In this document: one piece after another, positions 1 to 32,622 of the stretch | Layout of the letters: every line of letters begins with the position of its first letter | How positions within the stretch are numbered: position 1 is the stretch's first letter | Virus genome (UHGV): UHGV-0161432 | DNA length: 32,622 bases | Origin: a virus | Direction: 5' to 3' (one strand) | Notes under the pieces: model-generated | Told to the model about the DNA's origin: nothing | Seen by the model: only the letters and a program-made list of their open reading frames with translations | Databases searched by the model: none | Position numbers and translations under genes: made by a program

Positions 1-92
1 AAAGCAGGTTTTGAGGGGTCAAAAGCAGGTTTTGAGGGGTCAAAAGCAGGTTTTGGGGTCGGTGCAGGGTCATAACCCTGTTTTGGGGTCGG
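1..92. repeat. Iteron-like 21-bp tandem repeats (AAAAGCAGGTTTTGAGGGGTC) within rep; putative replication origin
   Basis: Copies at 1-20, 21-41, a variant at 42-60, and degenerate GTTTTGGGGTC near 80-90. Further copies at 32578-32622. Confidence 0.85.
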
Positions 93-377
93 CTTCCACA
101 ACGAAACGTGATACCGGTTGGCCCTGCCATCGGACTTGACCCGTCGAATGTACCCCAATTGTTCGAGCACATTGAGGCTCTTGGATACCGTGGGCTGCGA
201 GCAACGCGCTATCTTCGCCAGCCGCTCCAGACTGGGCCAGCATACGCCGGTGTTGTCGGCGTGACGTATCAGCGCCATGTACACCAGCAGGTCGTAGCCG
301 CCCAACCGGTCATCATCCACCGCCCAATTCGGCAGCATCGAAAAACCAGTGTTCTGTGTTATACTCGTATCGAACAT
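1..377 (-). CDS. Phage replication initiator, N-terminal part (winged HTH, HTH_36-like); continues across the window junction into 32601..32091
   Basis: Manual translation from ATG 377 (SD AGAAAGGTG): MFDTSITQNTGFSMLPNWAVDDDRLGGYDLLVYMALIRHADNTGVCWPSLERLAKIARCSQPTVSKSLNVLEQLGYIRRVKSDGRANRYHV... The CWPS-x2-LA..S..TV...L..LE..GYI pattern is typical of phage initiators. With the 21-nt terminal overlap removed, 377+511 = 888 nt, in frame (295 aa). Confidence 0.88.
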   Translation of the reverse strand, partial: MFDTSITQNTGFSMLPNWAVDDDRLGGYDLLVYMALIRHADNTGVCWPSLERLAKIARCSQPTVSKSLNVLEQLGYIRRVKSDGRANRYHVSLWKPTPKQGYDPAPTPKPAFDPSKPAFDPSKPA

Positions 378-440
378 ATTTTTCACCTTTCTGTTAGCGC
401 CTCTCTTCCATTCTCTCGGGGGAGGCGCTTACTTTATTTG
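357..440 (+). ncRNA. Candidate antisense (counter-transcribed) RNA over the rep RBS/start, with its promoter
   Basis: Extended -10 TGT-TATACT (357-365). Hairpin AGCGCCTC/GAGGCGCT (396-403/422-429) followed by TACTTTATTT. Spans the complement of the rep SD and ATG. Confidence 0.45.
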
Positions 441-486
441 ACCGTATTTAACTTCTATTTGACGCTATTTTTTTGCGTATATATTT

Positions 487-538
487 ATTATATATTACGA
501 CGACACTACTTGCAATCGAGAACAATATAATGTATATT
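487..538. promoter_or_regulatory. Divergent sigma-A promoter pair sharing one palindromic -35 (TTGCAA 510-515)
   Basis: + strand: TTGCAA-17 nt-TATATT (533-538), ATG at 546. - strand: TTGCAA-17 nt-TATAAT (complement of 487-492), pointing to rep. Confidence 0.75.
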
Positions 539-545
539 TTTAATT

Positions 546-728
546 ATGAACGCTAAAGACTACACCGCAACGGTGGAGCAGTACGCGGAACGCTGGCACC
601 TCAACGTGCAAACGGTACGCAGATACTGCCGCGAGAAACGACTGCCCTACATCAAGGTAGGCCACCGCTACTACTTCAACCCCGACATCACACCACTACC
701 GGTAGGAGAAACAATCAACGATGAATGA
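546..728 (+). CDS. Excisionase-like/HTH_17 DNA-binding protein (Cro-like position), probably leaderless
   Basis: TVEQYAERWHLNVQTVRRYCREKRLPYIKVGHRYYF matches the MerR/Xis-type HTH pattern. Confidence 0.8.
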   Translation: MNAKDYTATVEQYAERWHLNVQTVRRYCREKRLPYIKVGHRYYFNPDITPLPVGETINDE

Positions 729-1179
729 TCCAAGAATCACGCTACCGCTCGCACGCTTGGCGGCAGACCCCGAACGCAAACAAGCACGCAACGGCACCCC
801 TTACATGCTTATTCGAGTCGCAGCCACCGGAGGCCACATGGACAAGAACACTAAACAGTGGGTGGACCACGACACCATGTGGGCGACCATCTTCGAGTAT
901 GACAAGAGACTGGCGGAAACCTACGAACGCATGTTGCGCAAGGGCACACCGGTACTGGTCGAGGGCGTCCTGAAATGGAAGACCGGTACCGACAACCAAG
1001 GTCAGCCTCGCACTGACTTCATCATCGAACACGCGACCATCAGTCTCGCCATGCTCAAGGCGAAAACCCAGCAGCCTCAGCAAGACCAGCAGCCCGTCAA
1101 CAGGTTGACGGGAGCCGGCACGTTCGGTCAAACCGACTGGTCTAACCAGATGACCGACAACGAATGGAAGGAGTTCTAA
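721..1179 (+). CDS. ssb: Single-stranded DNA-binding protein
   Basis: RLAADPE...W.....W....LAE....LRKG..VLVEG.L OB-fold pattern, then a Q-rich linker and an acidic/aromatic tail (DNEWKEF). Confidence 0.85.
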   Translation: MNDPRITLPLARLAADPERKQARNGTPYMLIRVAATGGHMDKNTKQWVDHDTMWATIFEYDKRLAETYERMLRKGTPVLVEGVLKWKTGTDNQGQPRTDFIIEHATISLAMLKAKTQQPQQDQQPVNRLTGAGTFGQTDWSNQMTDNEWKEF

Positions 1180-1502
1180 TGGCATACATCGAACGGACCG
1201 AGACATCAGACTCCCAGCAGTACGTTACCGGCGATATGGTGGAGGACGCCGCAAACGTGCTGGGAAACCATTACGTCGCCTGCCGAGCCCTGTTCACTGG
1301 GATTATTTTCTGCACTTGCGGGGAATGTTTCAAAACGATGAAACAGTTTCGTGAGCATGTGGCGGAAATAATCCTTATCCGTCACACCGCCATCCTAAAG
1401 CGCAAAGTAATGCAAAACAACCCGAGTGTGAGCCAATACGTCAGAGACATCATATCAGCATTTCAAAAGTCTATGAAGAAAGGCAAGAATGATGGCAACT
1501 AA
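1179..1502 (+). CDS. Hypothetical protein with C2H2-like Zn motif (CTCGECF..FREH)
   Basis: TAATG overlap with ssb stop, SD AAGGAG. Confidence 0.7.
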   Translation: MAYIERTETSDSQQYVTGDMVEDAANVLGNHYVACRALFTGIIFCTCGECFKTMKQFREHVAEIILIRHTAILKRKVMQNNPSVSQYVRDIISAFQKSMKKGKNDGN

Positions 1503-1737
1503 CGTCACCGAGAAAGACAAGACGCTCAACGAGATCATCGACTGGTGCGAACAGATGGAAGCGAATGGGCTGAGATTGGCGAGCGCTCTTCTGATGCAGC
1601 ATGACATGGCCGCATACGGTGTCATGCAGGGACAAATCAGCGCATATGAACAGACGGCCGACCACTGCCGTTCCATGCTCGGCTACACCGGCTCCATGCC
1701 GTCCGAAGTACCGAATCAAAGCGAGGACGCGAAATGA
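1489..1737 (+). CDS. Hypothetical phage protein
   Basis: SD GAAAGG; overlaps neighbours in the operon. Confidence 0.7.
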   Translation: MMATNVTEKDKTLNEIIDWCEQMEANGLRLASALLMQHDMAAYGVMQGQISAYEQTADHCRSMLGYTGSMPSEVPNQSEDAK

Positions 1738-1961
1738 ACGACAGAAGACTTCCCGACGCCAAAGGCTGGTACCTGACTGCGGACCATGCCAGACTGCTCC
1801 GTTACGACGGCTACACATGGACCGCATACACCACCGACGGTGACGAAACCGAACTCAACGACGGATACAGCACCACGGCAGACCCCGACCTCCTCATCAG
1901 GACGCTCGGCGCGCACCGCCTGCCGTTGACCAGACTTGATCTCACCGCCCAACATGGGTGA
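1734..1961 (+). CDS. Hypothetical phage protein
   Basis: ATGA overlap, SD GAGG. Confidence 0.65.
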   Translation: MNDRRLPDAKGWYLTADHARLLRYDGYTWTAYTTDGDETELNDGYSTTADPDLLIRTLGAHRLPLTRLDLTAQHG

Positions 1962-1993
1962 GTGCTTCTGGACGATAAGGGAGGTTGGACGCG

Positions 1994-2122
1994 ATGCGAA
2001 CCGCCGAAGCAGTAAGCCTGTTGTTCATCCTGTTCTGCCGTGACCCGCAGTTTCGGCGGGCGTTGTACAAGCTCAACCCTGTGTTGTTCCGCAGGTTCAC
2101 TAATGGGGAGGTGTGGCTGTGA
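1994..2122 (+). CDS. Small hypothetical protein (42 aa, MRTAEAVSLLFILFCRDPQF...), not in ORF track
   Basis: SD GGGAGG upstream; stop overlaps the next GTG (GTGA). Confidence 0.55.
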   Translation: MRTAEAVSLLFILFCRDPQFRRALYKLNPVLFRRFTNGEVWL

Positions 2123-2577
2123 ACGTTGATGACATGACCGATGAGGAGTTCATCGATTATTGCCGGAACGGCGGCGAACTGTCCGGCCTGATAACTGAAC
2201 GTCATCCGAAATGCGATTGGTGCGGTGGCATGTGCCGGGTCGGCAAGGATGGCATGTGCCGGAACTGTCGTGTCAGGGAACGGCGTCGAACCGACCACGA
2301 GTATGCGAAGCATCTGCGTGATCTGGCGAATCGGCGGAACGCTCGTAATCGTGAGAAACGTAATGAGTATGCACGCCGGTACCGGTCGGAGCATTTGGCT
2401 CAGGTTCGGGCTTCGGCTCGTAAGTATGCCGCCGCCCATCGGCGTGAGATGGCTGAATACCATCGCCGTTGGATGTTGGAGCATCCCGAGAAATACGCCC
2501 AGTATGAGGCGAAGCGGAAACGTAAACGACAACTAGCCAATGAGGCTGTTATCGCGCGGAAGGCGGTAAACGAATGA
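2119..2577 (+). CDS. Zn-binding (CDWC...CRNC) protein with long basic helical repeats
   Basis: SD GGGGAGG; Cys pairs; R/K/E-rich tail. Confidence 0.7.
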   Translation: MNVDDMTDEEFIDYCRNGGELSGLITERHPKCDWCGGMCRVGKDGMCRNCRVRERRRTDHEYAKHLRDLANRRNARNREKRNEYARRYRSEHLAQVRASARKYAAAHRREMAEYHRRWMLEHPEKYAQYEAKRKRKRQLANEAVIARKAVNE

Positions 2578-2849
2578 GCAAGACGATCAAGTATGTGGAA
2601 TGCGCCAACTGCGGAGAGGTTGTCGGCACATATTACGTAACCTGCCCCTACTGCGGCTACCGGCTGTCCGCGCGCAAGCCGACGACGGGCATGGATCCGC
2701 TGTATGGCATGACCGACAGCGAATTCTACAAGCGATTCGGGAGCATTGGACATCATAGCCCAGCAGCAACAAGGAAACCGCCACGCCAGACCAACGAGCC
2801 TGCCAGATGGCGAAACAACTCAACAAGGAGAAATCATGAGACACGATAA
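2574..2849 (+). CDS. Zinc-ribbon protein (CANC...CPYC); C-terminal third may be a read-through extension
   Basis: ATGA overlap; two CxxC pairs. Confidence 0.65.
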   Translation: MSKTIKYVECANCGEVVGTYYVTCPYCGYRLSARKPTTGMDPLYGMTDSEFYKRFGSIGHHSPAATRKPPRQTNEPARWRNNSTRRNHETR

Positions 2850-2994
2850 ACCGGAAACCATGTGCAGTTTGGAATGGTTGGCACACGAACGCCGCAAGGC
2901 ATGGCAGGAAGGCTACGCAGCCGGATGGAAAGACCAAGAATGCGACTTTCCGAAATATACCACCGACAACCCGTACAAGGAGACCATCGAATGA
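2836..2994 (+). CDS. Hypothetical phage protein (AWQEGYAAG...NPY motif)
   Basis: SD AAGGAG before ATG 2836; motif recurrent in actinophage small proteins. Confidence 0.7.
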   Translation: MRHDKPETMCSLEWLAHERRKAWQEGYAAGWKDQECDFPKYTTDNPYKETIE

Positions 2995-3080
2995 AACGCA
3001 ACCCGTTTGAAATCCTGTTCGCGGTCACGTTGACGGTCTGCCTGTGCGTCGCCCCTATCATCATGTTCGCCATCAGTTAA
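2991..3080 (+). CDS. Small membrane peptide (29 aa)
   Basis: SD AAGGAG, ATGA overlap, one hydrophobic helix. Confidence 0.55.
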   Translation: MKRNPFEILFAVTLTVCLCVAPIIMFAIS

Positions 3081-3089
3081 GGAGCAATC

Positions 3090-3701
3090 ATGAAATTCAC
3101 GAAACGTGCCTACGTCAAAGTTTGGCAGAACTGCCCAGAAGATGAACGCGAGGACACTACCATAACCCTCTATGAGTACGAGGACGAGAACGAACTCAAC
3201 AGTATCCCAGTCGCCCTGCTCTATCTGCTGGAACGTTATGCGTTCGTCAACAGTATGGACGAATTCGACATCCTCGAACGCTGTCTCACCGCTGAATCGT
3301 TCGACCTCATAGGCTTCGTCAAAACCTACCGTGACATGCTCAGCAAAACCGGCGACTTCTGGACGCCCATGAAGTTCATCACCACCAGCCCGAAACCAGT
3401 GGACGGCATCCCATCCGTCTCATACTGCCCACGCTGCGGAGCATTGATCTGGCCAGACACCACACAACGCTACATCAACGGACAAGCAGAAAACGACGCA
3501 GAATACTACAAGCGAATTTTTGAAATCTACAAGAACAACCCAGACCCGCTCTTCTGCCACAACTGCGGGCAACGATTCAAATACGTCGGCCAAGACCAAC
3601 TAGCCTACAAGCATCAAAGCAACCGTGCCGACATCCTGCGCACGCTCAAGCTCAAGGCGAAGACTCAACCAACGTTCGATCTGGCGGAGCTCAACCAATG
3701 A
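3090..3701 (+). CDS. Hypothetical protein with split Zn ribbon (CPRC...CHNC)
   Basis: SD AAGGAG; 203 aa ORF. Confidence 0.75.
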   Translation: MKFTKRAYVKVWQNCPEDEREDTTITLYEYEDENELNSIPVALLYLLERYAFVNSMDEFDILERCLTAESFDLIGFVKTYRDMLSKTGDFWTPMKFITTSPKPVDGIPSVSYCPRCGALIWPDTTQRYINGQAENDAEYYKRIFEIYKNNPDPLFCHNCGQRFKYVGQDQLAYKHQSNRADILRTLKLKAKTQPTFDLAELNQ

Positions 3702-4147
3702 CCGGCGAACCATACTCATTCAGCCTGTTCATTCCCGGCATCCCAGCCAGTAAAGGCTCCTACCGTCCAATCACCGGTAGGAGCCGCACCACCGGCAAAC
3801 CCGTCACCCGTCTCATACCAATGGACAAAAAAGAACGCCCGTGGCGCGACCATGTACGCGACACCATCCTCAGCCACGAACACCCAACCATTCCCCACGA
3901 CTCATACGTGACCGTGGAAACAACGTTCTACCTGCCACGCCCCAAAACCATCCCACCAAGAAAACGAAAACACCCCACCGTCAAACCAGACATAGACAAA
4001 CTCCAACGCGCCCTATACGACGCCATAACAGAAACCCACATCTGGCATGATGACTGCCAGATAGCCGACGTAATCAGCCACAAACGATACGCCGACAACA
4101 CACCCACCGGCGTATTCCTCACAATCACATGGGAGCCAAATCAATGA
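3698..4147 (+). CDS. rusA: RusA-family Holliday junction resolvase
   Basis: GIPASKGS N-terminus and KPDIDKLQRALYDAIT...WHDDCQI catalytic motif. Confidence 0.9.
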   Translation: MTGEPYSFSLFIPGIPASKGSYRPITGRSRTTGKPVTRLIPMDKKERPWRDHVRDTILSHEHPTIPHDSYVTVETTFYLPRPKTIPPRKRKHPTVKPDIDKLQRALYDAITETHIWHDDCQIADVISHKRYADNTPTGVFLTITWEPNQ

Positions 4148-4302
4148 AGAAACCAAACGAATTCGACTACTTCCGCAACACCACACCCGGCTACAAGCTA
4201 GGCCGCATCCTCGGCGTCCTACTCATCACACTAGCCGTACTCCTCATCACCACCGGCACCATAGCCCTACTCAAACTCCTCATAACCTACATCCTCGCGT
4301 AA
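4144..4302 (+). CDS. Small membrane protein (52 aa), not in ORF track
   Basis: MKKPNEFDYFRNTTPGYKLGRILGVLLITLAVLLITTGTIALLKLLITYILA; SD GGGAG; ATGA overlap. Confidence 0.65.
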   Translation: MKKPNEFDYFRNTTPGYKLGRILGVLLITLAVLLITTGTIALLKLLITYILA

Positions 4303-4365
4303 GGAACCATCATGCCCCTCAACCACCAACAACAAGCTAAACCCAAGAAAGCATAAAATACCCTT

Positions 4366-4740
4366 ATGAGCAACGTAACCCGAGACGCACACGGCAGAAT
4401 CACCGGAGGCGTCAACAACCCAACAGGCAAAGGCGGCTTCCAAGAACGCCCACAAGACCGCAGCCGCAAATGGACAAAACGCGGCAGCGTGAAATACAAC
4501 CTCCAACAATTCCTTGAACTCACGAACGAGGAACTAGCGGAATGGGTGCAGCGTATGGACGAACTGACCCAAGCAGAACAGATCGCCCTACGCCGTGTAC
4601 TCGAATCAAAGAAGGACGGTGAGAAAGCATTCCGCGCCTATCAGGACATCGCCAACCGTACCGAGGGAATGCCCCGCCAACAGGTTGACCAGACGGTGCA
4701 GATGTACGAGCCGCCAACAATCAATGTCACGGTGAAGTGA
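4366..4740 (+). CDS. terS: Terminase small subunit (probable, leaderless)
   Basis: Directly upstream of TerL; RDAHGRITGGVNNPTG N-terminal motif; TAAAAT 6 nt before ATG. Confidence 0.75.
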   Translation: MSNVTRDAHGRITGGVNNPTGKGGFQERPQDRSRKWTKRGSVKYNLQQFLELTNEELAEWVQRMDELTQAEQIALRRVLESKKDGEKAFRAYQDIANRTEGMPRQQVDQTVQMYEPPTINVTVK

Positions 4741-6122
4741 ACAAACCCGAGCCTACTATTCTCAATAAGGCTCGGGTTTCCCCGAGTGAAGACCAGACTA
4801 TTGAGAATCGCGCGCACATTATGGAACAAAACGGAACATTCAACCTCGTAATCCCCAAAGCATACGAAGACCTATTGTTCTTCCTCCATGACCGTGACAA
4901 TCCGCCATACCGCTACTACGACTACAGCGGAGGCCGTTCGAGCGCGAAAAGCACCAGCGTAGCCCTAGCACTAGCACTCGAAGCCAGCATGTACCCCACC
5001 CGCATCCTATGCACCCGCGAATTCCAGAACAGCATTCAGGAAAGCGTCAAACAGCTCCTAGCAGACATCATCAACCGCTACGAACTTCCCGGCTTCACCA
5101 TCACCCGCGAACAAATAACCCACGTGAACGGCAGTGTGTTCTGGTTCAAAGGCCTGCACGAAGACCCCGAAAGCACGTTGAAAGGCATCGAAGGCGTAGA
5201 CCGATGCTGGATAGAAGAAGCGCAGTTCATCACCGACCACAGCCTAGACGTGTTACTGCCGACCATCCGAAAGAACGGCAGCACCATCATCTTCACCCGC
5301 AACCCACTGACCCCGGAAGATTCGATAACCACACGTTTCGTCACCCACCCCAGCAAGCTCACCCAACAGCGCACCACCCACCACCACACCACATGGCGAG
5401 ATGCCGAACAGGCCGGAATACTCCCGGAAGAAATACTGCGACAAGTCGAGGAATCACGAAACAACCCAGACTTCGCCCACATCTGGGAGGGAATGCCATA
5501 CGAGAAAACCATCAACCAGATCATAAGCTGGCAGCAACTCACGGCAGCGACCGAACGCCAACCGCAAACAGACGGCGGCGTAAGCTTCGGCGTTGACGTG
5601 GCCCGATACGGAGCCGACCGAACCGCCGTAGCCATCGTAAAGGGACGCTACCTAGTAGACCTCGTGAGCTGGAGCAAGACCAGTCTTGTCGAAACAGCGG
5701 AACGCATAATCACCCTTGCCGGAACACATCATCCAAGCATCATCAACGTGGACGATACCGGCGTAGGCGGAGGCGTAACGGACATTCTCCGCAGCCGAAA
5801 CCAACCAGTGAACGGCGTCAACTTCGGAGCCAAACCCAAGCACCCCGACCGTTACCCGGCAGTCAGTTCGGAACTATGGTTCGAGTTCGCCGAACAGCTT
5901 CCGGAAATCACCATCAACCCGAATCTGGAACACCGAGCCGAACTGTTTCAGGAACTCAGCACCCGCGAATGGATGATCAACAACCGGAACCTACGCGAAG
6001 TGCAGCGGAAGAAAGATTACAAAACAGAGAACCAGACCGGTAGCCCCGATCTAGCGGATAGCGTCCTTCTCGCATACTACAAGCCGCTGCAACTCCCCTC
6101 ATGGGACGTAGCGGTCTGCTAG
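4737..6122 (+). CDS. terL: Terminase large subunit, PBSX/SPP1-like (start 4737 GTG or 4821 ATG)
   Basis: Walker A-like GGRSSAKS, CTREFQNSIQES, Walker B CWIEEAQ, nuclease GVDVARYGADRT and SPDLADS. Confidence 0.95.
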   Translation: MNKPEPTILNKARVSPSEDQTIENRAHIMEQNGTFNLVIPKAYEDLLFFLHDRDNPPYRYYDYSGGRSSAKSTSVALALALEASMYPTRILCTREFQNSIQESVKQLLADIINRYELPGFTITREQITHVNGSVFWFKGLHEDPESTLKGIEGVDRCWIEEAQFITDHSLDVLLPTIRKNGSTIIFTRNPLTPEDSITTRFVTHPSKLTQQRTTHHHTTWRDAEQAGILPEEILRQVEESRNNPDFAHIWEGMPYEKTINQIISWQQLTAATERQPQTDGGVSFGVDVARYGADRTAVAIVKGRYLVDLVSWSKTSLVETAERIITLAGTHHPSIINVDDTGVGGGVTDILRSRNQPVNGVNFGAKPKHPDRYPAVSSELWFEFAEQLPEITINPNLEHRAELFQELSTREWMINNRNLREVQRKKDYKTENQTGSPDLADSVLLAYYKPLQLPSWDVAVC

Positions 6123-6180
6123 CTCTTTAGACTCTGCACCAGTAGACTAGACATAGAATTTATTATGAATCGAGGAAACT

Positions 6181-8274
6181 GTGAGCCTGCTGAACAATCT
6201 CCGTGAAGGTTTTATGAGCGCGTTCGACCGTAACCATGCGCCCAGCATGTCCCCCACACCGATGGGCGGGAACATCTGGCAGCCAATGGGCGGCAACACC
6301 ATCCCAATGCACGACACCTACGACAACGTGTTCCCCTACGTCAACGCCATCGCGCAAAGGTTCAGCACGGTAATCCCCTACGCCGTGGACTCGGAGAACA
6401 GGCGTATCGACCCGGCTCCCGCACCCTTGGCCGCACTCTACGCGCCAAACGACACGTATTCCTGCCTCGAATTCCTGAAACTCATATCCGCCAGCATCCT
6501 CACCCAATCCCACTTGGATGTTCTTATCTGGACATCTAACGGGCCGGGCGGAGACATTACAGCCGACAACATCATCGGCTATACGCTGCTACCGTCGAAC
6601 AGCCGCCAATACAATTCCACGCGCTCCGACTGGTACCATCGCGTCACGATGGACTTGGGCGAAGGCGAACGAGTCTACGAATTCTCCCGTGATGAAACCA
6701 TCGCCCTCAGCTACAGCCAGCATCCCAACGATCCCACTCGGGGCATTGCACCGGCAATGACGGTGAAGAAGTGGGCGAACGTTGACGATATGATAGCCGA
6801 CTATGAGCGTGGCTTCTTCGGCAACAACGCCGTACCAGCTGGAATGCTCGGCATCGTGTCTGAGAACACTGAGGACTTCCAACGTAACCGCGACCGTCTC
6901 GAAAGCACGTTCCGAGGTGCAGGCAACAACAACGGAATCGTGTACAACATGATTCCGGTTGACCCGATGACCCATAAGCCCAGCACCACCAGCAAACTCG
7001 TATGGGTACCGTTCCAGTCAAGCAACAATACGCTTGACTTGCAGACCGTGAACGACGTGGTAAACAACCGATTGTCGAACGCGCTCGCCGTCCCGGACAT
7101 CATTCGCGGCATCGATAACGGACAAACCTACGCCAACGCCGAACAAGCCGAACGCGCGTTCATCGAAAACACGCTCAAACCGTTGTGTATGACGATGTGG
7201 GATAAATGGCAGTTCGAGCTAGACCGCATCACCGGAGGACTCGGCTACGGCATCACGTTCGATCTCAACCTGCCGTCCCAAACCGACGTGGAGAAGGTGC
7301 AGGCCGACACCCAGAAGGTACGTATCGACTCGCTCACCCAGCTTTTGAACATGGGGGCCAGTCTGGAGTCTGCCGTGGACGCGCTCGGCCTCCCCGAAGC
7401 ATATAAGCGTCTTGACTTGCACCAGCAGTCTCCGACACTGACTATCCCAATAGCCGCAAAACGATATGCGCGTAATATCAAACCGCAGGAAACGGCAACC
7501 GAAACCCGTATCCTCCCTGCCACTCGCACCTACGTGAACCGCGTAATCCGCATGGCACGCCGCTCCCAGAACGGGCTACGCGATGATCTGGAGGATATCG
7601 GCGACCAGTGGATAAACGACGTGGAAGACGAGTTGATGAAGAACCTCGCCGCCTACGCACGCCGTACCGGCTACGAGCTGGAACAGGTCATTACAGTGTG
7701 GGCGGAAGTCCACCCCGAAAGCTCCATTGCCGTGCAGGTCGAGGGATACACCGCAGATGATTGGCGGCAACTCTACTTCTGGACTGAACTACCCAACACC
7801 GTGCGTGAAGCCTACGTGGAACACCTGCGTAGCATCGCCAAGTCCACCAGCAAGACCATCACAAACAACGTCTTAGAGTTGCTGAACCGTGCCGACGTGG
7901 AACAGTGGGATGCAAACCGATTGCGTGACGAGCTCGAACGCATGGGCAACGATCACGCCGAACTGATTGCCCGCTGCGAAACCGTGCAATCACAACGGCT
8001 CGGCAGCCTGTACAGCGCCCGCAACCTCAGCGAAACACTCGGCGTCCGACTAGCTAAGGTGTGGCGTACAAGCGGCGACGAAAAAGTGTGCGAATTCTGC
8101 AACCACATGGAAGGCAAACGAATCGCACTCGATGACACGTACATGGCGGAGAACGCCAGCGTCGAAATCGGCGAGCGCACCTACGTGAACAACTTCGAGA
8201 GTATGCAAACACCGAACGGACACCCCAACTGCAGATGCTACGAGGATTACGAAGTAGTGGAGGACGAATCATGA
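6181..8274 (+). CDS. Portal protein fused to a Mu gpF/SPP1 gp7-like minor head domain
   Basis: Portal motifs (FFGNNAVPAG, VP....G...TYANAEQ...F...TLKP), then C-terminal ARCET...KVWRTSGDEKVCEFC...HPNCRC. Confidence 0.9.
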   Translation: MSLLNNLREGFMSAFDRNHAPSMSPTPMGGNIWQPMGGNTIPMHDTYDNVFPYVNAIAQRFSTVIPYAVDSENRRIDPAPAPLAALYAPNDTYSCLEFLKLISASILTQSHLDVLIWTSNGPGGDITADNIIGYTLLPSNSRQYNSTRSDWYHRVTMDLGEGERVYEFSRDETIALSYSQHPNDPTRGIAPAMTVKKWANVDDMIADYERGFFGNNAVPAGMLGIVSENTEDFQRNRDRLESTFRGAGNNNGIVYNMIPVDPMTHKPSTTSKLVWVPFQSSNNTLDLQTVNDVVNNRLSNALAVPDIIRGIDNGQTYANAEQAERAFIENTLKPLCMTMWDKWQFELDRITGGLGYGITFDLNLPSQTDVEKVQADTQKVRIDSLTQLLNMGASLESAVDALGLPEAYKRLDLHQQSPTLTIPIAAKRYARNIKPQETATETRILPATRTYVNRVIRMARRSQNGLRDDLEDIGDQWINDVEDELMKNLAAYARRTGYELEQVITVWAEVHPESSIAVQVEGYTADDWRQLYFWTELPNTVREAYVEHLRSIAKSTSKTITNNVLELLNRADVEQWDANRLRDELERMGNDHAELIARCETVQSQRLGSLYSARNLSETLGVRLAKVWRTSGDEKVCEFCNHMEGKRIALDDTYMAENASVEIGERTYVNNFESMQTPNGHPNCRCYEDYEVVEDES

Positions 8275-8411
8275 CGTATGACATCCATTGCAAACGCTGC
8301 GGACGCTACTTAGGCTCCTGCACCCGCGACACGATGATTACGTTGAAGTGCCCGAACTGCAAAGGTTTGGACACGTACCGCATCGTGCTACTCTGGAGTA
8401 CAGAACATTAA
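8271..8411 (+). CDS. Com-like zinc-finger protein (46 aa), not in ORF track
   Basis: MTYDIHCKRCGRYLGSCTRDTMITLKCPNCKGLDTYRIVLLWSTEH, with CxxC-x-L...I-x-LKCPxC as in the Mu Com family; SD GGAGG; ATGA overlap. Confidence 0.75.
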   Translation: MTYDIHCKRCGRYLGSCTRDTMITLKCPNCKGLDTYRIVLLWSTEH

Positions 8412-8459
8412 GCCCATTAAGGACGTTCGACCGCACCACTACCTATTGAAAGGGCCAAG

Positions 8460-10280
8460 ATGAAGACTCGTAAGAGCTTCGCCAACAGCGGTGCCCCTGA
8501 AACCAATGGTCGTACCCTCACCTTCCTCGCCAACAGCGGCAAAGTGATGTGCGACGGACTCACCGTAGACCTGAAGACACTGAAAGCGCCGTTAATCGAC
8601 GGCAGCCTAAAACTGGTGTCCGACCTCACAGAGTCCGACAAACTATCACTACCGTTGCTGATCGACCACATGCCAAGCATCGAATGCCAAGCAGGTGCAA
8701 TCACCCGACTCTGGATGACCGATGATGGACTAATGGCCGAAGCGAAACTCAGCGAGGTAGACCAAGGCGAACGTATCCGCCAGCTTGCAGCCGACGGATG
8801 CCTGACCAACAGTTTCAGCATCACCGTTGAATTCAACAAGCGTCCCGGCAAAGACGGTATCATCCACGATGGCGAACTACTGGAAATCAGCGTCGTATAT
8901 CGTGGTGCCGACCCAAGGGCCGCTTTCACCGCAATCAACAGCCGCAACAACAACACGAATGGAGACACCATGAACCCGGAACTCCTGAAGAAACTGGCGC
9001 GTACCATCGCCCAGTTCAAACTCACTCCCGATGAAGCGGAACAGCTCACCGCTTCCATCGGTGACATCATGCAGGGCGCTCTCGATGACATCACCGAAGC
9101 CATCGGCGAACAGTCCGAATCAAACAATGAGGAAAACACCCCGGCACCGGAGGAACCAGTGCAGACTTCCAACAGCCGTCAGACCATCATCATCAACAAG
9201 GCCAACCACGACGCACACCAGTCTGGTACCGTGAAGTTCTCCCACGACCGTAAGACGTGGCTTGACTCCGATGCCGCCATGATCGCGTTCGAGCGTGCCC
9301 TGATTGATACCGACAACAAGGGTGTCGAAGCGTTCCACCGTGAGTGGGCTGACACCGTGAACCGTAACATGTCGGACACAGCGTCGTTTGGCGTTGACGC
9401 TACCAATGTGAACAAGTTCATCCCGACCGAGGCCATCACCACAATCGCGGACGCTTTGAACAATCGCGGTTCCGGCCTGTGGAATCTGCTGCGTAAGACC
9501 GGTCTTGACCGTCTGACCATCGGCGGCAACGTCAACGGTCTGACTGAGCAGACCCGCGCCCACGGCTACCCGGTGAGCGAGTACGGCAAGCAGAAGAAGG
9601 AACAGACGCTTTCGTTTGTGAAGCGTGAGCTTCAGGCAGACTACACCTACAAGTACATCAAACTGAACAAGGGTGATATCCGCCGCACCCAGCGTCCGGG
9701 CGCTCTGCTCCGCTACGTGCTTCAAGAACTCCCGAACTACATCGTCCAGACCGCCGAACGTCAGATTACGCTCGGTGGTTACACGGATATGGCGCACTTC
9801 CGCAGCGTTGCGACCGACGCGGCAGACAATTCGTCCGATTGGAAGGGCAACCGTTTCGCACTCTCCTACATCATGACGGACGCGGCCCCGCTGATGGACT
9901 TCGTGCGTGCCTCCCACATGGTGCGAGCTCAGGGCAACAAGGTACTCCTGTGCAACGCTGACACCGTGGCCGACCTGCTGATGTCCGCGAACGCGAACGG
10001 CAACACGTACATCGCTCTCGGCGGTGACGATACTCTGGCCCGCGCCCTCGGCGTAAACCAGATCATCACCCCGGAATGGTGGACTGACACGGACGACACC
10101 ACCACTATGGGCGTTATCATGTCCGCATCCCATTATGCGGTGGTTGGCGATACTTCCATCGAGGCGTTCACGAACTTCGCGCTCAGCACGAACAGCAACG
10201 AGTATCTTCAGGAGATCTACGCTGGTGGCGGTCTGGACGCGGAGAAGTCCGCCGTGGTCATCAAGCCGAAGGGTAAGTGA
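8460..10280 (+). CDS. Prohead protease-scaffold-major capsid fusion (HK97 fold)
   Basis: Protease motifs PLLIDH, FSI, ELLEISVVYRGADPRA; acidic linker; capsid-like C-terminal ~350 aa. Confidence 0.88.
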   Translation: MKTRKSFANSGAPETNGRTLTFLANSGKVMCDGLTVDLKTLKAPLIDGSLKLVSDLTESDKLSLPLLIDHMPSIECQAGAITRLWMTDDGLMAEAKLSEVDQGERIRQLAADGCLTNSFSITVEFNKRPGKDGIIHDGELLEISVVYRGADPRAAFTAINSRNNNTNGDTMNPELLKKLARTIAQFKLTPDEAEQLTASIGDIMQGALDDITEAIGEQSESNNEENTPAPEEPVQTSNSRQTIIINKANHDAHQSGTVKFSHDRKTWLDSDAAMIAFERALIDTDNKGVEAFHREWADTVNRNMSDTASFGVDATNVNKFIPTEAITTIADALNNRGSGLWNLLRKTGLDRLTIGGNVNGLTEQTRAHGYPVSEYGKQKKEQTLSFVKRELQADYTYKYIKLNKGDIRRTQRPGALLRYVLQELPNYIVQTAERQITLGGYTDMAHFRSVATDAADNSSDWKGNRFALSYIMTDAAPLMDFVRASHMVRAQGNKVLLCNADTVADLLMSANANGNTYIALGGDDTLARALGVNQIITPEWWTDTDDTTTMGVIMSASHYAVVGDTSIEAFTNFALSTNSNEYLQEIYAGGGLDAEKSAVVIKPKGK

Positions 10281-10474
10281 TGAACGCTGAAATGTACGCA
10301 CGAGTCGGCGGCAAGGCACTGCCCGAAGACAACGTGAACACGGTTAAGGTCATCAACTTCGTGAACGAGGATGGTCAGCCTATCGGTAAGGCCGCTCACG
10401 TTGACCCGACGTCCGGCACAGTAGCGCAGGTGGTGAACGCTCTGATCGCCGCTGGCTTGATGGCGTCCGCCTGA
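10277..10474 (+). CDS. Small head fibre/decoration-like protein
   Basis: Follows MCP; C-terminal TVAQVVNALIAAGLMA motif. Confidence 0.6.
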   Translation: MMNAEMYARVGGKALPEDNVNTVKVINFVNEDGQPIGKAAHVDPTSGTVAQVVNALIAAGLMASA

Positions 10475-10510
10475 CACGCTACCCTAAACAGTAGCGGGAC
10501 TGCACCGCAA

Positions 10511-10553
10511 AGGCCCTATCTCCTACAATGGGAGGTAGGGCCTAACTCATTTT
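10511..10553 (+). terminator. Hairpin, putative terminator after head genes
   Basis: AGGCCCTATCTCC-loop-GGAGGTAGGGCCT followed by a short T run. Confidence 0.55.
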
Positions 10554-10568
10554 TCGGAAGGAGCAATC

Positions 10569-11231
10569 ATGGACATCGACGCCAGCGTAATCAATCAGGT
10601 GGGAGACGCGATCTACGCACGGTGGAAGGATGCCGCGCTCGCAGACCTCGCCAACATCATATGCCAAAAAGCCCTATCCCAGCTTACGGATGATTACGTG
10701 GGAATCGTCGTAGGGGATGGCCGCCATGTCGCCCTACTGGCATGGTATTCGGAAGTGAGCAACGTGCAGACCACCGACGGTGTGAAACTCGATTTTCACG
10801 TGAACTATGATATGGGCGACGGGTGGAAGCCAGAAACCAAGTACGCGAACTACCTGACCATCACGGAACGTCTCACGGCGGGTACGGCAATAACCGTGAC
10901 CGGAACGCACGGGTTCGCGAAACTCCCCGCCCCGTTATCCTCTGTGTTGGCTGCAATCATCGAGGCAGACCAGAACATGCTTGACCAGACCGACCGCATC
11001 ACCTCGAAGAGTATCGAGGATGTGAGCGTGAGCTACGCAACGAGCAACGAGACGGCTATGGAACGTGCGTTGACCCCTTACCGGTCTCTTATCAGCCAAT
11101 GGAGCCTATGTCGCAACGGCACTCAGACCGGTGGCATCCTCTCCATGCCTCGCAAGCATCATAATCTGCCGTGGTGGTTGAACGCTCAGGATTACGTGGG
11201 AGGTGACTACGCTTATGGCAACGCTATGTGA
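10569..11231 (+). CDS. Head-tail adaptor/connector
   Basis: Synteny; HGFAKLPAPL and ITSKSIEDVSVSY motifs. Confidence 0.75.
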   Translation: MDIDASVINQVGDAIYARWKDAALADLANIICQKALSQLTDDYVGIVVGDGRHVALLAWYSEVSNVQTTDGVKLDFHVNYDMGDGWKPETKYANYLTITERLTAGTAITVTGTHGFAKLPAPLSSVLAAIIEADQNMLDQTDRITSKSIEDVSVSYATSNETAMERALTPYRSLISQWSLCRNGTQTGGILSMPRKHHNLPWWLNAQDYVGGDYAYGNAM

Positions 11232-11586
11232 CCCGTTCCGACTGTTCCCACACCAAGTTCAGACGGCTACGCTTTGGCGGTACACGGCTCCCGGCCTGCC
11301 TAACGAACAATTGGCCGCCTTGCAAGTGATTGTGAAGCATTCAACCCAGTCCGACCAGCCGACCGAATACGGTTCGCGTATCAGCAGCCGACGCTTCCAT
11401 ATTCAAACGGACACGGTTCCCGAGAACTTGCGGGAAAACATGGAACTATGGCCCGACCTCATGTTGGAACTTTCCGATGGCAGAGTGTACCAAGTCACGC
11501 AAGCAAGTCGCGGAGATGACATGGACATGGGGGAAACCCGGTTCATCACCGTGTACGGGAACCCGTATGGAAGGGATAGTCTATGA
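11215..11586 (+). CDS. Head closure/stopper protein (probable)
   Basis: Synteny and size; SD GGGAGG. Confidence 0.6.
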   Translation: MATLCDPFRLFPHQVQTATLWRYTAPGLPNEQLAALQVIVKHSTQSDQPTEYGSRISSRRFHIQTDTVPENLRENMELWPDLMLELSDGRVYQVTQASRGDDMDMGETRFITVYGNPYGRDSL

Positions 11587-11906
11587 GCTACCGGTTACAG
11601 TTGTCCGCAGATTGGGCGCGTAAGCTCTCCACCCAACAGCTGAACAAGGGCGGCGTGAAGATGATGACGGACATCCTCAAGATGGCACGTCAGAACGCTC
11701 CAGTACGCACCGGCGCTTTACGTAACAGTGGCCGTTTCCAACAGCTTTCCACGCTCAAGTGGCGTATCACGTTCGGCAACAGTCGCGTGCCTTACGCGCG
11801 TATCCGCGAACATACGAACCGGTTGCATCCGAACACGGTACGCTACCTCCAGCGGGCGCGGAACACCGCCGCCAGCCGTGCTAAATCATATTTCAACCTA
11901 GGATAG
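11583..11906 (+). CDS. HK97 gp10-like tail completion protein
   Basis: APVRTGALRNS...VPYA...YL motif. Confidence 0.8.
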   Translation: MSYRLQLSADWARKLSTQQLNKGGVKMMTDILKMARQNAPVRTGALRNSGRFQQLSTLKWRITFGNSRVPYARIREHTNRLHPNTVRYLQRARNTAASRAKSYFNLG

Positions 11907-11916
11907 GAGCGACATC

Positions 11917-12345
11917 ATGATTGATCTGGCCATGTGCATGACCCTCCAAAACGAGGGTTTCGGCACTTACGGCAAAACACTGTTCTTCGGCACCAGCCCA
12001 GTACTGGACACGGGTAGCGTCACCAACGCGGAAGGAATCTGGGTCAACGCGAACACCGTGGACATCAACGGCGACCTGTACACCGACCAGCTCACCATCA
12101 GTAGCCGCTCTTTCGACGTGATCGAACAAGGAAAGTTGATGCTCCGACTCCTGCACTTCATCAACAATCATCTGCATGACCATTGCCAATTGACCTGTAA
12201 CCCAATTGCTGATATTGACTTTGTATCAATCCGCGTGCATCCGGCGACCGCCATCGACATGGACGCCATCGACGGAGAAGGACGCTGGGTGAAAAGCATC
12301 CGATTCAACGTGGATTACAAGCTCTCCATCGAAACGGTAGAATAG
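11917..12345 (+). CDS. Tail terminator protein (probable)
   Basis: Synteny before the major tail gene; size. Confidence 0.65.
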   Translation: MIDLAMCMTLQNEGFGTYGKTLFFGTSPVLDTGSVTNAEGIWVNANTVDINGDLYTDQLTISSRSFDVIEQGKLMLRLLHFINNHLHDHCQLTCNPIADIDFVSIRVHPATAIDMDAIDGEGRWVKSIRFNVDYKLSIETVE

Positions 12346-12397
12346 GAACCGTCCATTAGTCGCGCGTGTGCAGTCCCGCCCGACGAAAGGACAAACA

Positions 12398-13219
12398 ATG
12401 GCTTCCTATCCCCTTATCGGCAAGAAGACCGTATACATTGACGACCTCGTAATCAGCCCCGACTTCGTGCAGGATGAAGTGGGCACTATCACCCTGACCC
12501 CCGGCAAGACTGAGGTTGCTTCGCAGTCCGGCACCATCAACGTGCCGAACGGTTCATACGAGGAAATGAGTTTCGAGCTGAACATCATTTGCCCGAGCGT
12601 CCGCTTCCTCGGCATGTTGTTCCCCGAGCTGTATCACAACGCGAAATTCAAGCGTGTTATCTCCGGTTCGCTGTCCGAGACGGGTCAGGTGCGGTTCGGC
12701 GGCAACGAATGCGTGTCGAACACTCCTCGTGACATCATCATTCATAACGTGTGCGATGGTCATTCGTCTGCGCAGGACTTCCGTATCCCGCAGGCGCTAA
12801 TCAGCGCTGGCGGCGAGTTCACCGTGAGCCTGTCCGACCCGTTCGTGGTCAAGTTGTCCGGTTCGATGACCTCCGGTGCGAACGGTGCCGTGATCATGGG
12901 TGAGCTTGATCTGGATAACCCGTCGTATTACGACGAGGATTCCGGCACTATCAAGACGGAGACCGTTAAGGTCACAGCGCTTACCGCTTCCCCTACGAAC
13001 ATTTCCGGCAAAGTCGGTGATCATGTGACGGTCAATGTGGTGGCCTCACCGAATGGTGCGACTGGCAGCATCACCGCCACGGTAGTCGACACCGGGAAGG
13101 CCACCGCTACGGACAACGGGGATGGCACTTGGGATATTCAGTTGGAGCAGAACGGTACGGGTACTGTCACGTTCAAGGATGGCAGTGTGCAGACCGTGGT
13201 TAACTTCAATATCATGTAA
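12398..13219 (+). CDS. Major tail protein with C-terminal Ig-like domain
   Basis: SD GAAAGGA; beta-rich T/V C-terminus VTALTASPTNISGKVGDHVTV. Confidence 0.8.
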   Translation: MASYPLIGKKTVYIDDLVISPDFVQDEVGTITLTPGKTEVASQSGTINVPNGSYEEMSFELNIICPSVRFLGMLFPELYHNAKFKRVISGSLSETGQVRFGGNECVSNTPRDIIIHNVCDGHSSAQDFRIPQALISAGGEFTVSLSDPFVVKLSGSMTSGANGAVIMGELDLDNPSYYDEDSGTIKTETVKVTALTASPTNISGKVGDHVTVNVVASPNGATGSITATVVDTGKATATDNGDGTWDIQLEQNGTGTVTFKDGSVQTVVNFNIM

Positions 13220-13327
13220 ATGAGCATAAGTAACGCCCTCCACCAGAATTGTGGGTGTCGGGCGCAGTTGAGAGAGAATGTTCCTAGAAGGGGAACAGTC
13301 ACATGATATCACATGATTGGAGCAATA

Positions 13328-13681
13328 ATGACCACACCGGTTTTGAGCATCGACACCCGCGAATCGTTCCGCACCCTCACCGTGAAAATCGACGGTACGG
13401 TGTACACCATGCGTCCTCTTGGCTCTAAGGACATGCTCACGATCTTGGATAATGCGGAGACGATTGACAAGCTGAGCGCTGGCGTGGCGAACCGTGAGAC
13501 TTTGGAAATCGCGGAAAAGATTATTTTCCCGCTAGTTGAATCGCTTATGAGTCCAGCTGATAAATTCTCCGAGTGGGCTGAACAGATCCGTAAGCGTAGC
13601 GACCTTGCCTATCAGCGTGCCATGACCGCGTTGTGCGGGCTTATGGCGAAGAACATCACGGTTGACATCAAGGGCGAATAA
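13328..13681 (+). CDS. Tail assembly chaperone (G-like)
   Basis: Between MTP and TMP; SD GGAG. Confidence 0.7.
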   Translation: MTTPVLSIDTRESFRTLTVKIDGTVYTMRPLGSKDMLTILDNAETIDKLSAGVANRETLEIAEKIIFPLVESLMSPADKFSEWAEQIRKRSDLAYQRAMTALCGLMAKNITVDIKGE

Positions 13682-14011
13682 ATGAGGTCGTGGGATAGTC
13701 TGCTTACTCCCGCCGAGCGGGAGGCGATGAAGAGTTACAAGCAGAAGGAGGCGGCTCGCAAGCCGCTTCCGAGCGTTCATATCCTCGCTGAGCTTGGTGA
13801 CTTGTATGGGTGGCAGGCTATCCGCGACGTGTTGGAAAACAAGGTTGATTCCTCTCTGATGGTGAACCTGCTTAGGGAGGGACGTCGTATCCGAAGGCGT
13901 CGACTGGCGGAACAATATCTCATGACGTTCGATTGCATCGCCGCCGCGTTCAGCAAGCATGGCGACCGCAGGATTAACACGATTATCGAAAAACTCGGGA
14001 AGGACGTGTGA
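13682..14011 (+). CDS. Second tail assembly chaperone (T-like)
   Basis: Position immediately before the tape measure gene. Confidence 0.6.
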   Translation: MRSWDSLLTPAEREAMKSYKQKEAARKPLPSVHILAELGDLYGWQAIRDVLENKVDSSLMVNLLREGRRIRRRRLAEQYLMTFDCIAAAFSKHGDRRINTIIEKLGKDV

Positions 14012-16056
14012 TGGCAGACGCGACACTGACACTAGACGCCGAGATCAACACCGGCGATTGGAACGCTGGTGTAAAGGATATTGAATCGGGTAGCCGTCAG
14101 ATCGAAACGTCGGCGCGGCAGGCTGATGGAGCGTTGAGTGACGTTGACAAGTCTGCTGGCAAGTCTTCCAGCGGTTTCGGTAAGTTCGGTGCCGCCGCCG
14201 GTGCCGTTGGCGGTCTCGTCTCTTCTGGTATCGGCATGGCTGTGGACGCCATCGGCAACCTTGCTGGCGATATCGTGGAGGCGTCCGACTCTGCGGACAA
14301 GTTCAAAAGCACGCTGAACTTCGCCGGACTGGATACGGGTACGATTGACGCGCTCACTGCCAGCACGCAAGCTTACGCCGACCAGACCGTTTACAGCATC
14401 AGCGATATTCGTAACGTGACCGCTCAGCTTGCCGCGAACGGTGTACAGGGCTTCGACAAACTAGCCGAAGCGGCAGGTAATTTGAACGCTGTCGCCGGTG
14501 GTAACGCGGAAACTTTCAGTTCGGTGGGTATGGTGCTTACGCAGACCGCTGGCGCTGGCAAGCTCACAACCGAGAACTGGAACCAGTTAGCCGACGCCAT
14601 TCCGGGCGCTTCCGGCAAACTTCAGGAAGCCATGCTCAAGAACGGGGCTTACACCGGTAACTTCCGCGACGCGATGGAGAAGGGTGAGATTTCAGCGGAA
14701 GAATTCAACCAAGCCATAATGGACTTGGGTATGACTGACGCCGCTAAAGAGGCCGCGACCAGCACCAGCACTATCGAAGGTGCGATGGGTAATCTGGAAG
14801 CGTCCATTGTCGGCGTGGGTACGACGATTCTTGACCAGTTCAAAGGCCCGTTGACCTCCGGTATCAGCATGTTGGCGCAAGGCATCAGTGGTCTTAGCGG
14901 CGTGTTTACGGGACTGGTGCAGACTATCGGCCCGATTCTCTCACAGATCGGCACAACGTTCCAGACCGCTTTCCAGCCGGTTGTAGGAATCGTGCAATCG
15001 CAGTTACTCCCAGCGCTCCAACCACTTATGAGTGCCTTACAGAATCTCGGCAACGCGGTTATGCCAGTCATCACGGCCGCAATTCAAACAGTCGCCCCAG
15101 TGTTGGCAACCGTGGTGAGCAACGTCATGCAGACCATGAGCGTCATCGCCACAGCCGTAACGCCGGTGATCACTAACATCGCTGCGTTGATTCAGGCGGT
15201 GCTTCCGGTGATTCAGTCAGTGTTTCAATCGTGGGGTTCCGCGATTCAGGGTGTCATTAACGCGGTTTTCCCCTTCATCCAAACGGTTGTCACATCCGTT
15301 ATGAACGTTATCAACGCGATAATCACCACAGTATTGGCCGCGATTAACGGTGATTGGTCTGGAGTATGGGAAGGAATCAAGAATATCGCTTCCAGCGTCT
15401 GGAACGGTATCAAAAGTATCGTTTCCGGTGCCATCAATGCAGTGTCGAGCGTCATCTCAAGCGTCCTGAACGGTATCAGCGGTATTTTCAGCAGTGTGTG
15501 GAACGGTATCAGGGGAGCAGTAAGCAGCGCATGGAGTGGCATTACCAGCGCTGTCAGCAGTGGCGTTAGCTCCATGATGAGCTTCATCACCAGTATCCCG
15601 AGCCGTATCATGGGCGTGTTCAGCGGAGCCGGATCATGGTTGCTGAGCGCAGGCCAGAACATTATTCAAGGTCTGATTAACGGTATTACGAACGCCATCG
15701 GCGGTGCCATCTCAGCAGTCAAGAACGCGGTTAGCGGTATCATCGACGGTGCCAAGAGTATGCTGGGTATTCATTCCCCGTCGAAGGTGTTCGACCGTGA
15801 GATAGGTCGGATGATTCCGGCTGGTCTTGGACGTGGCGTATCTGAGAACGAGCGTGCGGCCACTCGTCCGGTGGAAGACATGGTGGACTCTCTTCTGCCG
15901 TCGTCCATCGTGACGCCCATGCCAGTCATATCTAATCCGGTGAAGCTGAACGCGAACAGTGGCCCGCGTGTGAACGCGCCTATTACGGTGAACGCGCTTG
16001 ACCCGAACGCAGCGGCACAGGAAACCGTGAGGGTGATTAATTTTCATTACGTGTGA
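14008..16056 (+). CDS. Tape measure protein
   Basis: Ala/Gly-rich, tape_meas-like GKLTTENWNQL region, W/F-spaced repeats, LGIHSPSKVF motif. Confidence 0.93.
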   Translation: MMADATLTLDAEINTGDWNAGVKDIESGSRQIETSARQADGALSDVDKSAGKSSSGFGKFGAAAGAVGGLVSSGIGMAVDAIGNLAGDIVEASDSADKFKSTLNFAGLDTGTIDALTASTQAYADQTVYSISDIRNVTAQLAANGVQGFDKLAEAAGNLNAVAGGNAETFSSVGMVLTQTAGAGKLTTENWNQLADAIPGASGKLQEAMLKNGAYTGNFRDAMEKGEISAEEFNQAIMDLGMTDAAKEAATSTSTIEGAMGNLEASIVGVGTTILDQFKGPLTSGISMLAQGISGLSGVFTGLVQTIGPILSQIGTTFQTAFQPVVGIVQSQLLPALQPLMSALQNLGNAVMPVITAAIQTVAPVLATVVSNVMQTMSVIATAVTPVITNIAALIQAVLPVIQSVFQSWGSAIQGVINAVFPFIQTVVTSVMNVINAIITTVLAAINGDWSGVWEGIKNIASSVWNGIKSIVSGAINAVSSVISSVLNGISGIFSSVWNGIRGAVSSAWSGITSAVSSGVSSMMSFITSIPSRIMGVFSGAGSWLLSAGQNIIQGLINGITNAIGGAISAVKNAVSGIIDGAKSMLGIHSPSKVFDREIGRMIPAGLGRGVSENERAATRPVEDMVDSLLPSSIVTPMPVISNPVKLNANSGPRVNAPITVNALDPNAAAQETVRVINFHYV

Positions 16057-16081
16057 CATGCCGCGCGGGTAGACTGAGGGT

Positions 16082-16975
16082 ATGGCTATCTTTACCCTTG
16101 ACCCGCGCGACGTTCGTCTTACCCTGAACGGTTTCCCCTTGTACGGAACCGACTCATACGGGTGCGAGTGGCACGTAACGTTCCAGAACGTCTCAGGATT
16201 GTTCGACGGCGTTGGCTCGACCTTGCAGACCAAGGACAAGGCATGGTCTGATGGTTGGTTTAGCAATATTCCCGTGGCTCATGGTCGTTCGATCAGTATT
16301 GAGGGGCATATTATCGGCAAATGCACGGAAAACTGCATCAACGCTTGGGATTCGTTCAAACGGTCGTTTAATATCACCAGTCAGTCTCTTGTAGTGGAAT
16401 TGGGGAATATCAGCCGTCAAGTGCAGGTCATGCAATCGTCTTCCGCGCCATTGGTGGAATGGGCTGGCGTCAACATCCTCAAATTCAGCATCGGATTAAC
16501 AGCTTTGGACTCGTATCTGTACGATACGCAGTCAGTGAGCGGGAATACTGGTCTGCCAAACAGTCAGGGCGGTATGACATTCCCCTATCATTTCGAGAAC
16601 ATCAACACGCGCAATGGGTCTACGTGGGTCTGGTCTGAAACAACCGTGTCCGGTAGCGTGCGCCTCACTAACACGGGTAGTGCTCCAAGCCCGGTGACTA
16701 TTCGCATCGATGGGCCTGTGGTCAACCCGCAGGTTGAGCATAGTCCGAGCGGGCATATCATGGCGTTCGACCTCAGTTTGGGCGAGGGCCATTACATTCT
16801 TATCAACGGTGCCACACATGAGATTCTTATCGATGGCACCGACCCGGCACGTGGCAGTGTGATCCGACGTGAATGGAGTTACGCGGGAATCGGGGAGAAT
16901 ATCTGGATGTTCAGCGCCGAGGAACCATCGAGTAACGCGCGTATGACGGTATCGTTCAACCCGGCTTACATCTAA
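16082..16975 (+). CDS. Distal tail (Dit)-like protein, leaderless
   Basis: Follows TMP; NTGSAPSPVTIRIDGPVVNP motif; TAGACT 6 nt before ATG. Confidence 0.8.
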   Translation: MAIFTLDPRDVRLTLNGFPLYGTDSYGCEWHVTFQNVSGLFDGVGSTLQTKDKAWSDGWFSNIPVAHGRSISIEGHIIGKCTENCINAWDSFKRSFNITSQSLVVELGNISRQVQVMQSSSAPLVEWAGVNILKFSIGLTALDSYLYDTQSVSGNTGLPNSQGGMTFPYHFENINTRNGSTWVWSETTVSGSVRLTNTGSAPSPVTIRIDGPVVNPQVEHSPSGHIMAFDLSLGEGHYILINGATHEILIDGTDPARGSVIRREWSYAGIGENIWMFSAEEPSSNARMTVSFNPAYI

Positions 16976-16986
16976 GGAGGTGCAGG

Positions 16987-18147
16987 ATGTCTTTTATCTC
17001 TAACCGATTGCCGCAGTCGAACGGCCTCTACTCTGACACGGCGCGTGTATTGTGGCAGCGTTCCGGCTTACAGTTCGTGGCCGTCACATTGGATGACGGC
17101 ACTGTGATAGCCGAACTCCCCGACCTCCAACTAACCCATGTGACGTACCGTTTCGAGGAAACGACCAGTGAAACGGCCACTCTCCCGTGGCGCAACGCTC
17201 CCCGCAATTGGGATGAAGCCACCACCCCGTATCAGGCCGCCATACTACTGGTGCGTGAATCTACCGTGTTGTGGGGCGGTATCGTGGTCAAACGCGAGCG
17301 TGCAATGCGCGGCGACGGTTTGACGTTGACACTGGCAACCGTCGAACACTATCTCGATAACGTGTACGTGCAGGATCACACGTACACGAATCGAGACCAG
17401 TGCGAGATAGTGGAAGACCTCGTGACCACCACGCTTAAAAACCACCGGTTTAATCTCGTTGTCGAAACGTCACCGAGTAAGATCAAACGTGACCGCACGT
17501 ATGAGGCCGAAAGCGACAAGACCCTGCTAAGCGTGTTGCAGGAGCTTGCCAACGTGTTGAACGGGCCGGAATGGTGTACATCATGGCGGGCCATCAACGA
17601 CGGCCATTATGAGCCGGTCATGACGGTAGCCGACCGTATCGGTTCCACCACGCCAAGCACAACGTTCGATGAAAGCGTTATGACCACGTTCAACCTGTTG
17701 GAGGATTATACGAACGGGTATGGTGCTAACGCGGTCATGGCAGTGAGTACGGCTGACGCGGGTGACCGTCCCCAGTCTGATTGGATGATCGCAGATCAGC
17801 CCCACCGGCCTCGGCTGGAATATGTGTTCCAACCGTCTACAAGCATCAAGAACAAGAGTACGTTGAACGAACATGCCAAGTCCTCGTTGTTGCAGATGCA
17901 GAACGGTACCCAGACCATCACTATGGGCTTGAGTCTGCTTTCCGCTCCAATGGTGTATGAGGAGTGGAAGCCGGGCGACCTTATCGCATGGACTGTGGAG
18001 GAAGACGCCGAGCATTTTCCATACAATGACCACGGTACCGCCCGTATCATCGGGTATGAGATTGATTTCAGTCAGTCGTGGACTATCACCCCGACGTTGC
18101 AGCAGGAGGATACGAATGCCGAGCAAATTCAAGTTCAGTCTCGATAG
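16987..18147 (+). CDS. Minor tail/baseplate hub (Tal/gp37-like) protein
   Basis: Follows Dit; LWGGIV and WKPGDLI motifs. Confidence 0.75.
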   Translation: MSFISNRLPQSNGLYSDTARVLWQRSGLQFVAVTLDDGTVIAELPDLQLTHVTYRFEETTSETATLPWRNAPRNWDEATTPYQAAILLVRESTVLWGGIVVKRERAMRGDGLTLTLATVEHYLDNVYVQDHTYTNRDQCEIVEDLVTTTLKNHRFNLVVETSPSKIKRDRTYEAESDKTLLSVLQELANVLNGPEWCTSWRAINDGHYEPVMTVADRIGSTTPSTTFDESVMTTFNLLEDYTNGYGANAVMAVSTADAGDRPQSDWMIADQPHRPRLEYVFQPSTSIKNKSTLNEHAKSSLLQMQNGTQTITMGLSLLSAPMVYEEWKPGDLIAWTVEEDAEHFPYNDHGTARIIGYEIDFSQSWTITPTLQQEDTNAEQIQVQSR

Positions 18148-18844
18148 CGCGGACGCGACCGCCCGCCAGTTCGCGGACATCAAACGCCAGTTGCAGGAGC
18201 TTCCGCCGAGCATCGTCAACAGCGTTAAACCTATGGTCGATCAGATCACTCAAATGTTCGAGGAAGTGCAGACGCTGACGAACAATCTTGACCAGCGTGT
18301 GCAGGAAAGCATCACCCGCAACAGTTACACCCGTTCCGAGATTGACGCTAAAACGCAGGAATGGAACTGGGGGGTATTGACTCCGAATCGTGGTGGTACT
18401 GGTACCGGCAACGCCTACAATAACTTGTTTACGCTCGGCCAATGGCGCGCCGCGTGGATATTGTCCGACGGCACTATGGGCACGGCGCAATCTATTCGTG
18501 CGGTGAAAACCGATATCGTGGACGCAGACGATTACATTCCCGTTGACGCGCTCCGCAAAGTGAAATGGTGCATCTATCGGATGAAGGATGACAAGAACCT
18601 GAACCTTGATGACGCTCAACCAAGGGTAGGCATGATTGCCGACGATATGGACGAAAACGGTCTGGGTTTCTTCTGCGAATACAATGATGACGGTACTCTA
18701 ATGGGTATCAATTATCCGATGTTGGGAGTGGCGGCGCTCCGACTTGCTCAACAGGTGGCGGATGACTTGGACGCGCTCAAAGCTAAGGTGGAAGCGCTAT
18801 CCACCAACGAAGATAAAATAGTTGTAGACGATTCGGAGGAATGA
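18116..18844 (+). CDS. Tail protein with C-terminal Peptidase_S74-like intramolecular chaperone
   Basis: SD GGAGGA; RGGTG; S-x-RAVKTDI...GMIADD...INYPMLGV...LDALKAKVEAL. Confidence 0.75.
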   Translation: MPSKFKFSLDSADATARQFADIKRQLQELPPSIVNSVKPMVDQITQMFEEVQTLTNNLDQRVQESITRNSYTRSEIDAKTQEWNWGVLTPNRGGTGTGNAYNNLFTLGQWRAAWILSDGTMGTAQSIRAVKTDIVDADDYIPVDALRKVKWCIYRMKDDKNLNLDDAQPRVGMIADDMDENGLGFFCEYNDDGTLMGINYPMLGVAALRLAQQVADDLDALKAKVEALSTNEDKIVVDDSEE

Positions 18845-19746
18845 TTATGGCTATTATCATGCACCCGCTTACCGCGAAGAACGGTTCCCCGGAGTATACG
18901 GCGGACGATTACAGGCACGCCATTAATCCTCTATTGGTACCGTCCGATGGTACCGTGTTCAACGGTTTGTCTGGCATTCGTTACGGTTCCCCGGTTCCTC
19001 TGGTCACGGTGAGCGGTCTGACTGTTACGGTCAACCCTCATTGCGGTACCATCAGCCCGTGGGATGGTTTGGGCGCGTACACCTACGCCATAACCACCTA
19101 TACGAAAGTGCAGTTGGCGGACTCCACCAACAGTTACAAGATCGCGGTGACTGTTGAAGACCCGTCTCAGTCGCATGGTACGACTCCACGCGGCAAACTC
19201 GAAGTGTTCACCGCTGGCACTCCTGACTCGAATATCAATGGTCTGGTGATTGCCGAGGTTAACGCCGGTGTCGCGTCGGACGTGGCTCCGATTATTCGTA
19301 ATAACGCGGTGCTGATGGCGCGTGATCTTGAGCAGCTTAACACTTTTACCGCGATGAACGGGCAGGAGGCTGTAACGATTGCCGATAATGCTCATTATGT
19401 CATGGAGCTCGGCACATGGAAGCCGGTTTTTGAAACCGTGAGTGAGTCATGGAGTGGCGGAAAGATAACCGTCATCTACGGAGAATCATCGTGCGCGGTT
19501 CAAGTGACTTCCGTGAAAATTGGTTCCGGTTCGTGGGATTCGGCTCAATGGGGTAAGACGATTAGGAAGGCGTACCGTCCGCAAGTCGAGATGTCGAACC
19601 CGTTGATGGTGTCTAACGGCGCAAGCCATACTGGCTTTCTCGTGGTATCCACTAACGGGACTGTCAGTGTGAAGAATATGGGTGCAAGCGGTTCTGGCGA
19701 TGTTCGTAGTGGCAGCGTGTGCTGGCCGGTGCCGAGGCAGTACTGA
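18841..19746 (+). CDS. Minor tail protein
   Basis: Tail module position; beta-rich; SD GGAGG. Confidence 0.7.
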   Translation: MIMAIIMHPLTAKNGSPEYTADDYRHAINPLLVPSDGTVFNGLSGIRYGSPVPLVTVSGLTVTVNPHCGTISPWDGLGAYTYAITTYTKVQLADSTNSYKIAVTVEDPSQSHGTTPRGKLEVFTAGTPDSNINGLVIAEVNAGVASDVAPIIRNNAVLMARDLEQLNTFTAMNGQEAVTIADNAHYVMELGTWKPVFETVSESWSGGKITVIYGESSCAVQVTSVKIGSGSWDSAQWGKTIRKAYRPQVEMSNPLMVSNGASHTGFLVVSTNGTVSVKNMGASGSGDVRSGSVCWPVPRQY

Positions 19747-19828
19747 GTTGCGCCGATACCGCAGGCATCACGTATCCAATTAAGGCTGAACATAATGCGT
19801 ATTATCGTCACTGTCTAAAATAGAGACT

Positions 19829-20197
19829 ATGACTGATATTCTCACTGCAATCATCGGCGTAGGCGGCGTGGCTCTCGGAGGACTCATAACATGGCTAGCC
19901 AACCGTAGGTCAGACCTCACCAGCGCATATCAGGCACTAGTCTCAGCGCAAGGGAACATGAAACAGCAGATAGACGCCCAAGACCAGAAAATAAACGCGC
20001 TAATCAAGAACAGGGATGCTCTGCAATACACCATTGACTTGGAGACGGGCTATATTCGCGCGTTGGGCCACTGGCTGTCACAATTCTGCGAGATTATCGA
20101 ACCTGAATTTTTGGAGAATCATCCTAAACCGTCGTTGCCTGATGAGCTACGCGACCGGATCGCGTCCCTTGAGGAACTGGCCGGAGATAACGACTAA
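19829..20197 (+). CDS. Membrane-anchored coiled-coil protein of lysis module (holin-like), leaderless
   Basis: N-terminal TM helix plus coiled coil; TAAAAT 7 nt before ATG. Confidence 0.65.
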   Translation: MTDILTAIIGVGGVALGGLITWLANRRSDLTSAYQALVSAQGNMKQQIDAQDQKINALIKNRDALQYTIDLETGYIRALGHWLSQFCEIIEPEFLENHPKPSLPDELRDRIASLEELAGDND

Positions 20198-20299
20198 ACG
20201 TAGCCGCAGCGTATGGGTGGATCACTACGTTCTTCTGTTTCTACGCTCCGTTACTTTGTACATAATGGACATTATCGGCCCAGTTGATATACTTGAATC

Positions 20300-20443
20300 A
20301 TGCGCCGAACCGAACTCATAGCCCTGATACTCCTAGCAATCGTACTGGTCAGCGCTATAGTGCTGGGAGCATACGCTATCATCATCAACGCCGCCAATCT
20401 TCTCAAGCTTTTCATCATGGTTTGGTACGCGCTGACATTTTGA
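20300..20443 (+). CDS. Small hydrophobic membrane protein (47 aa), not in ORF track
   Basis: MRRTELIALILLAIVLVSAIVLGAYAIIINAANLLKLFIMVWYALTF; TATACT 6 nt before ATG; ends just before the endolysin RBS. Confidence 0.6.
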   Translation: MRRTELIALILLAIVLVSAIVLGAYAIIINAANLLKLFIMVWYALTF

Positions 20444-20455
20444 AAGGAGAAAACA

Positions 20456-21247
20456 ATGACCTATCAGGATATTACTCAGTACAACAGTCCCAACTACACT
20501 AGCGGACGCCCCTACGGCATCCACTACATCGTCATCCACTGGTGGGATGACCCGAGCAATCACCCCATGTTCGAGGCAGTTATCAACACCCTGTGCGACC
20601 CGAACCGTGGCGCGTCCGCACACTACATCGCGGAAGCCGGTCGTGTGGCCTGCATCGTTGATCCTGACAACCGAGCTTGGCACGCTGGTGACGGCGTGAA
20701 CGTCGGCTCGAAGGGCAACGACCAAGGTATCGGCATCGAATGCAACCCACGCCAGTCGGACGGCGATTACGAGACAATTGCCGAACTGATTCGTAACATC
20801 CGCGCAGTATACGGCGACCTGCCGCTTATCCGTCATCGTGACTGTTCCGCGACCCAGTGCCCCGGCACCTATGATCTCGACCGACTCGATAAACTGGCGC
20901 GTGGCATGACCGATCCCGCTCCTGCTCCGTCTACTCCGGCGTCTGGCACGTATACGGTTCAGTCCGGTGACACGTTGAGTGGTATCGCAGCCCAGTACGG
21001 GACTTCGTGGCAGACCATCCAGCAGCTTAACGGCATTGCAGACCCGAATCTGATTTATCCGGGTCAGGTGTTGAAACTGCCGGGCGGCGCACCGGCACCG
21101 TCCGTTACAACGTACACTATCCAGCCCGGTGACACGTTGAGTGGTATCGCCGCCAAGTACGGGACCAGTGTTTCCAGTCTGGTGGCGTTGAATGGTATCG
21201 CTAATCCTGATGTGATCTACGCGGGCCAAACGATTCGCGTCAAGTAG
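20456..21247 (+). CDS. Endolysin: N-acetylmuramoyl-L-alanine amidase (Amidase_2) plus two LysM domains
   Basis: [31 protein letters not shown]; two YTV/[17 protein letters not shown] repeats. Confidence 0.95.
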
Positions 21248-21269
21248 ACTATACGTTAGGAGGTTTGTT

Positions 21270-21545
21270 ATGAGTATTGATACTGGTGAACCGGTCAAGG
21301 ACACCGTGATTACCAACGAGGTGCCGGACGGTAATGATGATTACGTTCCGACGTTCAACGCTGCGACTCGTAAGTGGGCGTATCTGGTTTCCGGTCTGGT
21401 TGGTATCGCCGGTGCGGTGCTGAGTTTCGTGAGCGCCGTGCCGGACGTGCCGTCATGGATTGCCGTAATGGGTGGCGCTTGCGCTCTGGTCGGCTCCGGC
21501 GTTGCCGGAATGTTCGGCGTCCACTACGCAGGCATCTCCAAGTGA
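21270..21545 (+). CDS. Holin (two TM helices)
   Basis: Directly after endolysin; RKWAY followed by two hydrophobic helices; SD AGGAGG. Confidence 0.75.
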   Translation: MSIDTGEPVKDTVITNEVPDGNDDYVPTFNAATRKWAYLVSGLVGIAGAVLSFVSAVPDVPSWIAVMGGACALVGSGVAGMFGVHYAGISK

Positions 21546-21552
21546 GGTAATA

Positions 21553-23601
21553 ATGACAATCGCATCCGACTTGTTCCGCACTATCACCGTCAAGATCAAC
21601 GACATCAGTCAGCAACTCCCGTACATCGTTGTCAATCAGGCGGACGATAACGGCAAAATTATCCGTTTCGTCCCCTTGGATCACGGGCAGAAGGTCACTG
21701 GGTTCACTGGGGCGCGCTTGTATTATCCGCCGCGTTCTGACCATGAGTATGGTGATTACGTGACCGGTGTTGAGTCTGACGGTGCTTGGGACTTCACGAT
21801 TCCCGTGGGAGCCTTGAGTGCGGGACGAGTCGAATGCAACCTCGCTTTTATTGATGGGGATGGTGAAACGTATTCCCGTAATGTCGTGTTTCTTGTCGAA
21901 CCGGCAGTGTCGGGTGTTTTCGACCCGGTGGATGGTCAGCAGACCCGTCTAGATAAGATTGTCGGCACTGTGCAGACTGCCGCGGATACGGCTATCGGCA
22001 GCATCAATCAAACCGCTGATAGCGCGGTGGCAAGCGTTAACAAAACCGCTAGTGACGCTGTGGAGAGCATCGGTAAGGCTGAGGAATCCATTAACAAGAG
22101 TGTGACGGATGCGCGTGGTTCCGCCGAGGCCGCAGCGAACAGTGAACAACAGGCGGCTGCTTCCGCAAGCGCGGCGCAAACCAGTGAACGGAACGCCGCC
22201 AATAGTGCCACGCAAGCCTCGCAGTCCGCTACGGCGGCGAAGCAAAGCGAGGATAACGCGGCAGAGAGCGCACGTAACGCCGCATCGAGCGAACGTAACG
22301 CCGCATCGAGCGCCGAATAGGCTGCTAATATTGTCGCGTCCGTTTCCGGTTCTGTCACTCAGGCCGAAAACGCCGCGCAGTCGGCTTCGCAATTAGCGGC
22401 GTCTGCGGCTGGTAGTGCGAGTGTTGCCGGTGGGAACGCTCAAGCCGCTGCGGATAGTGCGAGCAAAGCCGGGGAGAGCGCGAACGCTGCGGGAACTGCG
22501 GAACGCAACGCCGCTTCGAGTGCCGCTCAGGCCGCTCAGAGCGCCACAGCGGCCGCACAATCCGCTTCCGACGCTCAGAATGCCGTTGACGGTTTCGGTT
22601 TACAAGTCGGTACGACGACCACGGGCGATTCGGGTACGGATGCCGTGGTTGAGATTCAGAAGGCCGGCACCAAGTATACGGCGAACTTCACTATTCCTCG
22701 CGGCGATGTCGGGCCTGCTGGCGTGAACGAAAACGTGCCGCTCGGCTTGACCTCCGGCGTCGTGGCTCAGGCGAAGGATGCGTATCCGGCGCTGCCGCGC
22801 AAGGTACAGGTGCATGGAGCGACTTCGGGAGGTAATTCCGTCGAACCGGAGAAATTGACGATACTCGGCGAAAACCTATTGGATCTATCATTTATTGTCG
22901 CTAATGATGACGCACAAGTATCCGGTGATGAAGTTGTATTCAAAGTATACGTTGACGGACAAAACGACTCGTACACATGGAATGATGTAACGAACAACTC
23001 TTATCCGGCTGGTAAAGAATATCTTATCCCGGTTATTCCTAATTCGCGCCTCCACTTCAAAGCCGAAACAAGCGAACCTATTGATTCATCGTCGATTATT
23101 GCATTTTACGGGTCGGCATATAATCTCGTGCAAAGCTTTATAAGACCGAATGTCTCAGGGAATATCCAATCACTTGATTTCGATGTTCCCAGCGGTGCCG
23201 CTTTCATCAGCGTAAGACTCGGCGTAAGGGATGCGGAGCAGGATGTTACGATAATCATGCGGAATATCTGCCTGTCGTACACCGACATCGAGTATGTGCC
23301 ACCTGAGAAAATCGAGACAAATCTGCCGTCCGATATCAGTCTTGTTGACGGCGATACGCTCGCCATCGACCGTGACGGTACGACGAGGATTCTCCACGCG
23401 GAAGGCGAGCCGACCGTGCTGGAGAACGTGACTCTGCCGGAACTTCCCGCTCCGACGTTCAACATGTATACGACCGGAGGGAACATTCAGCCGACGGTGG
23501 ACGTGGATTACGAGCGGGACATCAACATTGTCATTAATGAGCTCGAACAAGCAGTGTCGGTACAGGCCGCGACGATGAAAGTAAACCAACTCACCGACTA
23601 A
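21553..23601 (+). CDS. Tail fibre/receptor-binding protein (BppU-like N-terminus, Ala/Ser coiled stalk, C-terminal head) interrupted by an in-frame TAG at 22318-22320
   Basis: Track ORFs 21472..22320 and 22645..23601 share a frame. 22321-22644 has no stop and continues the same A/S-rich repeats (682 aa if read through). Confidence 0.8.
22272..22312 (+). repeat. 21-nt-period tandem duplication ACGTAACGCCGCATCGAGCG in the fibre stalk
   Basis: Copies at 22272-22291 and 22293-22312. Confidence 0.9.
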
Positions 23602-23613
23602 GGAGTATAACCA

Positions 23614-24039
23614 ATGTTCGCAACATTCCAAACCATCATCAACGCCGGAGGCTACGACCTCGCAGACCTCACCGAGCGCATCAAGACCATGTATGCGACG
23701 GGCGAACTCACCGAGGAGGAGATGAAGCAGCTCCTCGGACAGGCACAGGACAACGCCAAGCCCGACGATTCCTACGCCCCGTTGGTCGACCGTGTGAAGG
23801 CCATTGAGGAATGGGAGACGACCGTCGAGAAGCGTTTAAGCAAACTGGAAACCGGTTCGTTGACCGGCACCGAGGAACCAGCCGACGAGTGGCCCGAGTA
23901 CGTGCAGCCGACGGGAGCGCACGACGCCTACCACGTGGGCGACAAAATCGCCTACAACGGGAAGCACTACACGTGTGTGATGGACGGCTGTGTGTGGACT
24001 CCTGATACTTACCCGCAGGGGTGGCGTGAGGAAGCGTGA
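23614..24039 (+). CDS. Tail-associated protein with C-terminal CBM5/12-like (chitin-binding-type) domain
   Basis: WPEYVQPTGAHDAYHVGDKIAYNGKHYTC...WTPDTYPQGW. Confidence 0.8.
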   Translation: MFATFQTIINAGGYDLADLTERIKTMYATGELTEEEMKQLLGQAQDNAKPDDSYAPLVDRVKAIEEWETTVEKRLSKLETGSLTGTEEPADEWPEYVQPTGAHDAYHVGDKIAYNGKHYTCVMDGCVWTPDTYPQGWREEA

Positions 24040-24059
24040 AACGCCTCTATTCAAAGTGG

Positions 24060-24157
24060 TAGACTGGTGTTGCTCCTTTCGAGCGATGGTGTGATGACCA
24101 ATTGAATTAGCCCGGCACTGGTCTTGATGACTGGTGTCGGGCTGATTCTTTTTTTTT
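24060..24157 (+). ncRNA. Candidate sRNA with anti-SD hairpin, from its -10 box to the terminator
   Basis: TAGACT (24060-24065); GCTC-CTTTC-GAGC hairpin; sequence complementary to early gene leaders; intrinsic terminator at the 3' end. Confidence 0.5.
24105..24157 (+). terminator. Rho-independent terminator at the convergence of the two genome arms
   Basis: AATTAGCCCGGCACTGGTC-TTGAT-GACTGGTGTCGGGCTGATT followed by C and T9. Confidence 0.9.
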
Positions 24158-24485
24158 AGTTGGTTAAGAGCAATTTTTTGTCTCGGTATTCGCTGAATAC
24201 CGGAACGTTTTCTGGGTGGTCGTTGTAGGCGCTGACCAGCCAACCGTTCTCATACGATTCTTTCGGATGCTGGTGGATACGCCCGTGGCATCCCATTGTT
24301 CCCGACCCGCACACGGTAATCAGGTTGCTGGGTAGGTTCAATCCTTCCCAAGCGTGGGAGCGCATACGCCTATGATGCAGGTTGAACGCGGAGGCGCTTA
24401 ACGTTTTCCCGCAGATGAAGCATCTGCCGTGGTCTCGGTGGAACACCTTCATACGGGTTTCGATGTCAGGATCGGTCTTGCTCAT
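24156..24485 (-). CDS. HNH endonuclease
   Basis: RDHGRCFICG...HHRRMRS...NLITVCGSGTMGCHGRIH. Confidence 0.9.
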   Translation of the reverse strand: MSKTDPDIETRMKVFHRDHGRCFICGKTLSASAFNLHHRRMRSHAWEGLNLPSNLITVCGSGTMGCHGRIHQHPKESYENGWLVSAYNDHPENVPVFSEYRDKKLLLTN

Positions 24486-24789
24486 CGAACACTCCCGTGC
24501 AGTGGAAGAAATACAGATTAACCGGAGCGACCAGACGGAACGTGTATTGTTTCGAATTCCCGAATTCTGATTCGCGTATTGGTGTGGTTTCCACTGGTGT
24601 GGTTTCCACTCCTTCGATACTGTTGAGGACTTCGTGGACTCGTAGGAGCGAGTCGGGGTCTTTGAAGCCTATCTGTCCGAACGTGAGTTCCTGCCCGAGT
24701 CCTTGGTTGTCGATGATTTGTTGGAGTTCCGGTTTCTTCAGTAGGAGGTTGATGATTGAGGTCAGGTAGTGAACGGTGTCGTTTTCCAT
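24466..24789 (-). CDS. Hypothetical protein (MENDTVHYL...)
   Basis: Strong SD AAAGGAG before ATG 24789. Confidence 0.75.
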   Translation of the reverse strand: MENDTVHYLTSIINLLLKKPELQQIIDNQGLGQELTFGQIGFKDPDSLLRVHEVLNSIEGVETTPVETTPIRESEFGNSKQYTFRLVAPVNLYFFHCTGVFDEQDRS

Positions 24790-24836
24790 TGTTGCTCCTT
24801 TGGTGTGATGATGATTGGGGTTAATGGTGCAGACTT

Positions 24837-25166
24837 CTAGTCTTTCGCCAGAATGTCGTAGCCGAGTTGTTCGGCCAATCGCATCCGGTATTGTTTTTGT
24901 GGTTTGCGGCGTCCGGTTTCCCACATGGCGACCACGTTTGGACTGGCGACGCCGATTCGTTCGGCTAGTTCCGCTTGTGAATACCCGTGGCGTAGCCGCC
25001 AGTATTTGATGCACTGGCCGATGGTCACCATGTCGCTGATGTTCGCGTAGTCAATGGGAATGTTGCCAACGTTCTGCCGTGTGAAGAACTGGCCGGTCTG
25101 ACTGTCCTGTTCCACGGTGACTTCTTGACCGTTGATTACGGTTTTGATCTTGTTTTGCTTGCGCAT
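24837..25166 (-). CDS. XRE-family HTH transcriptional regulator
   Basis: IKYWRLRHGYSQAELAERIGVASPNVVAMWETGRRKP; SD GGGAGG. Confidence 0.9.
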   Translation of the reverse strand: MRKQNKIKTVINGQEVTVEQDSQTGQFFTRQNVGNIPIDYANISDMVTIGQCIKYWRLRHGYSQAELAERIGVASPNVVAMWETGRRKPQKQYRMRLAEQLGYDILAKD

Positions 25167-25182
25167 GTTTCACCTCCCTACA

Positions 25183-25223
25183 ATGTGATATATATATTAT
25201 ATCACATGGTTTGTGTTTCGCCA
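25183..25223 (-). promoter_or_regulatory. Sigma-A promoter with overlapping palindromic operator
   Basis: TTGGCG-17-TATAAT on - strand; palindrome ATGTGATATA-TATAT-TATATCACAT (25183-25207). Confidence 0.8.
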
Positions 25224-25480
25224 AACAGTTCACTAATGGCTTCGCGCCCGTCGTCGGTCAGAGCGAACCGCCAGCAATGACGGTGCCGACTGTTCACACC
25301 CTCCCTATCGACACGGTACACATGACCGGAACGCTCAAGTTCGATCATGCGCGACCTCAATCCCTGCGGAGTATCGTCATACTTCGCCAAGACCGCCATC
25401 CGTTCGATTTCCTCATGGGTAAGAGGTCGCTTCGCCATCCAAAGAATCAACAGCACATGAACCTGTTGCAGGCCGAACAT
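25202..25480 (-). CDS. Winged-helix DNA-binding protein
   Basis: PLTHEEI...TPQGLRSRMIELERSGHVYRV...W.LT..GR. Confidence 0.7.
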   Translation of the reverse strand: MFGLQQVHVLLILWMAKRPLTHEEIERMAVLAKYDDTPQGLRSRMIELERSGHVYRVDREGVNSRHRHCWRFALTDDGREAISELFGETQTM

Positions 25481-25845
25481 TACGCCACCGTCGTTTCAGC
25501 GGAGTGGCGTAGGAACGCGGCAACACTAGCCGCCACCATCCACCCGGCCACCCACTTGACCCCGAACCGTATCCGGTTGATCTTGGCGGCCATCGCCCAC
25601 ACCGGGAGCGACACCCACGGGCTGAGACACCAGCCGCAGTAGGCGAGTTGTCCGAGACTATCCGCGTAATCCTTGGCCCACGTGGGGAGCGAACTGGGCA
25701 GGTTCTCGGTCTTTACGGTGAGCTTGCGGCGGAGCGCGGAGAACACGTAGCCGGGGCCGGGCGAGAGCTGTACGACGGTGGTCGCGTATCCCGACGTGAT
25801 TCCAGCGGAAAGCACAGCAGTCCACCAATTACCATCAGTCTTCAT
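25480..25845 (-). CDS. DUF1360-like membrane protein
   Basis: LGQLAYCGWCLSPWVS motif; hydrophobic segments; SD GAAAGGA. Confidence 0.7.
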   Translation of the reverse strand: MKTDGNWWTAVLSAGITSGYATTVVQLSPGPGYVFSALRRKLTVKTENLPSSLPTWAKDYADSLGQLAYCGWCLSPWVSLPVWAMAAKINRIRFGVKWVAGWMVAASVAAFLRHSAETTVA

Positions 25846-26173
25846 TGGTTTTCCTTTCCTCGTGGCGACGCCAACAGTTATACCGCTTGTCGTAATCCGC
25901 GTACATGGTTTCGTAAAGCTGCTTTGCCTCTTTGGTGGCTTCCTCGTATTTAAATCCGTGCTGTTGCAAGACGTATTGCGCGGCACTGACCCAGATGGAT
26001 CGGCGAACGTGTTGATACCAACGGTCGAACAGTTTGCCACACACTTTGTCGTGTTTATCGTCTCCGAGGAAGTCGGCAACGCTCTCCACCACGAACGTAC
26101 GAAGAGTGTTCACCGTGATACGGTTCCGGTCGAACAGTTCCAGCACATCGCTGGTGAGAGGGTCAGTGTTCAT
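25835..26173 (-). CDS. Hypothetical protein
   Basis: SD GAGGAGG; overlapping operon arrangement. Confidence 0.7.
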   Translation of the reverse strand: MNTDPLTSDVLELFDRNRITVNTLRTFVVESVADFLGDDKHDKVCGKLFDRWYQHVRRSIWVSAAQYVLQQHGFKYEEATKEAKQLYETMYADYDKRYNCWRRHEERKTNED

Positions 26174-26487
26174 TGGGTTCCTCCTCTTTTTTCGGTTTCG
26201 TCGTCGTCCGCTAGATAATCGGCTAGGCTGATGTCTTTCGGCGTGAGGTAGATTAATCCGTCCAGCAAGATCATCGGATAGCGCACGGTTACTCCTTGGT
26301 CTTTGGCGATGGCGCGTATCGCTCTGGCGGTGGGACTTCCCGACGGCACGACACGGAGCCTACGCCCCATCTGCTGTGCGTACACGCGGCACCCCACCAG
26401 ATAACCGGCGTCCTGCCAGTTGCACGTGGGACAACTTTCGAACAGGACGAACATGTCCCGGCTTTCCAAGATTGCCGTGGTCTTCAT
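26170..26487 (-). CDS. Thioredoxin/glutaredoxin-like protein
   Basis: CPTC near the N-terminus and YPMILLDG cis-Pro-like motif. Confidence 0.55.
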   Translation of the reverse strand: MKTTAILESRDMFVLFESCPTCNWQDAGYLVGCRVYAQQMGRRLRVVPSGSPTARAIRAIAKDQGVTVRYPMILLDGLIYLTPKDISLADYLADDDETEKRGGTQ

Positions 26488-27395
26488 CAGAACGTCACCC
26501 CCAGAGCGTCGGCCAGCACGTCGGAGATATGGAGCGTGGCCAACTGGCGACTCTTATGGTTCTCGATCTGTTCGGTGATGTCCTTGCGGTACACGGGGAT
26601 GACCTGATGGTGTGCGGCTCCTACAACGCGCGGGTCGAACATCGAGAAATACAGGACTTCCAGCGAATCGCACACCACGAAGTATTGGAGCACCTGCGCC
26701 TTGTACTGGTCTGGGATGAAGTCGAAGCCGGTAGCCTTGCTATCGAGTGTGTACTCCGGAAGCACCTGTTCGATGGCTTCGACCAGTTCGGGTTTCAGGT
26801 TGGCGATATGTGATCGCATGGCGTCGGTGTGCATCATCCACGGTACGACGGTCTGCAAATGGTAGGCTGAGCCGAGCGACTTGCATTCGATGGCCCACGT
26901 TGGCTTCTCAGTGTTCTCGTAGGCGTCTGGACTGCAAGCGATACGGTCGTCGTCGTCACTCTCCCAGATACCGCAGTCGGTGACGCAATCGCTGGGGTTG
27001 AAGCCAAGCGTTTTGAGCGTGATCTGGATATTTTCGGGTTCGAGACGGTGGCCGCGTTCCATCGGCGGTTCACCGTCCGCTGATTCGGCCCACAGTTCCG
27101 TTAGGAATTTCCAGAAGTCCACGCCGACCTTAAGCCGCTTGTTCTTTGTTTCGGCTTCGGTAATCTTGATGTCGTAGTTCTGAGCTTTGCCGTAATACTC
27201 ATTGGCTTTGTCGGGCGTCTTCGCTTTCTTCGCTTGTTCCAACGCCTTGTCTCGGTACTCTTTAAGTTTTTCTACGTCGGTCTGGGTGTAGTGTTCCAAG
27301 GCGAGCCCTCCGCTTTTGGTGCCGGTGATACGGCCCATGCGTTCGTTGAGCCATGCTTCGGTTTCGGTGGCTTGCGATACATTGATGATCTTCAT
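26487..27395 (-). CDS. YqaJ/lambda-type exonuclease
   Basis: WLNERMGRITGT, MERGHRLEP, ACSPDA, IECKS, YKAQVLQYF. Confidence 0.9.
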   Translation of the reverse strand: MKIINVSQATETEAWLNERMGRITGTKSGGLALEHYTQTDVEKLKEYRDKALEQAKKAKTPDKANEYYGKAQNYDIKITEAETKNKRLKVGVDFWKFLTELWAESADGEPPMERGHRLEPENIQITLKTLGFNPSDCVTDCGIWESDDDDRIACSPDAYENTEKPTWAIECKSLGSAYHLQTVVPWMMHTDAMRSHIANLKPELVEAIEQVLPEYTLDSKATGFDFIPDQYKAQVLQYFVVCDSLEVLYFSMFDPRVVGAAHHQVIPVYRKDITEQIENHKSRQLATLHISDVLADALGVTF

Positions 27396-27412
27396 TGTGG
27401 TTGTCCTTTCTG

Positions 27413-27604
27413 TTGGGTGTGGGCGGGTGATGAGTCCCGCCCAACCCAATGCCACGACAGAGTGATGTGTATGTAAACGCCGTGGCGGATATTTTGTTTT
27501 TTGTCGATATTCAGTTATGGTTCCCCGCCAGCCGACATGGTGAACGTGGATGTCCGCAAAAACATCCCAATGGTTTGTTTCGTTGGACTGTCGGCTGGTG
27601 GGAA
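27413..27604. other. Highly structured intergenic region (three hairpin domains)
   Basis: Inverted repeats at 27413-27449, 27451-27486 and a branched stem at 27521-27604. Confidence 0.65.
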
Positions 27605-27609
27605 GTCTT

Positions 27610-27834
27610 TTAGTCGCGTGGGGCGAACCGCACGATCAGCCATAGGCCGGTCAACAGGTAGATGACGCTCACAAGGACGGTCGCGGCCTGCGAGTCCGCC
27701 GTCCTCCACGTGAACAGCATGGTCATGCTGCTCACGAATCCGATGATGGCGAGCATGGTCTTGATGCGGCGGAGCGTGTAGTTCGGCTTCCTGACTTCGT
27801 GGTTGCTGTCGTGGTTGTTCTTCTGTTGATTCAT
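27610..27834 (-). CDS. Small two-TM membrane protein
   Basis: SD GGAGG; two hydrophobic helices. Confidence 0.7.
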   Translation of the reverse strand: MNQQKNNHDSNHEVRKPNYTLRRIKTMLAIIGFVSSMTMLFTWRTADSQAATVLVSVIYLLTGLWLIVRFAPRD

Positions 27835-27854
27835 TTCAGATCCTCCAGTTCATT

Positions 27855-28448
27855 TCACATTCGGTTGATGGCGTTCATCAGATTCCGGAAATCGGTTTGC
27901 GTGAGTCCACGCCATCCCCTGACCTGACGGTTCAGAGTGCCGTTGATGAACTCGCCACGCGCCTCGGACGGGATGTTGTGGGTGTCCATCGCCTTGACCA
28001 GCTCGGCGTACTGTTCGGCGCTGATGGTACGGTCGGCAGTATCGTAACGCTGTTTCGCATACGCGCCGTCATCGTCTTTGTCGGGGAAGATGCCCAACAC
28101 CGCGTAGAGACTGTAGCGGCGTGCGTAGGTGATCGCGCTACCGACCTGCTGGGGGTCGCCGGTCACGAAGAACGGGTAGGAGCAAGCCACCATCTGTTCT
28201 TCATCGTCGAAGATGATGGTCTCTACTGTTCCGATGACCTGTCGCGCTTCTCCCGTGTTGTCGAACGTGACGCGCTGGCTGAATGCAAGCCCATGCTTCT
28301 CGAAAACGGGTTTGATGGTTTTGAGGATTGTGGCGAGGTTGAGGTATTTGTAAGTCCGGTTGCCTGCCTGTGCGGTTTCGTCGGTGACGAAGTTGGGGAC
28401 TTCGTTGAGGACTTTCATGAACTTGTTGCTGAGGTTGTTGGCTGCCAT
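27855..28448 (-). CDS. ERF-family single-strand annealing recombinase
   Basis: YKYLNL and QQVGSAITYARRYSLYAVLGIFPDKDDDG signature. Confidence 0.92.
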   Translation of the reverse strand: MAANNLSNKFMKVLNEVPNFVTDETAQAGNRTYKYLNLATILKTIKPVFEKHGLAFSQRVTFDNTGEARQVIGTVETIIFDDEEQMVACSYPFFVTGDPQQVGSAITYARRYSLYAVLGIFPDKDDDGAYAKQRYDTADRTISAEQYAELVKAMDTHNIPSEARGEFINGTLNRQVRGWRGLTQTDFRNLMNAINRM

Positions 28449-28473
28449 CTCAAGGCCCTTTCTGATAGTGTGA

Positions 28474-28512
28474 TGATATATAAAGTATATCACATGTTGT
28501 GTGATATTACAA
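28474..28512 (-). promoter_or_regulatory. Sigma-A promoter with palindromic operator upstream of ERF
   Basis: TTGTAA-17-TATACT; TGATATA-TAAAG-TATATCA. Confidence 0.75.
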
Positions 28513-28570
28513 ACTGATGCCTGTATTTCTCAGCATTGCTGAGGGAGTGGCTTTTCTGTGTTTTCGGCGG

Positions 28571-28858
28571 TCACAGCTTCGGGTATGCGCTCCGGTCGAG
28601 TTCCGTCACATCCACAACCTGATTCGGCTGCGGGCCGTCTTCAGCAAAGTCGCCCTCACCGGCCACCATGTCGTTCGCCTGCTCAATGCAGTAATCGACG
28701 TCATCCACAATGTAAGCAATCTCTGGGTTATCAACGGTCTCCAGCCCGCCGACCTCGAAAAAGTCTGCCGACCAGTCGGGGCCGTATCCCGGGTTCTCCT
28801 CATCCCATTCTCGGATGCTGATTTCCACTGCCTTGTTGTTGTCAACTAATACCACCAT
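28571..28858 (-). CDS. Small highly acidic protein (95 aa; 24 D/E vs 4 K/R by hand count)
   Basis: SD AAGGAAAGGA; composition. Confidence 0.75.
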   Translation of the reverse strand: MVVLVDNNKAVEISIREWDEENPGYGPDWSADFFEVGGLETVDNPEIAYIVDDVDYCIEQANDMVAGEGDFAEDGPQPNQVVDVTELDRSAYPKL

Positions 28859-28964
28859 GATGTTTTCCTTTCCTTGATGATCGATGGTGATTGATGGGCG
28901 TGATTGGTAGGCTCACGTCCGAAAGCCCGGAATGTAGGGAGACTACTTACGTTCCCCTCACGCC

Positions 28965-29324
28965 TCACTCTGCAAGCAGTTCGGAAACCGCATTGTCAAA
29001 CTCTTCGGAGAACAGCCAAGTACGATAGAAAACCTCAAGTTTTTCAGGATTATCAAGGGGCGCGTCGTACGCGTAATCGCTAGCGACGAACCCATCCCAG
29101 TCATCTGAGAACATGACGCCATTAATGTTTTCGATTGACTTGGCCGTGTTGCACGTCCATGAACCGTTATCGTTGCCGGTAACCGGAAGCTCAACGTCGT
29201 CATAATGGTCCCAGCACCATTGGTAGGTTGGCGTAATGCCGTCCGCATAATCCTTGAGGGTTTCAACGATTTCATCCCGCAAGTCGGAACGGTATGCCGT
29301 TGCGAAAGTGTTTTCATCACGCAT
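28965..29324 (-). CDS. Small highly acidic protein (119 aa; 27 D/E vs 7 K/R by hand count)
   Basis: SD AAGGAG; first gene after a consensus promoter. Confidence 0.8.
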   Translation of the reverse strand: MRDENTFATAYRSDLRDEIVETLKDYADGITPTYQWCWDHYDDVELPVTGNDNGSWTCNTAKSIENINGVMFSDDWDGFVASDYAYDAPLDNPEKLEVFYRTWLFSEEFDNAVSELLAE

Positions 29325-29366
29325 TTCGATACTCCTTGTTTATGGAATAGATCAAGCCTTATTGCT

Positions 29367-29405
29367 TGATATATTTATTATATCACATTGTGTCTTGTGA
29401 TGCAA
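29367..29405 (-). promoter_or_regulatory. Sigma-A promoter with palindromic operator
   Basis: TTGCAT-17-TATAAT; TGATATA-TTTAT-TATATCA. Confidence 0.8.
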
Positions 29406-29433
29406 ACAAAAAAGGCCGGGACTCGCCCGGCCT
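29404..29433 (-). terminator. Rho-independent terminator closing the modification operon
   Basis: On - strand AGGCCGGG-CGAGT-CCCGGCCT followed by TTTTTGTTT. Confidence 0.85.
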
Positions 29434-29437
29434 GTAA

Positions 29438-30148
29438 TCACTCTTCCTCGGCGTCTTTCCTTGCTATCTCGATGATCTTGGAAACCGCCGCCGCCATATT
29501 CTTGATTCCATTACGTGAAGCGAACGCTGTCACCTGATGAACGAATTCGTCGTACAATTCCATAGGAATCAACCCGAGCATGTCCGAGTTGCAATCATCC
29601 ACGAACTGTTCAAGTTCCTCGTATTCTCGGGTGAGAAACAAAAACTCCACGTTCTTATACTCGTATTTCACATTCAAACCGTTTAGGTTGACTTGCTGCG
29701 GTTCGACGTGTGGTAGGCTGTCCTGATCGAGTCCGCTCAGCAACAAGTCGTCTACGTTGTCCATTTGAGTGACCAACTGCGCCAGTAGTTTCTCGTCGGC
29801 GTGGCCGGTGAGTTCGTTGGCAGCGATCTGTTTCGCAGTGATGGTTGAACGTGTCATAGGTTTCGTGTCCACGATAACCGGAATACGTTGGATACCGGCG
29901 CGGGCGGCGGCTCTTGTACGATGATGGCCCGAAACAATACTTATCGGCCCTTCTCCGTTCGGCTGCGAACAGTACGGCAACGACTCCAGCATTCCTCGTA
30001 GTTTGATGTTCTGTGTCAGCGCGTCGAACTTACGTGGTTCCATGACTTGCGCGTTCAGGTCTTGTTCCTTGAGATTGACCACATCAACCCACTTGATTAC
30101 CAAACCGTCGGCTATGGTCATTTCTTGCGACGTGTCGATATCGGCCAT
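29438..30148 (-). CDS. ParB/Srx-like N-terminal domain protein
   Basis: LNAQVM...FDALTQNI...IVSGHHRTRAA ParB-N motif; SD AGGAGGG; TAATG coupling with the upstream gene. Confidence 0.85.
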   Translation of the reverse strand: MADIDTSQEMTIADGLVIKWVDVVNLKEQDLNAQVMEPRKFDALTQNIKLRGMLESLPYCSQPNGEGPISIVSGHHRTRAAARAGIQRIPVIVDTKPMTRSTITAKQIAANELTGHADEKLLAQLVTQMDNVDDLLLSGLDQDSLPHVEPQQVNLNGLNVKYEYKNVEFLFLTREYEELEQFVDDCNSDMLGLIPMELYDEFVHQVTAFASRNGIKNMAAAVSKIIEIARKDAEEE

Positions 30149-31554
30149 TATTCCCTCCTGTTCTCCTTGGCTAGGAACTGTCCGAGAATGTTCCTTAAGC
30201 CGATCTCGTCGTGCCAATCGCTCTTATACTGCAATTGGTACTGTCCGTTCTTACGGTCGCGTCTGTCCAGCTTCATCAGGCCGCGAAGTCCCTTCGCTTC
30301 GGGGTATCGCGTGTACTCAACGGTTGCCAGCTGATCACATGCATCAACGATGAGCTGCGACTTGGGCGTAGCGCAGAGCTGGAACGTGGAACGACGCAAC
30401 GCTATCATCGTGACCAGTTTCGTAAGCCGATACCGTTCGTGGGATACCCCGAATGCTTGACGCAATACCGCATATCGAGTCGTGTACATAAAGTTCGGCA
30501 AACCATATCCGATGATCCCGGCCACGTAACCGTCGATTAATACGAGAACACACATCGAACTTACGTTTCCCGATATCCTGTGCCGCATGACTTGCAGGTA
30601 CGAGTCTTGGGCCGCGCTATCATGCAACGGTACGACCTCGATTTTGGAACGTTCGGTAATCCGATGATCTCTGGGCAATATCGGTATCGGTATCTCCGCA
30701 GATTTCGACGCCGCCACAGTCACCATGTTACCGCCGACAAGACGTTTGATCTCGTTCGGACGGTTGGAATTCATGTAAATCACACTGTCCAGCCCCAGAC
30801 GCCTAGCGTATACCGGGCTAGTCGTTGCGGCGTTTCCGGGCGTTTGCTGCTGCTGGCATATCAGCAGCGCCTTACGACCATCGAACAGCTTGCAGAGCTG
30901 GGGAATATCGACGGGAGCGTTGAACACGTTGTATTCAGGTTCCGCCCATTGGAACCTACCCCCGGTATCGAAGAACTTTTCATAAGCGCCCGGATACGTA
31001 GGAGGATTGGCGAACACGATGGTGTGCGGATCGTCCATGATACGTTCCGCATACTTCATCGGGTCGGTGGCCTCATATTTCACCCCACCCAGTCTGACCA
31101 TATTCGATGCGATTCGCTCCCGTAACTGGCCGACGTGTTCCGAATCGTTGATATCAAGATCAGCCAAAAGCTCCCGGTAGTAATCGACATCATCGTGCTT
31201 GCTGAGCCGCATACGGTATTGCGCCATGATTACGGTAGCCGCGTCATCCGCAGCGTTCCCGGAGAGAGGTACTGGTGAACCGTCAACCGTTGCTCCCATT
31301 TCAGTGAGAGGCGTCCCGCTATACGCATATCCGAGCGCTGCGGTGTACGCCCACACGTCGCACGCCTCGATCTGCTCCGGCTCCCAACCGTTCTCAACGG
31401 CGACCATGCAGTTCGCGAAGGCTCCGGCGTACAGTTCGACGTATCGCGTATACCCTGACGCGAGTGCCTGCCTAAACAGATTCCCGTTCCAATCACGTTC
31501 GGGCTTATCCCAAGTGTTGAGGAACAGTATGGACGGTGAGTTGAAACCTGCCAT
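30148..31554 (-). CDS. DNA adenine methyltransferase-like protein with an additional C-terminal domain (possibly GNAT/Mom-like)
   Basis: Motif I-like YVELYAGAF, acidic motif II EACDV, motif IV-like IVFANPPTY; extra ~170 aa C-terminal alpha/beta domain (VLVLIDGYVAGIIGY...RLTKLV). Start taken at MAGFNS. Confidence 0.7.
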   Translation of the reverse strand: MAGFNSPSILFLNTWDKPERDWNGNLFRQALASGYTRYVELYAGAFANCMVAVENGWEPEQIEACDVWAYTAALGYAYSGTPLTEMGATVDGSPVPLSGNAADDAATVIMAQYRMRLSKHDDVDYYRELLADLDINDSEHVGQLRERIASNMVRLGGVKYEATDPMKYAERIMDDPHTIVFANPPTYPGAYEKFFDTGGRFQWAEPEYNVFNAPVDIPQLCKLFDGRKALLICQQQQTPGNAATTSPVYARRLGLDSVIYMNSNRPNEIKRLVGGNMVTVAASKSAEIPIPILPRDHRITERSKIEVVPLHDSAAQDSYLQVMRHRISGNVSSMCVLVLIDGYVAGIIGYGLPNFMYTTRYAVLRQAFGVSHERYRLTKLVTMIALRRSTFQLCATPKSQLIVDACDQLATVEYTRYPEAKGLRGLMKLDRRDRKNGQYQLQYKSDWHDEIGLRNILGQFLAKENRRE

Positions 31555-31557
31555 CAG

Positions 31558-31630
31558 ACCGCCCCCCAAGAGTCGAACTTGGTGCCTCCCTGTTCGAGAC
31601 AAGGCGCTCTATCCGGTGAGCTAGAGGCGG
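31558..31630 (-). tRNA. tRNA-Arg(UCG)-like element, 73 nt, non-canonical, no encoded CCA
   Basis: CCGCCTC TA GCTC ACCGGATA GAGC G CCTTG TCTCGAA CAGGG AGGCA CCAAG TTCGACT CTTGG GGGGCGG T folds into a full cloverleaf. Confidence 0.8.
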
Positions 31631-31644
31631 AATAGCAACAGTAA

Positions 31645-32043
31645 TCAGAATAGCACATTTTGTTCGACCTCCAAACCTTTTTGTAATTCCTTGACTTCTT
31701 CACCGGTCTTTTCCTGCCACCATTGGGCGAAAAGCGTTCGGTGGCACAATTCTTTTCTTACATCGTCGAAGCATAGAAGCACGATGTCTTTACCGCCATT
31801 GAGTTGCGATATTGTCTCAAGTTCCGTTCTGATGCGGGCGACACCGTGTGAGTCCAGCATGGCACGATACCGTTCGGTGAATTCTTCGTCGGTTCCTTCC
31901 ATGAACCATCGGCCCGGCGTTACTGTTTTCGCTGATGCTGCGATGTCGTATGGCAGCCGCCATCGTGGCGAACCGTAGGTTATGCGTACCGGTATGCCTT
32001 GCGACGAGGTGAAGTCGCGGTATCGGTTTGTGTAGATCTTCAT
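31645..32043 (-). CDS. DUF488-like protein
   Basis: MKIYT N-terminus, F.ERY...L, IVLLCFD....CHRTLFAQW motif; SD AGAAAGGA. Confidence 0.8.
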   Translation of the reverse strand: MKIYTNRYRDFTSSQGIPVRITYGSPRWRLPYDIAASAKTVTPGRWFMEGTDEEFTERYRAMLDSHGVARIRTELETISQLNGGKDIVLLCFDDVRKELCHRTLFAQWWQEKTGEEVKELQKGLEVEQNVLF

Positions 32044-32063
32044 ATGCATCCTTTCTATGCAAT

Positions 32064-32105
32064 GTGTGATATATATATTATATCATACTGTTAGTTCTGT
32101 GGCAA
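32064..32105 (-). promoter_or_regulatory. Sigma-A promoter with palindromic operator driving the DUF488-tRNA-MTase-ParB operon
   Basis: TTGCCA-17-TATAAT; TGATATA-TATAT-TATATCA. Confidence 0.8.
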
Positions 32106-32622
32106 ATTGCCACCATTCTCAACGTCAGGAAAGAACTCACGCTCCAGAGCCTCCACGCCACCGGTGGCACCCCAATACGCACGCCTCGCCCTCAGAACCG
32201 TCTCCACGTCCGCAGACATGGAATCAGGAAGCCTCCTAGCCATCCAATTCGACAACTGCGCTTCACTGCGCTGATCCCGCTTCTGCCCCCTCCAATTAAC
32301 CGAGTTGGCCAGCCACACGGGCAGAGTCCGCACATACTGCAATGGCGTACCCTCGCAGGACTCCACGAAACGTTTCGCCGCCCTCATAAGCGCATCGGCA
32401 CCAACCTCATCGAACGCCTGATTGAAGCACTGAATGAATCCGTTGGACACCCTGCATTTTTTCGGCCACAATTCCATGAGCGCATTGAGCGTATCCACCG
32501 AATGGCAGGCGACTGTGATTTTTTCTTCGCCGCGCGAGTATTGTTCTTGGGTTTTGTTCTTCTGGGTATTGTTAGTCAAAACCTCGTTTTGGGGTAGGTC
32601 AAAAGCAGGTTTTGAGGGGTCA
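32091..32622 (-). CDS. Phage replication initiator, C-terminal part
   Basis: In frame with 1..377 through PAFDPSK repeats into ...LPQNEVLTNNTQKNKTQEQYSR. Contains the track ORF 32091..32579. Confidence 0.85.
   Translation of the reverse strand, partial: DPSKPAFDLPQNEVLTNNTQKNKTQEQYSRGEEKITVACHSVDTLNALMELWPKKCRVSNGFIQCFNQAFDEVGADALMRAAKRFVESCEGTPLQYVRTLPVWLANSVNWRGQKRDQRSEAQLSNWMARRLPDSMSADVETVLRARRAYWGATGGVEALEREFFPDVENGGNLPQN
32578..32622. repeat. Iteron copies and 21-nt terminal overlap (32602-32622 = 1-21)
   Basis: aaagcaggttttgaggggtca is identical at both ends, with a degenerate copy aaaacctcgttttggggtagg just before. Confidence 0.85.

Follow-up and report, generated by a model that had tools for sequence, protein, structure and literature searches.

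The window analysed here, 32,622 nucleotides (32.6 kb), is the whole genome of a tailed phage, broken within a repeat. Head, tail and lysis genes fill the + strand up to 24039, and recombination, DNA-modification and regulatory genes lie on the − strand down to 24156. The late and early operons converge on a gap of 116 nt that separates the HNH gene from the last late gene (Table 1). Within this gap, the segment 24057-24157 is a strongly conserved, uncatalogued element, and very probably it constitutes a small-RNA gene. An Rfam cmscan search of the whole window at E values up to 1 returned 0 matches among 4227 families, and literature searches, whose coverage lay outside subscription journals, yielded no description of this RNA.

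Table 1. Positions of the element, its neighbours, the predicted target leaders and a comparison locus in phage Adephagia
Feature	Position	Strand	Remarks
Extended −10 promoter, TG-n-TAGACT, of predicted sRNA	24057..24065	+	signature in 71/71 sequences
Predicted sRNA, 86 nt	24072..24157	+	start placed from spacing; no Rfam match
Hairpin 1, GCUC-CUUUC-GAGC, anti-SD loop	24072..24084	+	99% of cells paired; one-sided changes only
Hairpin 2, UGGU-GUGAUG-ACCA, loop complementary to CAUCAC leader motif	24087..24100	+	fold prediction
Intrinsic terminator, U tract on + only	24104..24157	+	20 pairs; 96% of cells paired
Last late gene (CBM_5_12 domain)	23614..24039	+	other genes in its place in relatives
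HNH endonuclease, last early gene	24156..24485	−	end meets terminator tail
orf24789, 107 aa, no known family	24466..24789	−	weak nucleotidyltransferase-like fold resemblance
TCATCACACC-AAAGGAGC leader of orf24789, best predicted target	24794..24811	−	family binding −17.3 kcal/mol
Leader of ERF recombinase (gene 28448-27855), predicted target	28457..28476	−	−17.0 kcal/mol, z −5.3
Leader of DUF488 gene, operon head, predicted target	32050..32070	−	−15.4 kcal/mol, z −3.7; overlaps promoter inverted repeat
CATCACACCA...AGGAG leader of ssb (721-1179), predicted target	686..708	+	−15.1 kcal/mol, z −5.2
XRE promoter, TGTGATATA..TATATCACA inverted repeat and ATCACA leader	25173..25207	−	−8.0 kcal/mol, z −3.6
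ATCACA..GGAGC leader of putative tail assembly chaperone	13308..13323	+	motif in TGATATCA palindrome
Adephagia reversed-SAS hairpin	L289 30579-30715 = Adephagia 58578-58714		prediction

The original prediction for this locus had described a TAGACT −10 hexamer, a TGTTGCTCCTTT-CGAGCGAT-GGTGTGATGA series and a strong terminator, and all three were found in place. TAGACT occupies 24060-24065 with TG at 24057-24058, the series runs from 24068 to 24097, and the terminator stem (24104-24148) is followed by nine T up to 24157. Besides the copy at the element, the window has four further copies of GTAGACT: three precede the portal, Dit and holin genes, and one is located within a gene. In the case of Dit, the ATG stands 6 nt past GTAGACT. 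Both Dit (16082, +) and the gene before the large terminase (terS; 4366, +) are apparently leaderless, with an ATG 6 nt past TAGACT and TAAAAT, respectively. Given this spacing, the transcript of the predicted sRNA likely starts at G24072, and TGTT would therefore probably lie outside the primary RNA. The same sequence minus 8 nt had been reported at 24790-24811, before the ATG at 24789; it is indeed present there, and the likely start makes the match one of 8+10 nt.

The predicted sRNA folds with an energy of −44.6 kcal/mol (z −8.8), which is mostly the contribution of the terminator; the 5′ 32 nt alone give a z of −2.4. The loops CUUUC and GUGAUG each have a predicted unpaired probability of 1.00, and the proposal that an anti-Shine-Dalgarno (anti-SD) CUUUC is exposed in a GCUC/GAGC loop is thus borne out by the predicted fold. 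The + strand fold was more stable than that of the − strand in 58 of 63 distinct copies. Some further features of the segment were observed. No SD accompanies the Met-Val-stop frame at 24086-24094. Unusually high conservation marks the terminator tip (24118-24132, CTGGTCTTGA[TC]GACT), whose CUUGAU is complementary to the ATCAAG that starts variable-gene leaders (e.g. at 29370); the interior of the terminator hairpin is inverted in one relative (L252), which argues against a strict role for the tip. Three other relatives (L011 at 4780-4860, L053 and L058) carry an extra hairpin between the seed hairpins and the terminator, with TTGAT near its tip.

Conservation was assessed with the HNH endonuclease as the query. 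Of the 71 IMG/VR loci recovered, 70 reach the site, and these together with the window form the conservation set; the element is present in 70/70. The promoter signature TG[GA]TA[GCT]ACT is separated from the core by 6 nt in 69 sequences and by 7 nt in two, and its variable bases are the free positions of the extended −10 and the spacer. Conservation begins at the −10, with at least six different upstream gene ends among relatives, in some of which the TG of the −10 comes from the holin stop codon. The core is identical in 62/71. Across 69 distinct segments with a median identity of 88%, the mean majority conservation of the 28-nt 5′ part (24072-24099) was 0.994, compared with 0.80-0.88 at the third codon positions of three neighbouring genes and 0.87-0.97 at their first and second positions. 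To avoid HNH-based selection, the search was repeated with the exonuclease as query, giving 74 loci that lie largely on the same contigs; the element was found in 61/61 of the IMG/VR loci so selected that span the junction. It was also found in 33 of the 36 metagenome loci spanning the junction (50 of 56 examined), and the three misses were distant relatives. Many of the loci L001-L071 carry a second TCTACACTGG copy ∼20 nt upstream of the −10, which suggests that the variable last late gene was inserted via a duplicated promoter segment.

The structure itself was compared in an alignment from which L011, L053 and L058 were excluded for their inserted hairpin. It was retained in 97% of cells, in the two small hairpins via one-sided changes only. 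No two-sided change was seen in these hairpins, and covariation was not above that of shuffles (49 of 500). Read on the − strand, the segment presents a perfect SD that no start codon follows, as had been noted originally. Among 103 copies (some contigs being counted in both collections), none has an ATG within 12 nt past this SD, and 11 have a GTG there, which corresponds to the −10 in its TACACT form, read in reverse. A minus-strand gene at the element was found in none of the relatives.

The sequence facing loop 2 recurs before genes elsewhere in the window. Among 48 curated starts, seven have ATCACA[CT] at a distance of 13-40 nt upstream, where 0.34 would be expected (P 5e-8), and the motif has one further copy, in the element. 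The commonest hexamers in the leader zone are ATCACA, TCATCA and CATCAC, all within the complement of loop 2. When net binding energy was calculated for the 48 leaders of the window, the top five were those of ERF, gene 13313/13328, ssb, orf24789 and DUF488. Against 200 control RNAs in which the anti-SD hairpin was kept and the middle shuffled, only 1-7 controls were as good for DUF488, ERF, ssb, 28858 and orf24789. A family test was then applied to 30 leader families, with up to eight distinct leaders each and 25 controls keeping the anti-SD hairpin. The orf24789, ERF, DUF488 and ssb families bound at −15 to −17 kcal/mol and beat 25/25 controls; all controls were likewise beaten by the families of tail gene 18116 (−12.6 kcal/mol, z −3.7) and XRE (−8.0), and not by those of 28858 and 3090. 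Raw duplex energy alone does not single out targets: in a genome-wide scan, 10 other windows outscored the best target, and one leader of a relative that lacks the element (L260) binds at −20.3 kcal/mol.

On these grounds, the best-supported candidate targets are the leaders of orf24789, ERF, DUF488 and ssb. The original list is thereby altered. Its ERF, DUF488 and 28858 matches are all present, and those of ERF and DUF488 beat their controls; that of 28858 does not hold at the family level, where 4/25 controls are as good (6/200 in the window) and the motif occurs in 4/15. AAGGAGCAA does stand before genes 3090 and 10569, as claimed, but both match via the SD only, and as many as 45/200 and 141/200 controls, respectively, are as good. 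The ssb leader is an addition. Tail gene 18116 passed the energy test and was set aside, as its motif is disrupted by synonymous changes.

Of the 71 sequences, 64 share an identical 18-nt orf24789 leader, whose conservation is 0.99 versus 0.83 in the 25 nt upstream. The protein has 413 homologues, the best 120 of which share 65-97% identity with it. A search with its first 102 residues gave no PHROGs, Pfam or Atlas match. Its structural model (pLDDT 83) finds one uncharacterised viral relative only in Foldseek, and a VIA search returned nucleotidyltransferase-fold rows (Z at most 7.3, rmsd 3.0, 89 aligned residues) that are below kinship level; the canonical DxD motif was not seen in the alignment. 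The ERF leader, probably the 5′ end of the ERF mRNA, keeps the motif in 58/62 distinct leaders. The motif also survives in eight distinct leaders in which the upstream promoter half has been replaced, seven of which keep a TATAT[AG]TC run. The ssb leader sits inside the last codons of an HTH_17 gene and its synonymous sites are fixed, which is weak evidence given that 16/30 of the three- and fourfold degenerate sites of the overlapping gene are equally fixed.

The remaining motif-bearing leaders are less clear. For XRE, 46/200 window controls were as good, and its standing as a target is weak or ambiguous. Gene 13328, with a likely start at 13328, is a putative tail assembly chaperone by position; its leader is an ambiguous target, and since this gene is late, a restriction of the motif to early genes is not clean. 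In four of the seven leaders (XRE, ERF, DUF488 and 13328), ATCACA doubles as one half of a TGATAT..ATATCA palindrome, possibly a site for a protein. Applied to DUF488, XRE and ERF, the 6-nt spacing would place the mRNA 5′ ends at the motif or immediately upstream of it. Four early promoters on the − strand (25186-25207, 28472-28495, 29365-29388 and 32064-32087) have in common a TG-TATAAT/TATACT −10 that lies within an inverted repeat, TGTGATATA..TATATCA, likely an operator; the XRE gene (25166-24837) lies behind one of them. The operon 32043-29438 (−), headed by the DUF488 leader, encodes DUF488, a DAM-like/GNAT fusion and a ParB_N protein and is probably a DNA-modification module.

A sister clade provides a natural comparison. 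Its member L260 (exonuclease 63%) and 12 further loci carry a homologue of orf24789, and those read in detail keep the gene order. All 13 are without the element, the holin stop being followed directly by a terminator. The DNA of the 12 loci keeps the promoter inverted repeat but has no two-part leader motif, and L260 lacks a stricter form of that motif. Similarly, phage BlindUri1 has only a terminator at the junction, and ATCACA[CT] at 0/46 starts. Thus, the joint absence in the sister clade suggests that the element and the leader motif were gained or lost together, which would be a single evolutionary event and not covariation. Covariation between sRNA and target was not detected among the relatives, as both the RNA and the leader are nearly invariant. 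In about half of the sister loci (within L277-L288), TG[AG]TATGGT stands just before the terminator, a possible promoter for a hairpin-only RNA; it is not conserved in the rest.

The near-invariance of the element, its promoter signature, its complementarity to leaders and the joint absence in the sister clade together argue for an anti-leader sRNA. We consider it probable, short of confident, that the predicted 86-nt RNA pairs in trans with several leaders of its own phage and lowers their translation. The proposal of a trans-acting anti-SD sRNA is therefore upheld as regards a conserved + strand element with loops complementary to leaders, and revised as regards its targets. Host RNA polymerase would start at G24072 from the extended −10, and read-through from the late operon, which would also end at this terminator, would add copies. 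Loop 2 (GUGAUG) would touch the mRNA first, at a CAUCAC located at its 5′ end or close to it, and so confer specificity, while loop 1 (CUUUC) would contact the SD. Opening of the 4-bp stems would then allow a duplex of 18-25 bp to form across the site where the 30S subunit binds, on the mRNAs of orf24789, ERF, the DUF488 operon and ssb. The RNA would probably accumulate late and damp recombination, replication and DNA-modification genes, and this is the least certain step.

Late expression is suggested by the sharing of GTAGACT with late genes and by the end of the late operon at this terminator. The earlier description of a late RNA is thus supported only indirectly, by the sequence common to the portal, Dit and holin genes, and is qualified by 7/71 copies that carry TGATATACT, the hexamer context of the early ERF promoter. 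Two RNA runs from one study (share 0.05) contain contigs of a related phage and are silent on strand, ends and level. Maintenance of a quiescent state, the other role originally envisaged, is unsupported: in three long relative contigs, the genome is flanked by other phage-like DNA and no chromosomal flanks were found, and no integrase was found among the 48 proteins scanned. If the anti-leader reading is true, one small RNA turns the genes behind several leaders down together, so that early-gene shut-off in this phage clade of the human gut, whose hosts are probably bifidobacteria, would gain a layer of control by RNA. Actinobacteria, the probable host group, are not known to have Hfq.

Essentially a single target would be left if the RNA were real and simply an antisense to orf24789 (perhaps ERF) derived from a leader duplication, with the other matches arising as side effects of the promoter inverted repeat and of leaders rich in C and A. 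Such a restricted role is rather unlikely. It draws on the fact that only orf24789 matches over 18 contiguous target bases, which are 0.99 conserved and have no palindrome context, that the XRE, DUF488, ERF and tail-chaperone motifs overlap TATATCA, and that binding energies of such size arise by chance. However, the 8-nt middle that orf24789 leaves unused is equally conserved and has predicted pairing with the ERF and DUF488 leaders, and the sister clade keeps the inverted repeat without the two-part motif.

Alternatively, the main targets could be host mRNAs (e.g. of defence or translation), reached through the anti-SD loop and the G/U-rich seed, and the phage leaders would then match because one of them gave rise to the RNA. 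Loop 1 does repeat 8 nt of the actinomycete 16S rRNA 3′ end (CUCCUUUC of hairpin 1, also found there in genome G353), an unchanging external target would also explain the invariance, and phage sRNAs with host targets are known, PreS and VpdS being described in the parts of a review available (PMC12197685). We regard this as improbable, given that the leader in the phage itself shows the same invariance as the RNA, and a host target would not call for that.

Distinctly improbable is an action of the motif as DNA, in which TGTGAT would be a half-site for a phage regulator (e.g. the XRE protein of 25166-24837) and the copy at 24088-24097 would control a promoter or stall transcription at the point of convergence. 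The overlap of TGTGATATA..TATATCA inverted repeats with four early promoters, and the TGTGAT common to them and the element, speak for such a site, which nevertheless leaves unexplained the invariant anti-SD hairpin, the fixed −10 spacing, the + strand preference (58/63) and the single half fixed just before the SD at orf24789 and ssb. Least of all is to be expected of a functionless remnant, whether the vestigial leader of a deleted − strand gene named in the original prediction or a direct repeat left by insertion of an orf24789-HNH block: on the minus strand, the element repeats the orf24789 leader directly at a distance of 700 nt, with an HNH gene in between, and in sister loci the repeat is missing and no gene separates the orf24789 homologue from the terminator, but the 0.994 conservation of the element exceeds that of its neighbours' first and second codon positions and 0/103 copies have an ATG past the SD, with no relative having a gene there, so that this reading appears largely refuted by conservation.

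The trans-acting anti-leader sRNA may be compared with several known systems. The C4 RNA controls the icd-ant antirepressor operon, and no antirepressor family was found among the 48 proteins scanned here. In the available parts of the account of C4 antisense RNA of the P1/P7 immI region, it is ∼77 nt long and its loops act trans-like, one partly covering the RBS and one specific for an upstream sequence (PMC5320573). The present element is of similar size, with two predicted loops directed against the RBS and upstream leader sequence. It differs from C4, as described in those parts, in having a predicted fold that begins with GCU and consists of two separate 4-bp hairpins plus a terminator, in place of a three-stem fold with an RNase P GGW site at the 5′ stem, and a predicted promoter and primary 5′ end of its own in place of RNase P processing. 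It is also convergent to its targets, which would be leaders of up to four transcription units, and the window has no Rfam match. Most likely, then, the element would work like P1 C4 RNA yet stand outside the C4 family.

A second parallel is offered by the start-associated sequences (SAS/ESAS) of cluster K mycobacteriophages, as presented in the available parts of two papers (PMC3203893 and PMC11373665). There, a repeated SD-containing leader motif precedes non-structural genes, in some cases with a promoter-overlapping inverted repeat; one SAS copy has the opposite orientation; and both papers, of 2011 and 2024, describe the SAS role as unknown. The start-associated repeats (seven), the inverted repeats at four early promoters and the one copy away from gene starts are similar here. 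Unlike SAS, whose consensus is the 13-bp GGGATAGGAGCCC, the motif here is a bipartite, degenerate ATCACA[CT]..SD, and there is no sequence kinship between the two.

Inspection of the right 31.6 kb of Adephagia revealed 16 of 17 SAS matches in the forward direction and one reversed. The reversed copy (58682-58694) is situated downstream of a TAGACT in the gap between genes 92 and 93, where late transcription is reported to start (PMC11373665), and it lies in the 10-nt loop of a long predicted hairpin. No terminator was found after this hairpin, whereas the antisense copy of the present phage has two loops and its own terminator. As a tentative extension, in which we have less than even confidence, a chaperone-free sRNA would lower a recombination, replication and DNA-modification regulon via a shared leader barcode, and the same logic, separately evolved, would explain cluster K SAS. 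With its reversed SAS in a predicted hairpin loop, Adephagia, which is in culture, makes the SAS role testable.

Among known phage RNAs, OOP and aQ of lambda and sar and sas of P22 are short molecules that inhibit translation of phage mRNA or destabilise it, and so shape development. In the review that describes them, the phage sRNAs whose targets have been identified all belong to model phages of Proteobacteria, and those directed at phage genes mostly affect one overlapping gene (PMC12197685). Unlike those RNAs, which are described there as acting on the gene opposite, the element overlaps no target leader and would pair imperfectly with several. It would resemble PreS of lambda and VpdS of VP882 in being a trans-acting phage sRNA with several targets, here predicted (PMC12197685). 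In the same partial account, PreS and VpdS are Hfq-dependent and act largely on host RNAs, whereas the long predicted duplexes here fit chaperone-free pairing. By its sequence, the element carries the features of the trans-acting sRNA class, namely an intergenic promoter and terminator signature (71/71) and a conserved seed facing non-overlapping leaders.

The closest named relatives of the phage are BlindBasel1 and BlindUri1 of Bifidobacterium asteroides (terminase 62%), and some contigs of close relatives are labelled human gut metagenome. From this kinship and these contigs, the host is probably a Bifidobacterium. DNA searches of GenBank phages gave no match, relatives being found at the protein level only, and the species genomes searched gave one weak match only. 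The plasmid collection held no close terminase, and there is therefore no sign of a recorded phage-plasmid. In two separate long contigs (L219 1-9600 and L202 1-9000), the phage's early region adjoins head genes that belong to another phage, in the same layout, representing either a hybrid phage or a repeated misassembly. Finally, 21-bp tandem repeats at 1-60 and 32580-32622 of the window, probably origin iterons, lie inside a probable replication-initiator gene that runs from 382 (−) across the genome ends to 32091.

Follow-up and report, generated by a model that had tools for sequence, protein, structure and literature searches.

Organisation of the cassette and its proteins

The window analysed (the whole 32,622-nt stretch of the virus genome UHGV-0161432) carries on its - strand a cassette composed of a DUF488-type gene, a tRNA-like RNA, a gene for a 468-aa fusion protein and a ParB-like gene (Table 1). 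The original prediction had described these as a self-contained DNA-modification operon delimited by one consensus promoter and one intrinsic terminator, and all of its elements were found where it had placed them. The promoter-like site (TTGCCA-17-TG-TATAAT, 32105-32077) has 11 of 12 consensus matches, and the terminator consists of a stem (29433-29413) followed by a T run; both are the strongest of their kinds within 27000-32622, an interval in which the number of such sites is not above chance (4 promoter-like sites against 4.5 expected, and 7 terminator-like sites against 6.5). The 40-nt promoter-like element is present in three copies, the second of which delimits the cassette on its downstream side. 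The proposed translational coupling of the methyltransferase-like and ParB-like genes is seen as an overlap of the two ORFs through TAATG at 30148, and the 3' end of the RNA lies 3 nt before the ATG of the enzyme. Parts of the region are present in three RNA-library runs, as contigs only, from which start, end and level are unreadable.

Table 1. Position of the cassette features in the window
Feature	Position	Strand	Basis or remark
40-nt promoter repeat, second copy	29367..29406	-	2700 nt from first copy
Intrinsic terminator-like hairpin	29404..29433	-	8 pairs (7 G-C) and T run
ParB/Srx-type protein, 236 aa	29438..30148	-	coupled to 468-aa ORF by TAATG
468-aa fusion, Dam-like and GNAT	30148..31554	-	Pfam PF22555 and PF22559, folds
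tRNA-like RNA	31558..31630	-	tRNA-Arg tcg by ARAGORN; CCA not encoded
DUF488-N3a protein, 132 aa	31645..32043	-	Pfam and 56 aligned rows
Promoter-like element, first copy of 40-nt repeat	32067..32106	-	TTGCCA-17-extended TATAAT

The fusion protein comprises a Dam-like domain (residues 11-282; PF22555, DAM-like-phage1, 180.7 bits) followed by a GNAT domain (residues 303-463; PF22559, GNAT-phage-like, 111.8 bits, E 3.7e-32), both above the Pfam cut-off of 27 bits. The best fold matches of the first domain are Dam-family amino-methyltransferases (EcoDam, T4Dam, DpnM and M.CbeI), with Z scores over residues 8-271 of 12.5 for M.CbeI, 12.1 for EcoDam and 11.0 for DpnM, at about 10-14% identity. The Dam-type fold is accompanied by the SAM site of this family in motifs I and II (E40 in 55/56 aligned rows, G44 and D66 in 56/56). 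The amino-methyltransferase motifs first noticed, ELYAGAF and NPPTY, are present in the ORF, but no more than 36 of 56 homologues retain the Asn of the latter. These differ from the Dam family in having xPPTY at motif IV (first residue N 36, A 14, C 3, M 2, F 1), and the NPPTY of the window protein is not the canonical catalytic [DNS]PP[YF]. NCBIfam gave no match for the fusion or for the DUF488 protein, and when the family profile was searched against PDB sequences, only chance matches were returned.

The extra C-terminal domain, which had been suspected to be GNAT- or Mom-like, is a GNAT by both PF22559 and fold, but by sequence it does not belong to the Mom family: the family model PF25680 had no match to the window proteins at E 0.01, and hhalign of the domain against Mu Mom gave a probability of 0.3%, that is, no sequence likeness. 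Mom (PDB 8bv8) came at rank 13 of the Foldseek matches (Z 9.4, rmsd 3.6, 140 aligned residues; 10.5 for the top match), and by fold it is just one among many GNATs that resemble this domain. A score of 0.87 for an Atlas cluster containing 21% Mom is a lead only. The conserved residues of the domain are H325, R376, T411, E419, K421, R424 and Y443; the Mom family has catalytic R111, S124, D149 and R151 and an HTH-like insertion. The glycine loop of acetyl-CoA motif A ([RQK]xxGx[GA]) was found in 0/56 rows. A search for stand-alone forms of the domain gave 7 matches, mostly fragments.

The DUF488 protein matches the DUF488-N3 model PF22751 at 27.5 bits (cut-off 27), and its site C91, C100, H101, R102 is invariant in 56/56 aligned rows. 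It had been assigned an accessory role, which holds in the sense that it is missing from four distant loci (L057-L059, L075) whose upstream DNA extends for 2.5-5 kb. The ParB/Srx GxxR motif and downstream Asn (G74, R77, N111) are kept in 77/77 ParB-domain rows, with a Pfam match of 24.8 bits, just below the cut-off of 26.3, and an Atlas score of 1.00. No ParA partner was detected among the 42 ORFs scanned, a subset of the ORFs. Since the window proteins match PF22555, PF22559 and PF22751, the proteins of the module are already catalogued. Phage systems that are linked to DUF488 and modify nucleic acids were reportedly predicted by Burroughs and Aravind in 2023. The literature searched yielded no functional test of the module and no report of it together with its RNA.

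Linkage of the RNA to the enzyme

In 65 distant loci (26-42% identity), ARAGORN with default settings and no training found an RNA upstream of the enzyme in 51, and a covariance model trained on 59 RNAs (those of phage Clawz and locus L071 not among them) found the cloverleaf in 64, as well as in 3/3 cultured phages; the single miss has 50 nt of upstream DNA, and the match in L071 is weak (E 0.002). All 79 matches of this model in 723,250 bases were upstream of the enzyme and on its strand. In a fresh set of metagenome loci the RNA was found in 34/41, the seven misses being six loci without upstream DNA and one with an intein-like insert. Like elongator tRNAs, the family shows a cloverleaf with compensatory pairing: 97.5% of cells are paired (43-50% in slid controls), and two-sided changes occur in 20 of 21 pairs. 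An Rfam scan of 28800-32622 gave no match at E<=1.

The gene-neighbourhood survey that had been proposed revealed one conserved unit, in which the order DUF488, RNA, Dam-like/GNAT and ParB is common to phages of Actinomycetota and Bacillota. The cassette, RNA included, is wholly missing in 13 of 47 close relatives and is thus not essential, and numerous prophage-like loci in genome contigs carry it intact. The RNA accompanies the enzyme more constantly than any other element and points to its chemistry; the original prediction had understated the RNA, naming it simply as one of the four elements.

A role of the RNA mainly as an RNase P/Z processing signal, splitting the transcript and freeing a near-leaderless enzyme mRNA, would agree with the start codon lying a few bases past position 73 in the window and in L057, L058 and L072. 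This role is very improbable, as it leaves unexplained the tandem copies (2-3) of the RNA in L089, L105 and L108-L111, the loci in which the RNA precedes the enzyme by about 1 kb and the kept synthetase identity sets described below.

Identity and decoding features of the RNA

The window RNA has C1:G72, C2:G71, G3:C70, A20 and U73, with the anticodon loop UCUCGAA (C33 in place of U33, C35, G36). Based on positions 35-36, 74 RNAs were sorted into 35 Gly, 26 Arg, 7 Pro and 5 Lys types and 1 unclear case. These types match synthetase identity rules given in Table 1 of PMC9976931, and they track the enzyme clades. The ArgRS set A20, C35, G/U36 is present in the window RNA and in 26/26 Arg types, A20 being found in only 2 of the 48 others; A73 occurs in 7/7 Pro and 4/5 Lys types, and U73 in 34/35 Gly types. 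Against G1:C72, which the same source lists as a bacterial GlyRS determinant, 33/35 Gly types carry C1:G72.

A 7-nt anticodon loop with U33 and a purine at 37 was found in 23/74 RNAs and in 79/79 host tRNAs, a set which leans to the canonical because, for each of two genomes, it was built from the 30 top tRNA matches and their neighbours (one false ARAGORN call dropped). The anticodon loop is normal in 1/26 Arg types, with loops of 6 and 24 nt occurring, and in 5/7 Pro types, and the T loop is normal in 1/35 Gly types. Position 34 is variable among Arg types (T19, C4, A2, G1). CGA makes up 38 of the 270 Arg codons in 15 window genes; supply of this codon was rejected as the main role of the RNA because position 34 and loop length vary.

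These features bear on whether the enzyme could be an ordinary m6A/m4C methyltransferase accompanied by a passenger phage tRNA serving codon supply or anticodon-nuclease resistance. Changes in the anticodon loops of phage tRNAs are predicted to evade host nucleases (PMC10264068), the same acceptor is also carried by ordinary tRNA-Arg and tRNA-Lys of phages, and NPP is kept in the window protein. A passenger would have little reason to show a free position 34, such unusual loop lengths or Gly types without a T loop, to stay beside the enzyme in two phyla while being absent from 13/13 cassette-free relatives, or to accompany such strongly conserved GNAT residues, and this reading is improbable.

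Blind scans with the acceptor patterns led to the rejection of C1:G72 as a tag unique to the system. With the Arg pattern, 95 of 120 matches were an argN-like tRNA of lambdoid phages, of the ileZ-argN-argO cluster, and the enzyme adjoined only 7 of the 66 matches with enough flank. This lambdoid tRNA-Arg(UCG) shares C1:G72, C2:G71, G3:C70, A20 and U73 with the window RNA, but its anticodon loop is normal and the enzyme is not encoded nearby; it is a plausible source stock for the cassette RNA. Among the CCG-acceptor Arg RNAs, the loop was normal in 0/5 enzyme-linked and 26/27 unlinked sequences. In the other scans, 62/75 Lys-pattern matches (13 unlinked) and 65/72 Gly-pattern matches adjoined the enzyme, 3 of 104 loci not being re-matched in the Gly-pattern scan.

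GNAT residue 413 is Glu in 26/26 Arg-type rows and in 0/30 others, and new cases fit this rule (8/8 Arg; 4/4 Lys, with Gln). In the enzyme tree (the window and 55 of 68 distant or cultured loci, near-duplicates and truncated genes being left out; L076 was clipped at 480 aa and its alignment loses register from about residue 395 on), the Arg types form nearly one clade (26 Arg and L071, support 98/94), so that the Glu413-Arg association amounts to about one event and may reflect shared descent.

Proposed route of DNA aminoacylation

Mu Mom (PF25680; PDB 8bv8), a single phage GNAT-fold domain, is the precedent, as it transfers an amino acid from charged Gly-tRNA to adenine N6 of dsDNA (sections of PMC13219725). 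The window GNAT differs in being fused to a Dam-like domain and accompanied by ParB, DUF488 and its own RNA, and four amino-acid types are predicted for its family, whereas Mom relies on tRNA-Gly of the host; the terms "phage-encoded tRNA", "methyltransferase" and "ParB" are all absent from the main text of PMC13219725. From the gene order, the folds, the covarying cloverleaf, the kept Arg identity and the degenerate anticodon loop, we estimate at roughly 0.5 the probability that the RNA serves as a dedicated donor of arginine, which would be transferred in Mom-like fashion to a base of phage DNA, with a predicted nuclease-shield function. There are reasons to expect more than plain m6A, in line with the original prediction. 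The broader proposal, namely that private adaptor RNAs and a GNAT pocket residue switch Arg, Lys, Pro and Gly marks on phage DNA, with an arginyl base here, is tentative and falls somewhat short of an even chance.

The RNA would be excised, receive its CCA and be charged with arginine by the host ArgRS, while being poor at decoding, as is the cell-wall tRNA-Gly of Staphylococcus. In S. aureus, according to PMC9976931, a non-proteinogenic tRNA-Gly is set aside from translation and feeds GNAT-fold Fem transferases, with peptidoglycan as acceptor and escape through EF-Tu contacts; in the phage RNAs, decay instead affects the anticodon loop of the Arg and Lys types and the T and D loops of the Gly types. 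The GNAT, deprived of the acetyl-CoA glycine loop, would bind the acceptor end of the RNA, with Glu413 facing the arginine side chain. As precedents, FemX (PMC2655667) and TacT both read the 2:71 pair. The Dam-like domain would bind SAM, select the site and flip the base, most likely for modification at adenine N6 or possibly cytosine N4, and may methylate in a second step. In the weakest steps, ParB would load or activate the enzyme on phage DNA and DUF488 would deal with abasic sites, RNA ends or other by-products. A bulky arginine mark would block host nucleases, and relatives would follow the same route with Lys, Pro or Gly.

Only the Dam-like fusion, whose catalytic Asn varies (36/56), suggests DNA as the target. 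That variation, together with RNA evidence compatible as a whole with any acceptor and with tRNA-dependent GNATs that modify proteins, lipids and peptidoglycan (PMC13219725), would also suit transfer to a protein N-terminus (in the manner of ATE1 or L/F-transferase), to RNA or to some small molecule; the Dam-like domain would then work independently or anchor the enzyme to DNA. Such an acceptor is not very likely given the fusion to a Dam-type DNA amino-methyltransferase fold, the ParB neighbour and the terminase genes that adjoin the enzyme in ValentiniPuff and FP_Brigit.

Alternatively, a TacT-like GNAT would acylate host aminoacyl-tRNA, with the phage RNA as decoy or regulator and the Dam-like domain methylating DNA by itself. 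TacT owes its specificity to U73 and G71 (PMC9976931); 73/74 RNAs have G71, and most of the Arg and Gly types have U73. Set against this, the acetyl-CoA glycine motif is missing in 56/56 rows, the GNAT is fused to a DNA enzyme and many prophage-like loci carry the cassette intact, so that this mechanism has a low probability.

In the literature searched, supplements aside, neither the linked RNA family nor the switched identities nor Glu413 was found, and no arginyl DNA base was encountered. If the donor model is true, as many as three new DNA bases, derived from Arg, Lys and Pro, would exist, the arginyl base being a large positively charged modification; tRNA-dependent DNA modification would extend past Mom, and a class of odd phage tRNAs, whose purpose has long been an open question, would gain a concrete job. 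An RNA-selected DNA aminoacylase could also serve as a labelling tool. The proposal is directly testable, as the RNA type predicts the adduct mass and isolated phages are available for the Arg (ValentiniPuff), Lys (FP_Brigit) and Gly (Clawz) types; in the examined record stretches of these three phages, the RNA is unannotated.

Composition of the protein module

All the cassette parts listed in the original prediction were found in the window (see the table below). The predicted structure of the 468-aa enzyme (mean pLDDT 91) matched Dam-family enzymes in its N-terminal part (Z 12.5 with M.CbeI, 12.1 with EcoDam) and generic GNATs in its C-terminal part; the latter domain, suspected to be GNAT- or Mom-like, is thus a GNAT by domain and fold match, and hhalign against Mu Mom did not place its sequence in the Mom family. 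The enzyme has 163 homologues. A distant set of 65 loci (26-42% identity) covers Streptomyces, Lachnospiraceae and Oscillospiraceae as well as viral contigs. The expected gene association was borne out, with ParB directly 3' of the enzyme gene in 59/65 distant loci and DUF488 5' of it in 55/65; the six loci without an adjacent ParB lacked DNA at that position (three), had a broken enzyme and no ParB (two) or carried ParB further off (one). ParB bears an internal deletion, other parts being intact, in contigs of one study (two runs), and DUF488 is absent from a few lineages.

SAM-site residues of the Dam-like domain are conserved among aligned homologues, and motif IV begins with Asn in only 36/56 rows, which argues that plain adenine methylation is not their common function. 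The acetyl-CoA glycine motif was found in 0/56 rows of the GNAT domain. Intein-like inserts occur within the Dam-like domain (loci L307 and L113; proteins P0034, P0038, P0048, P0062, P0119), and that of L307 begins immediately after NPPTYK, which suggests that this site matters. In the cultured phage FP_Brigit a SAM synthetase gene lies ~1.8 kb 5' of the enzyme gene, and Streptomycetaceae and Streptosporangiaceae loci (L062, L063, L078, L079, L081-L088, L113) have a further ParB domain, of more canonical type, 1.6-3.2 kb 5' of the cassette.

Coordinates and domain matches of cassette features and related elements
Feature	Location	Basis
DAM-like-phage1 domain	enzyme residues 11-282	Pfam-type domain match
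GNAT-phage-like domain, fused to the former	enzyme residues 303-463	Pfam-type domain match
ParB_N; DUF488-N3a (other cassette proteins)		domain match
40-nt promoter-like repeat, three copies	window 28474-28513, 29367-29406, 32067-32106	
RNA 3' acceptor strand over Shine-Dalgarno-like run	window 31568-31554	
Intein-like insert	L307:500-830	
SAM synthetase gene (FP_Brigit)	L180:993-2171	
RNAs with extra hairpin	L081:4887-4976; L071:293-382	

Fold and identity elements of the tRNA-like RNA

Untrained ARAGORN placed a tRNA-like gene just 5' of the enzyme in 51/65 distant loci, with mixed anticodon calls. A covariance model built from 59 of these RNAs recovered it in 64/65 loci and in the cultured phages ValentiniPuff, FP_Brigit and Clawz, and gave no match away from the enzyme in 723 kb scanned; 34 of 41 further distant loci contained it, and in the other seven the miss is explained, either because the contig is short or because of an intein-like insert. 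All four stems covary, which shows that the fold is kept rather than how rare it is, the RNAs being partly selected for pairing. Among 74 RNAs, acceptor pairs 1-3 are near-constant (C1:G72 in 72, C2:G71 in 73) and pairs 4-7 vary freely; the most distant enzymes (L077 and Clawz) accompany Gly RNAs with G1:C72.

Positions 35-36 sorted the 74 RNAs into 26 Arg (the type of the window's RNA), 35 Gly, 7 Pro, 5 Lys and one unclear. Synthetase identity rules were taken from PMC9976931; because typing by positions 35-36 is circular for those positions, A20 and base 73 constitute the genuine test. A20 was found in 26/26 Arg types versus 2/48 others, U73 in 34/35 Gly types, and A73 in Pro and most Lys types. 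Only 1/26 Arg types has a 7-nt anticodon loop with U33 and purine 37 (6 nt in seven, 24 nt in three); the loop is normal in 79/79 host tRNAs, a set leaning to canonical ones. In the 6-nt and 24-nt Arg loops C35-G/U36 keeps its register when counted from the 3' side, and Gly types have lost the T loop and include tandem copies. This pattern is what would be expected if charging were required and decoding dispensable.

In the window, the enzyme gene has a single Shine-Dalgarno-like run, which the 3' acceptor strand of the RNA overlaps, and RNA processing would give an mRNA leader of 3 nt. Some RNAs carry an extra small hairpin, placed either in a 24-nt anticodon loop or in the D loop (L081, L087, L113; L071).

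Proposed aminoacyl transfer and the acceptor end

In the Mom reaction, glycine is taken from Gly-tRNA and placed on adenine N6, and a rearrangement follows (PMC13219725). By analogy, host ArgRS would charge a private donor RNA with arginine, which the GNAT domain would move onto a base that the Dam-like domain would present, SAM possibly being used in a second step; the proposed working resembles that of Mom, whereas the GNAT is not a Mom-family sequence. We give a probability of about two in three to the RNA supplying this GNAT with its aminoacyl group, irrespective of the acceptor, and consider arginine transfer to a DNA base an even bet; any role given to ParB or DUF488 is conjecture. The cassette proteins are already covered by Pfam models; no description of the RNA family was found in literature excluding the study probably behind these models.

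RNA type tracks the enzyme tree (7 changes versus 25.9 in shuffles). In the GNAT, the strand that follows the invariant Thr411 carries residue 413, which is Glu in 26/26 Arg rows and 0/30 others, and 12 new RNAs agree (8 Arg with Glu413, 4 Lys with Gln413). Since Arg types form about one clade, this correspondence is considered as a lead for a side-chain pocket, not as independent proof.

The CCG acceptor (C1:G72, C2:G71, G3:C70) as a private tag of the cassette was rejected by blind scans, in which 95/120 Arg-pattern matches were a lambdoid argN-like tRNA whose loop is normal and which has no enzyme beside it; 62/75 Lys-pattern and 65/72 Gly-pattern matches were enzyme-linked. As the acceptor also occurs in unlinked phage tRNAs, cassette RNAs were probably drawn from a phage tRNA stock with C1:G72. 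Loop decay distinguishes the enzyme-linked Arg copies, a normal loop being present in 0/5 linked versus 26/27 unlinked Arg RNAs with this acceptor. FemX and TacT read pair 2:71 (PMC2655667; PMC9976931), and the GNAT domain is a candidate for reading the CCG end likewise. Ordinary-looking phage tRNA-Arg and tRNA-Lys genes (loci L346-L465, L472-L541) frequently have a C1:G72 acceptor, found among 79 host tRNAs only in Pro and one Ile; it could be a general dodge of acceptor-stem toxins.

Carriage of the cassette and likely host

Copies of the 40-nt repeat flank the cassette, in an area that looks like a repeat-driven shuffling region; cassettes so delimited vary in content and order among relatives. 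In 47 relatives retrieved via the gene upstream, the cassette was whole in 30, absent entirely in 13 (RNA in 0/13), partially deleted in two and cut at contig ends in two. It is an optional module, and such carriage would fit a counter-defence trait.

The window looks like a near-complete tailed phage of 32.6 kb, encoding terminase, portal, capsid, tape measure, lysin, ERF and YqaJ. Its host is likely a Bifidobacterium, since the terminase shares 62% identity with those of two Bifidobacterium asteroides phages and human gut assemblies yielded the close relatives of the window.
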